From NCBI GenBank assembly GCA_041660165.1, contig JBAZWW010000004.1, positions 14,839-78,838 on the forward strand: a stretch of 64,000 bases of DNA. The letters run 5' to 3'. The notes beneath the pieces were generated by a model. The model was not told where the DNA came from. It worked only from the letters and a program-made list of their open reading frames with translations, and ran no database searches. This DNA is from Patescibacteria group bacterium. GTDB taxonomy: Bacteria; Patescibacteriota; Patescibacteriia; UBA9934. This document shows, piece after piece, positions 1-64,000 of the stretch; positions within the stretch are counted from its first letter, which is position 1, and every line of letters begins with the position of its first letter. The translations under genes and the position numbers were made by a program.

Positions 1-1842
1 TGGCGTAACCACCTCGACCTTCATAATTGGCTCGAGCAAAACAGGTTTCGCTTTAGCGATAGCTGCCTGGAAAGCCATGGAGCCAGCCATCTTAAAGGCC
101 GCTTCATTAGAGTCAACGTCATGGTATGAACCATCGTACACCGTAGCTTTGATGTTAATAAGCCTGAAGCCGGCCAGCACACCGCGATCACAAGCTTCAC
201 GAGCACCCTTGCCGATTGGCGTGATGAACTCGCGCGGAATGGCTCCGCCCTTTACTTCATCAACGAAGACAAAGTTCTCGCCTTCAGGATCCACGAATGG
301 TTCTACGCGCAACCAGGCATGGCCGTACTGTCCGCGTCCACCGGATTGCTTCACGTACTTGCCCTCGCCCTCAGCAGATGTACGGATAGTCTCGCGATAC
401 GCTACCTGCGGTTTACCTACTGTTACTTCAACGTTATATTCCCGCTTCATGCGGTCAACCATGATTTCCAAATGCAACTCGCCCATACCGGCAATGATCG
501 TCTGGTTTGAATCAACGTCCGTATGCACATGAAACGTAGGATCCTCTTCCATGAGTTTGCCGAGGGCCATACCCATACGCTCCTGGTCACCCTTGGTCTT
601 TGGCTCAACAGCTTGGGAGATAACCGGATCCGCAAAGGTGATGGATTCGAGAACAATCGGATGATCCGGGTCACAAAGTGTTTGGCCAGTAGCCGTACCC
701 TTCAAACCAACAGCGGCGGCAATCTCACCGGCATACACCTGATCAACTTCTTCGCGCGAGTTCGCGTGCATACGCACGATACGCGAGAGGCGTTCCTTCT
801 CACCCGTGGACGAGTTCAAAATATACGTGCCCGCCTTCACGGTTCCGGAGTACACGCGGAAGAAGGCTAGCTTGCCCACGAATGGATCAGCAGCGATCTT
901 AAAGGCGAGGGCGGCGAATGGCGCGTCATCTTTGGCAGGACACTCGATAAGCTCTTCTGGATTATCAGGATTGAAACCAGAGATGGCCGGGCGATCAAGC
1001 GGAGACGGCAGAAACTCGACTACAGCATCAAGCATCTGCTGAACACCCTTATTCTTGAGCGAGGATCCGCAAATAACCGGAAACACCTTCATGGCAATAA
1101 CACCCTTGCGCAGTGCCGCTTTCAGTTCTGGCACGGAAATTTCTTCGCCGGCAAAAAATCGCTCCATGAGCGTTTCATCATGCTCAACGCAGGCCTCAAC
1201 CAGCTTTGTACGATATTCTTCTACCTTTGTTTTATACTCATCAGGAACATCAATCTCCTCAATCTCTTTGCCAAGATCATCCTTGTACACGTACGCCTTA
1301 CGCGTGAACAAATCAATCAAACCCACAAAATTTGCCTCCGTACCGATTGGCAACTGAATAGGATGCGCGTTCGGAGACAAGCGCGCGTGGATGCTCGCCA
1401 AATCCTTATAAAAGTCTGCACCTGTTCTATCGAGCTTGTTGATATAGCACACGCGCGGTACACCATACTTGTCAGCCTGGTGCCAGACGGTTTCTGATTG
1501 CGGTTCAACGCCAGCTACGCCGTCAAAAACGGTTACTCCGCCATCAAGCACGCGCAAAGAACGCTCAACTTCAACCGTGAAGTCTACGTGTCCTGGGGTA
1601 TCAATAATGTTGATGCGGTGATCTTTCCAGAAACAGGTGGTGGCAGCGGCTGTGATGGTGATCCCGCGCTCCTGTTCCTGTTCCATCCAGTCCATGGTGG
1701 CCTCTCCCTCATGCACTTCACCGATCTTGTGCTTCTTTCCGGTGTAGAAAAGCACGCGCTCCGTGGTGGTGGTCTTACCCGCGTCAATGTGGGCGATAAT
1801 ACCGATATTCCGAACTCGCTCTAAGGGATAATCGCGGTTCAT
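1..1842 (-). CDS. fusA: elongation factor G (EF-G), 3' end runs off window start
   Basis: Reverse-strand translation from ATG at 1842 gives [28 protein letters not shown]...DTPGHVDF..., the GTPase hallmark motifs of EF-G. It lies downstream of rpsL-rpsG (str operon order). It is not in the ORF track because it is open at the window edge. Confidence 0.9.
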
Positions 1843-1870
1843 AAATAGCTTTGGTAATTGACCGTTAGTA

Positions 1871-2338
1871 CTATCTCGCCAAGTGAGCAAACGCGCGGTT
1901 GGCGTCTGCCATGCGCTGAACGTCTGCGCGCTTCTTCACGGCTTCACCTTCATTCTTGGCGGCGAGCATGATTTCTTCAGCTAACTTTTCAGCCATCGGC
2001 TTGCCTTTCTTTCCGCGGGCAGCGATCAAAATCCAGCGATAGGCCAAAGCGAAGCGACGATCACCACGCACCGGCATAGGCACCTGGTAGTTAGCACCGC
2101 CAACACGCTTGCTTTTCACCTCAACAGTTGGGGTGATGTTTTTGAGCGCGTTATCAAACACGACCATGGGGTCTTCCTTTGTCTCAGCAGCAACAATATC
2201 AAAACAATCATACACGACCCGTTCTGCCGTAGACTTCTTTCCATCCTTCATGACGTAATTGACGAGCTTCGTAACCAAAACATTCCCGTACTTAAAGTCG
2301 GGAATGAGTTCGCGTTTAACGGCGCTTTTACCACGCAT
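1871..2338 (-). CDS. rpsG: 30S ribosomal protein S7
   Basis: 155 aa with an S7-typical sequence (…[17 protein letters not shown]…[10 protein letters not shown]…). Position between rpsL and fusA. Confidence 0.95.
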
Positions 2339-2438
2339 ATTATATTAGTGTTTTGGATTTCCGTTGTTCTTCCCGCGTGGGAGCGGTACTCGGAAACGTG
2401 AGTTATGTATAGGCGGGTCTTAGACCCGCCACCTACTG

Positions 2439-2873
2439 TTATTTCTTTGCTTTGGCTGCCTTTGGTTTCTTTGTGCCGTAAATGGAACGGCTGCGGTTTC
2501 GGCCTTCAACGCCGGTGGCGTCATAACGTCCGCGGACAATGTGATAGCGAACACCTGGCAAGTCCTTCACGCGTCCGCCGCGGATCATGACAATGGAGTG
2601 TTCCTGAAGGTTATGTCCTTCGCCCGGAATATAAGCGGTAACTTCTGTCCCGTTTGAAAGACGGACGCGGGCAATCTTACGGAGAGCCGAGTTCGGTTTC
2701 TTTGGCGTCATGGTGGTGACCTTGACGCACACGCCGCGCTTGAAAGGCGCTCCCTTAGGGAGAACCGTGCGCTTGCGGTGCAGGGAGTCGAGCGTGTATT
2801 GCATAGCCGGAGACTTGCTCTTCGACTTGTTGCTCTTTCTACCCTTGCGGATAAGCTGGTTAATGGTTGGCAT
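2439..2873 (-). CDS. rpsL: 30S ribosomal protein S12
   Basis: 144 aa, [12 protein letters not shown]…[10 protein letters not shown]…, canonical S12. Confidence 0.95.
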
Positions 2874-2942
2874 AAAAGTGGCGGAAGGTTAACACGGGGC
2901 GAAAATTAGGTCAAATAGCTTACGAATGGCTTAATCGCCTTT

Positions 2943-3623
2943 TTATAGGCCAATATACGTTCCGAGTAATCCCAAGCAGGAGACTCCCGATAATTGATCA
3001 CAAGCAAAAGTAGCTGGCGCTTGGACAACAACGAACACATTGAGCGGACTTACGAGCGACAGCACAACCAGAACCAAGAGGATACGAGGGCCGTATTGTT
3101 CGAGTAATACGCGCGCCTTGTATGCACCTGCCTGTTCAAGCCCCGCATCAAGCACTTTTGATCCGTCGAGCGGAGGCACAGGGATAAGATTAAAGAAAAG
3201 AAGCAACATGTTCACGAGGACAACGAAGATAAGAAATGCCGGCAAAGCAGACGTGGTGGCGAGCATGCCTGCCTTGCCAAGCTCGCGGAAGGCCACGCCA
3301 GCCAAGACCGCCATCACCATATTTGCAAACGGTCCGGCCATGGCGATCACCGCTCCGTCAAATAACGGATTGGCCAAACGGCGCGGATCAAAGGGCACGG
3401 GCTTGGCCCAGCCAAAACCCACCACGAGCAACATGAGCGTGCCAAAAATATCCAAATGGGCAAGCGGGTTCAAGGTCAGCCGTCCCATGTCTTCCGCGGT
3501 GGTATCCCCGCGCCACTTCCCTACAAGCGCGTGCGAGAACTCGTGGACGGTCAGCGAGACAATCAACGCCACAGCCCAAGCGAGTGCGATGATGGGAGAG
3601 GCAGAGAGGAGTGTAAGAAACAT
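2943..3623 (-). CDS. site-2 protease family (peptidase M50) zinc metalloprotease
   Basis: Polytopic membrane protein with an HEFSH (HExxH) motif in a predicted transmembrane helix and an LDG-like downstream motif, typical of M50/SpoIVFB-like proteases. Confidence 0.7.
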   Translation of the reverse strand: MFLTLLSASPIIALAWAVALIVSLTVHEFSHALVGKWRGDTTAEDMGRLTLNPLAHLDIFGTLMLLVVGFGWAKPVPFDPRRLANPLFDGAVIAMAGPFANMVMAVLAGVAFRELGKAGMLATTSALPAFLIFVVLVNMLLLFFNLIPVPPLDGSKVLDAGLEQAGAYKARVLLEQYGPRILLVLVVLSLVSPLNVFVVVQAPATFACDQLSGVSCLGLLGTYIGL

Positions 3624-3637
3624 AAAGGAAGCGTGTT

Positions 3638-3711
3638 GGGGCCGAGAATGTCCTTGTCAAAATTGTGGTCGGGTTACCTCCCAACAATTTTTCCAAAAAC
3701 ATTCTCGGCCC
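3638..3711. promoter_or_regulatory. long-range inverted repeat (13-bp perfect arms, 47-nt spacer) in the murA/M50-protease intergenic region
   Basis: gggccgagaatgt …47 nt… acattctcggccc, immediately 5' of the M50 protease start (minus strand) and 3' of murA. Confidence 0.45.
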
Positions 3712-3720
3712 TTTAAAAAA

Positions 3721-5019
3721 TCATTCGATGGAAATGTCAGCACCAACGGAACGAAGCTTGCCGAACAGATCTTCATAACCACGCTCAAGATGATCAATGC
3801 CGGTAAGCGTAGACTCGCCCTGTGCAACAAGGGCGGCGATGACGTACGCCAGCCCCGCTCTGATGTCCGGCACCTTGAGTTCTTTTGCCGGCTGTAATGA
3901 GGCAGGACCTTTGATCACCGCGGAATGCTTATAATTCTGATCCTTAAATCTGCACGCTACCTCGCCGAGACAATTATCAAAGAGCGTAATGTCCGCCCCC
4001 ATCTTCACAAGTTCCTCCGTGTACCCAAACCGTTCCTGATAGACCGTCTCATGGATCACGCTCGTCCCCTCAGCCTGCGTCAGGGCAACTACGAACGGCT
4101 GTTGCCAATCCGTCATGAAGCCCGGATGCGTGTCAGTCTCAATCTGCAAACCTTTGTACTTTTTACCGCCGATGAAGCGGATGCCTCCGTCCTCGACAAT
4201 ATATTGCCCGCCCATTCTGCGCACGGCGTTCAGGAATGTGATCATGTCTCGGTGTTCAGCCCCCTCGCAGAAAATCTCGCCTCTCGTAGCCAGCGCCATT
4301 GAGGCATAACTCGCCGCCTCCATGCGGTCCGGAAGGATGCGATGAGTACAGCCATGAAGCTTCTCGACGCCCGTAATCTCAATATGTCTCCCCGCTCCCA
4401 TTTCAATAATCGCTCCCATCTTCTGGAGCATCATAATGAGATCGACAATCTCTGGTTCGATCGCGGCATTCTTGATAACGGTTCTGCCCTTCGCAAGTAC
4501 GCCGGCAAGAATGGCCGTCTCAGTCGCTCCGACTGATGGATACGGAAGATCAATCAACGTCCCCTTCAATCCATCTTTCGCCGTTGCCCGGTATCCTTCC
4601 TTGTCAGCTTCAATAACAGCTCCCATCTTCTCAAGCGCATCAATGTGGAAGTTCACTGGACGAGGACCGATCTTGTCTCCGCCAAGCATTGGCACGTAGC
4701 CCTCCCCCGCCCGGTGAAGCAACGGAGCGAGCGCCAAAATCGCTAACCGATTTTTCCTAGATAATTGCATCGCTGAAGTACTCGCAATCTCCTTCACCCG
4801 GATCTTCAAAGTATGATCGATGAGTTCGGTCTTGGCGCCAAGCATGGTAATAAGCTCGCGCGCAATTTCGCTCTCTTGTTGTAGTGGAACATTTTCCAAA
4901 ATGACCTCATCCGCCGTCAGCAAACAGGCGATCATCATTTTTGAGGCTGCATTTTTTGCTCCGGCAATTCTGACGGAACCTTTGAGCGGTTTACCGCCGG
5001 TCACTTTCAATGTGTTCAT
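3721..5019 (-). CDS. murA: UDP-N-acetylglucosamine 1-carboxyvinyltransferase
   Basis: About 432 aa starting MNTLKVTGGKPLKGSVRIAGAKNAA…; EPSP-synthase fold family with MurA-typical N-terminus. Start set at the internal Met (5019) rather than the ORF-track Met at 5052. Confidence 0.88.
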   Translation of the reverse strand: MNTLKVTGGKPLKGSVRIAGAKNAASKMMIACLLTADEVILENVPLQQESEIARELITMLGAKTELIDHTLKIRVKEIASTSAMQLSRKNRLAILALAPLLHRAGEGYVPMLGGDKIGPRPVNFHIDALEKMGAVIEADKEGYRATAKDGLKGTLIDLPYPSVGATETAILAGVLAKGRTVIKNAAIEPEIVDLIMMLQKMGAIIEMGAGRHIEITGVEKLHGCTHRILPDRMEAASYASMALATRGEIFCEGAEHRDMITFLNAVRRMGGQYIVEDGGIRFIGGKKYKGLQIETDTHPGFMTDWQQPFVVALTQAEGTSVIHETVYQERFGYTEELVKMGADITLFDNCLGEVACRFKDQNYKHSAVIKGPASLQPAKELKVPDIRAGLAYVIAALVAQGESTLTGIDHLERGYEDLFGKLRSVGADISIE

Positions 5020-5191
5020 AATCGAGGGGGGGGCGAGGCAAGCCTCGCCCATACGGCGGGTTCAAAAGAGAACAACGATGTTCATAGTAGTGAAAGGATA
5101 CAGAGGAAGCCCAAAAAGGGAAAGTTTTAAAACACAACGGCCGAGCTCTGCATGCGTGCAAAGCTCGGCCCGTGGTCACTGGAAACGTTGT

Positions 5192-6571
5192 CTACCGCTT
5201 CGGGAGCACGAGGCCCGCGGCCGACATGCGATCACCGAACCAGTCTTTGAGCACGCCGCTGGCCACGTTCCGCTGGCGGTACGCGGCATGGGACATGCCA
5301 TTCCGTCCGTACTTGGTCCGCAAGTGGAGATCCAAGTTGTGGGAAATGTGCTCCACCGTAGGGGCTACCCACCGCTTCCGATCTTGGTATTCCCGATCGC
5401 GATAATCGGGCCTGACGTAGCGCCCCAGGATCTTCAACACCTCCTTCGCATAGCCGGAATTTGAGTCTGCGTTCTCCGCAGTGGGGTCAGGAATCTCAAC
5501 CAGGTCGCCGGTCCAAAAGCGGGCCCGGAGAATCTCCTGGTAGGCCCGCAGATCAGCAGGCGTGGGGGCGCGCACGTGGATGCCGTCGTTCGAAACGCCC
5601 ACGAGAATATGCCTGCTCCCGCGCCGATCAAGAACGGCACGTCCCCGCCCCGCCTTGATGATCAAGGACTTCTTTGGCTTGGGACGAAGCGTGGAAGAAA
5701 TGAAGTACGTTACCCCACCGTCCACCACCACGTGGCAGTCATAGAGCTCAGTCACGATAGATGAACCCTTCGGGGGCTGACCGATGAAACGCTCGCCGAT
5801 GAAAATGGGGTAATCCGGATGAAGGACATCCCCAGTCTTCTCGTCTGGTTCCCCAGTGTGGACAAAGCTTCCCCTCAGGGTGACGGTATCCCCCGAAAAG
5901 TGGCGCTCGTCAAGACGGTCAGCCAACGCCGCCACATCCCATTCCACGTACTGTTGCGGATCGACCGCGTGGAAGCTGAGATACTGATTGCCAACAGCCA
6001 ATCGGCGAAGCGCCTCCTTGCGCTCCACAACAGGACGCCCGGCCCAGCTTTCCGCAAACGGATAGAAGGTCCGAACATCACTCTCCTCACGCGCAATGCG
6101 CACCGAGCGATCACGCCCCGCGTACCGGACAAGACTGAGCGGGTCACTCCTGGCCGCCACGCCGTCCACGGGCTCCGCACACATCTGGAGTTCGGGGATG
6201 TGAACCGCCACCACGTCTTCAATTACCTCTTCCGCGTCACGGAGCGAGGTGCGGTAATCACGGACGAACTGGCGCGCGCCGAGCGCGTGGATGCGTGAAC
6301 CAGTAATTCCCGAATGAAGTTCGCACCAGGCGAGGTGAAGAGCGTCAAGACCGTGAAGGTCCGCAACCCGCTCATGATGAAGCGCGCTTGATTCGAGCTT
6401 CTTCGAAATCTCATACTCAGTAGCATACGGACGGAAGAAATCCGTCAGATCTGGCTTATACGCCTCTTCCACGAGCTCCGCATAATTCGGCTCGATCATG
6501 TGAGAAACCTCCATCGAAAATTGGTTGCCCGCGAAACGGGCAACACCGCAACGTAGCAAATACTCGTCCAT
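5192..6571 (-). CDS. hypothetical protein (high-GC ORFan, 459 aa)
   Basis: Long ORF with protein-like composition and no motif I recognise. Local GC is clearly higher than in neighbouring core genes. The antisense ORFs are R/L-rich junk. Confidence 0.5.
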   Translation of the reverse strand: MDEYLLRCGVARFAGNQFSMEVSHMIEPNYAELVEEAYKPDLTDFFRPYATEYEISKKLESSALHHERVADLHGLDALHLAWCELHSGITGSRIHALGARQFVRDYRTSLRDAEEVIEDVVAVHIPELQMCAEPVDGVAARSDPLSLVRYAGRDRSVRIAREESDVRTFYPFAESWAGRPVVERKEALRRLAVGNQYLSFHAVDPQQYVEWDVAALADRLDERHFSGDTVTLRGSFVHTGEPDEKTGDVLHPDYPIFIGERFIGQPPKGSSIVTELYDCHVVVDGGVTYFISSTLRPKPKKSLIIKAGRGRAVLDRRGSRHILVGVSNDGIHVRAPTPADLRAYQEILRARFWTGDLVEIPDPTAENADSNSGYAKEVLKILGRYVRPDYRDREYQDRKRWVAPTVEHISHNLDLHLRTKYGRNGMSHAAYRQRNVASGVLKDWFGDRMSAAGLVLPKR

Positions 6572-6589
6572 TGTGCAAATACAACAATA

Positions 6590-6620
6590 GGGGTCGAGAC
6601 ATGGCTCGACCCCTACGGCG
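6590..6620. repeat. 31-nt palindromic element, intergenic copy
   Basis: GGGGTCGAGACATGGCTCGACCCCTACGGCG between the 5192-6571 ORF and ndk. Confidence 0.7.
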
Positions 6621-6631
6621 CTCGCGTGCCA

Positions 6632-7099
6632 TTAAATACCCTCGCCGAAATGGAACTTGTCGGTTAACTTTTCGTATGCAAAAATCTCATCATCCTTAAA
6701 GAACCGCTTGATTTCAACTTTAGCGGAGTCTACGGAATCAGATGCGTGGACCATGTTTGAGGGGACGTTCATGGACAGATCTGCGCGGATGGTGCCGGCG
6801 TCAGCCACGCGGGGGTTTGTAGAGCCAACAATAATGCGCACTGTTTCAATGGCATCCAGTCCTTCAAGCACCATGGCGATTATCGGCGTCTGCATCATGA
6901 AGCCAAGCAGGGACGAAAAAAACGACTTGTCCTTCAAATGACCGTAATGCTCAGTCAGCGTGGCTTCATCAAGGTGCGCCATTTTTATGGCCACGATCTT
7001 CAAGCCCTTGCGCTCAAATCTGCCGATCACCTCTCCTGCAAGCTCGCGCTGTAAAGCATCTGGCTTCACGAGCACGAGTGTCTTTTGAATTTCTGCCAT
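6632..7099 (-). CDS. ndk: nucleoside diphosphate kinase
   Basis: 155 aa, …LVLVKPDALQR…NMVHASDS…, NDK signature including the active-site His region. Confidence 0.9.
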   Translation of the reverse strand: MAEIQKTLVLVKPDALQRELAGEVIGRFERKGLKIVAIKMAHLDEATLTEHYGHLKDKSFFSSLLGFMMQTPIIAMVLEGLDAIETVRIIVGSTNPRVADAGTIRADLSMNVPSNMVHASDSVDSAKVEIKRFFKDDEIFAYEKLTDKFHFGEGI

Positions 7100-7197
7100 A
7101 AAATATTGGTTAATTGGCCTAAAAGATACGGGAGGTAGGAGTGTTTGTCAAACAAATATGAAACGGCTAAGGTGTCCGCGCATTGATGGGAGCAGTC

Positions 7198-8037
7198 ATG
7201 ACCCAGATTCTTTCTTGGAATCAAATTCAAACCGGAGCCATTCCGAACAGGGACAGGTTTGCGGAGGCGCAGGCCTTCCTCCGCGAAAGGCTGGTGCTCT
7301 GCCCGCACTTCTACGGAGCGATCATGTGCGGTTCCGTCATCATGGGATCTGCCGAACCGTGGAGCGACTTTGACGTCCTCCTAATGCTCGACATTGACAA
7401 TATCCACAAGCGAAACGACGCCCACCACTTCGTGAAGTCGCTCGTCAAAATCACGGTACGCAGGACGCACATCCCGCTGTCCGTCATCCTAGAGGAGCTG
7501 AAGGTGGCCAAGCGCGGGCGCCACAGTATCACGATCGGCTTCCGCGACCACCTGTCCTGGGCGCGAGAGAACGGCGGATTAGTAGGCAAGGATCCGCTCG
7601 AGTACATTCGCGTCACCCGGCCGAAGAGAAAACTCAGAAAGGAAGCGTGCACGTACATCATCTACTCCATTCAGCGCCTGACCGCGGGCCGAGTAGAATA
7701 CGACAGCCTGTCAGAGGAAGGCCGGAACAGGGTTCTTGGCAAGGCGTTTGACCTGCCGTTCCACGCTACCAGGCGGTACTTGGAACTGCATGGCCGAGAC
7801 TGCTCCCATATGGGGCGCCAAGAAGTGCTGGAGACTGCCCAATCCGCAGGCCTGCCGAAAGACATGCTGGAGTCGCTTCAGCACATCAAAGCACGCCACA
7901 ACGACTACGGTAATCAGGTTCAGGCCAGACTCATGGATCCGAATCGCAAAGAATACGAGCGGTTCATCGAGTCGCTCCAAGAAGTGATGGAGGTGGCCAT
8001 CCACTTTCTCTACGAGCTGGGCGGAATCATCAACTAG
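7198..8037 (+). CDS. nucleotidyltransferase-fold protein (Pol-beta-like NTase domain plus helical C-terminal domain)
   Basis: N-terminal GSVIMGSAEPWSDFDVLLMLD matches the GS…DxD minimal nucleotidyltransferase motif. GGGAG sits 7 nt upstream of the ATG at 7198. The C-terminal 150 aa are helical and may be a KNTase-C/HEPN-like substrate-binding domain. Confidence 0.6.
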   Translation: MTQILSWNQIQTGAIPNRDRFAEAQAFLRERLVLCPHFYGAIMCGSVIMGSAEPWSDFDVLLMLDIDNIHKRNDAHHFVKSLVKITVRRTHIPLSVILEELKVAKRGRHSITIGFRDHLSWARENGGLVGKDPLEYIRVTRPKRKLRKEACTYIIYSIQRLTAGRVEYDSLSEEGRNRVLGKAFDLPFHATRRYLELHGRDCSHMGRQEVLETAQSAGLPKDMLESLQHIKARHNDYGNQVQARLMDPNRKEYERFIESLQEVMEVAIHFLYELGGIIN

Positions 8038-8050
8038 TGCCCCGCTTCTC

Positions 8051-8079
8051 TCGCGTCCGTCCCCCTGGGGCGGACGCGT
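8051..8079. terminator. bidirectional hairpin between convergent genes
   Basis: cgcgtccg-tccccctgggg-cggacgcg: a perfect 8-bp stem between the NTase gene (+) end and the comEC 3' end (-). Confidence 0.5.
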
Positions 8080-8100
8080 TGTCGTTTCAGTGGCCTCCCC

Positions 8101-8949
8101 CTAGAGACCATCGACCGTTGGCTCTCCGCCACTACTCGTTACTCGGACATCTCCATTCGTGTCCGTTCGATAAGTTGTTACGCCAAATTTTGTTAGGCGG
8201 GCAAGAACATCTTCATCCGGCAGTCCGTAGGAATTTCCGACGCCGACAGAAATGATGGCCGTATTCGGCGAGATCATTTTTAATAACTGTTCACTCGATG
8301 AGGTTCGGCTCCCATGATGTCCAACTTTCAAGACATCAACATGCGGAAGAACCCAATCAGCTTCTTGGGCAATGCCGGCATCGCCCGTCAAAAGTATTGT
8401 CGTCTCTCCATATGTCAATAAAACCGCCACTGATCCATCATTCGGGTCATCAAGCTCGGCCTTCTCATACGGCATACTCGGCCAAATAATGTCGAGTCTA
8501 GCGCCATTCCCAAGATCATAGGTATCGCCATCTTTGAAATGAAGGGACTCCGGCGCCAGCTTTTCATACTCGTGAAACTCCGGCGTGGTGTAGCCCTGCC
8601 CGCTATCCGCCGCTTGAGCGACGTGATAATTTTCGAGCACAGGAACGAGTCCCATCAAATGATCGGCATGCGGATGCGTGTTGATAACAAGATCAATTGA
8701 TCTATCCCACGGCAACATCACGCTTTGCAATTTTTGGAGAACCGCCGAGTCCGGCCCGCCATCAATCAATACTTGTTTTTCTGGCCCGTCGATAAATATC
8801 GCATCGCCCTGTCCGATATCAAAAATAAATACCGAAAGCGATTTTGGCTGAAATAGTTTACCTCGAATAATCTCGATTCTCGCTAAAAATAATCCGCAGA
8901 CAAGAACGGGAATCGCGACAAGCAAAGCTGTTCGGCGAGAAATGATCAT
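8101..8949 (-). CDS. comEC: ComEC C-terminal metallo-beta-lactamase domain protein (split comEC, part 2)
   Basis: HxHxDH motif (NTHPHADHLMG) and ComEC/Rec2-type lactamase-B domain, with an N-terminal transmembrane helix. The start overlaps the upstream ORF stop by ATGA (8946-8949). Confidence 0.8.
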   Translation of the reverse strand: MIISRRTALLVAIPVLVCGLFLARIEIIRGKLFQPKSLSVFIFDIGQGDAIFIDGPEKQVLIDGGPDSAVLQKLQSVMLPWDRSIDLVINTHPHADHLMGLVPVLENYHVAQAADSGQGYTTPEFHEYEKLAPESLHFKDGDTYDLGNGARLDIIWPSMPYEKAELDDPNDGSVAVLLTYGETTILLTGDAGIAQEADWVLPHVDVLKVGHHGSRTSSSEQLLKMISPNTAIISVGVGNSYGLPDEDVLARLTKFGVTTYRTDTNGDVRVTSSGGEPTVDGL

Positions 8950-10199
8950 AGGTTGAGAACAGCGAACGGCAAGCTAGCCATGGCGTCGATCACTCGGAGA
9001 ATACATTCGAGGAAGAACCAGCCAGGGAGAGACAGGAGGCCCCCTCCTACTCCCCCATAAATGGGGGAGAGTACGTGGGTGATCACTCCCGTAGTGCCGG
9101 CGGACATGGCGTAAGGGAGAAAAGGTAGGACGAGCAAGTTCGTAAAAGGCCCGATGATCGATAGCCGATGAAAGCCAAAAATAATTACTGGCAAGGTGGC
9201 GAGGGTGGCCGCCAGCGTACACGAAAATGATTCGCGCAAGCCAAATGTTTCGGGTATCCATTTAAGTCTCTCGGCGAGAGGTTTGGCGAATGCCATGAGG
9301 CCCGCCGTGGACAACACCGAAAGTTGGAACCCCGCATCATCCCGTAGAATCCTTGGCGAGAAAAAGAGCATGATAGCAACCGTCAGCAACAGCGCATTCC
9401 AACCCGAACTTTTTCGTCCAAGCTGAGACGCGGTGATGGCGATGGCGCCCATGATGCCCGCGCGCATAACCGCCCCTTCCCCGCCAGCAAGAATGACAAA
9501 TCCGGCAATGGCGCAAAGCACAAAAGGAAACGCATACTGCCGTTTCAAACCCGCATAAATGAGAAATGCCAGCGCAAGCGAGGACACCAGCGCCACGTTA
9601 TACCCGCTCGCCGCCACCACGTGCGAGGTGCCCGTTCGCACAAAGCGCTGTTTCCAATTATCAGGAAACGCGTTGTCGCCGATGAGCAAACCGGCCAACA
9701 ATTGCGCATGCGGTTCGCCATACGTTTTTCTGATCTCGGTTACAACACGCTCGTGAATCTTGCCGAGTACTATCCTTGGTCCCATCTTCACGCCTCGCGC
9801 CAACACAAACGGCTCGCTTCGGGAATAGCACTGCGCAAAAATACCTTTAGCTGCCAGAAATCTGTCATATCGAAAACCATCAAACGGTTCAGGAGACTCT
9901 AGATCGCAATGCACGCCGATCTTATCGCCCAGCTCGCCATGAGAATAGAGTGGAACGAATGCTAACACCTTATCGGCAACCGGCGCGCCATCCACTATCA
10001 GATGTTCAAGGGTCAACTGCTCGCCCTTCTCACCCACTGCCCGTTTCATGATGATGCCCGTGACGCTAGCGTTTTTGCTGAGGTGAAAAGCAACAGAATC
10101 TGGCCGAGGCTGAAACCCCGGATAAAACGAATAGACCGCCACGCCGAAAATAAAAACGACGAGCAAGGCTCTTAAGGCTTTGCTCGGCGTCATCTTCAT
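8946..10199 (-). CDS. comEC: ComEC N-terminal membrane (competence/DUF4131) domain protein (split comEC, part 1)
   Basis: Polytopic membrane protein with a ComEC competence-domain-like sequence. The stop overlaps the start of the MBL-domain ORF. The start codon is uncertain (10193-10199) to avoid overlap with the leuS stop. Confidence 0.75.
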   Translation of the reverse strand: MKMTPSKALRALLVVFIFGVAVYSFYPGFQPRPDSVAFHLSKNASVTGIIMKRAVGEKGEQLTLEHLIVDGAPVADKVLAFVPLYSHGELGDKIGVHCDLESPEPFDGFRYDRFLAAKGIFAQCYSRSEPFVLARGVKMGPRIVLGKIHERVVTEIRKTYGEPHAQLLAGLLIGDNAFPDNWKQRFVRTGTSHVVAASGYNVALVSSLALAFLIYAGLKRQYAFPFVLCAIAGFVILAGGEGAVMRAGIMGAIAITASQLGRKSSGWNALLLTVAIMLFFSPRILRDDAGFQLSVLSTAGLMAFAKPLAERLKWIPETFGLRESFSCTLAATLATLPVIIFGFHRLSIIGPFTNLLVLPFLPYAMSAGTTGVITHVLSPIYGGVGGGLLSLPGWFFLECILRVIDAMASLPFAVLNL

Positions 10200-12799
10200 C
10201 ACACAACGAAATTCACAATCTTGCCCTTCACTTGGATCACTTTTTTCGGCTCGCACGTGAGGAATTTCTGAACGTTAATGTCTGCTCGAGCAAGCTCTAG
10301 GACTGATAAATCTGATAGGGCCGATGGGACTAATAGGGTGGCGCGGAGCTTGCCGTTTACCTGAACAGCAATTGAAACATTCTCATCCACTAAAAGCTTC
10401 TCATCTGCCTCCGGCCATGCTTGTTCCTCAACAAACCCCCTCTCCCCCATCTTCTCCCAAAGCTCATTCGCAAGATGCGGGGCGAACGGGACAAGGATGC
10501 GCAAGAACAGGGCAAAGCTTTCTTTCGAGATGCCCTTCTCCTGCGCCTCATTCACAAATGACATCATGGATGAAACAGCGGTGTTGAATTTGAAATGCTC
10601 GATATCCGCTGTGACTTTGCTGATGGTTTTGTGCAGAGCACGGGCCACCTCGGAGGCCGAGACGGGGTCGAAACGTAGTTCGACCCCTACGGCGAGGGCC
10701 TTCTCGGACAAACGCTCGATCTTATCCAAAAATCGTCGAACACCAATCACTCCGTTGGTGCTCCACGGTACTGGCTCCTCAAAAGGCCCCATGAATAACT
10801 CGTACACACGCAGAGTGTCGGCACCGAACTCCTTCACGATCTCATCCGGATTCACCACGTTGCCCTTTGACTTGCTCATCTTTGTTCCATCTTCAGACAT
10901 GATGAGGCCGTGGGAGTGACGACGAACATACGGTTCGCTCGTCGGCACGAGTCCTTGATCAAATAAAAACTTATTCCAGAAACGCGAGTACAACAAGTGA
11001 AGCGTGGTGTGTTCCATCCCGCCGTTATAAAGGTCAACCGGCATCCAGTACTTAAGTGCTTCTTTCGAAGCGAATGCTTCGTCATTGTGCGGATCCGCGT
11101 ACCGCAAGAAATACCAGCTTGATCCCGCCCAGTTCGGCATCGTATCGGTTTCCCGCCTTGCCGGACCACCACATTGAGGGCACGTTGTGTTTACGAATGA
11201 CTCGATGGATGCGAGCGGTGATTCGCCGGTGTCCGTGGGTTCGTACCGTTCAACCTGAGGGAGTTCGACGGGGAGTTGAGAGTCAGGGACGGCGATCCAG
11301 CCGGCCTGAGACTCCCCATGGCCACCCTGAGACTCCCCCGTAGCCCCCTCTTGGAAAGAGGGGGAGCGCCCATCCTGAGAGACAGAGCGCCCGTTCTGAG
11401 CACAGCGCTCGCAAAAAACGAGTGGAATTGGCTCGCCCCAATAGCGCTGGCGAGAAAAAACCCAGTCGCGGAGTTTGAAGGTAGTTTTCTTTTTGCCTAA
11501 ACCTTTTTCTTCAAGCCACTGGATTATTTCCTTCGTTGCCTCATCAGAAGTCATCCCATCGAACTGACCTGAATTTATAAGCCTGCCACGATGAGAGTAA
11601 ACACTTTCACCCATCTCAACGCTTTTCTTAATAACTTCAAGAATCCCCGCTTCATCTGACGCTTTATACGTCGTCATCCATTCCCTAACTCCATTCCCTA
11701 TAACAGCAGGAAGAACAACTTCCTTGAATTTCAACTCAAATTTCTTCGCGAAGGCAAAGTCGCGCTCATCATGGGCGGGGACGGCCATGATGGCGCCGGT
11801 GCCGTAGTGCGGGAGGACGTAGTCGGCGATCCAAACGGGAATTTGCTCGCCGGTAGCGGGGTTCGTAGCATAGGCACCAGTGAAGACGCCGATTTTTTCC
11901 TTTGAGTCATCGCCACGTTCGATTTCGGTTTTTTTCTGAACCGAGAGCACATATTTTTCTACCGCTTTCTTCTGCCCGCCAGTAGTCAACGTAGCGACGA
12001 GGGGATGCTCTGGCGCGAGGACGAGGTACGTGGCGCCGAAGATCGTGTCGGGGCGGGTCGTGAAGACGGTGATGGGGTCGATACTTGGATCGACCCCTAC
12101 GGCACGGAATTCGATCTCCGCGCCTTCGCTTCGGCCGATCCAATCCTCCTGTTGCTTTTTGATCTTCGGCAAATAATCGACGTCTTTAAGGTCGTCAATC
12201 AACCGATCGGCATATTTTGTGATGGCAATCATCCACTGCTCCTTCTCGCGCCTCTCAACGGCCGTACCGCAACGCTCGCAACAACCGCCGACAACTTCCT
12301 CGTTCGCAAGACCGATCTTGTCCTTTGGGCACCAATTGATGAGCGCCTTGGCTTTGTAGGCCAGCCCCGCTTTGAAAAATTGCAAAAACTGCCACTGCGT
12401 CCAACGATAATATTTTGGATCCGTCGTATTGATCTCCCTTGACCAATCAAAACTGAAACCAATTGATTGGAGTTGCCGTCTAAAATTATCAACATTCTGT
12501 TTGGTCACCACGCTAGGATGAACACCCATCTTAATGGCGTAATTCTCCGTAGGCAAACCGAAGGCATCCCAGCCCATGGGGAACAACACATTTTTTCCCT
12601 CCATTCTTTTCTTGCGCGCAACAACATCAAGCGCCGTATAACTGCGCGGGTGCCCCACGTGCAGGCCCTCGCCCGACGGGTACGGAAACTCGACCAAGAC
12701 ATAATACTTGTCTTTGCCGGAATCCTTGGCCTGAAAAATACCAGACTCTACCCAGCGCTTCTGCCACTTGGGATCAACTGACGAATGGTCGTACGACAT
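10199..12799 (-). CDS. leuS: leucyl-tRNA synthetase
   Basis: About 866 aa with a HIGH-like motif (PYPSGEGLHVGHP), KMSKS (KMSKSKGN) and a LeuS editing-domain sequence. It contains two in-frame copies of a 31-nt palindromic element (see findings). Confidence 0.95.
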   Translation of the reverse strand: MSYDHSSVDPKWQKRWVESGIFQAKDSGKDKYYVLVEFPYPSGEGLHVGHPRSYTALDVVARKKRMEGKNVLFPMGWDAFGLPTENYAIKMGVHPSVVTKQNVDNFRRQLQSIGFSFDWSREINTTDPKYYRWTQWQFLQFFKAGLAYKAKALINWCPKDKIGLANEEVVGGCCERCGTAVERREKEQWMIAITKYADRLIDDLKDVDYLPKIKKQQEDWIGRSEGAEIEFRAVGVDPSIDPITVFTTRPDTIFGATYLVLAPEHPLVATLTTGGQKKAVEKYVLSVQKKTEIERGDDSKEKIGVFTGAYATNPATGEQIPVWIADYVLPHYGTGAIMAVPAHDERDFAFAKKFELKFKEVVLPAVIGNGVREWMTTYKASDEAGILEVIKKSVEMGESVYSHRGRLINSGQFDGMTSDEATKEIIQWLEEKGLGKKKTTFKLRDWVFSRQRYWGEPIPLVFCERCAQNGRSVSQDGRSPSFQEGATGESQGGHGESQAGWIAVPDSQLPVELPQVERYEPTDTGESPLASIESFVNTTCPQCGGPARRETDTMPNWAGSSWYFLRYADPHNDEAFASKEALKYWMPVDLYNGGMEHTTLHLLYSRFWNKFLFDQGLVPTSEPYVRRHSHGLIMSEDGTKMSKSKGNVVNPDEIVKEFGADTLRVYELFMGPFEEPVPWSTNGVIGVRRFLDKIERLSEKALAVGVELRFDPVSASEVARALHKTISKVTADIEHFKFNTAVSSMMSFVNEAQEKGISKESFALFLRILVPFAPHLANELWEKMGERGFVEEQAWPEADEKLLVDENVSIAVQVNGKLRATLLVPSALSDLSVLELARADINVQKFLTCEPKKVIQVKGKIVNFVV
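10665..10695. repeat. 31-nt palindromic element, leuS copy 1 (in-frame)
   Basis: GGGGTCGAAACGTAGTTCGACCCCTACGGCG; read on the minus strand it encodes AVGVELRFDP within LeuS. Confidence 0.7.
12074..12104. repeat. 31-nt palindromic element, leuS copy 2 (in-frame)
   Basis: GGGGTCGATACTTGGATCGACCCCTACGGCA; it encodes AVGVDPSIDP within LeuS, in the same frame as copy 1. Confidence 0.7.
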
Positions 12800-12810
12800 A
12801 CGCAAAAAAG

Positions 12811-13302
12811 TTAGGCAACCTCCCTCTCCTCTTCATCTCTTTCGGCTGACGTAGACCTCTCCGTATTCTTAAACCAGGCAGAGATAGCCGGATTCCCTTC
12901 GGCAATTTCCTCATTCATTTCTCCTTCCGTCATCAGTGGTTTGACCGGCTCGGACTTCTTCTTCTCTACGGGCTTTGGGAGAGGGATTACTTCCGCGTAA
13001 AGCGTTTTGGCATAATCCCTGGCCTTGGTAAGCCAGCTGGCCTTTGTCTCCTTCGGAAACGGAATCACGTTCGTGGGCACAGGTTCGGACGGACGAATAA
13101 TCTTGTCCGTAATTTCATCGGCGTAACTATCCTCATCCCCGATGGGTTCAAGCTCAACCGCCGCTGGCTTTTCCGGGGCATCTGAAATATCAAGCGTACC
13201 AACGTTCAGAAGAGGATCAAAATCCTTATCCGATTCCGAATGTTCTTCGCCCTTCTTAAACCACGCCTCCACATCCCCCGATGCGGAAAATTTCTCTTTC
13301 AT
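12811..13302 (-). CDS. hypothetical acidic protein
   Basis: 163 aa, strongly acidic and low-complexity, no recognised domain. Confidence 0.45.
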   Translation of the reverse strand: MKEKFSASGDVEAWFKKGEEHSESDKDFDPLLNVGTLDISDAPEKPAAVELEPIGDEDSYADEITDKIIRPSEPVPTNVIPFPKETKASWLTKARDYAKTLYAEVIPLPKPVEKKKSEPVKPLMTEGEMNEEIAEGNPAISAWFKNTERSTSAERDEEEREVA

Positions 13303-13303
13303 A

Positions 13304-13642
13304 TTAAGAAGCCTTCCCGCCTTCTACCGCATAGCCAGCTTCCATCCAGCCCATAAGTCCGCCGGTCAACCTGGTCAATTTTGTATAACCCGCTTGTTCA
13401 AGCGCCTCTGTAGCCGTGGATCCTTTACCAAGCTCATCGAATTCTCCGTATACCACGATATCCGCATCCTTGTCTTTGAGCATGGCGGAACACGTATCCC
13501 CGCACTTGTCGCCAACGGGAATGTTCACGGCCCCCGGGATATGACGGTGCTCAAAATTGGCCGGCTCTTGAAGATCAATCAACGTGAGGGCCTCACCCGC
13601 CTCAAGCTTTGTTTTCAATTCTTTCACGGTTAGAATATTCAT
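13304..13642 (-). CDS. rhodanese-like domain protein (catalytic Cys apparently absent)
   Basis: Single rhodanese-fold sequence (…HIPGAVNIP…DIVVYGEFDELGKGS…), but the position of the active-site Cys is Gly/Glu. Confidence 0.65.
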   Translation of the reverse strand: MNILTVKELKTKLEAGEALTLIDLQEPANFEHRHIPGAVNIPVGDKCGDTCSAMLKDKDADIVVYGEFDELGKGSTATEALEQAGYTKLTRLTGGLMGWMEAGYAVEGGKAS

Positions 13643-13647
13643 AGAAA

Positions 13648-14853
13648 TTATTTCTTTGAGGCAAGTAGTCTTTCAAGCGCCACAATGAATGCCCCGCGCC
13701 GAAAATCCGTCCCATATTTTTCCTTGGCCTCCCAAACGGCAAGAGCAGATTTCTCCATGTAGTCTTTTAGCATGGCGTCTACTTTTTCCGCCGTCCACTT
13801 CTCGTCCCTCATGTTCTGCTCCCACTCAAAATAACTGACCGTCACCCCGCCCGAGTTCGCAAGAATATCCGGGATCACCACAATCCCCTTCCCAAGAAGG
13901 ATATCATCTGCTTCAACAGTTGTCGGGCCATTGGCCAGCTCAAAGACGACTTTCGCTTTAATCCGCGCCGCGTTTTCACTGGTAATTTGATTTTCAAGGG
14001 CTGCCGGCACCAGCACTCCACATTCGAGCTCGAGCAACTCGGCGTTCGTAATAGTCTGCGCTCCAGGAAAACCAGACAGCGAACCCATGGACTCTTTATA
14101 GTCCTTCACGGCATTGATATCGAGTCCTGCTTCAGAGTAAATCCCGCTCTTAGAATCCGACACCGCAACTATTTTTACCTCATGCCTGGCACAAATGTCT
14201 GCAAACGTTGCCCCCGCATTTCCAAAGCCCTGAATCGCTACAGTAAACGTCTCCGGATCAAGCAACAGTTTCTCACGCAGGGCAGACAACACATACCAGC
14301 CTCCCATGGCCGTAGCGGTATCACGGCCAAGCGATCCGCCATGCTCAATACTCTTGCCCGTTACCACCGCCAGGTGCCCGAACTCTTCTGCAATGACGTC
14401 CATCTCAGCACTGGTGGTATTCACATCCGGCGCCGGCACATCGCGCTCAGGACCGAGCACGTCGCGAAAGGCACGGGCATACGCACGCGCGACTTCAAGC
14501 TTCTCAGTACTCGACAATTTCTTTGGATCAACAGTTACTCCCCCCTTTCCTCCGCCCATGGGAATATTTGCCACGGCAGTTTTAAACGTCATGAGCGCGG
14601 CGAGCGTTCTCACTTCGTCCTCATCCACGTTCGGGTGAAACCGAATTCCCCCTTTGTACGGCCCTCGCCAATTATTATGCTGAATGCGAAAAGCTGGCAA
14701 TTGAACGACAGATGCGTCATCCTTTTTTACGGACAGCGCCCTCTTTTCAAGATGTTGCGGGGCAACCAAACCGGAGACAATGTCTTTTGAAAGGCCCGCA
14801 GCGACACTGGCCCGTTCAAGCTGAATAAGGAAATTCTGATAGGAGTTTGGCAT
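13648..14853 (-). CDS. Glu/Leu/Phe/Val dehydrogenase family enzyme (glutamate dehydrogenase-like)
   Basis: GGGKGG glycine-rich catalytic motif (…ANIPMGGGKGGVTVDPK…) and a Rossmann NAD(P)-binding region (GFGNAG). Confidence 0.88.
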   Translation of the reverse strand: MPNSYQNFLIQLERASVAAGLSKDIVSGLVAPQHLEKRALSVKKDDASVVQLPAFRIQHNNWRGPYKGGIRFHPNVDEDEVRTLAALMTFKTAVANIPMGGGKGGVTVDPKKLSSTEKLEVARAYARAFRDVLGPERDVPAPDVNTTSAEMDVIAEEFGHLAVVTGKSIEHGGSLGRDTATAMGGWYVLSALREKLLLDPETFTVAIQGFGNAGATFADICARHEVKIVAVSDSKSGIYSEAGLDINAVKDYKESMGSLSGFPGAQTITNAELLELECGVLVPAALENQITSENAARIKAKVVFELANGPTTVEADDILLGKGIVVIPDILANSGGVTVSYFEWEQNMRDEKWTAEKVDAMLKDYMEKSALAVWEAKEKYGTDFRRGAFIVALERLLASKK

Positions 14854-14887
14854 AGAGGTACACTAATGGTATATTTTTTTCATTGAT

Positions 14888-15520
14888 ATGCACAAGACCG
14901 TTCTCACCATGGGGGTAACCCTCTCATTATTACTCTGCCTTGGCGCCGGATATTCCGTCAGTGCGCAAAGCCCGCATCGGGTTATAGAGAGGTATTTTCA
15001 CATAACCGAAACATACGTCTCTGGATACACCGATGAACGCGGAGTTGGCATGATCACAGTTAGCCATGAAAACTCAACGCTTGGAACCCTCACAAGCGTG
15101 CTTGAGGTATCGCCAGCTACTCGCTACCTCCGCCTTCAGGGCGCAAAAATGACGTTTAGTGATCTAAAAAAGGGCGATGACCTCTCCATCACCACACTCC
15201 GAAATTCTGACGGCAAACAGTTGCCAACGGAAATTATTGATAATAATACTTGGTTTCTAGAAAATGCAGTGACAAAGGCGGAAGTTACCACCGTTGGCGC
15301 CACAGCCATCAGTGCCACGGAAACTTTGGGATCGAAAAAGATTTCTGTCCCTTTCACAAAAAATACACTCGTGCTAAAACCTGATGGAAAATCAGGAACA
15401 GTGGAGGACATTGCAGTCGGCCGGCACATTCGAGCCCGCGGGATCATGCGCAAAACGGGTACGACTACCGTCATAGAACAAACGTATGTCATCTGGATTT
15501 TGCCCGAACACGGCGAGTAA
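14888..15520 (+). CDS. secreted hypothetical protein
   Basis: N-terminal signal peptide (…LLLCLGAGYSVSAQSP), 210 aa, no known domain. Confidence 0.5.
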   Translation: MHKTVLTMGVTLSLLLCLGAGYSVSAQSPHRVIERYFHITETYVSGYTDERGVGMITVSHENSTLGTLTSVLEVSPATRYLRLQGAKMTFSDLKKGDDLSITTLRNSDGKQLPTEIIDNNTWFLENAVTKAEVTTVGATAISATETLGSKKISVPFTKNTLVLKPDGKSGTVEDIAVGRHIRARGIMRKTGTTTVIEQTYVIWILPEHGE

Positions 15521-15523
15521 TAC

Positions 15524-16423
15524 ATGAAAGACCCCCTTCCCCCAGCCTTGCGAGAACGCCTCATTAAACAGTTTGGAACCGGAGCCTACAGCCTGCTCTT
15601 ACGGGCTTTTTCAGTTGAACGAAAGCCTACTTTTCGAGTAAACACATTAAAAACAACGGATGAGGAAGTCATGGCCGTCATGCGAGACGAGCAAATCATG
15701 TTTGAGCGAGCGAAAGCCGTCCCGCATGCTTTTCTTATCAAGAATCGGACGGATGATGAATTACTGGAACATCCGCTCGCCAAGGAGGGAAAAATCTATC
15801 TGCAGGGGATCTCATCAATGGTCCCGCCGCTCGTCATGGATTTAGAGGGGTCATTGAAAATTCTCGATCTTTGCGCCGCGCCAGGATCGAAAACCACCGA
15901 GATTGCTTCGATGACACGCAATACCGCAGAAATTATCGCCTGTGAGGACAATGAAGTTCGTTTTCAAAAACTGCTGAACACTATTCGTATTCAAGGGGCC
16001 AAGGTGGACGCTCGAAATGTAGACTCGACAATGTTACAAAAAGAACTCCCCGAATATTTTGACCGAGTGCTCGCTGACGTCCCCTGCTCTGCCGAAGGCC
16101 GAATGAACATTCTTGAAAAACGTTCATTCAGCTACTGGTCAGAAAAGAATATCGTCGAGCACGCCAAGCTCCAACGCAGGCTTCTTCGCGCCGCGGTTGG
16201 TTGTCTCAAACCCGGTGGCATACTTGTCTACTCAACCTGCACGCTGGCACCCGAAGAAAATGAAAAAATGATCGACTGGCTCATTACCGAATTTCCACAA
16301 ATGAAGCCGGTCGAAATCTCGCTCGCCCTCACGAATATCAAGCAAACTGCTCACAAAACAGTCACCATGTTGCCGAGTGAGATGATGGAGGGGTTCTTTG
16401 TAGCAAAGCTGATGAAAGTCTAG
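15524..16423 (+). CDS. rRNA (cytosine-C5)-methyltransferase, RsmB/Nop2/Sun family
   Basis: SAM-binding motif ILDLCAAPGSKT and a catalytic DVPCSAEG motif; 299 aa with no NusB-like N-terminal domain. Confidence 0.8.
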   Translation: MKDPLPPALRERLIKQFGTGAYSLLLRAFSVERKPTFRVNTLKTTDEEVMAVMRDEQIMFERAKAVPHAFLIKNRTDDELLEHPLAKEGKIYLQGISSMVPPLVMDLEGSLKILDLCAAPGSKTTEIASMTRNTAEIIACEDNEVRFQKLLNTIRIQGAKVDARNVDSTMLQKELPEYFDRVLADVPCSAEGRMNILEKRSFSYWSEKNIVEHAKLQRRLLRAAVGCLKPGGILVYSTCTLAPEENEKMIDWLITEFPQMKPVEISLALTNIKQTAHKTVTMLPSEMMEGFFVAKLMKV

Positions 16424-16512
16424 GGGTGAGCGGGCGACACGATCTCGTCGCTCGAAAAGAAAACCGTCCGAGCACGAGCCCGGACGGCCTGTCGTATCCG
16501 ACGACAAACGAA

Positions 16513-17250
16513 CTACTTGAGGAGCCCGGCCTTGACGAGCGCCGTGATCGAGCGACCGTCCGTGGACTGCGCCACGAACTCCGCGGGCGTCATGACGATC
16601 GTGCCCTCCGCGAACTCCATCGTCCGAACGTACACGGCGATGAAGCCTCTGATGCGTTGAGGGTTCGCCTCCATGTAGCCCACGGGCTTCTCCTTGGCAT
16701 CGGCGAGCTCGCCCTTCGTGATAGACGAAGGCTGCAACTCGAGGATCGGACCGTTCAGGCCCTGGTTCTGACGGATCCGAACCTGCCCGATCGCGTTCTT
16801 CTCGATGATGACGTGGCCCACGATCCGACGGTGCTCTTCGTCGAGCTCCACGACCTTCGGTTGCTCGTTCACTGCGGCCATCCAGTGCCCTGCGGGGTGC
16901 TGGAACATGCCGGCTTCGTGAAGCTCTCCGTCACCGCGCCGAATGTTGCCGGTCGTGAGGTCAAATCCCCACACCTGATCTTGCTTGCCCTCGGCGAGCT
17001 TCTTCTGCCACACGTCCGCTGGCTCGAGCACCACGAAGGTATCCGCACCGAGCTCCTGACGAACCACATCCACATGAACGAAACGCTTGTTGCCCATATA
17101 CGACACCAATGCCCCACGCGGAGCACCGATTCCTCCGAACCCCAGATGAACTGCAAGGAACGAGAAACGTGATTGTTGTGGGATCACCCCACCCATCCCG
17201 GAGGAAGACAAACACGGCGCGAGAATAAGGAAAACCCCCGATTCCGTCAA
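16513..17250 (-). CDS. hypothetical protein (high-GC)
   Basis: 245-aa ORF with protein-like composition; the opposite-strand ORF 16426-17172 is R/L/H-rich junk. The start is uncertain. Confidence 0.4.
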   Translation of the reverse strand: MTESGVFLILAPCLSSSGMGGVIPQQSRFSFLAVHLGFGGIGAPRGALVSYMGNKRFVHVDVVRQELGADTFVVLEPADVWQKKLAEGKQDQVWGFDLTTGNIRRGDGELHEAGMFQHPAGHWMAAVNEQPKVVELDEEHRRIVGHVIIEKNAIGQVRIRQNQGLNGPILELQPSSITKGELADAKEKPVGYMEANPQRIRGFIAVYVRTMEFAEGTIVMTPAEFVAQSTDGRSITALVKAGLLK

Positions 17251-17262
17251 GGTTTCGGGGGC

Positions 17263-18180
17263 TCACGTCACACGCCGCAACACGCGGACGTACGTGAAGT
17301 AATAGTTGAGTGCAGCCACGCAGTGAAGTGACCCGATACCCATACGCATGTACTCATCCTCCATGCACCGCAGGGGGATGAAGACCAAACGCTGTTGCGG
17401 TGGTCCGAGCACTCGCCGACCCCACTTCTCGTCCTTGCCGTACAGCGGAAACTTCAGAACGAATTCTGGATCGCCACGAAGGCCGAGATGAAAAATGGGC
17501 GTGACATTTGAGCTGTTCCCCGTGTTCTCCCACGGCAGGCTCAAAAGCGTGAGACGCTCGGGAGTAATGACCGAGCGTGCAAGAAGCGAACCGAGTTCGT
17601 TCTTCACAATGCCGATCGGCAAGTCACACGTGCGAATGACGTTGAGGTCCATGTCGACGGCCACAAAGTCATTCGGGATGGGAAGCCTGCCGAACACAAG
17701 CCCACCTTCCGGCACGTACCCACGAGGAATCTCTATGGTCCAGTCCTGACACGTTGGACCTCTGTGCTGTTCGATGCACACCATCCATTCGTCGTTATAT
17801 GTGGTTATGCAGACAGCGCCCGTCGCCGCAACCGAACCCATTTCCGTCGAAAGCGGGGTGTGCTTCGCGTTCATGAGCACGGCATACGTATGCTCCTTCG
17901 TCTTCTCCTTCCCATCGTGACGGATACAAAGGTACGTCACGATGTAAAAGTATGGATCGGGGTGATCCTCACTCTCACCGTATCCATGCACCCCAAGAAT
18001 CGCCTTAACTTCGTCTTCACCGTCCAGGTGATTCCCGAGCGTGTGAAGAAGCGGGAGGCCGAACTCGGCAAGTCGTTTATTGATTCGCCGCAACCGTCTG
18101 CCCCACATCTCTTTCTGATCATGCCTTTCTTCGTCCCCTGGCACGGGGACCGGAAGGTCCTTTTTCCGTGCTGGTTTCAT
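17263..18180 (-). CDS. hypothetical protein (high-GC)
   Basis: 305 aa, immediately upstream of and co-oriented with 16513-17250; no recognised motif. Confidence 0.45.
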   Translation of the reverse strand: MKPARKKDLPVPVPGDEERHDQKEMWGRRLRRINKRLAEFGLPLLHTLGNHLDGEDEVKAILGVHGYGESEDHPDPYFYIVTYLCIRHDGKEKTKEHTYAVLMNAKHTPLSTEMGSVAATGAVCITTYNDEWMVCIEQHRGPTCQDWTIEIPRGYVPEGGLVFGRLPIPNDFVAVDMDLNVIRTCDLPIGIVKNELGSLLARSVITPERLTLLSLPWENTGNSSNVTPIFHLGLRGDPEFVLKFPLYGKDEKWGRRVLGPPQQRLVFIPLRCMEDEYMRMGIGSLHCVAALNYYFTYVRVLRRVT

Positions 18181-18484
18181 GATTTCCTCTTCGACTTCAA
18201 GCGAAGCCGACTAGCATCTTTACCAGATTATCCTTATAAATGTCAACAACTGCTACCCCATCTGGAATGCCACCGTATGTACGCGCTGTCTCCTTACGAA
18301 CAGAACACCGGATGGAGAAAAAAGTTTCCCCTCTTTCACAAGCTCCGCCACTTCCTTTCGTGAATAGAACGTGATGCCCTGTTTGAACTCTTCGTAACGC
18401 TCAGGCGCTGGGAACAGCGATCCGAGGTCTTCGTATCTGCCGCAAAAAGTGCGCGTCAAGGTTCATAACAGGTAGACCACAATA

Positions 18485-21400
18485 TTATTTAAATAACGCA
18501 GGGATCCGCGAAAGCAAATTCATCGGCGACGCCCAATCAACGAGGTGTTCAAGATACCGCGCAGTAAACCGTAGAAAGTTTGCAATGCGTTCTACAAGAT
18601 CCGTACGTTTCATGAAATGTGAAGCGTCAACAACTGACGAATCATCAAACGGAGCACCGATAACAAGCCGGGTAAACGCCGTTGGATCAAGATCAATGAT
18701 GTAATCAGCCCAATGTACACCGAATAACTTTGTGGCGAGCTCTTCCGTGGGAACCCAGTGAATCACTGAGTTATCAATCGTTGCGTCCGCATCAAAGGCA
18801 TACACCCGGTTTGAGCTCACGATTTTGACAAGGACAGTCCCCGGTTTTGGAGGCATGGGTTTGCCAAGAGGATGACCCTGAAGAATCTCCTCGGATACAA
18901 CCTGCACGGTTGTAAAATCGCTTACATAGGTAAAGAATTCTACGGCAGAGATGAATGAATGCCGTACGCCATCATCACCAATGAAATATACCGTTGATGA
19001 AGTTTCCGTGCGCACAAAGTTCGTATAGCTTGTCTCAGAACCCCCGGGGGCTGGCGGAACCACGGGTTCAACGGGAGGCTCAATGGGTACTACGGGTTCA
19101 ACAGGTGGAATGACAGAACACGCGGCTGAAAGAGTGATCGTATCGGAGACCTCTGAAGACACGCCTCCGGTTGCGGTACGGAACTGCGCATAGACGGTTT
19201 TCTCGCCCTCATCTGGAGAAAGAATCCACGGCAGAGTCATCGTTCTGATAAACGAACCGGAAGCGCTTGGCGTGATGGGAATACTTTCATCCGCAACAAA
19301 CGGGATGTACTCGCTTGAGTCGCCCATGCCAAATGGCTCGTTTGACACGCGGACGCTTGAAGCATTCGCTGCCACAAGATGAAGCGTGGTCTCGGCGGTT
19401 GGGACGCATGTCGCGTCTTCAACGATGGAAACGGAGGCGTTCGTCACACTCTGTGCAACGGAAGAACCCTCGCCCGCTAGGGTAAACGCCACAGAGTCAA
19501 CCGCTGGTTGGCTGGCCAGGCTGTCAGTCTCAAGAGTAACGGCAAGGTCAAGGTTAGCGGTTGCTAAGGAGAAGCCTCCCGCGGTTGCCCAACTGCCGGG
19601 AAGGATTCCGGAGAGAATCGTACTGGTCATTCGATTATTCGTTGCGCCATTTTCTACGGCAAGAGAAATGGCTTCTGCAGAAGTGTTTGTGGGAGCAGGA
19701 GTCCAGACGCTGGCATCGTTTCGATAATACCAATTGCCATTGACCCCGCCGTGATCTGTTGCAAGACTCGATGCAATAGTCCGCCAACCACCGCTATAAG
19801 CTTTGAAGCTCTGGCGAGCATCAAAAGAAAGTGCGTAATAAGCATTCCCGCCATCAAGAGATTCTGAGGCAACCGCAGACGCCATTTTATTCGTTCCAGC
19901 AAAGTCAAGGTTTGAAGATGCAGTCGTAAGCGTGGTGTAGTACTTGCCGACGGGAGATGCGCCAAGAACTAATTTATGAAGTACGTTTCCAACCAGATCA
20001 AACGCCCATAACGTCCCGTTACTTTGGAGAGCTAGATCAAGATCCGGCGCATCCACCGCGTAATCAGCCAAACGGTCGCCGGTGTTCACATCAAATTCAT
20101 AGATGCCCGAAGCGGATCCCCCAGGAGGAGACAAGTACTGCGTGGCATATGTCACGTAAATTTTCCCCGCAGTCTCATCAAGACGCATGCCGTTCGTTCC
20201 GGGACCAGTTACGTATTCTGCTAAAATATTCCCTGTCACCGGATCAATTTTTGTTAAACGATCAATACCGTCTACCTCGTAGTTTGTAAATTGCCACAAC
20301 ACGTTCCTGGTAGCGTCAAGAATGAGCCTATCCGTTCCGTCAGTTGAACCGCCAACGGCGATTGGATACTGGCTTGAGCCAAGAGTGCCGTTTGTATACG
20401 CGCCGGTTGAAGCGGTGATTTTCACTAAATTCGCACCACTCCCGCCTGCATACGCAGAAAACCAAACAACGTGTTGTATCGAATCATAAATAAGAGAGGT
20501 GAGATGTCCACCCGCGGCAATAGTTCCAATGATAGCGCCCGTCACGGGATTTATGCGCTCGACCAAGTCCGAACTTCCGCCTTGTGTTACCCAAATTTCA
20601 TCAATCTCGGGGTTGTAAATAATGCCCCACGAGTTACCAGCCCCAGTAAGAAAAGAGCTTGCTCCAAAAGTTCCAAAAGCATAATCACCAGTGGAAGCAT
20701 CATAGGCCGTCACCCTGCTTGCAGTGCCCCAACTAGCTACCCAGAGCCTATTCCTTGTTGGATCAATGGCCATGCCCTCCGGGCTATCCCCGGTTGTTTT
20801 TCTGCTCATTTCTAGTCCGGTGGTACTCGATACGCCGATCAACTCGTCGGTATTTCCAATGGTGACCCAAATACGTCCATTTACATCGTCAGCAAGGACG
20901 CGGCCAAGAGCCCCAGCCGTGCCAGACAAATCCGGACTCAAAACAGAAAGTTGCGACATGCTTCCACCAAGTTTCACTGCATCTACAGGTTTTACCGTGC
21001 AGGTAATTTTTGTAACTGCCGCATCAACTAACGTAAGATAAATACTGTCTGCCGAGGTTACGCCGTCAGTCAACAATACCTGGCCAGTAACATCCTGGCT
21101 CACGTGGCCAATGAGGTAATCAACGCCCCCAACCGTAGCGCGACAACCGGCCTGGATCTTCATAGCCGAAAGATTCACTGCAGATCCACCGCTTCCCGTT
21201 TTAAAAATTCCCGTTCCCTGATTTACCGCATCAAACCAGGCAACGGTTCCTTTCACGTCTTCTTCAGATAATGTACTCGAACTGTCGAGGTCAATGGTCA
21301 TCAAATTCGTCTCATCATCTTCCGTAAAAATCGAAACGTCCGCAGGATTAAGTCCGCCATAAAGCGCATCCGAACTGGTAGCTGAACCGAGCACAACTGA

Positions 21401-22525
21401 AGACGAGATGCCTCCGTCATCATCAGTATCATCAACGCCCGTTACGGTCACCGTCTGAGGTGTTGCGTAATTGACAGCGGTAAACGCAAGCGAAGAAGGC
21501 GAAACGACCGCCTCCGTTATATCCGACGAAGAAAGGGGAATGGCCACATCTGCCTCTGGTTTTCCACGAAGCGCTACCGTGAATGTAGCGGTTGATCCCG
21601 CTTCCGTGACATTACCGGAAATTTTGGTCGTCGTAACACCAGGCGCACCAAAACGAATATTTGTGTCATTCCCATTATCTATACAATTTGAATAGCAACG
21701 GATTTCACTGACTCCAATGTTAGCTATGTCCTTAAAATGAGCGGCTATCGGTAGAACATTTCCTTGAAAATCTACATTCGCAACAACACCAGATGAATCG
21801 CTAGCAACAGTGATCGCCTTGTCATCATACACACCGGCAATCAAGCGAGCATTTCCTATGATAGTGGTTGTACTCGCGGTTGGAAATGTTACCGCAGTAT
21901 TGATGTTCGTCGTTGGCCGTAAATAAAGATTATTGAATGTCGTGGCACCGGAAATTGCAACAGAAGCACCAGTCATCTGTACTATCCCGCTATTGTGCGT
22001 AAACGTACCCGCCGAATGCGTAAAGTTCCCGCCAAGCAACGTGGTGCCCGATGAAGCGGTGAACGCACCGCCCGTCAATGAAAAGTTTGTTCCGATCGTC
22101 AATGACTGGCTATCCGCAGTGAACACACCGTCAGCCTGGGCGAATGTCGCGCTCGTCGTAAGTGATCTGGCCATGGTGATGGTCCCGGTGTAACCAGCGT
22201 TGATACTGATACTCGTAATCGTTCCCGTGAATCCGGCATCAACCGTTGCATTCTTCGTCGAGGTCGTATCAAACACCACAGCATCGCCGGCACCTGGCAA
22301 AGTATCACCCAACCAGTTCAACGCACATGACCACTTATTCCCGTCCCCCGCTCCGCCTCCACATGTACCATCCGCGCCTTCACCGTCCCAAGTAATCGTG
22401 GCGGCGTATGCTGGATGAAGAAGAAGCGAAGCTGTCAGCGTTGGCACTGTAATCGCAACAAGAATCGGCAAAATAATCCGGTGTAGCCGGTGATTGAGCC
22501 AAAAGCTTATGCGCTTGTGAAGCAT
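18485..22525 (-). CDS. giant secreted surface protein with beta-propeller-like (NHL/YVTN-type) repeats
   Basis: 1346 aa. It has an N-terminal signal/anchor (…ILPILVAITVPTLTASLLLHPAYA) and G/T/S-rich beta-repeats. Internal repeats such as …VTAYDASTGDY…, …IYVTYATQY…, …LWVASWG… are typical of propeller blades. A proline-rich linker (PPVEPVVPIEPPVEPVVPP) precedes the C-terminal domain. Confidence 0.8.
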   Translation of the reverse strand: MLHKRISFWLNHRLHRIILPILVAITVPTLTASLLLHPAYAATITWDGEGADGTCGGGAGDGNKWSCALNWLGDTLPGAGDAVVFDTTSTKNATVDAGFTGTITSISINAGYTGTITMARSLTTSATFAQADGVFTADSQSLTIGTNFSLTGGAFTASSGTTLLGGNFTHSAGTFTHNSGIVQMTGASVAISGATTFNNLYLRPTTNINTAVTFPTASTTTIIGNARLIAGVYDDKAITVASDSSGVVANVDFQGNVLPIAAHFKDIANIGVSEIRCYSNCIDNGNDTNIRFGAPGVTTTKISGNVTEAGSTATFTVALRGKPEADVAIPLSSSDITEAVVSPSSLAFTAVNYATPQTVTVTGVDDTDDDGGISSSVVLGSATSSDALYGGLNPADVSIFTEDDETNLMTIDLDSSSTLSEEDVKGTVAWFDAVNQGTGIFKTGSGGSAVNLSAMKIQAGCRATVGGVDYLIGHVSQDVTGQVLLTDGVTSADSIYLTLVDAAVTKITCTVKPVDAVKLGGSMSQLSVLSPDLSGTAGALGRVLADDVNGRIWVTIGNTDELIGVSSTTGLEMSRKTTGDSPEGMAIDPTRNRLWVASWGTASRVTAYDASTGDYAFGTFGASSFLTGAGNSWGIIYNPEIDEIWVTQGGSSDLVERINPVTGAIIGTIAAGGHLTSLIYDSIQHVVWFSAYAGGSGANLVKITASTGAYTNGTLGSSQYPIAVGGSTDGTDRLILDATRNVLWQFTNYEVDGIDRLTKIDPVTGNILAEYVTGPGTNGMRLDETAGKIYVTYATQYLSPPGGSASGIYEFDVNTGDRLADYAVDAPDLDLALQSNGTLWAFDLVGNVLHKLVLGASPVGKYYTTLTTASSNLDFAGTNKMASAVASESLDGGNAYYALSFDARQSFKAYSGGWRTIASSLATDHGGVNGNWYYRNDASVWTPAPTNTSAEAISLAVENGATNNRMTSTILSGILPGSWATAGGFSLATANLDLAVTLETDSLASQPAVDSVAFTLAGEGSSVAQSVTNASVSIVEDATCVPTAETTLHLVAANASSVRVSNEPFGMGDSSEYIPFVADESIPITPSASGSFIRTMTLPWILSPDEGEKTVYAQFRTATGGVSSEVSDTITLSAACSVIPPVEPVVPIEPPVEPVVPPAPGGSETSYTNFVRTETSSTVYFIGDDGVRHSFISAVEFFTYVSDFTTVQVVSEEILQGHPLGKPMPPKPGTVLVKIVSSNRVYAFDADATIDNSVIHWVPTEELATKLFGVHWADYIIDLDPTAFTRLVIGAPFDDSSVVDASHFMKRTDLVERIANFLRFTARYLEHLVDWASPMNLLSRIPALFK

Positions 22526-22601
22526 ATTTACTTTAGTATAGCAAAACTATTCTAAGAATTTTGTGTTATGCTCAACGTGCTCATCCTTTACGTGATTAAC
22601 T

Positions 22602-23465
22602 ATGAAAAAAGTTCTCGTGGCAATGTCCGCGACCGCGCTTGTCATAAGCGCAGTGATACCGATGCATGCCGTACGTGCCGCCACCGCGGGTGATCTGATC
22701 AAATGCGCGGACTCAAGCGCAATCTACTATCTGGCGAAGGATGGAAAACGCTACGTCTTTCCCAATGAAAGTATTTACTATAGCTGGTACGCGAATTTCA
22801 ATGCTGTAAAAAATATCTCTTGCGGAGACCTGGCAGTGCTTCCCATTGGGGAACGAATCATGTATCAGCCGGGCACGGATCTTGTAAAAATCCCGAGCGA
22901 TCCATCAGTATTTGCCGTAGAGGACGGAAACGTGCTCAGAGAAATCCCCAATGAAAAAACCGCTGTCGATCTTTTCGGCACGGATTGGAACAAACGAGTA
23001 AAGGATGTTTCCGAAGCTTTCTGGCCAAGTTTTACGGTAGGAAAGCCCCTCGCTGACACGGAGATTCCTGAGGGAACGGTTCTTGAAGACAAGGACCATA
23101 ATCTTTTCCGCGTAAAAACAGATGGAACGGCAACAGAGGTTGATACTATCCTTACTGCAGAACAAAAAGCCGTTCTCAGTGAACACGCGCTGTTACTGCA
23201 AGATGTGGAGGATCACCTAGGAAAGACGGTCAGCCTCACCCCAACGGCCTCGGCAACGGCAACAGACCTCTCAACTCTCACCACGCATCTCGAAACAGTT
23301 GACACTGAAGAAGCTGACGAAAAAGACGTCCCAGAAATCACAGAGGTTGATGAAGAGAGCACCGAATCCGGAGACACGCACGCGGATACAAGCAATGGAA
23401 CAGATGCATCCTCGGGAGGTTCACACGAGTCAGGCAGTAATGACAGCGGATCAAGCGATTCCTAA
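22602..23465 (+). CDS. secreted protein with acidic Ser/Asp-rich C-terminal tail
   Basis: Signal peptide (MKKVLVAMSATALVISAVIPMHAVRA); C-terminus …ESGSNDSGSSDS. Confidence 0.55.
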   Translation: MKKVLVAMSATALVISAVIPMHAVRAATAGDLIKCADSSAIYYLAKDGKRYVFPNESIYYSWYANFNAVKNISCGDLAVLPIGERIMYQPGTDLVKIPSDPSVFAVEDGNVLREIPNEKTAVDLFGTDWNKRVKDVSEAFWPSFTVGKPLADTEIPEGTVLEDKDHNLFRVKTDGTATEVDTILTAEQKAVLSEHALLLQDVEDHLGKTVSLTPTASATATDLSTLTTHLETVDTEEADEKDVPEITEVDEESTESGDTHADTSNGTDASSGGSHESGSNDSGSSDS

Positions 23466-23532
23466 TAAGTACAAAACGACCCGCACAGGGTCGTTTTTGT
23501 TTTTACGAACAATTACCGTACAATATTTTTAT

Positions 23533-24813
23533 ATGGACCTCTTTGAGACTCAGCTTAAAACATCCTTGCCAAGTACCCCGCTAGCCGAACGCATGCGGCC
23601 ACGAACACTCGACGAGTTTTTCGGGCAATCAAACATTGTGGGCGAGGGTAAATACTTGCGTACAATGATGATGGGAGACAATTTGCCTTCGCTCATTTTT
23701 TGGGGTCCGCCAGGAGTTGGGAAAACAACCCTGGCGCAAATCATAGCTAAGATGACGAAAGCTCGGTTTCTTCCATTGAGCGCAGTCTCTGGCGGAGTAA
23801 AAGACGTGCGCGACATCATCAAAGACGCTGAAGAACGCCGAAAGTTTTATGGCGAGCGAACGATTCTCTTTGTTGACGAAATTCATCGCTTCAACAAATC
23901 ACAACAAGATGCATTTTTACCGGCTGTTGAAAAGGGCATTGTCACTCTGATCGGTGCCACAACTGAAAATCCATCATTCGAGGTGAACTCGGCGCTTCTT
24001 TCACGCGCTCGTGTAGTAGTGCTCGAACGCTTGGGCGAGGAAGACATTGTAAAAATTCTTCGTCAAGCACTCGCTGACAAAGAACGCGGACTCGGCAAAG
24101 AAAAGATTGAGGTCAGTAACGAGACACTCACGGCCCTTGCCAATATAGGCAATGGAGATGCGAGAAATGCACTGAATACGCTGGAGATTGCAGTGAAAAT
24201 CGCACCACTCTGCCCCTCACCCATGGCGCTCGTGCCCTCACCGAGCCTCTCCCAGGATGGGAGAGGTCCTCAAGGCGCTTCCATCGTGATTACGAATGAC
24301 ATCATCGCTCAGGCACTCCAGCGAACACATTTGGTATACGACCGTGCCGGCGAAGAACACTACAATATTATTTCAGCGTTGCATAAATCAATGCGAGGTA
24401 ACGATGCGAATGCTGCGCTCTATTGGCTTGGCCGAATGCTCGAAGCTGGCGAAGATCCGCTTTATGTGGCCCGCCGTCTCGTTCGGTTCGCTTCCGAGGA
24501 CATAGGACTCGCTGACCCGAACGCGCTCGTGCAAGCGGTGGCTGCGCACCAAGCCTCCCACATGCTTGGCCTGCCCGAATGTAATGTCATCCTTGCCCAA
24601 TGCGTGGCGTATTTATCAAACGCTCCCAAATCAAACGCACTCTACACGGCATACTCGGCCGTTCAACAGGATATTCGCGATCTACCAAATGAACCCGTTC
24701 CGCTCCACATCAGAAACGCCCCGACCAAACTCATGAAAAATCTTGGGTGCGGGGACGCAAAACAAGAATTTCTGCCTGACAAACTGCAAGGAAAAAAGTA
24801 TCTCAGTTCGTAG
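23533..24813 (+). CDS. rarA: replication-associated recombination protein A (AAA+ ATPase, MgsA/WRNIP family)
   Basis: Walker [10 protein letters not shown] and Walker [11 protein letters not shown], with a MgsA C-terminal helical domain. Start chosen at the internal Met (MDLFETQ…). Confidence 0.85.
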
Positions 24814-24830
24814 TATACTTATGGAGGCTC

Positions 24831-27800
24831 ATGCCGACTCCAATGGAAATACGTTTTCGCAACAAGGCATTCAGAATGATCTGGAGCGTTTGTTTACTTA
24901 TCGGACTTTCTTTTTCCGGTCTTTTAGTGGCGCGCGCTACAACTCCAAATCCAGGGCATCCTTGGGCAGGCGTTGGGGACGGTGTCTTTGCCATCACCGG
25001 CCCCTCAATTCTCCGCACCTTCACCTTTCCTGACGCGGACGCAACCGTTCTGACGTCGCTCACAAATGATTTTGACCGCGCCACTGCCGGCGCGCTGACG
25101 TTCGGAAATACAAACGCCACCTCCGTCAGCGTCTGCAACTCCCTGGCTTGTGACACTGTGGATATTGCCACAAATGCAGACGCGGACACCGTCACCATAG
25201 GCGATGCTCTAGACAGCGTTGCGCTTGCTTCAGCAAACTGGAGCATTACCGCGCCGGGAGTTGCCACCTTCTCCTCTCTTGGCCTCACCGGAGATCTTGA
25301 CCTGGCTACGCACATCATTACGAATATTGGCAATACCGGTACGGACTTTGTTGCCACTACCGGAGCACTTAATCTAGCGGGCGTCCTCACTGCAAACGGC
25401 GGAATTATCGTTGCAGCGAACCAAAACTTTACTATCGACGCTGGAACGGGAACGGCGACGTTCACAAGCACGGGCGGCACTTCGTTTGCTCGTAATTTAT
25501 TTTCATCCGGCACAAACGTCATTGCGGCCCAATTTGGAAGCGGATCTACGTCAGGGTTCACTGCTGACCAGTATGGTGGAGCAGTCCGGTTCAATGGCTC
25601 GGGTGTGGCATGGGGTGATATGTCATATTACCCAAATGGTGGAGCCAGCGGAAGCCAAGGAAATTTCAGACTCTCTACAACTGGTGGAGTACTCGCAACG
25701 ACACCAAGCGGTAAACTCGGGATCGGAGAATTATATTCAGTGGGTAACGTCGGCATTGGAACTGCGGCGCCAACTCGCATACTAGATATCGTCGGAGGTA
25801 GTCCCCGATTTTATAACTCCACCACGCCAACCTACAGCAGTTCAGTAAACTTAGGAGTGACCGCCCTTGACCTTGTAAATCGCGCCGCCAACGGCTCTGT
25901 TTCTGGCCTTCATGTTTACATGAGCGGAACAAATTCTGGAACGTTTCTCACGAGTACAGCGAGTTCTACCGGCTTCTGGTCTTCTGGCGCAAGATTTCAC
26001 GGTTCGGGTCTTTATGTTCCTACTGAAACTACCGCAACATCAATCATGGAAAATGCCGGAGCCATTCAATTTCTTTATGGTACTGGTCTAACGCCAGGAA
26101 CCACGACAGCATTAACTGAGTCGATGAGAATTTCAACCACCGGAAACGTAGGAATCGGTACCACGACACCAACAAAGCAATTAACTTTTGGTCAAGTGGC
26201 AGCTGATCCTATTCAAATCCGTCGCGACACAACATCCCAAGGAAATCCGGCGGTGGGCACAGGTATCTCATGGACGTGGAATAACGCAGCGGAGAACGAT
26301 AACACATGGGCAGCCATTAGAGCCATCATGCCTGGTAGCACTAATTCCCATTTAACTTTTTCAACAACCCCCGTCGCGGGTGGTGCGGCGGGTTTACTGG
26401 AAAGAATGAGAATTGAAGATTCAGGAGATGTTGGCATCGGGGATGCTACCCCGGCCTCAATGTTCACCGTGGGCAATGGTGATCTCTTTCAAGTAAACTC
26501 AAGCGGTGCTATTGCGGCCGCAACGGGAATCATCACGAGCGGGGCATATGTCCAAACGTACACTGGGACAGGAAATGCGGCCTCCATCACATCTACCTCA
26601 ACCACAAATGGCTCAAAAGGCCTCATTATTCAAAACACCGGTGCTGTCACCGGAACTGGCTACGGTGGCATGTTCATAAAATCTGGGGTATCTACAACCA
26701 ATGTGGGTCTCTACGCTTCCGCCTCCGGTGGAACAAATAATTACGCGGCCATTTTTGATGCGGGATACGTAGGAATCGGAACCGCGAGTCCGATAGCAAA
26801 ATTAAATATACAGGGCAGTTGGGCTCAAACCCTACTAGATGGCGACAACGTTGTCATAAGAAAACCAAACTACGCCGGAGGCGGGTGGGCCAGAACTTTG
26901 ATGAATTTCCAAGAATATGACGGAACGACAATCACTAGCTTAGGAGCACTCGGCACTAACAATACCTTCGTTTACGGATTCATTGGAGCCGCCTACAACG
27001 ACGCCGCAATCCAGTGGTACCCCGATAAAACCGTTACCCTCGGTGGCAACGTCACCACCGTAGGTAGCGTTGGTATTGGGGATACCACTCCGGCCTCCAT
27101 GCTCACCGTGGGTAACGGCGACCTCTTCCAAGTAAACTCAAGCGGTGCTATTGCGGCGGCAACGGGGATTATCACAAGCGGGCAATACGCGCAAACTTTC
27201 GCCGGCACAACAACCGCGGGAGCTACAATCACCGCGAACTCGCTTACAACCGGTACGGCACTCATTATTCCTCACACGACATCAGTCATCGCATCCGGTG
27301 GCTCGCTCATTCGAGCATCCTCATCATCCGTTGATACTTCAACAACGACAGGAACGCTCCTTGACCTTGCGTCAACCGGTTCAACCGCAGGAACGATTGC
27401 TTTGATCACGAATAACACCGCTCTTTTTACCGGCATTAGCGAATCAATTTCAAACACGGGTCTGACCACGGGTACAGGACTCGCCATTACCGGCGGGAGC
27501 ACAATTACCACAAATGGTGAACTCGTTAATCTCGACATAAGCACCTCCACCGCAGGACAGGCACTCAACATCCAAGGAACAGGCAACTATGCCGGTACCG
27601 GACTTGTATCCATCGTAGAAAATAATTCGTCAATGACGAGCGGTATCGGGCTCCTTCTCAGTAACGTAGTGACCGGCGGAAATACAAACTCCCCACTTAT
27701 CTCCCTTCAGGGAAACGGCTACACCGCAATTGGCCCTACGAACATTACCGGTGCGTTTACGCTTCAAACCATTCCGTCCAATGGCTCAGCGGGCAAACTC

Positions 27801-29282
27801 ATGATCGCTCAGACTGGCTGGGGCGTGGCAGCGGCCAATGATCTTTCCATTTCTGAAACCGGTGCCGTTGTGACAAGAGGCGGTGTCACTACCGGTGCCG
27901 GTACCCCTGACATTGCGGAAAACGTACCCGTGTCTGACCTCACGCTAGAAAAGGGCGATGTCATGGCTCTTGATACCTCCGCAACCGGCGACGGATCACT
28001 TTACAACAACTTCAAAGCAAAAAAAAGCCAGTCCGCATATGATAGCCAGCTCCTTGGTGTCGTTTCAACGTCTCCAGGTCTCATCCTCAACGGGCCGGAC
28101 AATGTTGCGGATGAGAACATGAGCAAACCGAACGAACGGCTTCTTGCACTTGCCGGCCGTGTTCCGGTAAAAGTCTCTGATCAAAATGGACCGGTAAAAC
28201 AAGGCGATTATCTTACATCCTCTTCAACTCCCGGCGTCGCAATGAAAGCAACGCATGCTGGTGCTGTCATTGGACAGGCACTTGAAAATTGGGACACAAC
28301 GTCTGGCAAGACCCAGGTACTTATCAGCGTAAAACCGGGATATTACAACGGAGAAAGTTTGAACGAAGTGGCAGGAACATCAGACCAAATCCTTGCGAAG
28401 CTTCTTGCGGATCAAACAAGCGGAGGAGCACTGACCGCATCAGCCGAGCTACTCACCGGACGCATCGCGGCAGGACTCGAGATCATCACACCGAGCATCA
28501 CCTCAAAGGGATTGAGGATCGACAACATCACTGCGCTCAATGACATCATCTCATTCCAGTCTGACATCGCATTTATTGGCCGGCCGTTCTTTAACAAAGA
28601 CACCGGTGGATTCGCCGTTATTCATACTGGCGACACTTCAGTACACGTCGCGTTTGAAAAACCATATATCGCAACACCTGTTGTTCAAGCGTCAGTGACA
28701 TTCGACGAACTCGCAGATCCCATCGCCCAAGCGCAAGCCGAAACAGATTACTTTGCGAGCGGAACACAGCTCATCATCACCAGAAAATCTCTAGCGGGAT
28801 TCACCATCATGCTGAACGTGCCCACAACAAAAGATCTGAAGATCAACTGGCTAGCACTCGCTATCACGGACGCTCGAACAGATGAGTCCGTTCCCACGTC
28901 AACCGCACCTGTTACTGCCTCAATTAATCCGGTGACAACGATTGATCCAGCGCCCTCTGCCCCTACTACTACAATAGATCCTGCACTCACCACATCAACC
29001 ACGACGACCGTTGTTGATCCAACAGCTTCAACTTCAACCACCACCACGGTTACAGACCCTACCGCAGTAGTCACAGATCCAGCAGTAACCGCAATTGATC
29101 CAGCACTCACAACTACAACAGCCACCGTTGTGGATCCCACGGCAACAACCGTCGATCCTACACTCACAACTACATCAACTACCGTCGATCCGACAGTCAC
29201 CACCGTTGACCCCGCACCTGCTCCAGCCCCTGCTCCCGATCCGGCTCCGGCTCCCGCACCCGATCCTGCACCGGTTATTTAA
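24831..29282 (+). CDS. giant secreted protein with tail-fibre/hemagglutinin-like Gly-rich repeats and a C-terminal Thr/Pro-rich tandem-repeat tail
   Basis: 1483 aa with an N-terminal signal/anchor. It carries repeated modules …GIGTTTPTKQLTF…, …GIGDATPASMFTVGNGDLFQVNSSGAIAAATGIITSG… (twice) and …GIGTASPIAKLNIQG…. The C-terminus is [TVDP/TTT] repeats followed by PAPAPAPDPAPAP. Confidence 0.8.
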   Translation: MPTPMEIRFRNKAFRMIWSVCLLIGLSFSGLLVARATTPNPGHPWAGVGDGVFAITGPSILRTFTFPDADATVLTSLTNDFDRATAGALTFGNTNATSVSVCNSLACDTVDIATNADADTVTIGDALDSVALASANWSITAPGVATFSSLGLTGDLDLATHIITNIGNTGTDFVATTGALNLAGVLTANGGIIVAANQNFTIDAGTGTATFTSTGGTSFARNLFSSGTNVIAAQFGSGSTSGFTADQYGGAVRFNGSGVAWGDMSYYPNGGASGSQGNFRLSTTGGVLATTPSGKLGIGELYSVGNVGIGTAAPTRILDIVGGSPRFYNSTTPTYSSSVNLGVTALDLVNRAANGSVSGLHVYMSGTNSGTFLTSTASSTGFWSSGARFHGSGLYVPTETTATSIMENAGAIQFLYGTGLTPGTTTALTESMRISTTGNVGIGTTTPTKQLTFGQVAADPIQIRRDTTSQGNPAVGTGISWTWNNAAENDNTWAAIRAIMPGSTNSHLTFSTTPVAGGAAGLLERMRIEDSGDVGIGDATPASMFTVGNGDLFQVNSSGAIAAATGIITSGAYVQTYTGTGNAASITSTSTTNGSKGLIIQNTGAVTGTGYGGMFIKSGVSTTNVGLYASASGGTNNYAAIFDAGYVGIGTASPIAKLNIQGSWAQTLLDGDNVVIRKPNYAGGGWARTLMNFQEYDGTTITSLGALGTNNTFVYGFIGAAYNDAAIQWYPDKTVTLGGNVTTVGSVGIGDTTPASMLTVGNGDLFQVNSSGAIAAATGIITSGQYAQTFAGTTTAGATITANSLTTGTALIIPHTTSVIASGGSLIRASSSSVDTSTTTGTLLDLASTGSTAGTIALITNNTALFTGISESISNTGLTTGTGLAITGGSTITTNGELVNLDISTSTAGQALNIQGTGNYAGTGLVSIVENNSSMTSGIGLLLSNVVTGGNTNSPLISLQGNGYTAIGPTNITGAFTLQTIPSNGSAGKLMIAQTGWGVAAANDLSISETGAVVTRGGVTTGAGTPDIAENVPVSDLTLEKGDVMALDTSATGDGSLYNNFKAKKSQSAYDSQLLGVVSTSPGLILNGPDNVADENMSKPNERLLALAGRVPVKVSDQNGPVKQGDYLTSSSTPGVAMKATHAGAVIGQALENWDTTSGKTQVLISVKPGYYNGESLNEVAGTSDQILAKLLADQTSGGALTASAELLTGRIAAGLEIITPSITSKGLRIDNITALNDIISFQSDIAFIGRPFFNKDTGGFAVIHTGDTSVHVAFEKPYIATPVVQASVTFDELADPIAQAQAETDYFASGTQLIITRKSLAGFTIMLNVPTTKDLKINWLALAITDARTDESVPTSTAPVTASINPVTTIDPAPSAPTTTIDPALTTSTTTTVVDPTASTSTTTTVTDPTAVVTDPAVTAIDPALTTTTATVVDPTATTVDPTLTTTSTTVDPTVTTVDPAPAPAPAPDPAPAPAPDPAPVI
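28900..29280 (+). repeat. imperfect tandem repeats (about 27-33 nt units) encoding a Thr/Pro-rich low-complexity tail
   Basis: Reiterated gatcc(a/t)gca…acaac(t/c)ac… units, translated as TIDPALTTSTTTTVVDPTASTSTTTTVTDPTAVVTDPAV…. Confidence 0.7.
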
Positions 29283-29345
29283 GCTGTCGCTCAAAAAAAG
29301 TGTCCGTGGTAGTATAGAAGCACTCATAAACGAGGAGGTTTTGCT

Positions 29346-29771
29346 ATGAAAAAAATCGCCCTTGCCGTACTCACTGCTATCGCCATAGTCTCAATCGCCG
29401 GGAATTTTTACCTTGGCCATAAACTCACCGCCCTCGCAAAAAATGTTGCCCCTGTTGATGATTCCGCAAAAATCATTACCCAAGTAGGAAAACTTATTGA
29501 ACTCCCTGACGGGGAAACGCCGACAATCGCCAAAGTAGATGACCCTGAACAACTCAAAAAACAGGGACTTTTCCAAAAAGCACAAAAAGGCGATACCGTC
29601 CTTATTTACCCCACAGAAAAAAAAGCTATCCTCTATCGTTCTTCGGAAAATAAAATCATTGAAGTCACCAGCGTGAACGTTACTGAAACACTGCCCACAA
29701 AAACTCCCGCGCCTGCCCCAGCACCCGTTCCCGCTCCGGCCGTAGCACCAACCGTACCACCCACTCCGTAA
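29346..29771 (+). CDS. small membrane-anchored protein with a PA-rich C-terminus
   Basis: N-terminal transmembrane helix and a …TPAPAPAPVPAPAVAPTVPPTP tail; an RBS-like GAGGAGG lies upstream. Confidence 0.5.
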   Translation: MKKIALAVLTAIAIVSIAGNFYLGHKLTALAKNVAPVDDSAKIITQVGKLIELPDGETPTIAKVDDPEQLKKQGLFQKAQKGDTVLIYPTEKKAILYRSSENKIIEVTSVNVTETLPTKTPAPAPAPVPAPAVAPTVPPTP

Positions 29772-29799
29772 ATGAAGAAGTCGGGTCACACCAGGATGT

Positions 29800-30771
29800 A
29801 TGACGCGTGCCCTCCGCTCCATTTTTCTTACGCTATCCTTTATAGGGATTCTTCTTGGTGCACCCGTAGCAAATGCAGGCACTCTTTCATGTACCGTTGC
29901 CACAACATGTCCAACGGGCACCGTGGTTTATCGGCTCTATGACCCAAACGGTAACCACGCAGAGATGCCAAGCCAATCGCTCTATACTTATCTAGCGTGC
30001 TGTACAGGCGTGCCTGGTCTGGGAAATAGCTGTATCACCGGTACAAATGCGGTAGTAGTAAAACTTTCCGGAACAAGCAATGCGCACATAGAACAAAACG
30101 CCCAAGCAAACTACGCTAATGACGCCTGCTTGTCAGTTGATACAGGCGGAACGGTTATTGTTGGCTACCAACTAGTGAACTGTAGCGGTTTTGATACCAC
30201 CATCGGCTCTATGACCGCCGTTACCAATAGCCACGCTGGTGACGGAAGCGCCTATGCCATTAAAATTTGTGCCACCGCGCTCGCCCCGCAAACCTTAACC
30301 TTTGACGTTTCAGATGCCACCATTGGATTCGGAACCCTGTCCTCCGGAGCCGCTCGATATGCCACGGGAAACCTGGCCGGATCTGCGTCTGAGGTAGAAG
30401 CGCACACGCTCAGCGTCAGTTCAACGGCATCAAGCGGATACACGCTCACTGTAAGAGGAGACACGCTGGCGAATGGCGCAAAAACAATTACGGCAATTGG
30501 CGGAACAAACACCGGATCAAGCCCTGGCTCGGAACAATTCGGCTTACGATTTGTTCCCTCCGGCGGAAGCGGAACGGTGACAGCTCCATACGCAGCTGCG
30601 GGATTTGCCTTCAACGCCACCGGAACATCCACCGTTCAAATAGCCTCAACAACCGCTCCTGACACTACGCCAACCGTATTTTCCGCACGCTATCTTGCAA
30701 ATATTACCGCCGTAACAGAAGCGAGCGACTACTCCACAACACTTACCTACATAGCCACCGGAACGTTCTAA
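29800..30771 (+). CDS. secreted surface protein, paralog A (Cys-rich N-terminal region plus a shared 190-aa C-terminal beta-rich domain)
   Basis: Signal peptide. The C-terminal domain …LTFDVSDATIGFGTLSSG…AHTLSVSSTASSGYTLTV…TITAIGG…SEQFGLRF…TAPYAAAGFAF…YLANIT…YSTTLTYIATGTF is clearly homologous to the next gene's C-terminus. Confidence 0.6.
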   Translation: MTRALRSIFLTLSFIGILLGAPVANAGTLSCTVATTCPTGTVVYRLYDPNGNHAEMPSQSLYTYLACCTGVPGLGNSCITGTNAVVVKLSGTSNAHIEQNAQANYANDACLSVDTGGTVIVGYQLVNCSGFDTTIGSMTAVTNSHAGDGSAYAIKICATALAPQTLTFDVSDATIGFGTLSSGAARYATGNLAGSASEVEAHTLSVSSTASSGYTLTVRGDTLANGAKTITAIGGTNTGSSPGSEQFGLRFVPSGGSGTVTAPYAAAGFAFNATGTSTVQIASTTAPDTTPTVFSARYLANITAVTEASDYSTTLTYIATGTF

Positions 30772-30813
30772 TTTTTTGGTGGTATACTTGCACGCAGATA
30801 ATACTGTTTTGCT

Positions 30814-31935
30814 ATGGCAAGTACCCACAAACATTTTGTCCGTAAACTTTCACGATCGGCATTGAGCTTATTTTTTGGCGTTACCGCAATGATTGTTGGT
30901 CCGCTTCTACAGATCGGGGTTTTGACGCAATACGCCCACGCTGCAGGAATCTCTGTCGCGTCTGACACAATGACTAACCAGGCAACAAGCGCAACCTCAA
31001 CTCACACCCTTGTCTGGACAAGCAGTGGATCAAACGTTGCGAATGACACCATTGCCGTCGGCTTTGTCGTAGCTGATTTTACGTTCAATTTGGCGGGAGC
31101 GTGGCAAACAACTGATTTCACCCTTTCTGACGGATCACACGCAATACCAACCGCGCCATTAGCCGTTGGCGCAGCACCAGCCTGTACGGCCACAGATAAC
31201 TATACTGTTACTGTTGCCCCAGTCTCAAGCACGCTGACTATCACCTTCTGTTCTGGCTGGGTGAGCGGTACATCACCCACCACTTTCACCGTTTATGGTA
31301 CGGCGACCACTGGCGCAGGAACAGTCACGAACAACGCAAGTAACGTAGAATCGTCGATTATTTCCATTACATACGCATCAACTAACACCACGAGTGGTAA
31401 TGTGGCCGTTGCCATTGAACCAAACGCAGACGTGGTTATCACCGCTACCGTGAACTCCACACTCACCTTCAATGTGAGTGACAACACCATCGGATTCGGC
31501 GTGCTGAGTTCTACCGCCGCCGCGTACGCAAACGGAGCAGGAACCGGATCGGCTACACCGGTCACCGCGCATACGTTTGACGTTGCAACAAACGCCGGGA
31601 GCGGGTTCACTGTTACTATCAGCGGTCCAACACTAACATCCGGAGCAAATACCATCACCGCAATTGGTGGCTCAAACACCGCCTCGGCAACAGGCACTGA
31701 ACAATTCGGTGTTCGCTACACAGAAGCCGGCGGAACGGGTGCAACGGTAACCGCGCCATACGCAGCGGCCGGCTACGCGTATGACGGCATTGCCGCTCCT
31801 TCTCAGGTTGCGTCATCAACGGGCGCAACTGCCACAGCAACCTACGACGCCATTTACCTCGCAAACATTGCAGGAGCTACTGAGGCAGGCGCCTATTCAA
31901 CCACTATTAACTACGTTGCCACGGGGCACTTTTAG
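30814..31935 (+). CDS. secreted surface protein, paralog B (shares the C-terminal domain with 29800-30771)
   Basis: Signal peptide; …LTFNVSDNTIGFGVLSSTAAAYANG…AHTFDVATNAGSGFTVTI…TITAIGG…TEQFGVRY…TAPYAAAGYAY…YLANIA…YSTTINYVATGHF. Confidence 0.6.
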   Translation: MASTHKHFVRKLSRSALSLFFGVTAMIVGPLLQIGVLTQYAHAAGISVASDTMTNQATSATSTHTLVWTSSGSNVANDTIAVGFVVADFTFNLAGAWQTTDFTLSDGSHAIPTAPLAVGAAPACTATDNYTVTVAPVSSTLTITFCSGWVSGTSPTTFTVYGTATTGAGTVTNNASNVESSIISITYASTNTTSGNVAVAIEPNADVVITATVNSTLTFNVSDNTIGFGVLSSTAAAYANGAGTGSATPVTAHTFDVATNAGSGFTVTISGPTLTSGANTITAIGGSNTASATGTEQFGVRYTEAGGTGATVTAPYAAAGYAYDGIAAPSQVASSTGATATATYDAIYLANIAGATEAGAYSTTINYVATGHF

Positions 31936-31987
31936 AAAAAGGTCTATCGCACGGTTCCCCTAGACAGTCTGGGCGGTACTTGAGAAC

Positions 31988-32989
31988 ATGTACCCAGCTA
32001 TGAAGTACTCGTTTTTTAGTCTTCTTTTTGTGCTTTGCGGGGTCTTTTTTTGGACGAACCACGCTTCTGCACTTACCGTTTCTCCCGTCAAAATGGAGAT
32101 TGGCGGTGATCCTGGCCAAATTCTCACCGGAGATACGTATCTCGTGAATGAAGAAAATCACGAGATGACGTATTATTCTTCATTTGAAAAATTCGACGCT
32201 CAGGGAGAATCAGGCAATCCCGTCTTCTCACCCACCACGGAAGGACTCGCCACCTGGATGAGCATTCGGCCAAGCATCACTATCCAGCCCCACGCCCGCC
32301 TCACCGTCCCCTATCGCATCACCATTCCAAAAAACGCCCCGCCAGGCGGAAATTTTGCGGCCATTTTTTGGAATACGGTTCCGCCAAGCAATCTTGATTC
32401 CACCCAAGTAGCAATTGGGGCAAAAGTCGGCATCCTTGTTCTTCTTAGGGTATCCGGAGACATCACAGAAGGAGGAACGCTTTTATCGTTCGGTATTGAA
32501 AACGGCCAAACTTTTTTCACTACTCCGCCCGTTGGCCTCTGGTATCGTTTCAATAATAACGGGGAAGACCGCGTCAAACCTTCGGGAACCATAACCATCA
32601 AGAATACGTTCGGCATGAAGTCTGCTCAATTCAACGCGAATCCCACAGATGGCAACGTGCTCCCCGGGAGTATTCGCCGGCTAACCACGGCTTGGAATGA
32701 TAAAGACGCTTGGGGGAATGATATACAACCGCCGGAACAAAAAAACTTTGGGACGCTTGCCCTCTATGAGCTCAAACATTTCCATCTTGGCCGATTTTCC
32801 GCCAGTCTTCATCTTGAATACGGCACTGCAGGAAAAACAGTGGACGCCAAAGTCTCATTCTTCATGATTCCCTGGCACGCCCTCGTCATCATTATCCCGG
32901 CTCTCATCATCCTCATGATCCTTGGTATAATCTCTATCAAACGGTACAACCGTTGGATTATCGCAAGGGCCAATGCGTCGCGGTCATAA
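31988..32989 (+). CDS. cell-surface protein with N-terminal signal and C-terminal TM anchor (DUF916/DUF3324-like architecture, tentative)
   Basis: 333 aa with signal peptide …WTNHASALTVSPVKMEI…, a beta-rich ectodomain and a C-terminal hydrophobic helix followed by basic residues (…IIIPALIILMILGIISIKRYNRW). Confidence 0.5.
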   Translation: MYPAMKYSFFSLLFVLCGVFFWTNHASALTVSPVKMEIGGDPGQILTGDTYLVNEENHEMTYYSSFEKFDAQGESGNPVFSPTTEGLATWMSIRPSITIQPHARLTVPYRITIPKNAPPGGNFAAIFWNTVPPSNLDSTQVAIGAKVGILVLLRVSGDITEGGTLLSFGIENGQTFFTTPPVGLWYRFNNNGEDRVKPSGTITIKNTFGMKSAQFNANPTDGNVLPGSIRRLTTAWNDKDAWGNDIQPPEQKNFGTLALYELKHFHLGRFSASLHLEYGTAGKTVDAKVSFFMIPWHALVIIIPALIILMILGIISIKRYNRWIIARANASRS

Positions 32990-34031
32990 AAATCATGGAG
33001 CATTTTTCGTTCTCTCTCTTGGCGCGCTTCTCCTGGCGGCGGGTGTTTGGCATTTTGTCGAGCTCTCCCGCGCATCAATTTCCAACACGGTAACAATCAC
33101 CGCCACCGTTCTTGGCTGTGGAGATGGCATTATTCAACCAGGCGAAGCTTGCGACGGCGCAAACATGAACAGCCGGACGTGCATTACTGAGGGATTTACT
33201 GGCGGAACGATAAGTTGCCAGGCTAACTGCACGCTACAAACGTCTGCCTGCACCGGCGGAACGCCAAGAAGTGGAAATGTTGGTGCAATCGGCTCTGTTT
33301 CTTCGTCAAGCGAAACCTTCCTGGGGCTCGCCTATCCCAACAGCTCAGTCGCTATCCTCAAAGACGGCCAGCTGGTGGCGACCGTTGAAACGGATGCGAG
33401 CGGAGGCTTTAGCTCAAAAATCACAAACCTTTCTATCGGTACTTTTGCGTTCGGTTTTGTAGCCACGGATACGCTCGGCAATCACTCAGCGCTTACAACC
33501 GTTGAGATTACCGCCAGCGGGAGCTCAACCACTACCCGTGACATTTTCCTTTCGCCAACCATCGCTCCCATCGGTTTTTTTGTCTCATCAAGTGCCGTCG
33601 TAGCAGTCACGGGGTCAAGCGCACCTGACGCAGACGTCAGGCTTTCAATTACATCAGTCTCCGGCGATGTTATCCTCACGCGCCATGCCCAAGCCGATGC
33701 GAATGGCGAATATTCCATACAGCTCGCTCCGAACGCCCTTCCTGCGGGGTCATATACCGTCACCGCGACTGCCACACTCGGCGGACTCACAAGCACGCGC
33801 AGTTTGCCGGCCTCTTTCGCCATCGGCGCCCCCAACGCACCCCTCTCATATCTAAAAGGCGACTATAACGAAGATGGCCAGGTAAACCTGGTGGACTTCT
33901 CTATCGCGCTTTACTGGTACAAACAACCGCTCAGCCCGGCTTTCAAGGTACTTGAACTACACCATGGCAACGGCGATGGAATACTCGACCTGGTTGATAT
34001 CAGCATTCTTGCGTATTTCTGGACCGGCTAA
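32973..34031 (+). CDS. membrane-anchored protein with Cys-rich module, Ig-like repeats and a C-terminal dockerin-like pair of Ca-binding repeats
   Basis: The C-terminus GDYNEDGQVNLVDFSIALYW…GNGDGILDLVDISILAYFW matches the duplicated dockerin EF-hand-like segment (DxNxDGxxxxxD). The N-terminus has a transmembrane helix and a CGDGIIQPGEACDG Cys-rich motif. Confidence 0.6.
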   Translation: MRRGHKNHGAFFVLSLGALLLAAGVWHFVELSRASISNTVTITATVLGCGDGIIQPGEACDGANMNSRTCITEGFTGGTISCQANCTLQTSACTGGTPRSGNVGAIGSVSSSSETFLGLAYPNSSVAILKDGQLVATVETDASGGFSSKITNLSIGTFAFGFVATDTLGNHSALTTVEITASGSSTTTRDIFLSPTIAPIGFFVSSSAVVAVTGSSAPDADVRLSITSVSGDVILTRHAQADANGEYSIQLAPNALPAGSYTVTATATLGGLTSTRSLPASFAIGAPNAPLSYLKGDYNEDGQVNLVDFSIALYWYKQPLSPAFKVLELHHGNGDGILDLVDISILAYFWTG

Positions 34032-34034
34032 TCT

Positions 34035-34925
34035 ATGTTCATCCTTGCCAAAAGAATGTCCGTCCTTATTCTCTCCTTCCTCATGCTTATTCCGCGAGCA
34101 CTTTTTGCGGCGCAAGTGACCGTTCTCCCCCAACAAACCGCGGTTATTCAAACCGCCGAATTCCAGACAAACATCACCGTGGACACCGGGGGCGAATCCA
34201 TCAACACCTTCGCCGGAACGATTACGTATCCGGAAAATATCATCGCCCTCAAAGAAATTCACAGTGGCAACTCAATCGTCAACTATTGGGTCGAGGCGCC
34301 AAAAAATGCCAACAACAAGATCACCTTTTCAGGCATCACGCCCGGCGGATATGTTGGCAATCATGGGTTTCTTTTCTCGCTTGTCTTTACAGCCGTCAAA
34401 CAAGGCAACGGATCTATCGCGATCAGCAATCCGCTCTTCCTCAAAAATGACGGGCTGGGAACTTCGGCTAGAATCGCTATCTCGAACTCGAGCATCAGCG
34501 TGCTACCGCCGGATCAACGGCGAAACATTGTCATCCCTCCGCTTCAAGACGCCACCCCACCGGAACCGTTCCGGCCGGAAATCTCGAAAACGCCGGTCCT
34601 GTTTAATGATTCATGGACTCTCTTCTTTGGAGCGGAAGATAAGGGATCTGGTATTGATCATTACGAGGTCCAAGAATACTCGCCGGGAATTTTCAGTTTC
34701 TTCTCGCCGTGGATTCGCACAACGAGTCCATATCTCATCAGAGATCAATCACTTGAGAAAGCCGCGGCCGTCAGAGCGGTTGATAAAGCGGGGAACATTC
34801 GTACGGCCCATGTCCTTCCGCGCAACGCGCCCGCCTGGTATGCCAATCTCACGAACTGGTTCCTCTTGGCGAGCGGACTGGCAATCCTCGCGGTGCTTAA
34901 AACCTTTCTATGGCGAAAACGATAA
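34035..34925 (+). CDS. cohesin-like domain surface protein with C-terminal TM anchor
   Basis: Signal peptide and a beta-sandwich segment …QVTVLPQQTAVIQTAEFQTNITVDTGGESINTFAGTITYPENIIALKEI…NGSIAISNPLFL… resembling a type-I cohesin; C-terminal transmembrane helix. Confidence 0.5.
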   Translation: MFILAKRMSVLILSFLMLIPRALFAAQVTVLPQQTAVIQTAEFQTNITVDTGGESINTFAGTITYPENIIALKEIHSGNSIVNYWVEAPKNANNKITFSGITPGGYVGNHGFLFSLVFTAVKQGNGSIAISNPLFLKNDGLGTSARIAISNSSISVLPPDQRRNIVIPPLQDATPPEPFRPEISKTPVLFNDSWTLFFGAEDKGSGIDHYEVQEYSPGIFSFFSPWIRTTSPYLIRDQSLEKAAAVRAVDKAGNIRTAHVLPRNAPAWYANLTNWFLLASGLAILAVLKTFLWRKR

Positions 34926-35857
34926 AACACCTGGCATTCAGCCTCACCGCAGTATTCTTTTTTGCAGTCGGCGCTCTGCCGAACGTGAGCCAGGCGGCCA
35001 GCCTTTCTTTCTCCCCCGCCTCCGCCGTAACCACAGTTGGTACGCCGTTCACCGTAACCGTTCTGCTCTCAACTGAGGGTGTGGTGGCAAATGCTGTTGA
35101 CACAGTGCTCTCATTCCCCACAGATAAACTCACCGTCAGCAAAATCTCCCCAGAAAATTCCATTCTCTCTTTGTGGGTGCAAGAACCAAGCTACTCAAAT
35201 ACCGCCGGCACCATCACCTTCACAGGCGGAACGCCAAGGCCCGGTTTTAACGGCGCGTCCCTAGTACTCGCCACCATCACTTTCGTTCCAAAAATGACCG
35301 GAACATCCATCATAACCATCACAAATGGCTCTGTCCTCTCTGGGGATGGATTGGGGACGGAATTACTAAAAAGCTTCAACGGAACGTCTGCCACGTTCAC
35401 CACGAACCCGACTCCCCCATCGGCGCCTGCTCCCGCTCCAACGCCGGCAGGTACGTCGCCAAACCCCTCCGTCGTGCCCACAGCCACTTCTGGCGTGCCC
35501 GCAATACCCGCACCAGCCACTCCAGAATCACCCCCGTCCGCTAATTCACCCAGCACGCCTCCGGAAATCCCCACCAGGCCAGCCGTCTCTCCGGCACCTG
35601 TCACCCCCCAAACGGTCAGCAAAGAACAGCCAGCCCTGCGATGTCCTACCGTCCCCGCTCAAACGCTCCCTGTTCGTCTTCTCAGAACCTGGCCGATTGA
35701 TCTCCTCATCTTCCTCACCGGCATCATTATTGGGTTTCTTATGCGAGAAATCATTCTCCTGGCGAAACGGCCAAAGACTCCGCCAAACAAACCTAGCGCG
35801 AAGACCCGTAGTACCCCCGTTCCTCCACCGGTAACATCCCCGCAATCTTTGCCATAA
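34910..35857 (+). CDS. cohesin-like domain surface protein with Pro/Thr/Ser-rich linker and C-terminal TM anchor
   Basis: Signal peptide; …SLSFSPASAVTTVGTPFTVTVLLSTEGVVANAVDTVLSFPTDKLTVSKISPEN…ATITFVPKMTGTSIITITNGSVL… cohesin-like fold signature; PS/PT-rich linker; transmembrane helix. Confidence 0.5.
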   Translation: MAKTIKHLAFSLTAVFFFAVGALPNVSQAASLSFSPASAVTTVGTPFTVTVLLSTEGVVANAVDTVLSFPTDKLTVSKISPENSILSLWVQEPSYSNTAGTITFTGGTPRPGFNGASLVLATITFVPKMTGTSIITITNGSVLSGDGLGTELLKSFNGTSATFTTNPTPPSAPAPAPTPAGTSPNPSVVPTATSGVPAIPAPATPESPPSANSPSTPPEIPTRPAVSPAPVTPQTVSKEQPALRCPTVPAQTLPVRLLRTWPIDLLIFLTGIIIGFLMREIILLAKRPKTPPNKPSAKTRSTPVPPPVTSPQSLP

Positions 35858-36773
35858 CGGTGTGGACTGAATCGCCTTGGCCGAGCGTTAAAGACTCGCC
35901 GATTTGTACACGTTTGTCAGAAATCGCGATTGGCACAATGGGCGCGTCCTCACCAGTGAGACGCCTGTATTCATTGTTCACTATTTCAATCCCCGGATAC
36001 GCTTTGCGTAAAACTGGCCCCTCATACGTCCACAAACCCTCGGGGAACATAGCAACAGCATCTCCGCGGGCCAGCAAGGCCGCGCTCTCCCTAGCAAATT
36101 TTCGGACAGAACCCAGATCAACAGGGCGATCAATGACCGTCTGATAATACTTGGCCACGTGCTTCGGTTTTTTTGGTACTCGGGTCATGAGCTCAGCCTG
36201 TTCTTCAGCAGTCAGATTGCCGAGCGAGCTTTTGACCTCAAATACACCAATCTTTTTCAAAAACCAAGTTATAGCCGGGTTAATCTGAAAATGCATATCA
36301 GCAGCGGCAAAATCAAGCGGACGCCTGGCCACAGCAGCCAGCGTAAACTGATCGCTATCGCGCGTGTGGTTTGACACGAGGAGACATGGGCCGTGGCGCG
36401 GAATATTCTCCCGCCCCTCCACCTTGCGCCCCTCAATCATAAATAACGCCTCGCCCACTAACGCCATAACTGGCGTGGCCAACGCTCGAACATTATTCGC
36501 CCGGCGCAAATGTACGGGCAGATTCCTCTCAAGATATTCGTACACCTTATTCGGCCTAACAGCTACCGAGAATTCGCCCTCAATGCTTTTGGCTATCTGC
36601 TCAGTTTGCTTGCGCTTTTCTTTAGCCGAATCTTCCGCCTCAACGGGTGCACCCGTCTCAATGACCGCTGGTTCGATCATATCTCGTTCAACCGAGTGAA
36701 CAGGCAACACTTCCCGCTCGGCTGGCCGAGTGAATTCCGGGCGTGAATCAATCGGCTTGCCCGGCTTATCCAT
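35793..36773 (-). CDS. plsC: 1-acyl-sn-glycerol-3-phosphate acyltransferase family protein
   Basis: HX4D acyltransferase motif (VSNHTRDSD) and a …FPEG… motif. The start is placed at the internal Met to avoid a long N-terminal extension. The 3' end overlaps the convergent gene by about 65 nt. Confidence 0.75.
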   Translation of the reverse strand: MDKPGKPIDSRPEFTRPAEREVLPVHSVERDMIEPAVIETGAPVEAEDSAKEKRKQTEQIAKSIEGEFSVAVRPNKVYEYLERNLPVHLRRANNVRALATPVMALVGEALFMIEGRKVEGRENIPRHGPCLLVSNHTRDSDQFTLAAVARRPLDFAAADMHFQINPAITWFLKKIGVFEVKSSLGNLTAEEQAELMTRVPKKPKHVAKYYQTVIDRPVDLGSVRKFARESAALLARGDAVAMFPEGLWTYEGPVLRKAYPGIEIVNNEYRRLTGEDAPIVPIAISDKRVQIGESLTLGQGDSVHTVMAKIAGMLPVEERGYYGSSR

Positions 36774-36777
36774 AAGT

Positions 36778-37704
36778 TTAATGCCCCGCCAGATATCTCT
36801 CCGCCTCAAGCGCCGACATACAGCCAGTCCCCGCCGCCGTAATCGCTTGACGGAAGTACGGATCCATCACGTCCCCGCAGGCAAATACGCCAGGAATATT
36901 TGTTTTCGTGCTTTTGCCTTCGGTAACAATGTAGCCCTTTTGGTCGAGTGTTACCGAACCCGCAAATAACTCAGTATTCGGCTTGTGACCGATAGCGACA
37001 AACAAGCCTTGCGTCAAAAACTCGCTCGTCTCCCCCGTCTTCGTGTTCTTGAGTTTTAGCGCTCGAATACTTGTCTCACCGAGCACCTCTTCAACCGCCG
37101 TGTCCATGAGGAAGCTAATTTTCGGGTTGCTCTTGGCGCGATCAAGCATGATTTTAGAAGCTCGAAAGGCATCGCTCCGGTGGATCACTGTTACTTTCGA
37201 AGCAAACCTCGTCAGGAACGTCGCCTCTTCCATGGCACTGTCTCCCCCGCCAACCACCACGATCTCTTTCCCTCGAAAAAAGAATCCATCACACGTGGCA
37301 CAAGCGGAAACACCTTTGCCCTGTAGTTCCTTCTCGCCAGGGCATCCAATCCACTTGGCACTGGCACCTGTTGAAATAATAATCGCATCCGCCGTCAGCT
37401 CTTTACCGTTCTCACTCATCACCCGGTACGGCTTCTGCGAGAAATCAACCTTCGTCACCACGTCTTGCAACACCTCAGTACCGAATCGCTCGGCCTGCTT
37501 CTTCAGCTTCTCCATGAGCTCAGGACCGAGTACGCCGGTAGGTTCGCCGGGCCAGTTTTCGACGTCGCTTGTCAGCATGAGCTGGCCTCCTGGCTCTCGC
37601 CCCGCAAACAACACCGGCTTGAGCATCGCTCTGGCTGCGTAAATGGCGGCCGTGTAACCAGCCGGTCCGGAACCAATGATGACGAGGTTGTAATGTGTGG
37701 ACAT
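36778..37704 (-). CDS. trxB: thioredoxin reductase
   Basis: FAD motif GSGPAGYTAA, redox-active CATCDG, NADPH motif GGGDSA; 308 aa. Confidence 0.9.
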   Translation of the reverse strand: MSTHYNLVIIGSGPAGYTAAIYAARAMLKPVLFAGREPGGQLMLTSDVENWPGEPTGVLGPELMEKLKKQAERFGTEVLQDVVTKVDFSQKPYRVMSENGKELTADAIIISTGASAKWIGCPGEKELQGKGVSACATCDGFFFRGKEIVVVGGGDSAMEEATFLTRFASKVTVIHRSDAFRASKIMLDRAKSNPKISFLMDTAVEEVLGETSIRALKLKNTKTGETSEFLTQGLFVAIGHKPNTELFAGSVTLDQKGYIVTEGKSTKTNIPGVFACGDVMDPYFRQAITAAGTGCMSALEAERYLAGH

Positions 37705-37764
37705 ATATATGTTGACAAGTACTAGAAATATGTTACTCTATCAGCAGATCACCAATGGAAAAGA

Positions 37765-38292
37765 TCACCCTTCAAGGTTCCGTCCTTGCGGGGCCTTTTC
37801 TTTTTTATGGGCCAATTTACTCTCAAGGTCATTCATAAAACGCAAATACGGTTTAATTTCAGGATACTTTAACAAACCGGAAAACTTCCACCGGTTAGGG
37901 ACCATCATAGCAGCCAATTTCTTTTTTCCAATAAAATAGTTCGCTAAGCAGTAAAAATCACCGTCACCGGAGACAATAATGGCTTGATCATAATTTTCGT
38001 ATTCGATCATTGCCTGTAAAACCAATTCGGCATCACAATTCCCCTTAGTCGTGCCATCCTTATACGTTAAAGTTGGTTTAAAAATACAAATAAAACCTGC
38101 CTGTTGTAACGAATTATAAAGTTTCGTATTCCCCGGTAAATAGCCTAAAAATACATAGGCCTCTTTGACAGCATATTTCTCGGCCAAATATACTCGAAAT
38201 TTCCGAAAACTTAAAAACCATCCCAACGAACGGATCGCGAGGTTCAAATTCTGACTATCTATAAGCGCGTAATTCTTCTGCGGGGCAATCAT
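37765..38292 (-). CDS. NYN (LabA-like) ribonuclease-domain protein
   Basis: …YALIDSQNLN…DAELVLQAM…IVSGDGDF… NYN/PIN-like signature. The gene lies in a markedly AT-rich patch between trxB and trxA. Confidence 0.7.
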   Translation of the reverse strand: MIAPQKNYALIDSQNLNLAIRSLGWFLSFRKFRVYLAEKYAVKEAYVFLGYLPGNTKLYNSLQQAGFICIFKPTLTYKDGTTKGNCDAELVLQAMIEYENYDQAIIVSGDGDFYCLANYFIGKKKLAAMMVPNRWKFSGLLKYPEIKPYLRFMNDLESKLAHKKEKAPQGRNLEG

Positions 38293-38315
38293 ATTTCTAT
38301 CCGTCGAAGTCTAGC

Positions 38316-38345
38316 ACGGGACCATAAAACAAAAAATCCCCTTCC
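38316..38345 (-). terminator. intrinsic terminator after trxA
   Basis: On the minus strand, a gtccccggaaggggat hairpin is followed by TTTTTGTTTTA. Confidence 0.55.
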
Positions 38346-38360
38346 GGGGACTTCTTGTGG

Positions 38361-38672
38361 TTAACCCGTAATCTGTTTCACCCTCTCCTTAAACGTCTCT
38401 TTGCTCATGGCGCCGGAGAACCTGCCTACCTCGCTCCCGCCTTTCATGACTACAAATGTGGGAATCGAGAGAACGTTGAATCTCATCGCCAGCTCGGAAT
38501 TGTCATCGACGTTCACCTTGGCGAATGACACGTCAGACATCTCGTTTCCGAGTTCCTCAATCAAAGGCCCCATCACCTTGCACGGTCCGCACCACACGGC
38601 CCAGAAGTCTACCACCACGGGGGTAGTTGACTGGGTGATTTGAGAGTCAAAGTTTGCTGTTGTTAAATCCAT
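38361..38672 (-). CDS. trxA: thioredoxin
   Basis: WCGPC active site (…DFWAVWCGPCKVMGP…); start at the internal Met (MDLTTANFD…). Confidence 0.85.
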   Translation of the reverse strand: MDLTTANFDSQITQSTTPVVVDFWAVWCGPCKVMGPLIEELGNEMSDVSFAKVNVDDNSELAMRFNVLSIPTFVVMKGGSEVGRFSGAMSKETFKERVKQITG

Positions 38673-38682
38673 AATAAATTCT

Positions 38683-40722
38683 TTACACTGCCAAGGTTCT
38701 CGCCTGGAGTTCCTCAGAGTAGACCTCCAGTGTATCACCTACCTCAATCTTGGTCTTGCCCTGGAAAGACAGTCCGCAGTCTTGGCCGGCGAGTACATCT
38801 TTGACGCTCGACTTGCCACTCTGCAAGGCTTCGATCCTGCCCTCGCCCATAATACTGCCATTGCGGAACACGCGGATAACCGCGCCCGGAATAAACTTGC
38901 CCTTCTTCACCTTGGCGCCAATGATGTGGCCCTTCTCCGTCTTCTTAAAGACGGCTAGAACTTCACCCGAACCAAGATCCGTATAAATCTTCTCGGAAGG
39001 AATGAGCTTCTTGAGACGCTCGACCACATTTTCAAAGATGCGATAGATAACCGTGTGGCCTTCAAGATCAACATTTTTTGTTCTAGCGAGGTCAGCCGCA
39101 GTCTGCATCGGTTTAACGTTGAAGCCGTAGATGACGGCTTGTCCCGCCTCGGCCCTCAGCACATCAGCCTCCGTAATATTGCCGAGTCCTTTGCCAACAA
39201 TCTTCACACCAACGTGCGGGTTTTCAATCTTCTCGATCATGCCGATCAACGCTTCGAGTGAACCGAGTACGTCAGCCTTCACCATCACGTTTAAGTACAG
39301 CTTGCCCTCGCTCCCCTCTTTTTCTTCCTTGGGCTTGGCCACCTTGGTACCAAGATCCTCGGCGCTCGTCTTCCGCTTCATGTCCTCACGCACGTCTTCA
39401 AGCTCGTCCGGATTTTCGGGTACTTCGAGAATGTCTCCTACGGCTGGAGCGATTTTGAAACCAAGAATCTTCACCGGCGTAGATGGCGGGGCTTCTTTGA
39501 TGAGCTTGCCGTCATAAGCGGTGAGTGCTCGAACTTTTCCATACAGATATCCGCCAACAGACAAGATGTCGCCTGCATGCAACGTTCCGGTTTGGACGAT
39601 GATAGTTGCAACAGGTCCTTGGCCCTTGTCTACGCGGGATTCAATGATCGTACCGAGCGCTTTGCGGGTCGGGTTCGCTACAATGTTGTCCTTTTCCATG
39701 TCAGCCACAAGCAACAGAACGTCAAGCAACTGATCAATATGCAAATTCTTTTTGGCCGAGATAGGAACACAGATCGTCTTCCCGCCCCAATCTTCTGGCA
39801 CGAGTCCAGCCTCTGACAGCTGACTCTTCACGAGTTCAAGGTTGGCATTCTCTTTGTCGATTTTGTTAATCGCAACCACGAATGGCAAGTGCGAAGCCTT
39901 GATGATGTCAATCGCTTCCTTGGTCTGCGGTTGTACACCATCGTCTGCAGCTACGACGAGAATGGCGATGTCGGCAACTTTCGCACCGCGGGAACGCATG
40001 ACCGTAAACGCTTCGTGACCTGGAGTGTCGATAAATGTAAGCAAACGATCATTACGCACCACCTGGTACGCGCCAATATGCTGAGTGATACCGCCAGCTT
40101 CGCCTGCTACCACGTTCGCCTTTCTGATAACGTCGAGCAACGAGGTTTTGCCGTGGTCAACATGGCCCATGATAACGATGACTGGTGGGCGAGCAACAAT
40201 GTTCGGATCCGTTACCCCGCTCGCATCAGGTCCGCCATGTTCAGAGCCCTTCGCCTGGGCGAGTCTATCCTCACCGGCGCCCAAAATAACTTCTGTTCTT
40301 GCTTCTGCTGGTTCGGCAATGAATCCAAGATCCTCAGCAATAATTGAAGCGGACTCATAATCAATCGGTTCATTGAGCGAGGCCAAAATACCGGCGCGCA
40401 TCAGTTCCTGCATTACTTTCTGAACTGGCAGGTTGAGTAGAGTCGAAAATTCTCGAACAGTAATTTTGCTCGGCACTTTTACATGCTCTGCAGTACCAGA
40501 AGCCACCTGAGATTTTCTCTCAGCGCGGGCTTTCTGATCTTCCATTTTCTTCTGGAGGAACTGGCGCTTTTTCAAATCCTGCCAGGCGTTCAAAATTTTC
40601 CCAACATCACGGTCAGGAATTTTAATAGCCTTTCCGCCAATGTCAAAACCAAGCTCCGGCAGCTTGGAGCGCAATTCCTCTGTAGATACCCGCAACCGGC
40701 GGGCTAGCTCTGAAATGTTCAT
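38683..40722 (-). CDS. infB: translation initiation factor IF-2
   Basis: GTP-binding domain (VIVIMGHVDHGKTSLLD…DTPGHEAF…NKID); 679 aa. Confidence 0.95.
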   Translation of the reverse strand: MNISELARRLRVSTEELRSKLPELGFDIGGKAIKIPDRDVGKILNAWQDLKKRQFLQKKMEDQKARAERKSQVASGTAEHVKVPSKITVREFSTLLNLPVQKVMQELMRAGILASLNEPIDYESASIIAEDLGFIAEPAEARTEVILGAGEDRLAQAKGSEHGGPDASGVTDPNIVARPPVIVIMGHVDHGKTSLLDVIRKANVVAGEAGGITQHIGAYQVVRNDRLLTFIDTPGHEAFTVMRSRGAKVADIAILVVAADDGVQPQTKEAIDIIKASHLPFVVAINKIDKENANLELVKSQLSEAGLVPEDWGGKTICVPISAKKNLHIDQLLDVLLLVADMEKDNIVANPTRKALGTIIESRVDKGQGPVATIIVQTGTLHAGDILSVGGYLYGKVRALTAYDGKLIKEAPPSTPVKILGFKIAPAVGDILEVPENPDELEDVREDMKRKTSAEDLGTKVAKPKEEKEGSEGKLYLNVMVKADVLGSLEALIGMIEKIENPHVGVKIVGKGLGNITEADVLRAEAGQAVIYGFNVKPMQTAADLARTKNVDLEGHTVIYRIFENVVERLKKLIPSEKIYTDLGSGEVLAVFKKTEKGHIIGAKVKKGKFIPGAVIRVFRNGSIMGEGRIEALQSGKSSVKDVLAGQDCGLSFQGKTKIEVGDTLEVYSEELQARTLAV

Positions 40723-40802
40723 GGCAAGAGGATACGGGAAAGTGCCTGTTAAGTCAAAGAACTGGTGTATTTTACCATCCCAACATTGATCCCCATCCTG
40801 AG

Positions 40803-41495
40803 CTAGGCGAAGGATCCGCCTTTCCCGGCAGCAATGGGCCGTATTGGCAATTGAAACTTCCTCAAATCACTCCCAACCAATACTCGTTGCACATCTGTTC
40901 GGCTAATCAATGACTGGGTTGGCCGTACGTCGTTACCGCTCCCGGGAATGCCTGGAATTGAGAACCCGACGTACTCGATCCTTTTCTTCAACCGAAATCG
41001 TACCCAATCAACCATCGGTACAAGGTCTGTGTCCGAACTCACTAGAATAGCCGTATCGTATTTATTATCGACTGCGCCAGCCACTAAATCAACTGCAATC
41101 TTAACATCGATTCCTTTCTCACGGAACGTATGCAAAGTAATCTCATTGATACCTTTACTCAAAATCTGTTGATGATTCTCTACCCGAGAGTCAATCAACA
41201 CCTTTTCCGTCCGCTCCCGAAGCTTACTTGTTTTGATCTGCCAAGCTGTCTGTTTCAAGCGGTTGAATAACTGCACCTGTTTAGCCATGGCTCGCCTACT
41301 TCGTTCGTCACCTTCCCGTTCTCGCACCGTTCCAATGTAGTATCTCTTCCCCTGCTCAGTAACCACCCTACTATCTGCGAGGAAATGAGCGAAGGCGTCA
41401 AAATCAAACCCCGCCGCCTGAATAGCCAATGGTTTGTGAGCGAGATGGTAAAAATTACCGCCATCAATAAAAATCTGTACTCGCTCCGCGTTCAT
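40803..41495 (-). CDS. NYN (LabA-like) ribonuclease-domain protein
   Basis: …VQIFIDGGNFYH…SSDTDLVPMV… NYN signature. Start at the internal Met (MNAERVQIF…). A 38-bp repeat copy (41528-41565) lies just upstream. Confidence 0.7.
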   Translation of the reverse strand: MNAERVQIFIDGGNFYHLAHKPLAIQAAGFDFDAFAHFLADSRVVTEQGKRYYIGTVREREGDERSRRAMAKQVQLFNRLKQTAWQIKTSKLRERTEKVLIDSRVENHQQILSKGINEITLHTFREKGIDVKIAVDLVAGAVDNKYDTAILVSSDTDLVPMVDWVRFRLKKRIEYVGFSIPGIPGSGNDVRPTQSLISRTDVQRVLVGSDLRKFQLPIRPIAAGKGGSFA

Positions 41496-41527
41496 AATGA
41501 GCAAAAAGTACCATAAAAATAAAGTCC

Positions 41528-41565
41528 TGCACACTCCCCGTGAGGGCAGGCGCAGGAGACTTTAT
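41528..41565. repeat. 38-bp repeat copy A flanking the DGR cassette
   Basis: cctgcacactccccgtgagggcaggcgcaggagactt; about 90% identical to 44338-44373 in the same orientation. Confidence 0.6.
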
Positions 41566-41606
41566 GCTCAGAATATACCTCTCTTTTTGACGTTCGTCAA
41601 TGATCG

Positions 41607-42599
41607 TCAACAAGCTAAATTATGAACCGCCTCGGCCAAACCAAACGTATTGCCATGTCCAAGAAGACCCAGATATGAGGCAACTACGCCTTCTTCCGGC
41701 TCAGCTCCGAGCCTCCTCATCATTCTGCGTTTTGTCGAACCCCTTAAGACCCGATGATCCGAAAATTGTACCCACCCTAAGAAATCCACCCCCGAAGCCA
41801 TTGTTCGGAGCTCGATCTTTTGTGGGTGAAGTGTTAACTTCAGTTGGTCGAACAAAAACTGATGAACAAGTGGGAGAACAGATTCGAGATACCCTCGATG
41901 ACGCGACAAAAATACAAAGTCATCCGCGTATCTCACATAATGTCTGATATGCAACTGATGCTTCACGTATTGGTCGAGTTCATTCATGTATACGTTGGCG
42001 AGTATCTGACTGGTCAAATTTCCTAGTGGCAATCCCACTCCTGGCACTCCCGACGGGAAGCTCTCGATAATCTGTTGAATACACCACATGATGCGCCAAT
42101 CGGCTATTCGCCGATCCAATATGAGAAGAAGTGTACGTTGGTCTATAGACGCAAAAAACTTTCTCACATCACACTTCAACACCCAAACGGTTTTTCGATG
42201 ATTCATCGATACTTCTTGTGCCATCCGAGTGAATCGATTATTCGCTCGATGAGTGCCTTTGGCGATCCTGCATGAAAAAGAATCAGCAATAAACGTCCGG
42301 TCAAAAAATGGATACAACTTTCGATACAATGCCCGATGGAAAATACGATCTCGAACAGACGCTTTATGAATCTGCCTTTTCTTTGGATCGTTAATAACAA
42401 AAGCTCTATATGGCTCATGACGATATGACATGTCCACAAGTGAGGCGTGCAAAGCCAGCAGATTGCTCATAAGGTTCCGGGCAAATTCTTGGACGTCCGG
42501 TTTAGAGCGCTTCCCGGGCAAAAATTCTCTCCATGCCACGAGCAAATTCTCGACGGAAATTATGTCTTCGTATTTTTCTTCAAAAATAATTCTGCCCAT
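41607..42599 (-). CDS. diversity-generating retroelement reverse transcriptase
   Basis: 330 aa with RT motifs: YADDFVF (motif C) and, in motif-4 position, LPLGNLTSQ. That is the DGR-specific [ILV]GxxxSQ signature, which replaces the QGxxxSP of group II introns. A DSFSCRIAKGTH block typical of DGR RTs is also present. There is no maturase/endonuclease extension. A TR/VR pair is adjacent. Confidence 0.85.
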   Translation of the reverse strand: MGRIIFEEKYEDIISVENLLVAWREFLPGKRSKPDVQEFARNLMSNLLALHASLVDMSYRHEPYRAFVINDPKKRQIHKASVRDRIFHRALYRKLYPFFDRTFIADSFSCRIAKGTHRANNRFTRMAQEVSMNHRKTVWVLKCDVRKFFASIDQRTLLLILDRRIADWRIMWCIQQIIESFPSGVPGVGLPLGNLTSQILANVYMNELDQYVKHQLHIRHYVRYADDFVFLSRHRGYLESVLPLVHQFLFDQLKLTLHPQKIELRTMASGVDFLGWVQFSDHRVLRGSTKRRMMRRLGAEPEEGVVASYLGLLGHGNTFGLAEAVHNLAC

Positions 42600-43000
42600 A
42601 TGAGATCATTTAACGTCCCCCCCCCCCGAAACTGCTCCCACTACTTGAAGACTTAAAATCTGCATATCTTGTTTGGTTTTTATACTACCAGACCATCCCC
42701 AAAACACACAGGTACACTCTCGGCGGTCGTATCGATGATTTGCTGGTAGACATGATCGAAGCGACTGCCACAGCGGGCTTTCTAGCTAAAGCAGAGAAGC
42801 TTCCGTATGTCCGAGTCTCAATCCGAAAACTAGATACCATAAAAGTGCTTCTCATGGTGCTGTGGGAAACGAAATCACTTAACGACAAGCAATACATCAC
42901 CCTTTCAGAAAAGTTTGAAGCGATTGGCAAAATGCTCGGTGGCTGGCATGGACAGCTCACCAAACAAACAACCCCAGGAAATATCCCGGGGCAGAAATGA
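42600..43000 (+). pseudogene. avd: avd (DGR accessory variability determinant, four-helix-bundle family), interrupted by an 11-C homopolymer
   Basis: The frame ending at TGA 43000 encodes …IPKTHRYTLGGRIDDLLVDMIEATATAG…LSEKFEAIGKMLGGWHGQ. This resembles Avd/23S-rRNA-IVS four-helix-bundle proteins (…SIPRKHG…, …EVGRILGSW…). The only upstream ATG (42600) is out of frame by 1 nt across the C run at 42617-42627. 12 Cs would fuse MRSFNV-PPPP-KLLPLLEDLKSAYL… into a roughly 133-aa Avd. Confidence 0.6.
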
Positions 43001-43004
43001 AACC

Positions 43005-43135
43005 TCTGGCGGAGACCGCAGCCGGGTTGTTGCCGTTCCACTGGTTGCTGAGCCAGTTGTAGTTCACGTACCAGTTCTGGCCATTCCAGTTGAGGTAGTA
43101 GACGTACACCTTGTCGTTCACCGGGTTGCGGAATC
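43005..43135 (-). repeat. DGR template repeat (TR)
   Basis: 131-bp repeat matching 43482-43612. All 23 mismatches fall at plus-strand T, which is minus-strand A, in this copy. This copy is therefore the invariant template. Confidence 0.85.
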
Positions 43136-43372
43136 ACGTGAAGTGCCATCCATAACACCATCCTTTGACTACTCTGAGGATTGAATCGAATTCGTGATAA
43201 TAATCACCTAGCACTCCACGCCAAGTTTTTTCATGTCAAAATCCGGAAAAGCCACGCTATTCCAAGCCGTAACCAGAAATATTCTGGACAAATTCGAATC
43301 AGGTTTGGTAGCCAGAAGTCTTAACCGCCGGCATATTCACCTTACCCGGACAAAGTATAACTCCAAATTGAA

Positions 43373-43405
43373 GAGGAGCTCCACGCAACGTTGCGCAGAG
43401 CTCCT
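43373..43405. promoter_or_regulatory. near-perfect 33-nt palindrome (cruciform-capable hairpin) 3' of the VR
   Basis: gaggagctc-cacgcaacgttgcgcag-gagctcctc, lying about 60-90 nt downstream of the target-gene stop on the coding (minus) strand. Confidence 0.6.
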
Positions 43406-43463
43406 CACGCGAATCCGAAAGTGCAAAGGACTGAGGATCTAAGGGCTAACGTGCCTAAGGATC

Positions 43464-44144
43464 TCAGGTCACAGTGCTGGGACTTGCGGAGACCGCAGCC
43501 GGGTAGCTGCCGTCCCACCGGCCGCTGAGCCAGCCGTAGTACACGCACCAGTGCCGGCCACTCCAGTCGAGGTAGCAGACGCACACCCCGGCGCTCACCG
43601 GGCTGCGGAAGCCCTCGCCCCAGAAGAAGATGGCGCCCGCTGTCTTCCAGCCCTCCGGAATGAAGTCCAGATTCGCCTTGAGCGCATCCAGCTCATTCTT
43701 GGAGGAATGGCCGGGCACGGCCTTCAGCTTCTCGTCCCAGAGGACTTGGCCGTTGATGCCACCATCGGCCAACTGGGCAGGGTCCACGTGGAACGTCATC
43801 GGCACGCCGTTACGGAGCAGAATCCGGTCCTTACCCGTCCCCTGCCAAGTGAAGATCACCGTGCTGGGCTTGACCACGTTCCATGCCCGCTCGGCCGTAT
43901 CGAACGGAAGCTGGGAAGGGACGTCGTTGTAGACCTCGAGCGTGTGCTCGTCGATCCGCTTGAAGCGGAGCGGGGCCGGGGCGGGCTCGGGCGCGTTCGC
44001 CCCCTTGAAGGCGTCAACGCGACGCTTGAGCGCGTCCTTGTCCGCGAGACATTCCTCCGCCTCTTCCATGGACATGCCCGCTTGCGCGAACTTACCCACG
44101 AGAGCAAGGAGCTGGCCAGCCGGGAGCTTCAGAAGGTTCGTCAT
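43464..44144 (-). CDS. DGR target protein (small protein with C-terminal VR in a C-type-lectin-like segment)
   Basis: 226 aa from MTNLLKL… with AAGGATGGG as RBS. The C-terminal W/G/Y-rich segment coincides with the VR. No signal peptide is evident. Confidence 0.75.
   Translation of the reverse strand: MTNLLKLPAGQLLALVGKFAQAGMSMEEAEECLADKDALKRRVDAFKGANAPEPAPAPLRFKRIDEHTLEVYNDVPSQLPFDTAERAWNVVKPSTVIFTWQGTGKDRILLRNGVPMTFHVDPAQLADGGINGQVLWDEKLKAVPGHSSKNELDALKANLDFIPEGWKTAGAIFFWGEGFRSPVSAGVCVCYLDWSGRHWCVYYGWLSGRWDGSYPAAVSASPSTVT
43482..43612 (-). repeat. DGR variable repeat (VR) at the 3' end of the target gene
   Basis: Matches the TR with 23 substitutions, exclusively at TR adenines (minus-strand sense). 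It encodes the C-terminal 45 aa of the target protein (…FFWGEGFRSPVSAGVCVCYLDWSGRHWCVYYGWLSGRWDGSYPAAVSAS). Confidence 0.85.
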
Positions 44145-44337
44145 GTGACTACCCATCCTTTCATAATGCCGTCGGTACACCCTGTATGCGATCTATTCGC
44201 CTACAAGATTTCCCTGTGTTAAAAACGGCTGTTCTTGGCTAATGTTTGGCCAGAAACAGCTATTTTCAACCTAGTCATTATAACAAAAAAATGCACTTTT
44301 GTCAATGTTATAGGGCCATAATACAAAGAGCTCCTAC

Positions 44338-44373
44338 ACACTCCCCGTGTGGGCAGGCGCAGGGGACTTAAAT
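44338..44373. repeat. 38-bp repeat copy B flanking the DGR cassette
   Basis: cctacacactccccgtgtgggcaggcgcaggggactt. Confidence 0.6.
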
Positions 44374-44874
44374 CTATGGATTCGCAAATGTTTTAAGGGA
44401 AACGGTACCTGTATCTGCCCCGCAGGAACCAACCTCGATCATTTCGCCAGAAACGCTCAGGTAATAGCCGGTGCCAAAGAGGCCAAAGAGGGAATGTTTG
44501 GGATCACTCGGCGCGTCTTCGGGTTTATTGAAAATTTCTTCGGGCGGGAGGCAGTCATCCGGAACGGCGTCGTCTGAACAAAACCTGCCCCAAGCGCCGG
44601 CACAGGAAGAGCCGGTGCCGAGGAGAAATTTCGAGCCCGATCTATCGGACAGACGCTTCAATAGCGCGTCATACTTGTCCGGATGCGTGGTAGAAAGCGT
44701 CAGCACTGTCGTCATGATCTTCCGCACATCATCGCTCCGACGCTCATCACGCCGAAGGGCGAGCATCCTGGCCGGGTTTACCGCAAAGGCAATGATGCAC
44801 ACCGCCAGGCCGAGCAAGCCAAAGACAATGACATGATCAAGCCTGGTACCGCGCATGTATTGCCCATGTGGCAT
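44374..44874 (-). CDS. hypothetical membrane-anchored protein
   Basis: One transmembrane helix (…VIVFGLLGLAVCIIAF…). The start is set at the internal Met to avoid overlap with fpg. Confidence 0.4.
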   Translation of the reverse strand: MPHGQYMRGTRLDHVIVFGLLGLAVCIIAFAVNPARMLALRRDERRSDDVRKIMTTVLTLSTTHPDKYDALLKRLSDRSGSKFLLGTGSSCAGAWGRFCSDDAVPDDCLPPEEIFNKPEDAPSDPKHSLFGLFGTGYYLSVSGEMIEVGSCGADTGTVSLKTFANP

Positions 44875-44893
44875 ATGGCACGAATCATACCAT

Positions 44894-45709
44894 TTACCGT
44901 TGGCACGTTGGACAATAATGGGTTCCTCGGCCAACCAGAACAATTTTCTTAATTGGGGTTTTGCATTTCAGGCAGGGCAAATTAGCTCGACCGTAGACCT
45001 TCAACAGAACCGAGAATCCACCTTGAGTACCATTTGTATCCACATAATCGTTTGAAGTAGTGCCGTTTAAGTCAATGGATTTCTGTAAAATCTTTTTCAC
45101 TTCTTTTATGACCTCGGTGCGATTTTTTGCCGTTAAGCTCGAGAGCCTTCTAGTTGGTCGAATCCCTGCCCGATGACAAGCTTCATCCGCATAGATATTT
45201 CCCACGCCCGCAATGCATTCCTGATTTAACAGCGCGGCCTTGATGGTCCTCGACGACGGTGTGCAAAGTCTATCAGCGAGTAGCTCGACGGATGTTTCGA
45301 GTGGCTCAGGTCCGTATTTGCATAAGGCTTCATCGAGGCCCTCGACGGACACGCACTTCAGATAGCCGAAGGTACGGATGTCGGACCAGACGAGGTGCTC
45401 CGCTCCCCCGCTGAATACAAAAAGTATTCGATCATGCTTCTGCCGGACATAATTTTTCGGCACGAACAAAAATTTGCCGGTCATCTTCAAGTGGCCAACA
45501 ATCGCCGTCCCATCGTCAAACTGGAAGACAAGGATTTTCGCTCGCCGGCTCACCTCCTCGATGCGCTTGCCGAGGATGGACTCGATAAACTTCTTCCCCA
45601 TTGGCGTCTCCCTCCCAGATTTCCAGATTTCGACAGCCGAAATAACGCGCCCCTTGAGGCGCTCATTTAACTGGCGCTTGATTGTTTCTACTTCGGGGAG
45701 TTCGGGCAT
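44894..45709 (-). CDS. fpg: formamidopyrimidine-DNA glycosylase
   Basis: N-terminal MPELPEVE catalytic Pro2/Glu3, H2TH region and C-terminal CxxC…CxxC zinc finger (CLKCKTPI…YCPTCQ). Confidence 0.85.
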   Translation of the reverse strand: MPELPEVETIKRQLNERLKGRVISAVEIWKSGRETPMGKKFIESILGKRIEEVSRRAKILVFQFDDGTAIVGHLKMTGKFLFVPKNYVRQKHDRILFVFSGGAEHLVWSDIRTFGYLKCVSVEGLDEALCKYGPEPLETSVELLADRLCTPSSRTIKAALLNQECIAGVGNIYADEACHRAGIRPTRRLSSLTAKNRTEVIKEVKKILQKSIDLNGTTSNDYVDTNGTQGGFSVLLKVYGRANLPCLKCKTPIKKIVLVGRGTHYCPTCQR

Positions 45710-45711
45710 AG

Positions 45712-46260
45712 CTATTTCAGGTGCTCGATCAATATTTTTGTAACCTCTTCTGTCGGTGCCGAACTATCAATCTCTATAAACTTGGCCGTCGAGTACTCTC
45801 GAGCATACTCAGCTGCGGCTTTTTCAGTCTCGTAATAGCGTTTAATCCGATTTTCGATCACCTCGGGGACATCATCGGCTCGCCCGCGCTCGATTAGTCG
45901 TTTCCGAGCGAGTTCATCGGGAATGACCAAATGAATGAAGTGAGTGGGCTGATCGAATTCAAAATAGGTTTTCAAGGACTCAACGGATCTAGGGTAGCCA
46001 TTCACAATATATCCACTGTTCTGAATTTCTGGGGACAGCAGTTTCTCTTTGTAGATGTTCGTCGCCACGCCTTTCGGAATCATTGTTCCAGACTCAACAT
46101 ACGGTTTAACCAGGAGGCCGAGCTCACTGCCTTTAGCGATCTCATCACGCAAAATCTGCCCCGTAGAAAAATGCGGAATGCCCAAAATCCTGGCAAGTGC
46201 TTCACACTGCGTGTCCTTGCCTGCGCCGGGGAGGCCGTAGACGATGATTTTGTAAGGCAT
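45712..46260 (-). CDS. adk: adenylate kinase-like nucleoside monophosphate kinase (short form)
   Basis: P-loop GLPGAGKDTQ and …GYIVNGYPRS… with a short LID. Start at the internal Met (MPYKIIVYG). Confidence 0.75.
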   Translation of the reverse strand: MPYKIIVYGLPGAGKDTQCEALARILGIPHFSTGQILRDEIAKGSELGLLVKPYVESGTMIPKGVATNIYKEKLLSPEIQNSGYIVNGYPRSVESLKTYFEFDQPTHFIHLVIPDELARKRLIERGRADDVPEVIENRIKRYYETEKAAAEYAREYSTAKFIEIDSSAPTEEVTKILIEHLK

Positions 46261-46360
46261 ATGATCGTTTTGTACTGTACGACAATAGTAGACTATGATC
46301 CAATGCGCCACCTCTAGACCCTTCCTAACGTCAGGGTCTAATCCTCACGTCGGGGTGGGA

Positions 46361-46410
46361 CGGCCAATCAGATCCCTCGGCCGTCGGACGGCCTCGGGAT
46401 GACAATGCCA
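46361..46410. repeat. intergenic structured repeat (ccaatcagatccc / ggccgtcggacggcc / tcgggatgaca), copy 1, upstream of truB
   Basis: Shares three blocks with 48700-48790; contains the palindrome GGCCGTCGGACGGCC. Confidence 0.55.
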
Positions 46411-46412
46411 AT

Positions 46413-47078
46413 ATGCCTTTCCTATTGATCGACAAACCCGCGGGGATCACGTCACATGATGTGGTCGACAAAGTTCGCAAAATTACCGGCGAGAGAACTG
46501 TGGGCCATGCTGGGACGCTTGACCCGTTTGCCACGGGGTTGCTTATTGTTGGGGTGGGACGGGACTCAACCAAACAATTATCAACGTACTTGGGGATGGA
46601 TAAGGAGTATGAGGCCACGTTTGTGATCGGAGCAACCACCGAGACGTTGGATCCGGAAGCGCCCGTCGTGGTCGCGCCAAGGGTCGATACATGGATCGAC
46701 CCCTACGGCGAGATTCGTTCCGCCATGAAAAAATTGACCGGTGAAATCTCCCAAATCCCCCCGATGCATTCGGCCATTAAGGTTGGCGGGAAGAAATTGT
46801 ACGAACTCGCCAGAAAAGGCCAAACAATCGAAGTTGCCCCAAGAAATCTCACCGTTCACTCATTCGAATTACTCGAAAATCCGGATTTCTCTACCTGGCC
46901 AATCACCTTGAAGGTCAGAATCGCCTGCTCCTCCGGCACGTACATTCGAGCGCTTGCTAGAGACCTTGGCGTTCTTTTGGGCACAACGGGCTACGTTTCC
47001 AGTCTACGCCGGACCAAAATCGGCGAATATTCCGTAGCTTCTGCAAAAACCCTTGAAACCCTTTCTAACCCTTTATAA
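46413..47078 (+). CDS. truB: tRNA pseudouridine(55) synthase
   Basis: …GHAGTLDPFATGLL… catalytic Asp motif; 221 aa; contains a copy of the 31-nt palindromic element (46681-46711). Confidence 0.9.
   Translation: MPFLLIDKPAGITSHDVVDKVRKITGERTVGHAGTLDPFATGLLIVGVGRDSTKQLSTYLGMDKEYEATFVIGATTETLDPEAPVVVAPRVDTWIDPYGEIRSAMKKLTGEISQIPPMHSAIKVGGKKLYELARKGQTIEVAPRNLTVHSFELLENPDFSTWPITLKVRIACSSGTYIRALARDLGVLLGTTGYVSSLRRTKIGEYSVASAKTLETLSNPL
46681..46711. repeat. 31-nt palindromic element, truB copy (in-frame, opposite orientation relative to the gene)
   Basis: aGGGTCGATACATGGATCGACCCCTACGGCG; it encodes RVDTWIDPYGE within TruB. Confidence 0.7.
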
Positions 47079-47148
47079 CCCCCTCTAACCCTTCCCCTCT
47101 CAAGCATCTCATGCTACCCTCGTTCGGTAACAACTGGTAGAAATAATT

Positions 47149-48675
47149 ATGCTTATCCCCCTCATTTTAGCTCTCGGGGGGTTGGTACTTGGCAGCGCTG
47201 TAGGATATTTTGTCCGCGCCACAATCGTCAAAAACCAAACAAACTCCGCCGAGGCACGTGCCGTAAGAATCTTAGAAGAAGCGAAAGATAAGGAACAAAA
47301 GATCATCATTGAAGGTAAGGAAAAGGCCATTGGGTTCATTGAAGAAGGCAAGAAAGAACTTCAGGAAAAGGAGAAGGACATCCGCGCTACTCAGGAACGC
47401 CTCACAGAACGTGAGCGCCTTTTTGATAAAACGCTGTTGGATTTCGAGACCAGAAAAGCTCAACTTGACGATTACAAGTCAAAGCTTGAAACCGCCAAAG
47501 CCAAAATTGATGAGGTCAGAGCTGCGGCCGATACGAAACTCGAAGAGGTGGCCGGTATGGGCAAAGAAGCCGCCCTCCAAGTAATCATGGACCGCGTGGA
47601 GGTGGAGCAACAGGACTCGCTCATGAGTTTGATCCGCAAGTATGACCAGCATTCTGAAGAAGAACTTGAAAATCATGCCCGCAAGATCCTGTCCCTCGTC
47701 ATCCAGCGTTTTGCGTCGAGCCAGGTTGTTGACGCAGCTACCACCTTCGTTCAATTAACGAGTGAGGACATGAAGGGCCGAATCATCGGCAAAGAAGGCC
47801 GTAATATTAAAGCTATCGAGCATCTAACCGGCTGTGAATTGATCGTGGATGACACGCCGGGCATGATCACCATCTCCGGCTTCTCCCCCGTCAGACGCCA
47901 GGTGGCTAAGCGAGCGCTTGAAATCCTGATGAAAGACGGCCGTATCCAACCGGCCAAGATTGAGGACGCCGTGAAAGAATCGAAGAATGACCTCGCCAAG
48001 GAGATGCGCAAGGCCGGTGAGGACGCACTGTATGAACTCGGCATTCCGGTTTCATCTATTGATCCGAAGCTGGTCTCGATTCTCGGCCGTTTGAAATACA
48101 GAACAAGCTACGGTCAGAACGTGTTGCAACATTCTATTGAGGTGGCCCGCATCTCCGGCATGATTGGCGAAGAGCTGGGCATGGATCCATTCCCCCTGAA
48201 GAAAGGCGGACTTTTCCATGACATTGGCAAGGCCGTAGACCATGACATGCAGGGCGCGCACCCGCAGATTGGCTACAACATCATGAAAAAGTTTGGCTTC
48301 CCGGAAGAGATGGCCTACCAGTCCATTGCTCACCATGAGGACAGGCCGAGGACGATCGAAGGAGTCGTGGTCAAGGCGGCTGACGCCATTTCTGGCGCTC
48401 GCCCTGGTGCTCGCCGAAACTCTGTTGAGGAATACTTGCAACGTCTCCAAAATCTTGAAATGACCGCTGCCGGTTTCCCAGGCGTGGAAAAGGCCTATGC
48501 CATCCAGGCTGGCCGAGAAGTCCGCGTCTTTGTTGAACCAACTGAAATCGATGACTTCAAGGCCTATGAGCTGGCCCGCGACATTGCCAAAAAAATTGAG
48601 GCTGAACTGACCTATCCTGGCGAGGTGAAGGTGACGGTTATTCGGGAGACCAGGGTGATCGAGTTTGCACGATAG
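47149..48675 (+). CDS. rny: ribonuclease Y
   Basis: N-terminal transmembrane helix, coiled-coil, KH domain (…GRIIGKEGRNIKAIE…) and an HD domain (…HSIEVA…GLFHDIGKA…). Confidence 0.9.
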   Translation: MLIPLILALGGLVLGSAVGYFVRATIVKNQTNSAEARAVRILEEAKDKEQKIIIEGKEKAIGFIEEGKKELQEKEKDIRATQERLTERERLFDKTLLDFETRKAQLDDYKSKLETAKAKIDEVRAAADTKLEEVAGMGKEAALQVIMDRVEVEQQDSLMSLIRKYDQHSEEELENHARKILSLVIQRFASSQVVDAATTFVQLTSEDMKGRIIGKEGRNIKAIEHLTGCELIVDDTPGMITISGFSPVRRQVAKRALEILMKDGRIQPAKIEDAVKESKNDLAKEMRKAGEDALYELGIPVSSIDPKLVSILGRLKYRTSYGQNVLQHSIEVARISGMIGEELGMDPFPLKKGGLFHDIGKAVDHDMQGAHPQIGYNIMKKFGFPEEMAYQSIAHHEDRPRTIEGVVVKAADAISGARPGARRNSVEEYLQRLQNLEMTAAGFPGVEKAYAIQAGREVRVFVEPTEIDDFKAYELARDIAKKIEAELTYPGEVKVTVIRETRVIEFAR

Positions 48676-48699
48676 CGCCGTCGTCATACCGAGTACCGT

Positions 48700-48790
48700 T
48701 GTCATCTCGAGGCCGTCCGACGGCCGAGAGATCTGAATTGGTCGGCGCCAATCAGATCCCTCCTATCGTCGGGATGACACAAACCAATCA
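48700..48790. repeat. intergenic structured repeat, copy 2 (between rny and hup)
   Basis: ggccgtccgacggcc … gccaatcagatccctc … tcgggatgaca blocks plus an internal hairpin gatctgaattgg/ccaatcagatc. Confidence 0.55.
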
Positions 48791-48843
48791 GATTCTGGCT
48801 AAGACTTGCACGATTTCGGTCATTGGGCTAACATAAGCCCATT

Positions 48844-49155
48844 ATGAACAAAGCAGAACTTGCGCTCAAACTTTCTGAGCGCCTTGATATCCCAAAAAAG
48901 TTAGCGGAAGACATGTTGGAAAACTTTGAAAACCTCGTGGTTTCGGCCCTTGTAGCCGGCGATGAGGTAACGATTGCCGGCTTCGGCACGTTCTCCGCAC
49001 GCATCCGCACCGCCCGCATGGGTGTGAACCCGCGCAACCCGTCAGAGAAGATTAAGGTGCCAGAAGTCCGCGTGCCAAAGTTCAAAGCAGGCAAGGGCCT
49101 CAAGGACGCGCTCAAGAAGTCTACAAAGACCGCCGAGCCCGTTCCCACCGTGTAA
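48844..49155 (+). CDS. hup: DNA-binding protein HU
   Basis: MNKAELALKLSE…GFGTFSARIR…RNPSEKIKVP: HU/IHF family signature, with a Lys-rich C-terminal extension. Confidence 0.9.
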   Translation: MNKAELALKLSERLDIPKKLAEDMLENFENLVVSALVAGDEVTIAGFGTFSARIRTARMGVNPRNPSEKIKVPEVRVPKFKAGKGLKDALKKSTKTAEPVPTV

Positions 49156-49250
49156 GGTAGGGTTTAAAACCCTACCTTACATGCAAGAAGATCCGCGTTC
49201 CCCAGGGGACGCGGATCTTTCGTTCTGCGAGTCGCCGAGCGGACCTCGGC

Positions 49251-49718
49251 TTACGCGTTCGTGGCGGATTCGGCGGTCAGCTGGCGGAGCATCGGCTGAG
49301 CGCATTCCTGAACATCATGCCAGGCGTGGAACAACTCATGGAAATCGCCAGCCAACACTGGCCGAGGAAGGCCGAGATATTCCTCAAGTGCTCCGGGAGA
49401 CGAGTACTTCAGCGCCGCTTCGTACTTTCTCTTGAACTCGACGAGTATCTCGCTTACACCGAGACCGTCTGTCATGAGGATGATGCCGGCCCGGTACCAG
49501 CGAAGTCTGTCCGCGCCGTACTCGATCACACCCTCCGCCTCCAGAATGTCAGCGCTGTCAGCGGTCATAGGATCGCCCTCCATGCGCGTCTTCTCCGCCT
49601 TGATCACGCGAACCATGCGGTCGAATTCCTCCACCTTTCCCGCGAACGCCGTCTCGTCATACTCGCACATCTCCAGCACCAACCACAATGGCAGGCGCCC
49701 CTGTTCCTCAGTCTTCAT
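49251..49718 (-). CDS. hypothetical protein (high-GC)
   Basis: 155 aa; its start overlaps the stop of the upstream co-oriented ORF by ATGA. Confidence 0.4.
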   Translation of the reverse strand: MKTEEQGRLPLWLVLEMCEYDETAFAGKVEEFDRMVRVIKAEKTRMEGDPMTADSADILEAEGVIEYGADRLRWYRAGIILMTDGLGVSEILVEFKRKYEAALKYSSPGALEEYLGLPRPVLAGDFHELFHAWHDVQECAQPMLRQLTAESATNA

Positions 49719-50089
49719 GAAGCCTCCCTTGTTAGCTCTTTGCTCATCTTCAAAATGTCAGCCCACACGTCGCGGATGGGCGCATGCGAATCATCCGCCG
49801 GAGGCTTCTGAGCCAGGATGTCCTTCGTCTGCTTCGGGGTCTTCCCCGCCGAACGAATCATCACCCTGAGCTCGGCCACTAGACTCATGAATTCGTCAGA
49901 TGACCGAAGCGCCAGGTCTCGCTCCAAGCGCGAAACGTGATCCCTGTGGCCCTGAACGAACTGATCGCGATTCTGCACAGCCTTCTCGAGTTCGATCCGA
50001 GCGAAACCAAGATGACGCTGAAGCGCAATCTCAGTCATCCCCGGAAACTCAAACGAAAGTACGACATCCACTGAAAGCGGACTAGACAT
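49715..50089 (-). CDS. hypothetical protein (high-GC; start uncertain)
   Basis: It is translationally coupled to 49251-49718. The ORF-track start at 50185 would overlap proS by 67 nt, so an internal Met is preferred. Confidence 0.35.
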   Translation of the reverse strand: MSSPLSVDVVLSFEFPGMTEIALQRHLGFARIELEKAVQNRDQFVQGHRDHVSRLERDLALRSSDEFMSLVAELRVMIRSAGKTPKQTKDILAQKPPADDSHAPIRDVWADILKMSKELTREAS

Positions 50090-50118
50090 GAGCCCTCCAA
50101 AACGAACCGGAGGCCACT

Positions 50119-51375
50119 CTACAGCTTTGGCAGAATCTCGCCAAGCGGGACAATAGAAGCCTCTGAACTGGCCCGATCCTTCCATTCCACACCCCCGGCG
50201 GCTAATGATTTCTCAGAAATGACTAATCTGACCGGTACGCCAATGAGATCAGCATCCGCAAACTTCTCGCCTGCTCTCATATCTTTGCGATCATCAAATA
50301 AAACTTCCATCCCAGCTGACTGGATACTCGCATAAAGCTCATTGGCCGTTTCCCAAATCTTGGCCGTTGCCTCCTCAGTCTTGGCTGATAAAGCAACCAG
50401 GTGAATACCAAAAGGCGCCACGGACTTGGGCCAAAGGATCCCACGCTCGTCATTAAATTTCTCAACGATCACGCCCATCACTCGAGAAATACCAATGCCG
50501 TAGCAACCCATAATCGGATATTGCTCCTGGTCATTCTCGTCTTTATAGGCAAGTTTGAAATCTTTCCCGTATTTATCGCCCAAATCAAACACGTTGCCTA
50601 CTTCAGAAGCTCGGGCTTGGGCGAGTGTTCCCTTCGAGCATTTAGGGCAAGTGTCCCCCGCTTTCACTTTGGCAATCTCCGTATTCACGCAAAACTCGCA
50701 CACGTCACAATAAAGAATATCGTCCTCTCCGGCATCTGTCAGCACCATGAACTCATAGGAAATCTTGGTACTAAACGCTCCCCCGCTCGCTTCCGTCACC
50801 TTTGCCGTTAGGCCAAGCCGGGAATAAATCTTGAGGTACGCCTCTTTGGCACGTTCGTAAAATTTGTCGAAGTCTGCCTGATCGCGGTGAAAGCTATACA
50901 TGTCTTTCATAAAAAACTCACGTCCGCGCATGAGGCCGGACTTGGCTCGCAACTCATCACGAAATTTCCAGTGAATTTGGTAAACGGCCACGGGGAAATC
51001 CTTATACGAGGTCGCCCTCGAGAGCACGAGCGGGGTCACAATCTCTTCTTCGCTCTGGCCAAGCGCGTATTCCTTTTCTGTTCTACTCGCAATCTTAAAA
51101 AGCACGTCAATGTTGTCCCAGCCTCCCGTGACTTCCCAGTTCGCCTTTGGATGAAGCATGGGCATCAGCACTTCCTGCCCGCCAATAGCGTCCATCTCCT
51201 CTCGCGCTATATTCTCGATCTTTCTCAGTACTCGCAAACCCATTGGTAAATAGCTATACACGCCAGCCATCAACTGATCCACAAAACCCGCTTGAGTTAA
51301 CAAGCGAGCGTTGATCGTTTCCGCATCAGCCGGGGCATTCCTCACCGTTTTCGTGAAAAGTTGGGAGTACTTCAT
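50119..51375 (-). CDS. proS: prolyl-tRNA synthetase (short, insertion-domain-less type)
   Basis: Class II motifs (…FRDELRAKSGLMRGREF… motif 2; …GCYGIGISR… motif 3); 418 aa. Confidence 0.9.
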   Translation of the reverse strand: MKYSQLFTKTVRNAPADAETINARLLTQAGFVDQLMAGVYSYLPMGLRVLRKIENIAREEMDAIGGQEVLMPMLHPKANWEVTGGWDNIDVLFKIASRTEKEYALGQSEEEIVTPLVLSRATSYKDFPVAVYQIHWKFRDELRAKSGLMRGREFFMKDMYSFHRDQADFDKFYERAKEAYLKIYSRLGLTAKVTEASGGAFSTKISYEFMVLTDAGEDDILYCDVCEFCVNTEIAKVKAGDTCPKCSKGTLAQARASEVGNVFDLGDKYGKDFKLAYKDENDQEQYPIMGCYGIGISRVMGVIVEKFNDERGILWPKSVAPFGIHLVALSAKTEEATAKIWETANELYASIQSAGMEVLFDDRKDMRAGEKFADADLIGVPVRLVISEKSLAAGGVEWKDRASSEASIVPLGEILPKL

Positions 51376-51468
51376 ATTGCGAATAAGTCTAACGGAAAGA
51401 AGAAATAAAACAAGGGTTAGAAAAGGTTATCAGAAGCCCTTTCTCACCCTCTATAACCCTCTCTTTCA

Positions 51469-51690
51469 CTACGGGGTCACTTGAATAACACTCCCCGCGA
51501 TATGCGCAATAATCAGCACCACGCCAATTCCCATGATCACAAGCGCAATCTGGAAAACCATCTTTGCATCTTTGTCATCCGTCACAAAACCGATAAAAAT
51601 GTACGCGGCGAAGCCGAGAATAAGGGCGAGCGGAACACCCGCTAAAACGATACCGGCGAGTAATAAGAGAGACATAGGATTTATTCCCAT
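51469..51690 (-). CDS. small membrane protein
   Basis: 73 aa with two transmembrane helices. Confidence 0.35.
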   Translation of the reverse strand: MGINPMSLLLLAGIVLAGVPLALILGFAAYIFIGFVTDDKDAKMVFQIALVIMGIGVVLIIAHIAGSVIQVTP

Positions 51691-51978
51691 CCCGACCCTG
51701 AGTTTGACGAAGGGGAGGGATAGTATTGGATGTTATTGGAACGTTTGTCTCACAGTATATCAGAAAACCCTCCGCGCTTGGCACGGAAGGTTTATTCAAG
51801 GGCACGCGGGCCCTCTACACAGTCCAAACATTCGGGCGTCTCTTCTGCGCCGAACGCTTGTACCGCCGGTACGTTTCCAAACCCTTCATCAGCAAGTACT
51901 GCTGACGTTCGATCAAGATCCCCACGAGACGACCAATGACAAACGCCGGACTCGTACGCATGGGACACCTCCTAGTCG

Positions 51979-52425
51979 TTAACTCGGCCTACGTCTCACC
52001 TGCGCAGACAAACGGATGAAGTCCTCAAGCGCGCCTATAAAAAGAGGCTCGACCTTACGCCATTCCTCCTCCGAAATCACAATCATCTCGGAAGGAGGGT
52101 CAGTCCACATGAGGATCCGTGGTTCAGTTGTACCGAGCGTCAACTTCAGAGGCGCCCTCCCCACCCCTCCCCCTCCGTCCGGAGGCGGACCATCGAACAG
52201 CGCCTCACGCAGACGAATGAGGGTATGTTGCAATGCGACAATGGTGATGAGGATCGTGGTAACCGGGACAATATGCGCATCGTCCGGGTAGTAGCGCTCG
52301 AAGAGAACGGCGAGCAGGAAAAAGAAGATCCCCTGGCCCGCAATCAACAGCGACCCAATAAACCGCCGCCGAACATTAGCATTGCTCTTAAGACCACGAA
52401 TCAAAGCCCGAACGGACTGGCGCAT
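51979..52425 (-). CDS. hypothetical membrane protein
   Basis: 148 aa, N-terminal transmembrane helices, high GC. Confidence 0.4.
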   Translation of the reverse strand: MRQSVRALIRGLKSNANVRRRFIGSLLIAGQGIFFFLLAVLFERYYPDDAHIVPVTTILITIVALQHTLIRLREALFDGPPPDGGGGVGRAPLKLTLGTTEPRILMWTDPPSEMIVISEEEWRKVEPLFIGALEDFIRLSAQVRRRPS

Positions 52426-52464
52426 GGAACCCCCTGAGAATAGTTTAGCAGAAAATCAGAAGCC

Positions 52465-52497
52465 CCGATCGAACAGCGGTTCGCGGGGCTCGGACGG
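52465..52497 (-). terminator. intrinsic terminator (repeat family copy 1)
   Basis: On the minus strand, a gccccgcgaaccgctgttcgatcggggc hairpin is followed by TTCTGATTTTCT. It is about 90% identical to 52838-52877. Confidence 0.55.
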
Positions 52498-52524
52498 AAA
52501 CATGAAACTCGGTCTCGACAAACG

Positions 52525-52779
52525 CTAGACACCGTTAGTCGGATAGCGCAACCGACGAAGCATGGTGAGAACGCGGATCTGCATGCCCACAAGGGGAATC
52601 CCCGCTACACCGGCACCCACCATTGGAAGACCCAAGAGCCAGCCAGCGTGGTACATAATTGATCCACCAATCACCAAGAACAACCAATACGTGATGGCCA
52701 TTCCGAGCAAGGCGTAAAGGATCAAGAAGTAACGCCGAAGAATCTTCTCTTTCGTTACCGGAGTGGATGATTGAGACAT
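52525..52779 (-). CDS. small membrane protein
   Basis: 84 aa with two transmembrane helices; followed by a hairpin terminator. Confidence 0.35.
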   Translation of the reverse strand: MSQSSTPVTKEKILRRYFLILYALLGMAITYWLFLVIGGSIMYHAGWLLGLPMVGAGVAGIPLVGMQIRVLTMLRRLRYPTNGV

Positions 52780-52837
52780 GCAACCTCCTATGGTCGAGGA
52801 TACTCAGACACGGCTATCCCGTCAAAAACCACGAGCC

Positions 52838-52877
52838 CCGGACGAACAGCGGTTCGCGGGGCTCGGACGGGAGGCTG
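52838..52877 (-). terminator. intrinsic terminator (repeat family copy 2)
   Basis: gccccgcgaaccgctgttcgtccggggc hairpin followed by TCGTGGTTTTTGA on the minus strand. Confidence 0.55.
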
Positions 52878-52885
52878 ATGAATGA

Positions 52886-53149
52886 CTAGTCGTCGAACTC
52901 GGGTTCGTCCCGGTCGGGGAGCACGTCATTCAGGTGAATGGCCAGGCGGATGGACGGGATCAAGAGCAGGACCCCACCGCCAAGCGCCGTCATGATTATG
53001 CCAGTAGCTGAGCCAACCATGATGATGGCCTGGCCCAGGCTGAGCAGGCCAAGCGCCAGGAGGCCAAACAACCAGACCACTGTACAGTCAACCCAGCGGT
53101 CAAGACGATAGTGCTCATCCGCTGACAGCGATTCCCAGAGTTGGTACAT
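52886..53149 (-). CDS. small membrane protein
   Basis: 87 aa with two transmembrane helices and an acidic C-terminus. Confidence 0.35.
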   Translation of the reverse strand: MYQLWESLSADEHYRLDRWVDCTVVWLFGLLALGLLSLGQAIIMVGSATGIIMTALGGGVLLLIPSIRLAIHLNDVLPDRDEPEFDD

Positions 53150-53483
53150 GGCTACTCCAGCGCTTTCTTAGCCCGCGCCCGGCGAGCCAGGGTTTCAGCA
53201 AAGAGCGCCAGCTCCTCGAAATCCTTTGGATCCTCGAAGGAACTCATGGCTGCGGAGACACGCTCCTCCGTTGTAACGTGGAGGGGCGCGATCCTTGCAA
53301 TCGTCACGCCCCGCGCAATCAGCACAGGACACTCCCCTCGGCCAGCAATCACCACAAACGGCACCCGACCCTCATCCATGAAACACCCCCGAAAAAAAAT
53401 GGAACCGCCAAGGCTCGGCGGATAGTAGAGAAAAAATGATGTTTCGTCAAAAAACAAAACACCCGCTTTCACGGATGTGTTGT

Positions 53484-53559
53484 TGGTGCACCGGGCGGGA
53501 CTCGAACCCGCGACCAATAGATTAAGAGTCTACTGCTCTACCAGCTGAGCTACCGATGC
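53484..53559 (-). tRNA. tRNA-Lys (anticodon CTT)
   Basis: The reverse complement folds as a cloverleaf: acceptor gcatcgg/ccggtgc, D-arm agctcagctggtagagc, anticodon loop cuCTTaa, T-arm ggttcgagtcc, and an encoded CCA. Confidence 0.8.
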
Positions 53560-53627
53560 ATGCTCGGCGGAAAGTATGCCAAATGCTTTGACGCTGGTCA
53601 AGATTTTTGCTAGTATTCAGGGGTTAT

Positions 53628-53704
53628 GCGGTGTTAGCTTAGCTGGATAGAGCATCTGCCTTCGAAGCAGAGGGTCGGGGGTTCGAATCCCTCACACCGC
53701 ACCA
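53628..53704 (+). tRNA. tRNA-Arg (anticodon TCG)
   Basis: Acceptor gcggtgt/acaccgc, D-arm tagcttagctggatagagc, anticodon stem tctgc/gcaga with loop cuTCGaa, T-arm ggttcgaatcc, and an encoded CCA. Confidence 0.8.
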
Positions 53705-53738
53705 AAAATGCCCATGCGTTACGCAGGGGCATTTTTTG
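53703..53738. terminator. bidirectional intrinsic terminator
   Basis: aaaaatgccc-atgcgttacgcag-gggcatttttt: a hairpin flanked by an A-tract and a T-tract. Confidence 0.6.
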
Positions 53739-53789
53739 TATTATCAGATGCGCTTCCCCCTCCTCGCAGAGGAGGGGGCTAGGGGGAGG

Positions 53790-54482
53790 CTACCACCCCT
53801 TCGCTTTTATCCCCGCCTCAGCTGCCGCTACTTGAGCTTCTTGTTTACTTGACCCTTCAGCTTGCGCCACGAGATCCTTACCGAGGTACACGCCGATGAC
53901 AAAAATCTTGGCATGATCCGGGCCGGTCTCACTCAGCACTTTATAGTTTGGCGTGATGCCGAGTTTTGACTGAGAGGCTTCTTGGAAAACACTCTTGGGG
54001 TCAGCGTAGAGCCGCTTCTCGATAATATTCGGCAATTGCGACAAAACATTCTTCGTGATGAAAACCCGAGATTCCTCCCAACCGAAATCTAGATAGATCG
54101 CACCAATGATCGCCTCCATGGCGTTGGCCAAAATATACCGGCGAGCTTTGGAGTTCACATCGCGCTCCTCACCCCTCGACAAATACATGTACGGCTCGAC
54201 CCCGAGGTTCTTGCAAATCTCGGCAAGCGAATCACCGTTCACGAGAGCGGAACGCCAGGTGGTCAAATCTCCTTCCGGGTTCTCGTAGTTGTTGTAGAGG
54301 TACTCGGTGACGACGAGTTCTAAAACGGCGTCCCCGAGAAACTCCAAACGTTCATTGTGGGCGAGCGGAAAATCCGGATGCTCGTTCAGATATGATCGAT
54401 GCACTACGGCTTGCTCCAGGTGTCCGTCTGCCTTGAATGGAACAAGAATCTTCTCGGCCAACTCTTTGATATTCTTCTCCAT
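53790..54482 (-). CDS. rnc: ribonuclease III
   Basis: RNase III signature ERLEFLGDAVLELVV and a C-terminal dsRBD. Confidence 0.9.
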   Translation of the reverse strand: MEKNIKELAEKILVPFKADGHLEQAVVHRSYLNEHPDFPLAHNERLEFLGDAVLELVVTEYLYNNYENPEGDLTTWRSALVNGDSLAEICKNLGVEPYMYLSRGEERDVNSKARRYILANAMEAIIGAIYLDFGWEESRVFITKNVLSQLPNIIEKRLYADPKSVFQEASQSKLGITPNYKVLSETGPDHAKIFVIGVYLGKDLVAQAEGSSKQEAQVAAAEAGIKAKGW

Positions 54483-54484
54483 AA

Positions 54485-54967
54485 TTATTTAACGATTACC
54501 TCCTCGGACTTCTTCTTCTCCATCTCAACGTCAATCGGTTTCACAAAGCCGCTCTCAACAATGTCCTTATACACCGCGCCAAGGACGCCATTCACAAACT
54601 TACCAGACGCATCTCCGCCAAACGTCTTGCCGAGTTCGATTGCTTCATTGATAGCAACTTTTGACGGAATAGTTTCGTCGAGTTTCAACTCGTACACGCC
54701 TAACCTGAGCACGTTTCGATCAATCAACGTCATGGTATCAACGGTCCAATTTGGCGCAAACTTGTTCAGAATCTCATCTACCTCGCCCAACCGGCCAATA
54801 ATCGCCCTCACTTGGCGTTCTACGTAACCATCATCTTCAAAGTCCGGAGCGAACTCCACATGGACGAATCTAAAGATTTCGGGCAGTCGAGCATCTTCTC
54901 TGCCCCTAAAATCCCACTCGTAAAGGGCCTGCATGGCCATGGTTCTAGCTAAATGACGGTTTGACAT
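54485..54967 (-). CDS. nusB: transcription antitermination factor NusB
   Basis: …ARTMAMQALYEWDF… NusB fold signature; 160 aa; directly upstream of rnc. Confidence 0.85.
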   Translation of the reverse strand: MSNRHLARTMAMQALYEWDFRGREDARLPEIFRFVHVEFAPDFEDDGYVERQVRAIIGRLGEVDEILNKFAPNWTVDTMTLIDRNVLRLGVYELKLDETIPSKVAINEAIELGKTFGGDASGKFVNGVLGAVYKDIVESGFVKPIDVEMEKKKSEEVIVK

Positions 54968-55009
54968 ACGGGACTATCCTATCAAACTTTCGGCAAAATC
55001 TAAAACCGC

Positions 55010-55294
55010 CTACTTGGCGGTTTCAGTTTTTTCGTCAGTTATCTTCTTGGCCTTGGCTGTCTTAGGAGCCTTGACTGGCTTTTTGGCGGTCTTAGCCAAA
55101 ACTTTCTTCACCTCTTCCATGCCAGTCTTCTTGACCGAGCGATCTCCATACTTACCGCACTTCTTGCAAGCGCGGTGGCCAAGACCAATCGTGCCACAGG
55201 CTGGGCACGTCATGGTAGTGACGGCCTTAAGCGCATGGTGGGAACGACGACGGCGAACTTTTGAACGGGAGCTTCTAAATGACGGCAATGGCAT
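55010..55294 (-). CDS. rpmF: 50S ribosomal protein L32 with Lys-rich C-terminal extension
   Basis: MPLPSFRSSRSKVRRRRSHHALKA…CPACG…CKKCGKY resembles L32 (MAVPKRKTSKSRRDMRRSHDAL…C…C…C) plus a 40-aa K/A-rich tail. Start at the internal Met (55294). Confidence 0.7.
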   Translation of the reverse strand: MPLPSFRSSRSKVRRRRSHHALKAVTTMTCPACGTIGLGHRACKKCGKYGDRSVKKTGMEEVKKVLAKTAKKPVKAPKTAKAKKITDEKTETAK

Positions 55295-55299
55295 AAAAA

Positions 55300-55410
55300 G
55301 TAGATTTACACAGATTGAGATGACGCGACAGATGGAACACAGATCAGAATACTCGTAAATCTGTGTGAAATCTGTCCCGCTTTGGGATCTGTGTTCATTT
55401 GTGTTCAGCG
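55300..55410. promoter_or_regulatory. divergent promoter region with iterated cacagat / atctgtg half-sites
   Basis: There are at least 6 copies of ACAGAT or its complement ATCTGT(G) in direct and inverted orientation (cacagattgag, cgacagatgg, acacagatc, aatctgtgtg, aatctgtc, gatctgtgttc). They lie between rpmF (-) and 55477-56805 (+). Confidence 0.5.
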
Positions 55411-55476
55411 GAATAGTACAAAGATTGACCAAAACCGTCAAGAAGATTAGGCTAGAGGCCCGTTTTCCAAGGAGAA

Positions 55477-56805
55477 GTGACCATGTACGCCGAGACCGAG
55501 ACCGTTGATACCCGCTCCAGGTTGGCTGACACCTGTCTGCCAATCGTGAATTCTGTCCTGGCCTTTGCCATGGACCCAACCAAACATGAATGGTCGCCGG
55601 AAAACTGTGCGATCATGCCCGGAAACACTTACCGGGTGGTGACCGGCGGAATCCTCATCGTGGACTCCTGTCCGTCCGGCGTGCTTCCTACGGGGGCGCT
55701 CATCCTGGAGGACCGGCTTCGTTCCAACGAGTGGAGTGCCTACTGTCTGGAGCACAACCTGCCCGGCAAAGGCGCCGGCTTCGGGAACGTCCACCGGCAG
55801 GGTTTGCTGTCGCTTGGACGGGCGCTCCAGCACATCGGTGAAAAGGGACTCGATCGCTTGGCCCACAACGTGCAGGTGGCCGAGCGCTTGATGAATACTT
55901 TTCTCATGGAATCGTACACGCTCGACACGACCTCGCGAGAAGGAGTGTCGGACTTTGAAGCCAACCTGCTGAAGGTGGCCGATCTGTTCGAAACGCGGGG
56001 CAACGTGCTCAAACAGCGCATCCGCGAATACATCCAGAGGATGATCATCCGGGACATTCTCGATCGAACGAACGTGGAACGTCTTCCGCTCATGTTCATG
56101 AAAGCCACCCGCTTCATCCAGGAGCTCAAGCATATGCTAGCGCACTGGGAATCGGAGGTGGACGAACGCCGGGATGCCGTGGCGGACCTGAATGACGCAC
56201 TCCTCATGCGAGCGCGAGACTACCGCATCATCGCCTGTCAGGCCAGGAACTCTCACGCGCTCCTTGTGGACGAGGGGCAAGTGGCCAACAAGGACAACGC
56301 CGTGCTTGCCTGGCCCCACTACCGTGACGCACTGAATGATACGCTCGCAGAACCCTACGCAGGCTGGTTTCACCGCATGGGCAAGCACTACGGCCTGGCC
56401 ATTGAAGCGCTCAGTCTGCACGACATGTCCGGACTGCCCGCCACGCGCCACATGCTGGAAGTAGTGGACGCTTCAGGACGCGTCCCTGACGTCATGAACA
56501 TGATTGATGCCGTCACGCTTGAGGCGTCTCGCGCCCGAGATTCCAACGAGCCGTTCAGCATCCCCGCCCGTACGGCGCTGGCCCACGCGTTGGGAGAGGC
56601 ACGACACACGCTCGGAAGCGTGGAGGACGTCCTCAAGACGTACGACGCGTCCTTCGACAGGACAAAGCTGTGGGAAGTCACGTCTTCCGTGTCGGAAGCC
56701 CAAAAGATCTTGAACCCGCTCAATGACGTCGCGCCAAGCGAAAACAACGTCAATACGGCGTACGAGTATCTGATCCACGCCAACAACTGCCTCCGCACCT
56801 GCTAG
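55477..56805 (+). CDS. hypothetical protein (high-GC, 442 aa)
   Basis: Long ORF with protein-like composition and no recognised domain; followed by a strong terminator. Confidence 0.5.
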   Translation: MTMYAETETVDTRSRLADTCLPIVNSVLAFAMDPTKHEWSPENCAIMPGNTYRVVTGGILIVDSCPSGVLPTGALILEDRLRSNEWSAYCLEHNLPGKGAGFGNVHRQGLLSLGRALQHIGEKGLDRLAHNVQVAERLMNTFLMESYTLDTTSREGVSDFEANLLKVADLFETRGNVLKQRIREYIQRMIIRDILDRTNVERLPLMFMKATRFIQELKHMLAHWESEVDERRDAVADLNDALLMRARDYRIIACQARNSHALLVDEGQVANKDNAVLAWPHYRDALNDTLAEPYAGWFHRMGKHYGLAIEALSLHDMSGLPATRHMLEVVDASGRVPDVMNMIDAVTLEASRARDSNEPFSIPARTALAHALGEARHTLGSVEDVLKTYDASFDRTKLWEVTSSVSEAQKILNPLNDVAPSENNVNTAYEYLIHANNCLRTC

Positions 56806-56825
56806 ACCAGGCGCCGGGCGCATAG

Positions 56826-56866
56826 CCGAAGAGCCGACCCATTGGGCCGGCTCTTTTTCATATCAG
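56826..56866. terminator. bidirectional intrinsic terminator
   Basis: gaagagccgacccattgggccggctctttttc (stem gagccg…ggctc plus T-run), between convergent 55477-56805 (+) and gyrA (-). Confidence 0.6.
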
Positions 56867-56882
56867 GTGCGAATTCCTCTCC

Positions 56883-59369
56883 CTACTCGTCCTTCTCCCC
56901 CTCCACAATCGTCGCCGTGGCTACCTTGTCAGCCGGCGTCTTGAATCTCATCACCTTCACGCCCTGTGTCGGTCTACCGAGGATCGAAACACTGTTCACC
57001 GGCGTACGGATAATCTGTCCGCCGACTGACACAACGAGCAGATCTCTATCATCTTTTTCTTTTACTAAGTGAGCAGCTACAAGCTTGCCCGTTTTCGGCG
57101 TAATCTGGGCGGTCTTGATGCCCATGCCTCCACGGCCCTGGAGCGTGTATTCCTCAACGTCTGTTCTCTTGCCGTAACCGTTCTCCATGATGTTCAAGAG
57201 CAATCGGCCTTCCTTCAGCTGATCAGGCGAAATCACATCCATGCCAATCACTTCGTCCGTTCCCTTGAGCTTGATTCCTCGGACACCGGCCGCTAAGCGT
57301 CCCATTGATCGGACATCATCTTCGTCGAATCTGATGGACATGCCATTGTTTGTAACGAGCATGATCTGATCCTTGCCCATGGATGTTTTCACCCACTGCA
57401 AGCTATCGCCGTCATTCAATTTGATAGCGATCAAACCGGACCGGCGGACGTTTTCAAAATCGTCAATCGAGGTCTTCTTGATCGTCCCCTTAGTCGTCAC
57501 CATCACGATGTATTTCTTTTTGTCTTTCTTGAGATCGCCGGTCAGTACTGCTGTCGTCTTCTCGCCAGGACCAAGCTCAAGGAAATTGACGATCGCTTGT
57601 CCCTTGGCCGTCCTCGACGCTTCAGGAATATCGTAAGCCTTCAAACGGAAGACCCGGCCTCTCGACGTGAAGAACATCATGTCTTCATGAGTGCTGGTCG
57701 AAAATAGCGACTCGACTGAATCTTCCTCTTTCGTCGTTAAGCCGATCACGCCCTTACCTCCGCGTCCCTGTTGAGTGAAAGCGTCTGGTGAAACGCGCTT
57801 GATGTAGCCGTCCTTCGTCATCAAGACGACAGTCTGAACGTCAGGGATCAAGTCCTCCATCGAAAACTCTTTAACACCCGACTTGATGATCTTGGTCCGG
57901 CGCTTATCACCGTATTTCTTGGACAGCTCGACAATTTCATCTTTAATAACCGTCATCATCTTTTTGTCAGAGGCCAAAATCGCTTCCAGCTCCTCCATGA
58001 TCTTAGTCTTCTCCTTGTGCTCTTCCTCAATGCGAATTCTTTCGAGGTTCGCGAGGGACTGCAAACGCATTTCGAGAATCGCGATAGCTTGTCTCTCCGT
58101 CATCTTAAAGCGCTTCATCAAGTTCACCCTAGCCTCGTCCTTGTCAGCCGACTTCTTGATCGTCTTAATCACCTCGTCGATATTTTCGAGCGCAATAATC
58201 AAACCGTCCAAAATATGGAGGCGGTCCTTGATTTTGTCGAGTTCAAACTGCGTCCGGCGCTTCACCACTACCCGGCGGTGCTTGATGTGTTCTTCGAGTA
58301 TTTGCTTGAGGTTCAAAATCCTCGGCTGAAGTCCATCAATCAACGCCAGCATGTTGTAGTGGAACGAAGTCTGAAGGGACGTCATCTGATACAGCTGGTT
58401 CAGGACTTTTCGAGGATATGAGTCCTTCTTGAGCTCGATCACAATCCGCACGCCTTCCTTGTTCGATTCGTCGCGCAGGTCGCGAATGCCCTCAATCTTC
58501 TTCTCGCGCACGAGGTCCGCCATCTTTTCAATCAGCGTAGACTTGTTCACCATGTACGGAATCTCCGTCACGACAATCATGCTGGAGTCCTTCTTGCCCT
58601 CAACAATTTCAGCCACGGCCCTACAAACCACGCCTCCTTTACCCGTCGAGTAAGCCGCTTTCAAATCATTCGCCCCGTACACAATTCCACCCGTTGGAAA
58701 ATCAGGACCAGGAATGTACTCGAGTAATTCTTCAACCGTCAGATCGGGCTTCTCAATGAGGGCGAGCACGCCATCGCACACCTCCTTCACGTTATGTGGA
58801 GGAAGGTTTGTAGCCATACCAACAGCAATGCCAAGCATGCCGTTAACGAGGAGGTTCGGCAGTTTGGTTGGCAAAACAGCCGGCTCTTCATGTGAGCCAT
58901 CGTAGTTTGGGCGGAAATCAACCGTGTCCTTTTCAATGTCCGTTAATAGCTCCTCGGAAATACTCGACAATTTTGCTTCCGTATAACGCATGGCGGCCGC
59001 GCTGTCACCGTCCATGGAGCCAAAGTTTCCTTGGCCGTGGACGAGCGGATAACGATAGGAAAAATCCTGCGCCATGCGCACCATGGATTCATAAATGGCG
59101 CTATCGCCGTGCGGGTGATACTTGGCCATCACTTCTCCAACCACGTTGGCAGACTTGCGGAAACGCGCCGTTGGGCGCAAGCCAATAGACCACATGGCGT
59201 AGAGAATACGGCGATGAACGGGCTTCAAACCATCACGCACGTCAGGCAAAGCGCGCGAAACAATGACGCTCATGGCGTAATCCAGGTAGCACCGGCGCAT
59301 CTCTTCCGTGATGTTCTGGTTAATGATGGTGCCAATCGGCATCAGGCTCTTTTCTTCTTCTTTGGGCAT
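56883..59369 (-). CDS. gyrA: DNA gyrase subunit A
   Basis: …[32 protein letters not shown]… with the catalytic Tyr region and a C-terminal beta-pinwheel. The start is ambiguous (59369 or 59342). Confidence 0.93.
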
Positions 59370-59456
59370 ACGTGATTTCCTGGCAAAGTATTCTGACCCT
59401 GACGATAGGAAGGGTCTAGATGTGAGATATTGAACCAATACGCTCAGGATCAACCA

Positions 59457-59753
59457 CTACGGTTTTACAGAGGCATCCTGAATCAATTTCTTCAATTTAT
59501 CAACTGACGTATCCGCAGGAGTCTGAGTGGCCACTCCACCCACCTGGGGGGAGGCTAAAAGGGGGGAATCGAACTGCGTGCGCATATTCGTCAGATCACT
59601 CTTCACTGACACAAGCGCTCTGGCAGACAGCGTAGTCTTCAGCTGGCCGAGCATGATCAGCCCCGTGATGGCCAGTCCGCCAACGAACACGGCCACCAGC
59701 CGTTCCCGTCCCCGCGGTATCTTACGTTTGATAATGAGTCTGTGTCCCTCCAT
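59457..59753 (-). CDS. hypothetical membrane-anchored protein
   Basis: 98 aa with one transmembrane helix; stop 4 nt from the gyrA start. Confidence 0.35.
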   Translation of the reverse strand: MEGHRLIIKRKIPRGRERLVAVFVGGLAITGLIMLGQLKTTLSARALVSVKSDLTNMRTQFDSPLLASPQVGGVATQTPADTSVDKLKKLIQDASVKP

Positions 59754-59762
59754 ATGGCTCGA

Positions 59763-60401
59763 TTATTTTGTAAATGTTACGAGCTTCATATCTTCCTCCG
59801 GCAAGCCCGCCTTCACTATCTTGAACTTGCTCACTTCCTCTGTCGGGCCAGACAGCTCGCGCTTAATAGCGTCAGCAGTGCCATAGCCATCCTCGCCATT
59901 CGCATACGACGGGATGACAATCCTCGGCTCAATCTGCGAAACAATCTCCGTGGCCTGTGAGGCGGTCAGTACGCCATTACCGCCAGCGGGAAGAATCAAG
60001 ACATCAATCGGTCCAAGGGCATCAATTTCCTTCTCTGTCAGACCCCGATCGAGAGCACCGAGGTATCCGATATGAATCCCCTCGCAATCAAAGCGGTAGA
60101 TAGCATGGGGTGTGCCATCTTTCTTTGGCGCATCAATGCCCGTCACAAAAACCCCGCGTACTTCATACTCCCCCGCATGAGACACCGGGAACACTTGCTG
60201 ACCCTCATCCGGGTGCTCTGGCGAAATATCCTTAAAGTTATTCGCGTCTTTCCCGTCATGGCTAGAAACCACAAGCGAAGCCGCCACGGACTTGAATTTT
60301 ACACTCGGCGAAACAAAAGGATTAGTCACGAGCGTTACATCCGCCTGCGCCGGTTTGAACGTAAACGTAAAACTTCCGAATCCATTATAAGCAATCTGCA
60401 T
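59763..60401 (-). CDS. metallo-beta-lactamase-fold hydrolase (tentative)
   Basis: 212 aa with …LVVSSHDGKDAN… and …DVLILPAGG… segments reminiscent of MBL-fold/UlaG-like hydrolases; the canonical HxHxDH motif is not intact. Confidence 0.45.
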   Translation of the reverse strand: MQIAYNGFGSFTFTFKPAQADVTLVTNPFVSPSVKFKSVAASLVVSSHDGKDANNFKDISPEHPDEGQQVFPVSHAGEYEVRGVFVTGIDAPKKDGTPHAIYRFDCEGIHIGYLGALDRGLTEKEIDALGPIDVLILPAGGNGVLTASQATEIVSQIEPRIVIPSYANGEDGYGTADAIKRELSGPTEEVSKFKIVKAGLPEEDMKLVTFTK

Positions 60402-60512
60402 AGAGGAGAATTCGGGTATAGATTAACACGAATCCCCCGCCACGCAAAGCGCAGACGGGGGATGATTCGATCGAACGAATTTACGGTGCGTCGGTGATAT
60501 AATTTATACAAT

Positions 60513-60818
60513 ATGGAAAATATACTTGTTGCTCTTTTGCTCTTCGCGTACGGATTCGTACTCCTTATGCCCGTATATGCATTAAGTGACTACTTAAAAC
60601 GACGGGCAGAAAAAACGCTAGGATTTAAATTAAAGACGTTTGGCAGAAGCTACCTGGTCTGGGCTCCTGAAAGTTACAAAGTAAACGCAAGCCAGCGTCA
60701 CGCGGCGTGGAAACTGAATCTGAAATATCTCGCCATAACAGTTCCAGCACTATTTGTCTGGCTTGTTATTTCGCTATATGGCTTTTCTTGGGTCATCTTC
60801 AAAATATTCGGACCATAA
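60513..60818 (+). CDS. small membrane protein
   Basis: 101 aa with two transmembrane helices. Confidence 0.35.
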   Translation: MENILVALLLFAYGFVLLMPVYALSDYLKRRAEKTLGFKLKTFGRSYLVWAPESYKVNASQRHAAWKLNLKYLAITVPALFVWLVISLYGFSWVIFKIFGP

Positions 60819-61221
60819 ATAAATTATAACAGTCGGTGTGGATAAATATTGACCAAACTGCCAGTATTCTGGTATTTTAATGAAGGAATTGCCCCGTATC
60901 CAAACTGTGGCGTTTATCGCCGCTTTCCCGAAAGGGATAGGATGCGAGGTTGCGGAAATCAGAAAATATGCTATACTCTAGCTACATTCGGGATTTTCCC
61001 GCGGCCCCGTCCTCGCAAGAGGGCGGGGAACATGTTTTTAAAGGGAATAGAGCTTTCTAAAACCCTCCTTAACCTTTTGGAAATCGCTGTCATCAAGTGA
61101 CCCCATTTTTGAAGAAAGCCTCCTGTAATCAATGGTTCGTAACTGGTGGAGACAAACGTTCGTCATAATTCCCTTTGCTTTTGCATAGCCTCCATCTCTA
61201 AACACTTCCTCACGTCATGGC

Positions 61222-61944
61222 CTAAATGCCATCTTCTGTAGCAACTTCCCCCTCCGGGTGCTCTTCAAACACGCCGGTCCAGTTTGCGATCTCTTGCTTG
61301 ACCTCTTCTTCAGATGGATCTCTTTCCACAATTGACCAGCCTTCTTCAAATTCATCCGCCTTGCCGATAATTTCTGAGCGCCACTTTTCATCACGGTCAG
61401 CCATGGAACGAAGCTGGTCGATCAATCCCTGAATGCGTTCTTCATCCTTTCTGTGAATGGCCACAAGGTCATCAAATTTTTGCTGACGCTCATGGGCGCG
61501 CTCATCGCACTGCTTACCAACCACATCATGTGCGTCAAGGATCGCAGTTTCTACCCGATAGCGTTCCTCCCCCGTCAGATCCTTCTCGAACAACTTGCTC
61601 TTAGCGTAGTCAGTAATATGAACACCGTTCTGGAGAGCCGGTTTAATTTTGTCGAGTAATGGAGCGTCGAGTTTAGTGATCACGGCTTCGTTCAGGCGCT
61701 TCTCCTCATCACTAGCGCACAATTCCTCATACGCCTTCCGGTACGGATATTCCTTTCGGCCAATGTAAATAAGCGCCTGGATGATTTGGCGTTCCGTAGC
61801 GCTTTCATTCGCTAGGAGCTCGTCATAAAGCTTCTTAGCCTCATCAATCACCTCATTTGGAGTTAACGGAACAAGTTTTTCAATAGAAAGCTTGTATTCC
61901 TGCAATAAATACTCGTGCGGATGGGCCATAAACACAATTGACAT
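61222..61944 (-). CDS. hypothetical acidic/coiled-coil protein
   Basis: 240 aa, E/K-rich, no recognised domain. Confidence 0.45.
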   Translation of the reverse strand: MSIVFMAHPHEYLLQEYKLSIEKLVPLTPNEVIDEAKKLYDELLANESATERQIIQALIYIGRKEYPYRKAYEELCASDEEKRLNEAVITKLDAPLLDKIKPALQNGVHITDYAKSKLFEKDLTGEERYRVETAILDAHDVVGKQCDERAHERQQKFDDLVAIHRKDEERIQGLIDQLRSMADRDEKWRSEIIGKADEFEEGWSIVERDPSEEEVKQEIANWTGVFEEHPEGEVATEDGI

Positions 61945-62015
61945 GAAGTTAGAAAAAGTATAACCTTCCGAAGCTTCTTAATCTTAGCACCTGGAGAGCG
62001 AAAGGGCTCAGGCTC

Positions 62016-63197
62016 TTGTCCCCCGCCAGGAATATCACTATGTCAACGGAATCTTTGCAGAAACTTTTAGATGAGGGCGGGTATTTTTCCATCCCGAAGA
62101 AGGGAGATTTAGTTAAAGGCAAGGTTCTATCTACCAAGAGCCGTCAGATTCGCTTGGACTTGAACGGCCTCATGGTAGGCGTGGTCCGCGGACGCGAGCT
62201 GTACTCTGAAGCCGATTTTTACAAGAACTTGAAAGTGGGTGATGAAGTGGAATCTACCGTAGTTGATCTTGAAAATGAAAACGGTGAGGTAGAGCTCTCC
62301 TTCCGCCACGCTGGCCAGAAGCGTGCTTGGGCTGATCTTTCAGACATGAGCAAGAAAGGTGATGCGATTGCCGTTCGCGTACTTGACGCTAACAAGGGCG
62401 GTTTGATTGTAAAGGTTGGCCACGTGCAGGGCTTCTTGCCAGTTTCTCAGCTGGCCCCAGAACATTATCCGCGCGTCATGGGCGGAGATAAGATCAAAAT
62501 CCTGGAAAAACTCAAGAGCTACGTTGGTCTGGATTTCCGCGTCAAAGTGCTTGACGTTGAGGAAGGTGATGACAAGCTCATCGTTTCTGAAAAGGCCGTT
62601 TGGGAGGATGAACAGAAGAACATTATTGCCCAGTGCAAAATTGGCGATGTGATTGCCGGAGACGTTTCTGCCGTGGCTGACTTTGGTGCCTTCGTAAAGT
62701 TCTTCCCAACCGGTACCAACGTTCCGCTTGAAGGACTTGTCCATATTTCTGAAATCGCTTGGCAGAGAATTGATCACCCGCGCGATGTCCTCAAGATTGC
62801 GGATCATGTTCGGGCAGAAATCATCGGCATTGAGGGCAGTAAGATTTTCCTCTCCATGAAAAAGCTCACAGAGGATCCGTGGAAGGATGTTGCTCGCCGT
62901 TACAAGATTGGCGATTGGGTGGAAGGCAAGATTGTGAAGGTTAATCCGTTCGGCTTCTTCGTTGAACTCGATCAGGATATCCAAGGCCTGGCCCACGTAT
63001 CCGAGCTGTCTGATAAGGCCGTTGAGGATCCGTCTACGCTCGCCAAAATTGGCGACACCATGAAGTTCCGCGTAGTCTCCATTGAACCAAACGAACATCG
63101 CCTTGGCCTGTCGCTCCGCAAGGAAGACGCCAAACCCAAGGAAGAGAAAGTCGTCGAAAAAATAGAAGAAAAGACCGAGGAAACTAAAGCCGAGTAA
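62016..63197 (+). CDS. rpsA: 30S ribosomal protein S1 (four S1 domains)
   Basis: Repeated S1 OB-fold modules (…[10 protein letters not shown]…, …[10 protein letters not shown]…, …[18 protein letters not shown]…, …[18 protein letters not shown]…). Confidence 0.85.
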
Positions 63198-63246
63198 CCA
63201 AAAAAGAACGGGTCCGAAAGGGTCCGTTCTTTGGCAATATCTCCCT

Positions 63247-64000
63247 ATGAAGCCTCTCTCAAAAAACATCATTTTCTTTCTCATCGTCATGCTGTTGATC
63301 GGCGTTGTTTTTTCGAGCATCAAAACCACCAAGGTCCCAGCGCCCGAAGAAATTGGCGTCTCAACGTTTGTGGAAAAAGTGAAAACCGGCGAGATCTCAA
63401 AACTCGAAATCACGGAGAATACGCTGACCGGCTTTCATGAAGATAAGCCCGTCTTCACCGCTAAGAAAGAAGGAAGCGAATCTGTTTCCACACTCCTCAC
63501 ACAGTACGGCCTCTCACCAGACGAGCTCAGCAAGCTGAACATCAGCGTGAAATCCCCGTCCGCCGGCGTTACGTTTGTACGGAGCATGTTGCCCACACTC
63601 TTGTTCGTAGTTGGCTTATCCATCGCGCTCTGGTTCTTCATGCGCCAGATGCAAGGCTCAAACAACAAGGCGCTCATGTTTGGCCAATCGAACGCGCGCG
63701 AAGTTGATAACAAGAAAAACAAGGTTACTTTTGGTGATGTAGCTGGCAACACGGAAGCCAAAGAAGAGCTATCAGAAATTGTCGAGTTCCTAAAAACCCC
63801 CAAGAAGTTCGTGGACCTTGGAGCCAAGATTCCCAAAGGCGTTTTGCTCATGGGTCCGCCAGGAACAGGTAAAACGCTCATTGCCCGCGCCGTTGCGGGC
63901 GAGGCCAATGCCCCGTTCTTTCACATCAGCGGTTCCGAGTTCGTTGAGATGTTTGTCGGTGTAGGTGCGTCGAGGGTTCGCGATCTTTTCGCCAAGGCCA
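63247..64000 (+). CDS. ftsH: ATP-dependent zinc metalloprotease FtsH (N-terminal part; continues beyond window)
   Basis: Two transmembrane helices, then AAA+ Walker [24 protein letters not shown]; open at the window end. Confidence 0.9.

Follow-up and report, generated by a model that had tools for sequence, protein, structure and literature searches.

GTAG-type REPs, as outlined in two surveys (PMC2817692, PMC3733652), are palindromes of 20-40 nt that carry an unpaired 5′ GTAG (GTGG and GTRG also occur) at the foot of the hairpin. The surveys describe stems of 6-13 bp, sub-families that differ by complementary changes, and units that exist singly or as dimers (PMC2817692, PMC3733652). One of them places REPs no more than 20 bp from an upstream stop codon and documents in-frame intragenic copies, including copies in tRNA synthetases and in a tRNA pseudouridine synthase (Di Nocera 2013, PMC3733652). 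Published GTAG families number 24, and classical REPs often exceed 100 copies per genome.

Several related arrangements bear on the present case. Genes of tnpA-REP subclass 2.4, which abounds in Cyanobacteria and Bacteroidetes, contain REPs in frame, with one copy lying between the HuH and Tyr motifs, and the canonical REPs of this subclass have three G-C pairs in a row at the base of the stem (Quentin 2018, PMC6006769). In REPINs, an inverted pair of REPs is the proposed mobile unit (Bertels and Rainey 2011). Among the Rickettsia palindromes, RPE-1 measures ~100-150 bp, whereas the short RPE-4 and RPE-6 are listed as CGTC-tagged REPs without a known transposase (PMC3733652).

Here we describe a 30-nt palindrome, termed family A, that is present four times in a 64-kb window (the whole stretch of DNA analyzed) from a Patescibacteria genome. 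We estimate a probability of about 85% that the four copies represent a GTAG-tagged REP family of this Candidate Phyla Radiation (CPR) genome that was spread by a RAYT.

A GTAG-footed palindrome and its covarying stem

The pattern GGGGTCGA-N8-TCGACCCC-TACGGC has four matches in the window, all on the + strand, of which three are exact and the one in truB carries a single mismatch (AGGG) (Table 1). Two copies reside in leuS, one in truB and one in the spacer downstream of ndk, and GCCGTAGGGGTCGA is the sole 14-mer with four occurrences in the window. In agreement with the first-pass annotation, which had judged the four copies to be beyond chance, 100 dinucleotide-preserving shuffles of the window yielded no match. 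The copy number given by that annotation is upheld, although the unit is 30 rather than 31 nt, and the first of its two leuS start positions is corrected from 10665 to 10664 while the other (12074) stands.

Table 1. Positions of the REPs, their host or neighboring genes, and the associated RAYT gene. For REPs, the strand is the one on which the GTAG tag is read.
Feature	Sequence	Coordinates	Strand	Remarks
Intergenic family A REP	window	6590..6619	-	exact match; hairpin -11.8 kcal/mol, z -4.8
ndk	window	6632..7099	-	Pfam NDK, E 7.6e-50; upstream of intergenic REP
leuS, leucyl-tRNA synthetase, 866 aa	window	10199..12799	-	host of three REPs from two families
Family A REP, leuS site 2	window	10664..10693	-	anticodon-binding domain; exact match; hairpin -9.7 kcal/mol
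Family B REP in leuS	window	11340..11364	+	antisense to leuS; second REP family
Family A REP, leuS site 1	window	12074..12103	-	exact match; hairpin -9.8 kcal/mol, z -4.7
truB, tRNA pseudouridine-55 synthase	window	46413..47078	+	host of one REP
Family A REP in truB	window	46680..46709	-	antisense to truB; one-mismatch match
RAYT	L003	4777..5403		Y1_Tnp, Pfam E 8e-9; HUH (NHIHG) and YIRRNP motifs

When read on the opposite (-) strand, every window copy consists of 5′-GTAG followed by GGGTCGAN, a 6-nt loop and N'TCGACCC. The stem is a perfect, G+C-rich helix of 8 bp with the GTAG tetranucleotide directly at its foot, and in most copies the last G of this tag contributes a ninth pair. The DNA hairpins are predicted to have stabilities of -9.7 to -12.4 kcal/mol. 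GTAG is found in all four window copies and in 18 of 23 family copies, and the sequences that replace it (GTTG in three copies, GTAC and GTAA) are consistent with decay of the tag.

These 23 copies, taken from the window and 11 retrieved loci (12 sequences in all), also served as the covariation set. The closing (eighth) stem pair is CG in 10 copies, UA in 10, AU in 2, GC in 1 and unpaired in none, while pair 13/28 is UA in 21 copies and CG in 2. The resulting covariation score is 0.224, compared with 0.092 in shuffles, and it was reached in none of 500 shuffles; slid pairing partners gave a maximum of 0.145. Double compensatory changes are seen at the orthologous leuS and truB sites. Because the closing pair varies with compensation, the conserved feature appears to be a structure rather than a fixed binding word. 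An Rfam search matched no family at any of the REP sites. As a side observation, the GTAG strand is the G-rich strand at seven of eight independent sites, a bias that is only suggestive; gene orientation is a confounder, and the opposite strand bias is seen in family B.

Host genes, reading frames and related genomes

In leuS, site 1 reads GCC-GTAG-GGGTCGAT-ccaagt-ATCGACCC-C on the - strand and encodes AVGVDPSIDP immediately ahead of the TTRPDT motif. The gene is 27 nt longer here than its nearest REP-free ortholog (L013), and the ortholog in L014 carries a variant REP at this position (GTAC-GGGCCGAC..GTCGGCCC). Site 2 reads GCC-GTAG-GGGTCGAA-ctacgt-TTCGACCC-C and encodes AVGVELRFDP; both L013 and L014 have a REP there, with a C-G closing pair in place of the A-T pair of the window, and none was found in more distant orthologs. 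The two copies are 1410 nt (470 codons) apart and thus share a frame, as the first-pass annotation had stated in placing both within one ORF, and our translations agree with the two minus-strand peptides that it reported. The third REP of this gene belongs to family B (GTAG-CCCCCTCTT-gga-AAGAGGGGG) and lies within a lineage-specific LeuS insertion of ~32 aa (..SPSFQEGATGES..) that neither L013 nor T. thermophilus LeuS possesses. Among relatives, family B recurs in L014, both in leuS and in comEC, and in L009, right behind the parB stop.

The gene strand of truB reads RVDTWIDPYG across its REP. This copy (CGCCGTAGGGGTCGATCCATGTATCGACCC) is identical at 30/30 positions to the first REP within the RAYT gene of L015. 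The truB genes of L016 and L017 have a REP with a decayed tag at the matching site, whereas none was found in L018 and six other close orthologs, and the net gain over the nearest REP-free orthologs is +9 to +15 nt. The fourth copy occupies the 60-nt spacer between the ndk stop (6632) and the ATG of the next ORF (6571). From the ndk stop it is 15 nt to the GTAG tag and 12 nt to the GCC-led 30-mer, and the stem ends ~22 nt ahead of the ATG. Behind the intergenic copies of the window and of L014 there is no T-run.

A scan of species-representative genomes with the exact 30-mer gave one match, in an unrelated member of the Clostridiales, and the same scan of metagenomes gave 11 loci, five of which (L003, L005, L009, L010 and L011; GC 51-56%) carry the element of the window. 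Look-ups of the exact TruB and LeuS proteins of the window gave no result. Related Patescibacteria contigs have the element at the leuS and truB positions seen in the window, within parB, grpE and rsmB, and directly after stop codons. The presence of the motif in related genomes, which the first-pass annotation had proposed to look for, is thereby borne out, both in the five metagenome loci and at orthologous sites. In a separate scan of viral contigs, 13 high-GC contigs without RAYT had a single copy of the core, a result that is uninformative for this genome. The numbers of copies observed are small: four in 64 kb plus two in 20.6 kb of what is presumed to be the same genome (6 in ~85 kb), or about one per 14-16 kb, whereas loci of 20 kb from relatives have 0-5 copies of family A.

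Three combinations of frame and orientation are used in LeuS, TruB, ParB, GrpE, RsmB and RAYT, and the intergenic copies place the GTAG tag 6-15 nt behind stop codons. The use of three such combinations in unrelated proteins, together with the copies between genes, marks the element as a DNA-level repeat, and a protein-motif reading is rejected on the same evidence. Of the four window copies three are intragenic, as are ~8 of the 12 independent sites in total, so that the predominantly extragenic location by which REPs are recognized is not observed for family A.

The two leuS sites and the one in truB recur in orthologs whose whole-protein identities are, for LeuS, 70% (BLASTP) or 83% (alignment) and, for TruB, 81-86%. 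More distant LeuS orthologs, in which the same element would have spoken against the first-pass annotation, are devoid of it, and the same is true of TruB. Codon alignments reject a clean insertion of 30 nt, given that leuS site 1 differs by +27 nt and truB by +9 to +15 nt, and they reveal that the flanks of the copies differ among lineages. The comparison with orthologs that the annotation had suggested thus supports lineage-specific presence, but not additions of clean and constant length. Its overall view, in which selfish palindromes enter genes in frame, is supported by the three frames, the intergenic copies, the absence from distant orthologs and a RAYT-type gene.

A RAYT gene that carries the element

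The RAYT gene was found on locus L003. Its NHIHG and YIRRNP motifs are conserved in the protein alignment, with the Tyr motif in the Y-x-x-x-N/Q form. The best NCBIfam match of the L003 protein is 'REP-associated tyrosine transposase', and RAYT scores against this model (REP_Tyr_transpos) are 45.7 and 50.1 bits, which is under the curated cut-off of 80 and higher than the 22-24 bits obtained with the IS200 model. The only PDB relative of the L003 protein is E. coli TnpA-REP (4ER8; profile E 1.3e-3, with the hit spanning all three motifs). The L003 and L015 genes each contain two in-frame, inverted family A copies, which form a head-to-head pair separated by ~190 nt of coding sequence, and the first copy follows strand beta-1 and precedes the HuH motif. 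No flanking REPs were found within ~1.5 kb (L015) or ~1 kb (L003) of the gene, and no tnpB partner in the 20-kb neighborhood. A TTAC-flanked hairpin is located upstream of the RAYT gene.

The 64-kb window itself contains no RAYT, and tblastn matched just REP-encoded peptides there. P0122, a homolog that is 87% identical to the L003 RAYT and was named RayT by JGI, has an internal REP that matches the truB copy of the window at 30/30 positions. Accession blocks are common to P0122 (MFA5945679 / MFA6590905), the LeuS of the window (MFA5945909 / MFA6591165) and its TruB. On the basis of this accession adjacency and the REP identity, rather than a shared contig, P0122 is probably from the same genome as the window.

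To our knowledge, transposition in vivo has been shown for hardly any RAYT. By analogy with E. coli TnpA-REP (4ER8), we infer that a RAYT of the L003/P0122 type would act on GTAG hairpins. The hairpin would form in single-stranded DNA, probably the lagging-strand template, where the Y1 HUH transposase would recognize it together with the GTAG guide, and cleavage and rejoining would allow copies to spread and be maintained. We propose that most insertions fall in genes because the genome is densely coding. The survivors would be those that keep the frame, avoid TAG-containing and Arg-rich frames and land in tolerant surface loops, where they would last as peptide decorations such as AVGVDPxIDP, GVDTWIDPYG and GSIHGSTPTA. 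Intergenic copies would settle just 3′ of stop codons, like those of other REP families.

A more far-reaching version of this model is doubtful. It would hold that REP/RAYT is mainly intracoding in this reduced CPR lineage, that the same essential-gene loops repeatedly receive new or renewed REPs (as in leuS, with three from two families), that the two internal hairpins of the RAYT gene are its only cognates and make it a self-contained REPtron, and that turnover or conversion is ongoing. Copies at orthologous sites tend toward the variant of their own genome (closing pair, 3′ extension); on this reading, that tendency would point to ongoing RAYT-driven turnover or conversion, as opposed to passive inheritance.

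Family A resembles the GTAG REPs and REPtrons (PMC2817692, PMC3733652) in its size, GTAG foot, complementary stem variants, occurrence as single and dimeric units, stop-proximal and in-frame copies, and link to RAYT. It differs in that its observed copies are few and mostly intragenic, and in its 6-nt loop where many families have 2-3 nt. Inverted REPs do not flank the RAYT gene as in REPtrons; the inverted pair instead lies within the coding sequence. By description, family A also resembles the REPs of subclass 2.4 or RAYT group 4 (PMC6006769; Bertels 2017), with which it shares the three G-C foot pairs and in-frame REPs inside RAYT genes, as well as a 'double-foot' REP on a related contig (L010, 1474-1502); in contrast to subclass 2.4, the L003 and L015 genes have two internal REPs only, the first of which precedes HuH. 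The head-to-head pair inside the RAYT gene recalls REPINs, but the four window copies are single and in one orientation, and the ~190-nt spacer is not short. Rickettsia RPEs likewise are palindromes in frame within functional genes that add short peptides, but their size and tag are not those of family A, which is 30 nt long, GTAG-tagged and accompanied by a RAYT.

Alternative explanations and significance

The strongest competitor, to which we nevertheless assign a small probability, holds that the hairpins are functional RNA or DNA structures selected by the host, such as terminators, mRNA stabilizers or protein-binding sites, rather than transposase products. Compensatory changes keep the pairing, the same leuS and truB sites are kept at the identities given above, and intergenic copies lie directly after stops, where REPs in other bacteria stabilize upstream mRNA (PMC3733652). 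However, the copies occur in both orientations relative to transcription, in unrelated essential genes and in variable loops, and neither the Rfam search nor the sequence behind the intergenic copies of the window and L014, where a T-run is missing, points to such a function. This explanation also leaves unaccounted for the asymmetric GTAG tag and a RAYT gene that carries the element, whereas the REP explanation is compatible with exaptation of some copies. It is less probable still, and very unlikely in absolute terms, that autonomous IS200/IS605-type elements or their miniature derivatives (PATEs) left the copies behind as remnants or ends, and that these are not REPs of a domesticated RAYT. 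The associated protein is indeed a Y1_Tnp/IS200-like HUH enzyme, a TTAC-flanked hairpin precedes its gene, and IS ends likewise are hairpins in a sub-terminal position, close to a tetranucleotide; a Y1 HUH enzyme that uses single-stranded DNA hairpins and a tetranucleotide as guide or cleavage site would, by analogy, be common to both systems. Yet the GTAG foot is the REP signature (PMC3733652, PMC6006769), the REP-transposase model scores higher (46-50 versus 22-24 bits), and the gene is a single copy without tnpB in 20 kb. The hairpins are isolated 30-nt units, with neither a bounded IS-like unit nor paired left and right ends around 100-300 bp.

Inverted pairs of the Neisseria DNA uptake sequence (DUS) are frequent, and uptake signal sequences (USS) occur within genes in preferred frames. 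ComEC is encoded beside leuS, also in orthologous loci, and TCGA and GTCGAC are palindromes of the restriction type. A reading of family A as inverted pairs of a DUS/USS-like, restriction or other protein-binding site is nonetheless highly improbable, since the two strands together contain GGGTCGA 10 times, where ~8 are expected from composition, and eight of the 10 lie within the four palindromes. The arms are thus not enriched outside the palindromes, on which ground the DUS/USS reading was rejected; the density of ~1 per 16 kb is also much lower than that of uptake sequences (~1 per kb), and the compensated closing pair, GTAG tag and RAYT link do not fit. The probability that family A reflects chance similarity, a convergent protein motif or an assembly artifact is close to negligible. 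Nothing speaks for it except the low count of four in the window, whereas shuffles lead one to expect none, the same DNA is read in three frames and also lies in non-coding sequence, and the element recurs at orthologous sites of independent assemblies from different samples.

If family A is a RAYT-spread REP family, then the range of REP/RAYT systems extends to the Candidate Phyla Radiation. The available text of Nunvar 2010 (PMC2817692) and Di Nocera 2013 (PMC3733652) includes no CPR/Patescibacteria host, and our full-text literature search found no paper on REP/RAYT in this radiation. No new mechanism is revealed and the type of element is already known, but the host phylum appears to be new as far as this search goes. 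The locus offers a clear natural case in which a transposase-associated DNA hairpin is tolerated in frame in essential translation genes, and in which orthologous sites display its compensatory evolution. It also accounts for odd peptides that recur in unrelated Patescibacteria proteins (AVGVDPxIDP, GSIHGSTPTA and SPSFQEGATGES), and such REP-encoded peptides could mislead homology searches, domain annotation and alignment-based phylogeny. Should REP/RAYT prove to be mainly intracoding in this lineage, it would constitute an active source of protein-loop variation in CPR bacteria.

A GTAG-tagged palindrome and its hairpin

The pattern GGGGTCGA-N8-TCGACCCC-TACGGC, which defines the repeat family considered here (family A), matches the + strand of the window four times, exactly in three copies and with one mismatch in the fourth. 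The first-pass annotation had described a 31-nt palindromic element whose first leuS copy starts at 10665; the palindromic repeat stands, its length is 30 nt, and this copy starts at 10664. Four copies had also been judged too many for chance, and indeed the pattern is never matched in 100 dinucleotide-preserving shuffles of the window. Looser window searches for the palindrome alone or the tail alone find nothing beyond these copies, GCCGTAGGGGTCGA is the sole 14-mer occurring there four times, and single arms lack enrichment of their own (of 10 GGGTCGA occurrences on the two strands, eight fall within the palindromes).

On the - strand, all four copies read (GCC)-GTAG-GGGTCGAN-6 nt-N'TCGACCC. 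Specifically, GTAG adjoins the base of a perfect 8-bp stem that starts with three G-C pairs and carries a 6-nt loop, and folding of the copies as single-stranded DNA yields -9.7 to -12.4 kcal/mol, with z-scores as low as -5.3. Such anatomy is typical of GTAG-type repetitive extragenic palindromes (REPs), and the earlier reading of a selfish palindrome inserted in frame was essentially right.

Covariation was assessed in 23 family A copies, drawn from eleven related loci as well as the window with a search pattern that left the closing stem pair free. This pair is CG in 10 copies, UA in 10, AU in two and GC in one, and is never unpaired; another stem pair is UA in 21 and CG in two. The covariation score of 0.224 is reached by none of 500 shuffles (0.092), and slid partners score at most 0.145. 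The maintained feature is the hairpin, not the sequence alone.

REP copies and host genes in the window and in related loci (L-numbers, from other contigs or genomes)
Feature	Locus	Position	Strand	Context or reading
Family A, intergenic, exact	window	6590-6619	+	60-nt spacer after ndk
leuS ORF	window	10199..12799	-	hosts copies at 10664 and 12074, common frame
Family A, leuS site 2, exact	window	10664-10693	+ (read on -)	AVGVELRFDP
Family B	window	11340-11364	+	antisense within leuS; GTAG-CCCCCTCTT-gga-AAGAGGGGG
Family A, leuS site 1, exact	window	12074-12103	+ (read on -)	AVGVDPSIDP
truB ORF	window	46413..47078	+	hosts copy at 46680
Family A, truB, one mismatch	window	46680-46709	+	RVDTWIDPYG
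Family A	L009			in parB; GSIHGSTPTA
Family A	L010			in unannotated 658-aa ORF
Family A, tandem duplication	L011	2486-2563		in grpE; 39-nt unit (REP + 9 nt), 13 codons
Family A	L014			in rsmB-like gene
Family A, intergenic	L014			GTAG tag 6 nt past stops of FMN-reductase gene and rpsL
Family A, intergenic	L018			between two genes

Sites in LeuS, TruB and related genomes

Relatives were examined on metagenome contigs of GC 51-56% and in the leuS and truB neighbourhoods of the closest orthologues (L013-L018). The element is present in both sets, and the exact 30-mer is matched on the metagenome contigs; among 185,579 species-representative genomes it has one match, on an unrelated Clostridiales contig. 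Both leuS copies lie in one frame and encode the peptides first proposed. Of the five frames free of stops, coding copies use three and leave the Arg-rich ones unused; TAG occurs in the sixth. In grpE of L011, NGAVGVDPSIDPV occurs twice near the N-terminus, with the REP part read as AVGVDPSIDP each time.

Site 1 of leuS is a hypervariable hairpin immediately ahead of the TTRPDT motif, where F-RAVGVDPSIDP-ITVF of the window is 27 nt longer than F-GD-IAVF in the nearest REP-free orthologue (L013). The L014 orthologue carries another REP variant there, GTAC-GGGCCGAC..GTCGGCCC, with two compensated stem changes. Site 2 is common to L013 and L014, where its closing pair changes from A-T to C-G, and is absent from more distant LeuS orthologues. 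The truB site is shared by P0242 (seen as protein only), L016 and L017, the latter two of which have C-G as closing pair and GTTG as a decayed tag; it is REP-free in L018 and six further close orthologues, and its net gain is 3-5 codons. A clean insertion of fixed length was rejected, given +27 nt at leuS site 1 and 3-5 codons in truB. In alignments to solved structures, the REP segments are variable-length regions of both proteins. It follows that family A copies are specific to lineages and located in loops.

In all L014 copies, orthologous sites included, the stem closes with C-G and TCTC extends the 3' side, and the window site-2 copy has CGCC...GTCTCGG flanks, as in copies borne by the transposase gene described below. 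These few copies hint that homogenisation or re-insertion may occur within genomes.

The family B copy, unrelated to family A, falls in a ~32-aa LeuS insertion (SPSFQEGATGES...), so that leuS holds three REPs from two families. In L014, family B recurs in both leuS and comEC, and in L009 it lies immediately past the parB stop.

Several further features were observed. In L014 (10690-10725), the small palindrome CCCCCTTTTAGGGGG, encoding PLLGG, lies directly upstream of the site-1 variant REP, and LeuS orthologues P0003 and P0039 have GG(A/P)(E/R)GVV-like peptides in the same loop, apparently a hot spot for the insertion of short palindromes. In L017 (5185-6574), a reverse transcriptase gene (RVT_1) adjoins a bAvd-like gene beside infB, suggesting a diversity-generating retroelement; L016 and L018 lack it at that place, and it was seen in this one relative only. 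The window itself contains an Rfam match to DUF3800-IX RNA (60891-60954, +; 45.5 bits, gathering score 36.8), divergent tRNA-Lys(CTT) and tRNA-Arg(TCG) genes as its only tRNAs (53484-53704), and a 1483-aa ORF (24831-29282, +) in which 151-nt units, 80% identical and 639 nt apart, and 43-nt units are directly repeated; it probably encodes a repetitive surface protein.

A transposase gene carrying the element

The 208-aa product of an ORF on locus L003 (4777..5403) matches Pfam Y1_Tnp (E 8e-9) and contains the motifs NHIHG (HUH) and YIRRNP (Tyr). Its family profile has a single relative in the PDB, the REP-associated tyrosine transposase (RAYT) TnpA-REP of E. coli (4ER8). The gene contains two in-frame family A copies, inverted with tags outward, which encode VGVDPCIDP after strand beta-1 and GSIHGSTPTA between the HUH and Tyr motifs. 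Both kinds of loop recur in homologues down to 42% identity. P0122, encoded on a 257-kb contig (L015), is 87% identical to the L003 protein and is labelled RayT by JGI and a Patescibacteria MAG protein by NCBI; its gene contains both of these internal REPs, and no REP flanks it in L015.

There is no RAYT gene within the 64-kb window, whose LeuS and TruB are 100% identical to 'Patescibacteria group bacterium' MAG proteins encoded on a 120.8-kb contig. The P0122 accessions (MFA5945679 / MFA6590905) share numbering blocks with those of LeuS (MFA5945909 / MFA6591165) and TruB (MFA5945941 / MFA6591197), and the first internal REP of its gene is 30/30 identical to the window truB copy. Together, these two lines of evidence indicate that the cognate RAYT very probably resides in the same genome as the window.

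TTAC is the IS608 target tetranucleotide. In L003 (4727-4760) and L015 (~9950-9985) alike, the RAYT start codon is preceded at ~20 nt by a conserved hairpin between direct TTAC repeats, TTAC-GGATCGAC-atatga-GTCGATCC-TTAC, which may represent a regulatory site or the relic of an end; an intrinsic-terminator-like hairpin lies downstream of the gene.

Origin of the repeats

With a probability of about 0.85, family A is a GTAG-type REP family spread and maintained by a RAYT and then filtered by selection to tolerated sites. We infer that a RAYT of the L003/L015 type acts on family A hairpins; it would recognize the single-stranded hairpin with its GTAG guide, such that copies spread and are kept, and selection would leave in-frame copies in loops and intergenic copies after stop codons. 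The GTAG strand is the G-rich strand (lagging-strand template) at seven of eight independent sites, which fits a single-stranded-DNA mechanism, though this placement is confounded with gene orientation and not significant. Alternatively, the hairpin might serve the host with no transposase involved; set beside a RAYT gene that itself bears the element, this is unlikely, and some exaptation is possible. Descent from IS200/IS605 elements is less probable still: the L003 protein scores 46-50 bits with its best NCBIfam model, 'REP-associated tyrosine transposase' (cut-off 80), and 22-24 bits with IS200. An uptake or binding site is very improbable given a maintained hairpin, and chance or artefact, in view of the shuffled windows, hardly merits consideration.

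The core GTAG-GGGTCGAT-..-ATCGACCC also occurs, in single or double copies, on high-GC contigs (0.53-0.70) of other taxa, one Clostridiales genome among them (L001, L002, L004, L012 and viral-contig loci L019-L031). Its stem there is usually longer (ATG..CAT), it sometimes lies within a longer conserved repeat (in L004, two identical copies of ~80 nt are separated by 321 nt), and no RAYT gene was found on these loci.

The REP and RAYT features preferred here have precedents. In Di Nocera et al. 2013 (PMC3733652), GTAG- and CGTC-tagged super-families are defined, with 6-13 bp stems and complementary changes distinguishing sub-families; intergenic REPs lie within 20 bp of upstream stop codons, in-frame intragenic REPs are documented, with tRNA synthetases and one tRNA pseudouridine synthase among the hosts, and Rickettsia RPE-4 and RPE-6 are re-classified as CGTC REPs. 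TnpA-REP subclass 2.4 (Bertels' RAYT group 4), described by Quentin et al. 2018 (PMC6006769), has three G-C pairs at the canonical stem foot, 'double-foot' REPs and in-frame REPs within tnpA-REP. All three features are found here, the double-foot case being GTAG-GGGAGGGTC-tga-GACCCTCCC-CTAC (L010, 1474-1502) on a short contig with two family A copies. A full-text literature search found no paper on REPs or RAYTs in CPR or Patescibacteria.

The repeat is real and represents a further case of an already known class, not a new one. The case is notable for its phylum, for its mostly intragenic copies, for the presence of three REPs of two families in one essential synthetase gene, and for compensatory evolution visible at orthologous sites.

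Follow-up and report, generated by a model that had tools for sequence, protein, structure and literature searches.

The eight-gene operon and its last three genes

The stretch of DNA analysed here, a window of 64 kb, comes from an uncultured ultrasmall bacterium (Patescibacteria/CPR) and holds an eight-gene operon, the last three genes of which encode a dockerin protein and two cohesin proteins, all on the + strand in one orientation. DocP (352 aa, 32973..34031) was delineated from its ORF, Pfam, the family alignment and AF2; CohA (296 aa, 34035..34925) from its ORF, AF2, Foldseek, Pfam family matches and hydropathy; and CohB (315 aa, 34910..35857) from its ORF, Pfam family matches, profiles and hydropathy. 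The DocP gene overlaps its upstream neighbour by 17 nt, a 3-nt gap separates it from the CohA gene, and the CohA and CohB genes overlap by 16 nt, which bears out the earlier note's description of co-oriented, overlapping or abutting genes.

The co-directional cluster is headed by the ORF of a giant secreted protein of 1483 aa (24831..29282, + strand), with a signal-like N-terminus (hydrophobic aa 16-34) and a Thr/Pro-rich C-terminal tail. It had no match in the Pfam or NCBIfam profile searches, and its hydropathy shows no anchor of its own. The following ORF, p141 (141 aa, 29346..29771, + strand), has an N-terminal membrane anchor by hydropathy and is always found with the giant protein; its homologues sit between giant and dockerin genes in other genomes. 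Two Pam-type pilins come next, pilin 1 (323 aa, 29800..30771, + strand) and pilin 2 (373 aa, 30814..31935, + strand), which match NCBIfam NF058581 (CPR_Pam_pilin_C) at 65.4 and 70.8 bits, respectively, over the cutoff of 55. The putative linker/donor strand of pilin 1, IKICATA, precedes the C-terminal domain in the linker alignment, and the linker/donor strand of pilin 2, ADVVITATVNS (aa 205-215, nt 31426-31458), is immediately followed by the C-terminal acceptor domain, which begins TLTFNVSD.

These pilins are the paralogous secreted proteins that the earlier note had placed directly upstream of the trio. The trio does lie downstream of them in the same operon, but not directly, as a 333-aa gene (31988..32989, + strand) stands between. 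Its product is a WxLIP-like (DUF916-type) protein by family profile, PF06030 and hydropathy, whose predicted beta-rich ectodomain lies between a signal-like segment and a C-terminal TM helix (aa 299-317); PF06030 (WxLIP_PGBD) is matched by 19 of the 27 family members, and the family profile, A4, matches EfmWxLIP1 (9i25_C, E 4.8e-4). Membrane-anchored chaperones have been described for Pam pili (10.64898/2026.03.03.709456), and the WxLIP-like protein is the probable counterpart of such a chaperone. At the end of this operon, DocP looks like an adaptor that joins the Pam pilus to the membrane cohesins.

The N-terminus of DocP and its genomic company

DocP consists, in order, of a signal peptide (aa 1-34, with cleavage judged by eye and the cut placed after SRA), a donor-strand-like segment, a Cys-rich repeat (aa 48-93), two Ig-like domains (aa 109-192 and 200-285) and the dockerin; its AF2 monomer model has an overall pLDDT of 82. 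The Cys-rich repeat matches TIGR02232 of NCBIfam at 6.4e-4, under the cutoff. The pilin-like donor strand, TVTITATVL (aa 39-47; 33087..33113, + strand), was located by linker comparison, alignment, AF2 and a PSSM. It is a short motif of simple composition (V/T/I/A), which the AF2 monomer leaves without secondary structure at a pLDDT below 50.

The mature N-terminus TVTITATV is nearly a copy of the pilin donor strand DVVITATV: six of seven residues are identical between DocP aa 40-46 (VTITATV) and pilin 2 aa 207-213 (VVITATV). The family consensus is VTxTATVxGCGDG, and throughout the DocP family the strand lies 1-5 residues past the predicted point of signal cleavage. Strand and pilin linker also show paired changes in other genomes, namely VVVTATV/VTVTATV in locus L004, VAVSGTV/VDITGTV in L019 and VSVTATVPE/VEITATVPG in L060. 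With the pilin-linker PSSM, 16 of 35 DOC genes linked to the chaperone gene (CHAP) score above the 95th background percentile, versus 3 of 35 without CHAP, and the DocP of the window reaches only p = 0.018 against background. This strand lies exactly at the predicted mature N-terminus, like donor strands, is similar to the cognate pilin linker and changes together with it, and its occurrence follows that of the chaperone gene, all of which speak against the possible but rather doubtful reading that DocP is a secreted Ig-like adhesin or spacer, held by CohA/CohB for stand-alone display and co-regulated with surface genes outside the pilus. Such a role would suit the short, low-complexity strand motif, the occurrence of the trio without pilins or chaperone in many genomes and the adhesin-type Ig domains of DocP, which match Big_6 (4.3e-10) and Big_13 (1.8e-7) in Pfam, with further matches of Bap and SiiE-like type.

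The same eight-gene order recurs in loci L004 and L007. About half of the DOC-COH-COH trios elsewhere have the giant and p141 genes upstream in place of pilins and chaperone, so the trio is not pilus-specific. The upstream neighbour differs with the type of DOC N-terminus: the Cys-rich class I is preceded by CHAP or a pilin in 19 cases and by p141 in none, and class II has p141 upstream in 10 cases and CHAP in a single case. The WxLIP-like gene lies directly upstream of strand-bearing DOC genes in 17 class I loci and 8 loci of other type. The class II N-terminal domain, EFSSTNFKVLDPV...GFLYFP plus FN3, is absent from the DocP of the window, which is class I, the type that accompanies chaperone and pilins.

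The giant protein could itself be the real cargo. On that account the cohesin-dockerin set would anchor the 1483-aa fibre via DocP and/or p141, and the pilin and chaperone genes would be a lineage-specific insertion. The giant itself lacks an anchor, its homologues precede the trio in 17 loci, and the order GIANT-p141-DOC-COH-COH recurs there without pilins; the DOC in those 17 loci, however, has the class II N-terminus and that of the window class I, and we regard this account as improbable.

The dockerin of DocP and the membrane cohesins

The C-terminus of DocP is a true dockerin, as profiles, the alignment and AF2 together indicate for the last 59 residues (aa 294-352; 33852..34028, + strand). 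The two tandem calcium-binding segments noticed earlier at the end of this ORF correspond to aa 296-315 and 332-350, with F-hand calcium loops at aa 297-308 and 331-342. Loop 1 has the canonical ligands D297, N299, D301, N305 and D308 (positions 1, 3, 5, 9 and 12), and loop 2 has H331, N333, D335, D339 and D342; in the family alignment this clade has His at position 1 of loop 2, where remoter relatives have D or L. AF2 predicts three helices (306-315, 322-331 and 340-351) with a pLDDT of ~90. Although DocP alone scores under the Pfam Dockerin_1 cutoff (13.7 bits, E 0.073; cutoff 22.9), the domain is matched by 13 of 23 family members (best E 8.6e-9), and the family profile matches the solved dockerins 2y3n_B (2.3e-5) and 4fl4_A (1e-4), and also 5nrm_B, 1daq and 2mte.

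The N-terminal domains of CohA and CohB are true cohesins, as the earlier note had supposed, and each protein carries one extracellular cohesin on an Ig-like or proline-rich stalk with a C-terminal TM helix. CohA comprises a signal peptide (aa 1-25), the cohesin (aa 26-160, nt 34110-34514), an OmpL47/FN3-like Ig domain (aa 170-262, nt 34542-34820) and a TM helix (aa 272-295, nt 34848-34919). CohB comprises a signal peptide (aa 1-30), the cohesin (aa 31-171, nt 35000-35422), a Pro-rich stalk (aa 172-260), a TM helix (aa 261-284, nt 35690-35761) and a short cytoplasmic tail rich in Pro/Lys. Neither protein itself has a direct Pfam match, though PF00963 (Cohesin) is matched by 11 of 57 CohA-family and 22 of 40 CohB-family members (best 1.8e-10 in the latter) and NF047446 by 44 of the 57; the CohB profile matches the R. 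flavefaciens cohesins 5aoz and 5m2o, and hhalign shows the CohA and CohB families to be homologous (probability 100, E 2.4e-51). AF2 models CohA as a compact type-I-like cohesin jelly roll (pLDDT 92.3), whose top 50 Foldseek matches in the PDB are all cohesins (TM 0.7-0.8, rmsd 2.5-3 Å).

Family profiles and predicted structures thus lend support to the membrane-anchored docking system for surface assembly that had been suggested. On a rival reading the folds would not dock: the dockerin tail would be only a calcium-binding stabiliser, and the cohesin-like domains would bind, for example, the host envelope, peptidoglycan or pilins. The window proteins do fall below the Pfam thresholds, loop 2 has His in place of its first calcium ligand, and Leu-Val occupies aa 306-307 and 340-341, where type I dockerins usually have a Ser-Thr recognition pair. 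PamR, the proposed tether of Ca. Mycosynbacter amalyticus, is described as an N-terminal strand followed by two FnIII domains and a TM helix at the C-terminus (Troman et al., 10.64898/2026.03.03.709456), and CohA, with 296 aa, two beta-sandwiches and a TM helix, fits its reported size and layout (32.8 kDa), so that CohA might on this reading be the PamR-type tether itself. Against it, the first strand of the CohA cohesin is packed in the fold and not free in the AF2 model, the motifs LWVxEP and NDGxGT are kept in both cohesin families, and conservation within DocP is highest in the dockerin, which holds 11 of the 17 invariant columns of the family alignment. Dockerin and cohesin genes are moreover near-obligate neighbours across hundreds of species: a COH gene lies directly 3' of 66 of 70 full-length DOC genes (80+ loci in other genomes), the order DOC, COH, COH is kept across Patescibacteria, and the CohA family has ~3,000 clusters at 50% identity. 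We therefore hold an absence of docking to be highly improbable.

A cellulosome-like scaffold for polysaccharide-degrading enzymes, for which nothing speaks except the presence of cohesin and dockerin modules, is scarcely credible in a CPR host of reduced genome, where the 64 kb window has one dockerin, borne by an Ig-domain protein, two single-cohesin proteins and no enzyme with a dockerin, and where DocP, CohA and CohB have no glycoside hydrolase or CBM domain in Pfam or NCBIfam. The system is a dedicated set of one dockerin to two cohesins, not a general scaffold.

The proposed pilus tether and related systems

We lean, modestly, towards the trio being a dedicated non-cellulosomal cohesin-dockerin tether that closes the Pam-type pilus operon, with DocP as a pilus-terminating adaptor. 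Cutting of the signal peptide would expose the N-terminal β-strand of DocP as a mimic of the pilin linker/donor strand, and the strand would enter the open C-terminal domain of the last-added pilin at the pilus base. DocP has a putative donor strand and no acceptor domain; a subunit of this kind belongs at the base in the Pam model, and without an acceptor DocP would end polymerisation. Its Ca-dependent dockerin would plug into the cohesin of CohA and/or CohB, and the filament would thereby be held non-covalently at the cytoplasmic membrane. We infer both the Coh-Doc contact and the insertion of the strand into the pilin. The sub-threshold Pfam scores of all three proteins and the His of loop 2 weigh against the tether, and the model would change if the N-terminal helix of DocP (AF2 H9-33) were an uncleaved anchor.

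The donor strand without an acceptor recalls PapH-type terminators of chaperone-usher pili and the basal subunits of sortase pili, in which the last subunit donates a strand and cannot accept one, so that growth stops and the fibre is held. Unlike those, the present system has no usher, outer membrane or sortase, and the proposed anchoring is non-covalent. We know of no WxL cluster reported with cohesin or dockerin genes. The upstream neighbour of DocP is, by its family profile, a WxLIP protein, and like those of Firmicutes WxL/WxLIP (DUF916-DUF3324) clusters (PMC10599100; EfmWxLIP1 9i25/9i1y) it combines a signal peptide and beta-sandwich domains with a TM helix at the C-terminus, but the Pam pilins gave no match to a WxL domain.

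CohA shares its jelly roll with cellulosomal type I pairs such as C. thermocellum CipA Coh2-Xyn10B Doc, C. cellulolyticum 2vn5/2vn6 and C. acetobutylicum CaCohA2-Doc0917, 6kgc-6kgf (Foldseek TM 0.70-0.76, rmsd 2.5-3 Å), and DocP shares the duplicated F-hand with its D/N ligands and three helices. Unlike in those systems, there is no multi-cohesin scaffoldin, CBM or enzyme cargo, an invariant WTG closes the dockerin, in which Leu-Val stands for the usual Ser-Thr, and each cohesin protein has a single cohesin with its own TM helix; in cellulosomes the anchoring proteins are attached through SLH or sortase anchors. Sequence identity with solved cohesins is 11-16%, and the best structural matches of CohA are non-cellulosomal cohesins, from Archaeoglobus fulgidus (2xdh, TM 0.80) and Clostridium perfringens (2vo8, TM 0.79; also 2jh2), where the module is likewise used outside cellulose degradation. 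The overall top match, 2w1n, from the C. perfringens GH84C/GH33 modules, has the cohesin plus FN3-like two-domain layout of CohA. The A. fulgidus and C. perfringens modules are on soluble enzymes or toxins, whereas here each cohesin is carried by a dedicated membrane protein with a single TM helix, within a fixed cassette of three genes that is linked to genes for surface filaments.

With the Pam system the operon has in common the Pam-type pilins upstream of the trio and a membrane-anchored protein in the chaperone position; the Pam preprint (10.64898/2026.03.03.709456) never mentions cohesin or dockerin. DocP agrees with the published description of PamR in having an N-terminal β-strand and then a tandem pair of Ig/FnIII-like domains, and in lacking a pilin acceptor domain. 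PamR is described with its own C-terminal TM helix, whereas DocP ends in a dockerin and the TM helices are on the separate cohesin proteins, so that the proposed role of PamR would here be split over two polypeptides; M. amalyticus PamR could also be homologous to CohA instead of analogous to DocP. The Pam pilus is a recently discovered pilus of CPR bacteria (2026 preprint), and if the tether model is true, it is a pilus, not enzymes, that would be tied to the cell membrane by a conserved plug-and-socket.

A dockerin protein and two membrane cohesins within a Pam pilin operon

The locus encodes a secreted dockerin protein (DocP) and two single-pass membrane proteins displaying cohesins (CohA and CohB), all within an operon of Pam pilins. 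As the earlier note described, the three ORFs are co-oriented and overlap or abut, and ORF calling bore out their positions and placed all three on the plus strand: DocP (32973-34031, 352 aa) overlaps the preceding gene by 17 nt, a 3-nt gap separates it from CohA (34035-34925, 296 aa), and CohA overlaps CohB (34910-35857, 315 aa) by 16 nt. They are the final three of eight co-directional genes (24831-35857), which are bordered by a RarA/MgsA-like gene upstream and a convergent acyltransferase gene downstream. A promoter and terminator scan found sites rarer than in shuffles and gave no information on the operon boundaries. In one public annotation of the same contig (L001), CohB (34910-35857, plus strand) is omitted and a 143-aa antisense ORF is called at 35191-35622 (minus strand); homology shows the plus-strand CohB to be the real gene. 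Public MAGs labelled "Patescibacteria group bacterium" contain identical proteins. Of the species-representative genomes scanned, the closest carries the label Candidatus Uhrbacteria, with 63% identity in CohA.

Direct scans of the three proteins against NCBIfam and Pfam returned no cohesin and only a sub-threshold dockerin, and single-sequence PDB searches were weak or empty; family alignments were therefore required. DocP alone reaches 13.7 bits (E 0.073) against Dockerin_1 (PF00404), below the curated cutoff of 22.9, with weak but repeated matches to solved dockerins in the PDB. At the family level, 13 of the 23 aligned DocP homologues match Dockerin_1 at E ≤ 0.01 (best 8.6e-9), and the family profile matches solved dockerins at 2.3e-5 to 1e-3 (2y3n_B at 2.3e-5, 4fl4_A at 1e-4, 5nrm_B, 1daq, and 2mte), these matches spanning exactly the final 55 residues. 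We defined the dockerin by two 12-residue calcium loops, with Asp or Asn at positions 1, 3, 5, 9, and 12, each followed by a helix. DocP has this duplicated loop-helix arrangement: loop 1 is canonical (D297-x-N299-x-D301-x-x-x-N305-x-x-D308), and in loop 2 (H331-x-N333-x-D335-x-x-x-D339-x-x-D342) position 1 is the sole non-canonical ligand position, being His within the DocP clade and Asp or Leu in remoter relatives. The AlphaFold2 (AF2) model places helices at 306-315, 322-331, and 340-351 with pLDDT about 90, the first and last beginning within the calcium loops and the other forming the middle helix. The two tandem calcium-binding segments that had been read from the sequence are thus found again, both in the profiles and as a predicted three-helix module of the paired F-hand type. 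Of the 17 columns that are invariant across the DocP family, 11 fall in this module, among them the C-terminal WTG.

Ahead of the dockerin, DocP begins with a signal-like segment and a short strand; a Cys-rich repeat (TIGR02232 at 6.4e-4, under the cutoff; DUF4215 in two relatives) comes next, and then two Ig-like domains (Big_6 at 4.3e-10 and Big_13 at 1.8e-7). Signal cleavage was placed by eye at SRA|S, and relatives show clearer AxA-type sites. A Foldseek search with the whole DocP model returned tandem-Ig proteins only and was uninformative on the dockerin.

Neither CohA nor CohB directly matches the Pfam Cohesin family (PF00963; no Pfam hit at E ≤ 1); among relatives, it is matched by 22 of 40 in the CohB family (best 1.8e-10) and by 11 of 57 in the CohA family (best 1e-7). 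Both family profiles match R. flavefaciens cohesins in the PDB (5aoz and 5m2o), and hhalign shows the families to be homologues (probability 100, E 2.4e-51). With the CohA model (pLDDT 92.3), all of the best 50 Foldseek matches in the PDB are cohesins, with TM-scores up to 0.80; the top match is 2w1n, a cohesin-FN3 construct, and the best single-domain superpositions are onto non-cellulosomal and type I cohesins (2xdh, 0.80; 2vo8, 0.79; 1g1k, 0.75). CohA is accordingly predicted to adopt the nine-stranded β-sandwich jelly roll of solved cohesins, as is CohB via its homology to CohA, in agreement with the cohesin-like N-terminal β-sandwiches proposed earlier. CohA comprises a signal peptide, the cohesin (aa 26-160), an OmpL47/FN3-like domain (aa 170-262; NF047446 is matched by 44 of 57 relatives), and a predicted transmembrane (TM) helix at aa 272-295. 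In CohB, the signal peptide is followed by the cohesin (aa 31-171) and a proline-rich stalk, with a predicted TM helix at aa 261-284, so that both proteins carry the expected C-terminal anchor. The majority of CohB relatives are 400-700 aa long and retain two features that the CohB of the window has lost, namely another Ig-like domain and a long cytoplasmic tail that is conserved. The conserved tail of these relatives (e.g., P0014, P0026, and P0029 of the CohB-family alignment) runs for ~100 aa after the TM helix, appears charged and coiled-coil-like by eye, and suggests a link between the surface socket and something intracellular.

The Pam pilins and the chaperone-position gene

The trio was described in the earlier note as lying directly downstream of two paralogous secreted proteins. 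Such proteins are indeed present, but the gene at 31988-32989 intervenes. Both proteins exceed the NCBIfam cutoff of 55 for CPR_Pam_pilin_C (NF058581), the truncated-Ig domain that accepts a donor strand at the C-terminus of Pam pilins, at 65.4 bits for pilin 1 (29800-30771) and 70.8 bits for pilin 2 (30814-31935), which identifies them by sequence as pilins of the Pam pilus. This pilus was reported in June 2026 on the basis of cryo-EM of filaments of Ca. Mycosynbacter amalyticus (bioRxiv 10.64898/2026.03.03.709456). Each of its pilins consists of a sandwich at the N-terminus, a strand serving as linker, and an open Ig-like domain at the C-terminus, which is filled by the linker of a neighboring pilin; the donor, in the model, is the incoming, more proximal pilin. 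PamC and PamD are PapD-like membrane-anchored chaperones that aid assembly, PamT is a tip pilin without the linker, and PamR, in which a strand at the N-terminus precedes two FnIII domains and a TM helix, is proposed to terminate the pilus and tether it to the membrane. This proposal of a single-protein tether rests on AlphaFold models in what is the sole structural study of the Pam pilus; neither the paper nor its supplement mentions cohesins or dockerins, and the paper does not mention WxL (10.64898/2026.03.03.709456).

The intervening gene (31988-32989) encodes a 333-aa protein with a signal segment and a C-terminal TM helix, comparable in size to PamD (37.4 kDa; supplement of 10.64898/2026.03.03.709456). 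On its own it has no match to PF06030 (DUF916, the WxLIP peptidoglycan-binding domain) in Pfam, and 19 of the 27 members of its family match at E ≤ 0.1 (best 1.8e-6); the family profile also matches EfmWxLIP1 at 4.8e-4. NCBIfam scans with this family and with the CohA family matched none of the Pam-named models. Judged by these sequence features, the product is likely the counterpart of a Pam chaperone, and its probable WxLIP/DUF916 membership hints that Pam pili and the WxL clusters of Firmicutes may be evolutionarily related. The Pam pilin C-terminal domains, compared with Pfam and the PDB, show no WxL relationship and no WxL domain.

Pam pilins were reported mainly from Saccharimonadia and Microgenomatia (10.64898/2026.03.03.709456), whereas the closest labelled relatives of the window genome, which carries Pam-type pilins, are Uhrbacteria and Parcubacteria-type CPR; the system may therefore exceed its published range. 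Four of the public loci compared with the window (L009, L015, L019, and L084) have operons with very large proteins of about 900-1400 aa that end in the Pam pilin C-terminal domain and are possibly tip adhesins or large pilins.

Elsewhere in the window, a diversity-generating retroelement occupies 41607-44180 on the minus strand, with a reverse transcriptase gene at 41607-42599, a template repeat of 128 nt at 43006-43133, and a variable repeat at 43483-43610, located at the 3' end of the target ORF (43464-44180, 238 aa); 21 of the 22 mismatches between the repeats fall on adenines of the RT-proximal copy.

Conservation of the cassette and two dockerin adaptor types

HMM scans over all six frames of the 64 kb window recovered one dockerin and two single-cohesin proteins, and models built from these modules found no further dockerin or cohesin in any frame; Pfam and NCBIfam scans found no enzyme or carbohydrate-binding (CBM) domain in the operon proteins. 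A cellulosome, which would be marked by a multi-cohesin scaffoldin and several dockerin-bearing carbohydrate-active enzymes, was rejected on this inventory of the window. Non-cellulosomal cohesin-dockerin modules are already known.

The scan of species-representative genomes yielded 415 stretches encoding CohA relatives. An exhaustive profile search over 1.84 billion cluster representatives (50% identity clusters) found 2,997 CohA-family proteins at E ≤ 1e-30, the majority about 300 aa long and aligned end to end. In the neighborhoods of related genomes, which had been proposed as a check, the order is conserved across the 86 loci compared, wherever the contig allows, as a dockerin gene, a cohesin+Ig gene (about 300 aa), and a cohesin(+Ig) gene (400-700 aa). 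A cohesin gene directly follows the full-length dockerin gene in 66 of 70 cases, and the linkage of the two is near-obligate phylum-wide. On one contig (L005, the same as L023), a further dockerin gene, again paired with two cohesin genes, lies some 5 kb downstream of the first cassette. This, together with the conserved adjacency, argues for dedicated pairing rather than a pooled scaffold; the adjacency is also what supports a predicted calcium-dependent binding of the dockerin to a cohesin. The membrane-anchored cohesin-dockerin docking system predicted in the earlier note is supported at the level of sequence and predicted structure.

Across loci, the N-terminus of the dockerin protein takes two main forms. 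In the first, an alternating-hydrophobic β-strand of the pattern V-x-[IV]-[TS]-A-[TS]-V directly follows the predicted signal cleavage site, with the Cys-rich repeat usually next. Where the Cys-rich repeat is present (class I), the neighboring upstream gene is chaperone-like 17 times, a pilin gene twice, and never that of p141, a 141-aa membrane-anchored protein; eight more dockerin proteins with the strand and without the Cys-rich repeat, scored as "other", also come directly after the chaperone-like gene. The second form (class II) has a different N-terminal domain (EFSSTNFKVLDPV...GFLYFP) and then an FN3-like segment, and p141 is its upstream neighbor 10 times, the chaperone-like gene once. 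The p141 gene and that of a giant secreted protein co-occur in class II loci. The pair recurs directly upstream of the trio (L006, L013, L067, L077, and L079) and lies at 24831-29771 in the window, where the giant (24831-29282) has 1483 aa, reaching about 2400 aa elsewhere, and p141 spans 29346-29771. The giant contains repeats of the form G[ND]VGIG, ends in a tail rich in Thr and Pro, and matches no family in the Pfam scan. Unusually, the giant/p141 pair occurs in the window together with the pilin/chaperone set; the DocP of the window belongs to class I.

A candidate tether at the base of the pilus

Residues 40-46 of DocP (VTITATV) resemble the pilin 2 linker at residues 207-213 (VVITATV), which immediately precedes the acceptor domain of that pilin. 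In other loci, the two segments change in a paired manner (VVVTATV/VTVTATV in L004, VAVSGTV/VDITGTV in L019, and VSVTATVPE/VEITATVPG in L060). We scored N-termini with a pilin-linker PSSM against a background of the first 70 residues of 1,151 ORFs. The 95th background percentile is exceeded by 16 of 35 chaperone-linked dockerin proteins versus 3 of 35 others, and the 99th by eight versus none; the DocP of the window scores at p = 0.018. Residues 39-50 score below 50 in pLDDT and lack secondary structure in the AF2 model of the monomer, as would be expected of an extension with no pairing partner. A pilin-like donor strand at the N-terminus of DocP is suggested and not proven; the motif is a short one of simple composition.

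We consider it somewhat probable that the trio is a dedicated, non-cellulosomal tether that closes the Pam-type pilus operon, with DocP as the pilus-terminating adaptor. The N-terminal strand of DocP would complete the last pilin at the base of the pilus; since DocP has no acceptor domain, growth would end there, and its dockerin would then bind CohA and/or CohB, holding the filament non-covalently at the membrane. Like PamR as described, DocP has a putative N-terminal donor strand and two Ig-type domains, but no TM helix; a dockerin adaptor and cohesin anchors would divide between them the job ascribed to PamR, CohA/CohB supplying the membrane anchor in trans. PamR itself (32.8 kDa; supplement of 10.64898/2026.03.03.709456) is a candidate homologue of CohA, which has two β-sandwich domains and a TM helix in 296 aa, or a candidate analogue of DocP.

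DocP might instead be displayed on CohA/CohB as a stand-alone adhesin, its strand having no pilin partner; its Ig-like domains would suit such a role, the linker-like strand of the chaperone-linked proteins would not, and we regard this as rather unlikely. Anchoring of the giant fibre instead of the pilus, with the giant/p141 pair present in the operon and a class I N-terminus on DocP, appears improbable. Resemblance of folds without docking, set against the 66 adjacent gene pairs, appears very improbable. Beyond the tether at the pilus base, the trio may tentatively be seen as a phylum-wide, exchangeable socket by which Patescibacteria fasten surface appendages to the membrane, a reading to which we give somewhat less than even credence; the cohesins would be fixed and the dockerin adaptor swappable, its N-terminus (a pilin strand or a giant-fibre domain) setting the cargo.

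We found no description of a conserved cassette of one dockerin and two membrane cohesins tied to CPR surface filaments in the searchable literature on cohesins and dockerins in CPR/Patescibacteria or with pili. CPR/Patescibacteria in cultivation live as epibionts, with surface filaments implicated in how they contact host cells; the cassette offers a concrete and testable answer to how such filaments stay on a cell without an outer membrane. If the tether is real, this would be the first pilus anchored via a cohesin-dockerin bond, the Pam pilus model would gain a component that it lacks, and the roles of cohesin-dockerin pairs would reach beyond enzyme scaffolding to the anchoring of filaments. 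The predicted calcium-dependent joint could also account for Pam pili being "easily untethered" (10.64898/2026.03.03.709456), and the cassette provides a ready annotation for thousands of "hypothetical proteins".

Follow-up and report, generated by a model that had tools for sequence, protein, structure and literature searches.

The locus described here raises the question of how a diversity-generating retroelement (DGR) can make its accessory protein Avd when the avd frame has no initiation codon, and what the cytosine run at the start of that frame is for. It was identified in a Patescibacteria MAG, in a 64-kb window (the whole stretch of DNA that was analysed), where the cassette, ordered target(VR) - TR - (avd, antisense) - RT, sits between fpg and infB. 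There is hardly any doubt that it is a chromosomal, B3-type DGR of CPR bacteria (Patescibacteria), and as a DGR it is ordinary, one more example of a kind already catalogued in this group. For the locus as a whole, a B3-type CPR DGR whose Avd output probably needs slippage at a repeat is, with good confidence, the best explanation. The cassette comprises:

43464..44144, minus strand: target gene, 226 aa, encoding helices at the N-terminus, a beta domain and, at the C-terminus, an alpha/beta domain with the VR
43482..43612, minus strand: variable repeat (VR), target codons ~178-221, with an IMH-like GC-rich end at 43486-43503
43005..43135, minus strand: template repeat (TR), core 43009-43135, with a GC-rich, A-free, IMH*-like 3' end at 43009-43026
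42629..43000, plus strand: avd body, 123 codons and TGA, antisense to RT, TR and target
41607..42599, minus strand: DGR reverse transcriptase (RT) gene, 330 aa, with the motifs LGNLTSQ and YADDF

The two repeats align without gaps at an offset of 477, and the pair was recovered independently by a repeat search of the window. Over 43005-43135 and 43482-43612 they show 24 differences, of which 23 are at positions where the 43005 copy has T on the plus strand (A on the coding strand) and one at a G (43008). The original prediction had counted 23 differences over 131 bp, all at T, and had also recorded a non-A mismatch at 43008; these two statements cannot hold for one interval. Position 43008 lies at the 3' boundary, and the total is 24. 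When the mismatches were tabulated by TR base, the substitutions of the 127-bp core (43009-43135) were confined to template adenines (plus-strand T; 22/22), and 22 of the 34 core template adenines were changed. With A at 34 of the 127 core positions, the chance of 22/22 at A is about 3e-13 (arithmetic from the alignment counts). Counted over the whole repeat, 17 substitutions are A>G and the remainder A>T or A>C.

The homology ends sharply on either side. TR and VR share a GC-rich, A-free end of 18-19 nt, directly after which the sequences diverge, and this 19-nt 3' end occurs in the 64 kb only at TR and VR. The VR lies at the 3' end of the protein-coding target; its earlier description as the last 45 codons of the frame is roughly right, codons ~178-221 of 226 being the closer placement. 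The TR is non-coding, an in-frame stop codon standing just ahead (5') of the homology; it is located near the RT gene, 406 nt upstream of it and in the same sense; when translated, it contains many AAC (Asn) codons. All 22 core differences hit template adenines and cluster in AAC codons, at the target C-terminus; they show the footprint of the TR-to-VR process.

The RT motifs reported earlier for the 330-aa frame (RYADDFVF and LGNLTSQ) are both present. The protein matches PF00078 at 70.8 bits, and its best PDB match is the Bordetella phage bRT (8ub7, E 1.7e-39, residues 11-299), against E 8e-16 for a group II RT and E 2e-15 for a retron-type RT, so that, judged by match scores, it is closest to DGR RTs. 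It is 54-85% identical to the RTs of dozens of CPR loci of identical layout. A homologue in Methylocystis hirsuta (P0183), with 63% RT identity, could provide a model that can be cultured. The antisense frame matches PF22296 (bAvd) at 44.4 bits (cut-off 40) over profile positions 15-104 of 107, and NF033474 (DivGenRetAVD) at 55 bits, under the cut-off of 80. As predicted, it stops 4 nt before the TR, at TGA 42998-43000, with the TR running from 43005. A DGR with RT, TR, VR-bearing target and antisense avd is thus upheld by the adenine-specific mismatches, the RT match and the Avd profiles.

Two features previously taken as unusual turned out to be the standard design of the CPR DGR clade. The antisense avd recurs in every fetched related locus with enough upstream DNA, and architecture B3, TR-(avd)-RT, is the published CPR norm, with 90% of the CPR set built in this way (Wu et al. 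2018, PMC5758913). The small target without a signal peptide is equally typical: CPR DGR clade-2 targets typically have neither TM domains nor any others that can be recognised (Roux et al. 2021, PMC8144416), and the ~990 remote homologues of the target are mostly 170-230 aa long. A C-type-lectin-like segment had also been proposed for the target C-terminus; a VR-bearing C-terminal domain is indeed there, while its assignment to this fold is weakly supported. Adenine mutagenesis was rejected as the source of the GC-rich target, A and T being depleted equally on its coding strand.

Around these genes, scans revealed candidate promoters and hairpins:

44332..44369, minus strand: 38-nt hairpin, copy 1, just past the upstream 189-aa gene
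44277..44305, minus strand: perfect sigma-70-like promoter sequence TTGACA-17-(TG)TATAAT upstream of the target, 12/12 consensus matches, putative in function
43373..43406, minus strand: hairpin of 15 bp with a 4-nt loop and a T-rich tail, z -3.5, 58 nt past the target stop and ~75 nt downstream of the VR
43197..43224, minus strand: promoter-like TTGGCG-16-TATTAT from a consensus scan only, ~60 nt upstream of the TR, candidate TR-RNA promoter
42961..42992, minus strand: hairpin GCCCCGGG-ATATTT-CCTGGGGT, then UGUUUGUUUG, from the terminator scan, 13 nt past the TR 3' end and inside the avd 3' end
41525..41562, minus strand: 38-nt hairpin with U-run, copy 2, downstream of RT, terminator-like, dG -27.9, z -4.3

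The hairpin at 42961..42992 is read as a putative intrinsic terminator of the TR RNA or a structure at the 3' end of that RNA. On the minus strand it includes two G.U pairs, whose counterparts on the avd strand would be A-C mismatches; an equivalent GC-rich hairpin with a U run occurs in nearly all of 42 loci, with differing stem sequences, and compensatory changes are found at all 6 consensus pairs. About 100 nt around the promoter-like site at 43197..43224 are highly similar in the related locus L007. The hairpin at 43373..43406 is read as a likely target-gene terminator: similar hairpins (11-19 bp, with a T-run) follow the VR by 45-95 nt in most of the 42 related loci. It may alternatively be a BPP-1-like homing cruciform, which fits less well, since this spacing in the clade and the T-runs look terminator-like.

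The two 38-nt hairpins, the only copies in the 64 kb, bracket the 2.8-kb cassette. They were considered as att sites or a target-site duplication, and this was rejected: both copies fold as terminator hairpins, with no evidence of recombination sites. In a comparison with the related locus L004 the RT-proximal copy has both ancestral flanks, hence the upstream copy arrived with the cassette. The repeats are read as probable duplicated terminators.

From promoter and terminator scans and conservation, we infer a transcript model in which the target gene and a short TR RNA (~43190 to 42961: leader, TR, hairpin, U-run) would be separate minus-strand transcripts, and RT would be made by read-through or from a further promoter. 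By homology to the Bordetella bRT-Avd system, RT and Avd would reverse-transcribe the TR RNA, misincorporating opposite adenines, and the cDNA would then replace the VR via the GC-rich, A-free 3' end common to both repeats.

The element had been described as complete. This does not hold, as the avd frame is without an initiation codon and its 5' end is broken by a cytosine run. Two further features are needed here:

42600..42656, plus strand: short leader ORF (translation MRSFNVPPPRNCSHYLKT*), starting at the sole ATG upstream of avd
42617..42627, plus strand: C11 homopolymer (G11 in RT sense), slippage-prone, placing that ATG two nt out of the avd frame

The ATG at 42600 directly adjoins the RT ATG, the two together forming the palindrome CATATG, and the slippage-prone C11 run, at codons 7-10 of the leader ORF, lies within 5' coding sequence. 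No other homopolymer in the window reaches 9 nt. In the avd frame there is no ATG, GTG or TTG before 42740; upstream in that frame, TAA at 42611-13 is followed by CGT CCC CCC CCC CCG AAA. No full-length Avd can therefore come from the assembled element by ordinary translation, because the only ATG is out of frame across C11; C12 or C9 at the run would restore the frame. Automatic gene calls shorten avd to 82 aa. Initiation at a downstream in-frame codon was rejected, since the first of these, TTG 42740, would delete ~37 conserved N-terminal residues (Avd profile 15-50). An assembly or sequencing error was also rejected, because each of the four assemblies available for this genome (the window plus L001, L002 and L099) has C11, and 47 of the 55 unique relatives have a run in the corresponding position. 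Compared with relatives, the avd body has a dN/dS of 0.03-0.06, and on this codon comparison it is under strong purifying selection.

The comparison of the 55 unique related loci showed how general this arrangement is. The run at the avd start is C7-C14 in 47 loci, (CT)n in two (L049 and L059) and only C6 in two; in each of the four loci without any repeat, avd opens with a normal start codon in frame (three ATG, one GTG). Across the run, 15 loci have the ATG in frame with avd, 27 have it one nucleotide off and 5 two nucleotides off, and in-frame alleles are not commoner than chance. Of the 63 G/C runs of at least 8 nt in 415 kb of these loci, 61 are the avd-start run. A single upstream ATG opens into the run without a stop in nearly every locus, and Avd protein conservation starts with the first codon after it. 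The closest relatives have a leader of the same type (MRSFNV, MKSFSV, MMPSFSV) followed by the run; none of the six closest is in frame (four off by one, two off by two), and in this six-member subclade the avd body has a dN/dS of 0.01-0.06 with dS saturated (at least 1). Length polymorphism between otherwise identical sequences, with ON and OFF frames, was found in relatives only, all assemblies of the genome studied being C11: L018 and L019 show 0 mismatches over 5,985 nt and one 1-nt gap in the run (C9, in frame, against C10, off), and L042 and L043 likewise differ in run length only. Exact-protein look-ups for run-length variants (P0241) were uninformative, the called RT ORF there spanning the run and hence being length-conditioned. 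The DGR papers searched, a set that did not extend to the primary CPR paper (Paul et al. 2017), say nothing of a slippage-prone tract at the start of avd, and this feature seems to be new.

Avd production probably hinges on slippage at the repeat, and mutagenesis with it. That the repeat gates or tunes Avd expression is the reading to which we incline, by a modest preponderance. For the stronger claim, that in the main CPR DGR lineage Avd is made only via slippage at a conserved SSR (C8-C14 or (CT)n) a few codons past the start, the chances are even. Full-length Avd would require slippage at the C run, the favoured route being a reversible change of length at the DNA level (phase variation), possibly aided by slippage of RNA polymerase or ribosome, and the assembled C11 element would be OFF or of low activity. 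If this is true, the hypermutable tract would be a heritable, reversible ON/OFF or dosage switch for targeted hypermutation; the DGR would be silent in most cells and rare slipped variants would diversify the target, with the copy in the window OFF and one insertion from ON.

The explanation that survives best beside phase variation, possible though clearly the less likely, is that the run serves recoding rather than switching in the DNA. In this case RNA polymerase would stutter on C/G or (CT)n, or the ribosome would slip on CCC-C at a Pro-Pro-Pro stall, and any genomic length would yield a fixed small in-frame fraction of Avd, the run setting a low level with no ON/OFF. It would account for the strong purifying selection on avd although the six closest relatives are all out of frame, for frames that seem free to drift (15, 27, 5), and for L103, where the run is interrupted (CCCCCCTCCC) and still off by one; the surplus of off-by-one loci agrees with a preferred one-nucleotide slip, and CCC-C is a site at which tRNA-Pro readily shifts by +1. 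Against it, the direction of the shift varies (four off by one and two off by two in the closest subclade), the length polymorphism is seen directly in DNA, and slippage on poly-Pro or tRNA-Pro cannot account for the (CT)n that stands in place of the C run in L049 and L059. Moreover, bacterial transcriptional slippage is documented mainly at A/T runs (PMC1088944). The evidence also speaks against a single programmed ribosomal frameshift site: the shift direction is unconserved among the closest six (4 vs 2) and across the clade (15/27/5), and two loci have (CT)n where the others have the C run.

It is improbable that the run is unrelated to avd translation and works instead in RT sense, its G tract serving the 5' leader of RT or the divergent promoter region (as a spacer, ribosome standby site or structure), Avd starting at an unrecognised non-canonical codon. 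The run is indeed flanked by two divergent genes that abut, and it precedes the RT ATG by 3-60 nt in the loci where that ATG could be placed, (CT)n is (AG)n in RT sense and so purine-rich as well, and poly-G/C tracts in promoter spacers modulate expression in Neisseria. The distance from the run to the RT start is, however, far too variable for a Shine-Dalgarno sequence or a fixed promoter spacer, and in the window only CGT CCC CCC CCC CCG separates the upstream stop from the avd body, which leaves no near-cognate start. Avd conservation from the first post-run codon and the one upstream ATG that is open into the run in nearly all loci also speak against it.

Still less probable, to the point of being a slight chance, is a decaying, inactive DGR in which a frameshift has turned avd into a pseudogene and past activity has left the TR/VR differences as fossils. 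The frame is broken in all four assemblies of this genome, and the exact target protein is on record on long contigs from three sources, which means that the same VR is present there. Nevertheless, a dN/dS of 0.01-0.06 at saturated dS in six out-of-frame relatives is incompatible with pseudogenes, and every other part (RT, TR, hairpins, target) is intact. In two Logan assemblies of this genome the contig breaks off at the VR boundary (43486), and five related contigs stop inside or at their own VR. This pattern suggests VR heterogeneity, but no more than suggests it, because k-mer logic does not account for a stop of the Logan contigs exactly at 43486.

Finally, a chance repeat beside a group II intron or retron RT is a reading already refuted by the tests of this analysis, with practically no probability left: its one support is a match to the NCBIfam group II RT model (136 bits, far under the cut-off of 300), and against it stand the adenine specificity of all 22 core mismatches, bRT as best RT match with Avd present, the equal layout in ~60 loci, and an Rfam scan of the 64-kb window in which neither group II intron RNA nor retron RNA was found.

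CPR bacteria belong to the groups with the strongest enrichment in DGRs, and to our knowledge the restraint and timing of DGR mutagenesis in cells are poorly understood. A conserved slippage-prone tract that breaks the frame of an essential cofactor under strong purifying selection provides a testable mechanism for the stochastic control of hypermutation. There is also a practical consequence: in these genomes avd is cut short (82-aa calls) or overlooked by automatic annotation, and a survey that judges DGR completeness from gene calls will therefore misjudge them.

Compared with known systems, the locus is closest to the CPR DGRs already described (PMC5758913, PMC8144416), with which it shares the Patescibacteria host, the chromosomal location, the order target-TR-(avd)-RT with avd on the reverse strand, and a small target with no recognisable domains. 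It does not differ from them in layout, the distinguishing feature being the slippage-prone repeat at the avd 5' end, absent from the DGR papers searched. About 60 related loci have the same layout, and in ~42 relatives the TR lies in RT sense beside the avd 3' end, with a VR-TR spacing of 420-575 nt and A-biased mismatches. From Bordetella phage BPP-1 (mtd-avd-TR-brt) it differs in several respects: it is chromosomal and not phage-borne, avd is antisense, lies between TR and RT and has its start broken by C11, the TR RNA appears to have its own promoter and a terminator hairpin directly 3' of the TR, whereas BPP-1 has an avd-TR-spacer RNA, and the strong hairpin after the VR is ~75 nt away and terminator-like.

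Programmed frameshifting and transcriptional slippage systems (IS elements, dnaX, prfB; PMC1088944, PMC3711429) resemble the locus in their conserved frame transition at a slippery homopolymer inside a gene under purifying selection, while here the shift direction is unconserved, the tract is C/G or (CT)n and not A/T or a heptanucleotide, and it stands without an identified stimulatory structure. SSR contingency loci (Neisseria, Haemophilus, Campylobacter; GAS mga poly-C, PMC10330708) share with it a G/C repeat of 8-14 nt or a dinucleotide repeat just past the start, in- and out-of-frame alleles among relatives, and otherwise identical sequences that differ in repeat length alone. In the CPR lineage studied here, the alleles are known from assemblies of relatives, the in-frame ones being no commoner than chance, and the gene that would be gated encodes the cofactor of a mutagenic reverse transcriptase and not a surface antigen.

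The ORF at 41607-42599(-) encodes a 330-aa reverse transcriptase (RT; PF00078 match) carrying the motifs LGNLTSQ and YADDF. Among solved structures, its top match by far was the RT of the Bordetella phage DGR (bRT 8ub7; E-value of 1.7e-39, residues 11-299), whereas structures of group II intron and retron-type RTs gave E-values of 8e-16 or weaker, which places the enzyme with the DGR RTs. The predicted repeat pair also proved real: 43005-43135 (template repeat, TR) and 43482-43612 (variable repeat, VR) align without gaps at a constant offset of 477 nt. The original prediction counted 23 differences, all at T. On realignment, the restriction to T held for the 127-bp core (43009-43135), in which 22/22 differences coincide with a T on the plus strand of the 43005 copy, i.e. 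with an adenine of the minus (coding) strand; the 3' edge of the homology contains one further A difference (43005/43482), but also one non-A difference (43008/43485). By our own arithmetic, the chance of 22/22 differences falling at adenines (34/127 of the core) is about 3e-13. In total, 22 of the 34 core adenines are altered in the VR, chiefly A>G. In the gene sense, the homology starts sharply at TTCCGCA and ends directly after an 18-19-nt, A-free, GC-rich stretch (CCCGGCTGCGGTCTCCGC) that occurs just twice in 64 kb, at the TR and VR ends. A stop precedes the TR, whose translation is rich in Asn (AAC) pseudo-codons, and the VR constitutes codons ~178-221 of the 226-codon target ORF 43464-44144(-). 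Judging from this adenine footprint, the DGR was certainly active in the past.

The neighbours of the DGR are the housekeeping genes infB, fpg, adk and truB, so the element is chromosomal, and in the related locus L089 (RT 85% identical) the cassette occupies the same fpg...infB site. The following features were found around the cassette and elsewhere in the window:
40803-41534(-), NYN-domain gene (predicted RNase), directly downstream of the RT gene
41525-41562(-) and 44332-44369(-), copies of a 38-nt direct repeat bracketing the 2.8-kb cassette
53484-53704, divergent pair of tRNA genes, tRNA-Lys(CTT) (-) and tRNA-Arg(TCG) (+)
60891-60954(+), DUF3800-IX sRNA motif (Rfam, 45.5 bits; gathering score of 36.8), unrelated to the DGR

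The 38-nt copies share 92% identity, are the only two in 64 kb, and each forms a stable, terminator-like minus-strand hairpin followed by a U-run. In the related contig L004 (93% nucleotide identity), no DGR separates the 189-aa gene (upstream of the cassette in the window), one 38-nt repeat and the NYN gene, which adjoin one another; this points to cassette insertion or rearrangement in the window genome. The NYN gene also adjoins the target in L004 and is absent from the syntenic L089; any link to the DGR is tentative. A 3.78-Mb contig of Methylocystis hirsuta carries an annotated RT (P0183) with 63% identity to that of the window, which could indicate a culturable host of this RT clade outside the Patescibacteria (CPR), or contamination.

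Relatives of the RT were sampled from genomes (Uhrbacteria and Magasanikbacteria MAGs) and metagenomes (80 loci, RT 54-63% identical), with further loci obtained by exact-protein look-ups. Wherever a locus extended far enough upstream, avd was located directly upstream of the RT gene on the opposite strand. A TR of 95-146 nt, in RT sense, adjoins the avd 3' end in 42 loci, whose VR lies 420-575 nt upstream, with mismatches overwhelmingly at adenines. The layout of the window DGR corresponds to architecture B3, TR-(avd)-RT, in the scheme of Wu et al. The identification of a DGR with RT, TR, VR-bearing target and antisense avd was correct, but the two features described as unusual are standard for this lineage: the antisense avd, and the small target with no signal peptide, since targets of CPR (clade 2) elements typically have no transmembrane or other recognisable domains (Roux et al., PMC8144416). 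Within the known CPR B3 clade the window DGR is a routine example, and what looked "unusual" is the layout that defines the clade.

The target protein gave no sequence match in Pfam, NCBIfam or PDB, and the same protein is listed as hypothetical in the annotation of a "Patescibacteria group bacterium" MAG. Just three close homologues were found among 5.8 billion proteins, while a profile search revealed ~990 remote relatives, most of 170-230 aa and with the C-terminal ~100 residues in common, none of them assigned to a Pfam family. One homologous target (L004:2247-2942) lies downstream of the NYN gene and a gene for a 342-aa signal-peptide-like protein, on a contig that stops just past the VR. 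Another (L003:10001-10687, in a related locus) has no RT or avd within ~6-10 kb and is thus a remote or orphan target. With a GC content of 65% and a GC3 of 0.85, the target gene deviates strongly in composition and ranks top among 46 long window ORFs (GC3 of its neighbours 0.45-0.60, of the RT gene 0.45). Across the clade (related loci L003-L088), the mean GC3 is 0.70 for targets vs 0.54 for RTs, and the target exceeds the RT in 32/38 loci, very AT-rich hosts included. Adenine mutagenesis was ruled out as the cause, since the depletion affects A and T to the same extent; the bias could stem from biased gene conversion, from selection or from target transfer.

Four minus-strand signals were recognized in the cassette, and their positions would fit a modular layout of transcription units:
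44305-44277(-), perfect promoter TTGACA-17-TATAAT, upstream of the target gene
43406-43373(-), 15-bp hairpin with a T-rich tail, after the target gene
43224-43197(-), promoter-like site, ~60 nt before the TR
42992-42961(-), hairpin GCCCCGGG/CCTGGGGT followed by UGUUUGUUUG, 13 nt after the TR

On the avd strand, the two G.U pairs that the post-TR hairpin needs would be A-C mismatches, so the structure is apparently built for the TR-sense RNA. A GC-rich hairpin with a U-run follows the TR in nearly all 42 relatives; the stem sequences are unrelated, and 6/6 consensus pairs show compensatory double changes. This suggests that the TR RNA of the clade is a short, discrete transcript, which seems to end within the antisense avd 3' end. 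Hairpins of 11-19 bp with T-runs are also present 45-95 nt past the VR in most loci, and the 15-bp hairpin of the window is therefore read as the target terminator, although it may be a homing cruciform. Many loci share a short motif, UUCAUUUC (42993-43008(-) in the window), which follows the TR 3' end, ahead of the terminator hairpin, and is antisense to the avd stop region. Its retention even in the related locus L007, where it is read in a different avd frame, suggests an RNA-level role, e.g. in priming. The VR-TR spacer contains a 69-aa basic ORF (43233-43442(+)), whose N-terminus resembles that of an ORF in the corresponding position of L007; conserved TR promoter and leader DNA is a likelier reason for this similarity than a gene.

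Concerning activity, the exact target protein, and hence the same VR, was found on long contigs from three sources, and L099, a further assembly of the window genome, is identical to the window across the entire cassette, which fits an OFF state. Two Logan assemblies of the window genome stop at the VR boundary and five related contigs stop inside or at their own VR, a suggestive pattern, as this is the effect expected of VR heterogeneity on assemblers.

The result of interest concerns the start of avd. The plus-strand frame 42629-43000 matches the Avd family PF22296 above the cut-off (44.4 bits), and NF033474 ("DGR protein Avd") under it (55 bits, cut-off of 80). This frame is open only from the in-frame TAA 42611-42613 onward; the codons CGT CCC CCC CCC CCG lead from there to the conserved body (AAA at 42629), and the first ATG/GTG/TTG, at 42740, lies well within a conserved helix. 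The sole upstream ATG (42600), part of a CATATG palindrome shared with the RT start codon, begins a leader ORF of 19 codons (stop codon counted; MRSFNVPPPRNCSHYLKT and stop) that passes through an 11-C homopolymer (42617-42627) in a frame other than that of avd. A run of 12 or 9 would join the two. An assembly slip was rejected, as the window, two Logan assemblies and one ENA assembly are identical here. Gene callers give avd as 82-aa fragments only. The DGR predicted as complete does contain RT, TR, VR and an avd homologue, but as assembled avd cannot be translated conventionally. The same applies to the closest subclade (RT identity of at least 76%), in which 0/6 leader ATGs are in frame:
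window, C11, leader ATG off by two
L089, C10, off by one
L100, C8, off by two
L102, C10, off by one
L007, C9, off by one
L103, interrupted run CCCCCCTCCC, off by one

From the first codon after the run onward, avd in this subclade has a dN/dS of 0.01-0.06 (dS saturated), which argues that the gene is translated and needed, though presumably not via conventional initiation.

Of the 55 unique related loci, 47 have 7-14 C in a row at exactly this place (C9 in 17, C10 in 20), two a (CT)n repeat instead and two only C6. The remaining four have no repeat, and avd has an ordinary start codon in frame there (three with ATG, one with GTG). No other homopolymer in the 64-kb window reaches a length of 9, and avd-start runs make up 61 of the 63 G/C runs with a length of at least 8 in 415 kb of related loci. 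One upstream ATG opens into the run without a stop in nearly every locus. Relative to the avd body, it is in frame in 15 loci, shifted by one nucleotide in 27 and by two in 5 (rough chi-square ~15.5; the loci are phylogenetically non-independent). Since (CT)n can stand in, with (CT)8.5 and (CT)10.5 at this position and an out-of-frame leader ATG in L049 and L059, the conserved feature appears to be a slippage-prone simple repeat and not poly-proline or poly-G as such.

Polymerase slippage, at the DNA or RNA level, is the favoured reading. Slippage in DNA, as in classical contingency-locus phase variation, has direct evidence in run-length polymorphism: run length is the sole indel between otherwise identical contigs of different metagenomes, e.g. 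L018 and L019 (0 mismatches in 5,985 nt; C9 in frame vs C10 off), and L042 and L043 likewise. Favoured jointly with it is slippage in RNA, where stuttering would yield some in-frame avd mRNA whatever the genomic length. A role of the G-run in RT expression is less likely, as its distance to the RT start varies. A single programmed ribosomal frameshift is argued against by the (CT)n substitutions and by the direction of the required shift, which is not conserved across loci. The odds that slippage at this repeat provides a switch or throttle on DGR mutagenesis are, in our estimation, about even.

In the papers covered, with the primary study of CPR DGRs by Paul et al. (2017) not among them, a search on DGR/Avd with homopolymers, frameshifts, slippage or phase variation returned nothing relevant, and the conserved repeat has apparently not been described so far. 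The DGR itself is routine and the avd-start repeat is the interesting result. Compared with the prototype BPP-1 of a Bordetella phage, in which the TR RNA is an avd-TR-spacer RNA, the CPR clade differs in its predicted short, discrete TR transcript, while the length polymorphism at the start of avd resembles that of phase-variable contingency loci.
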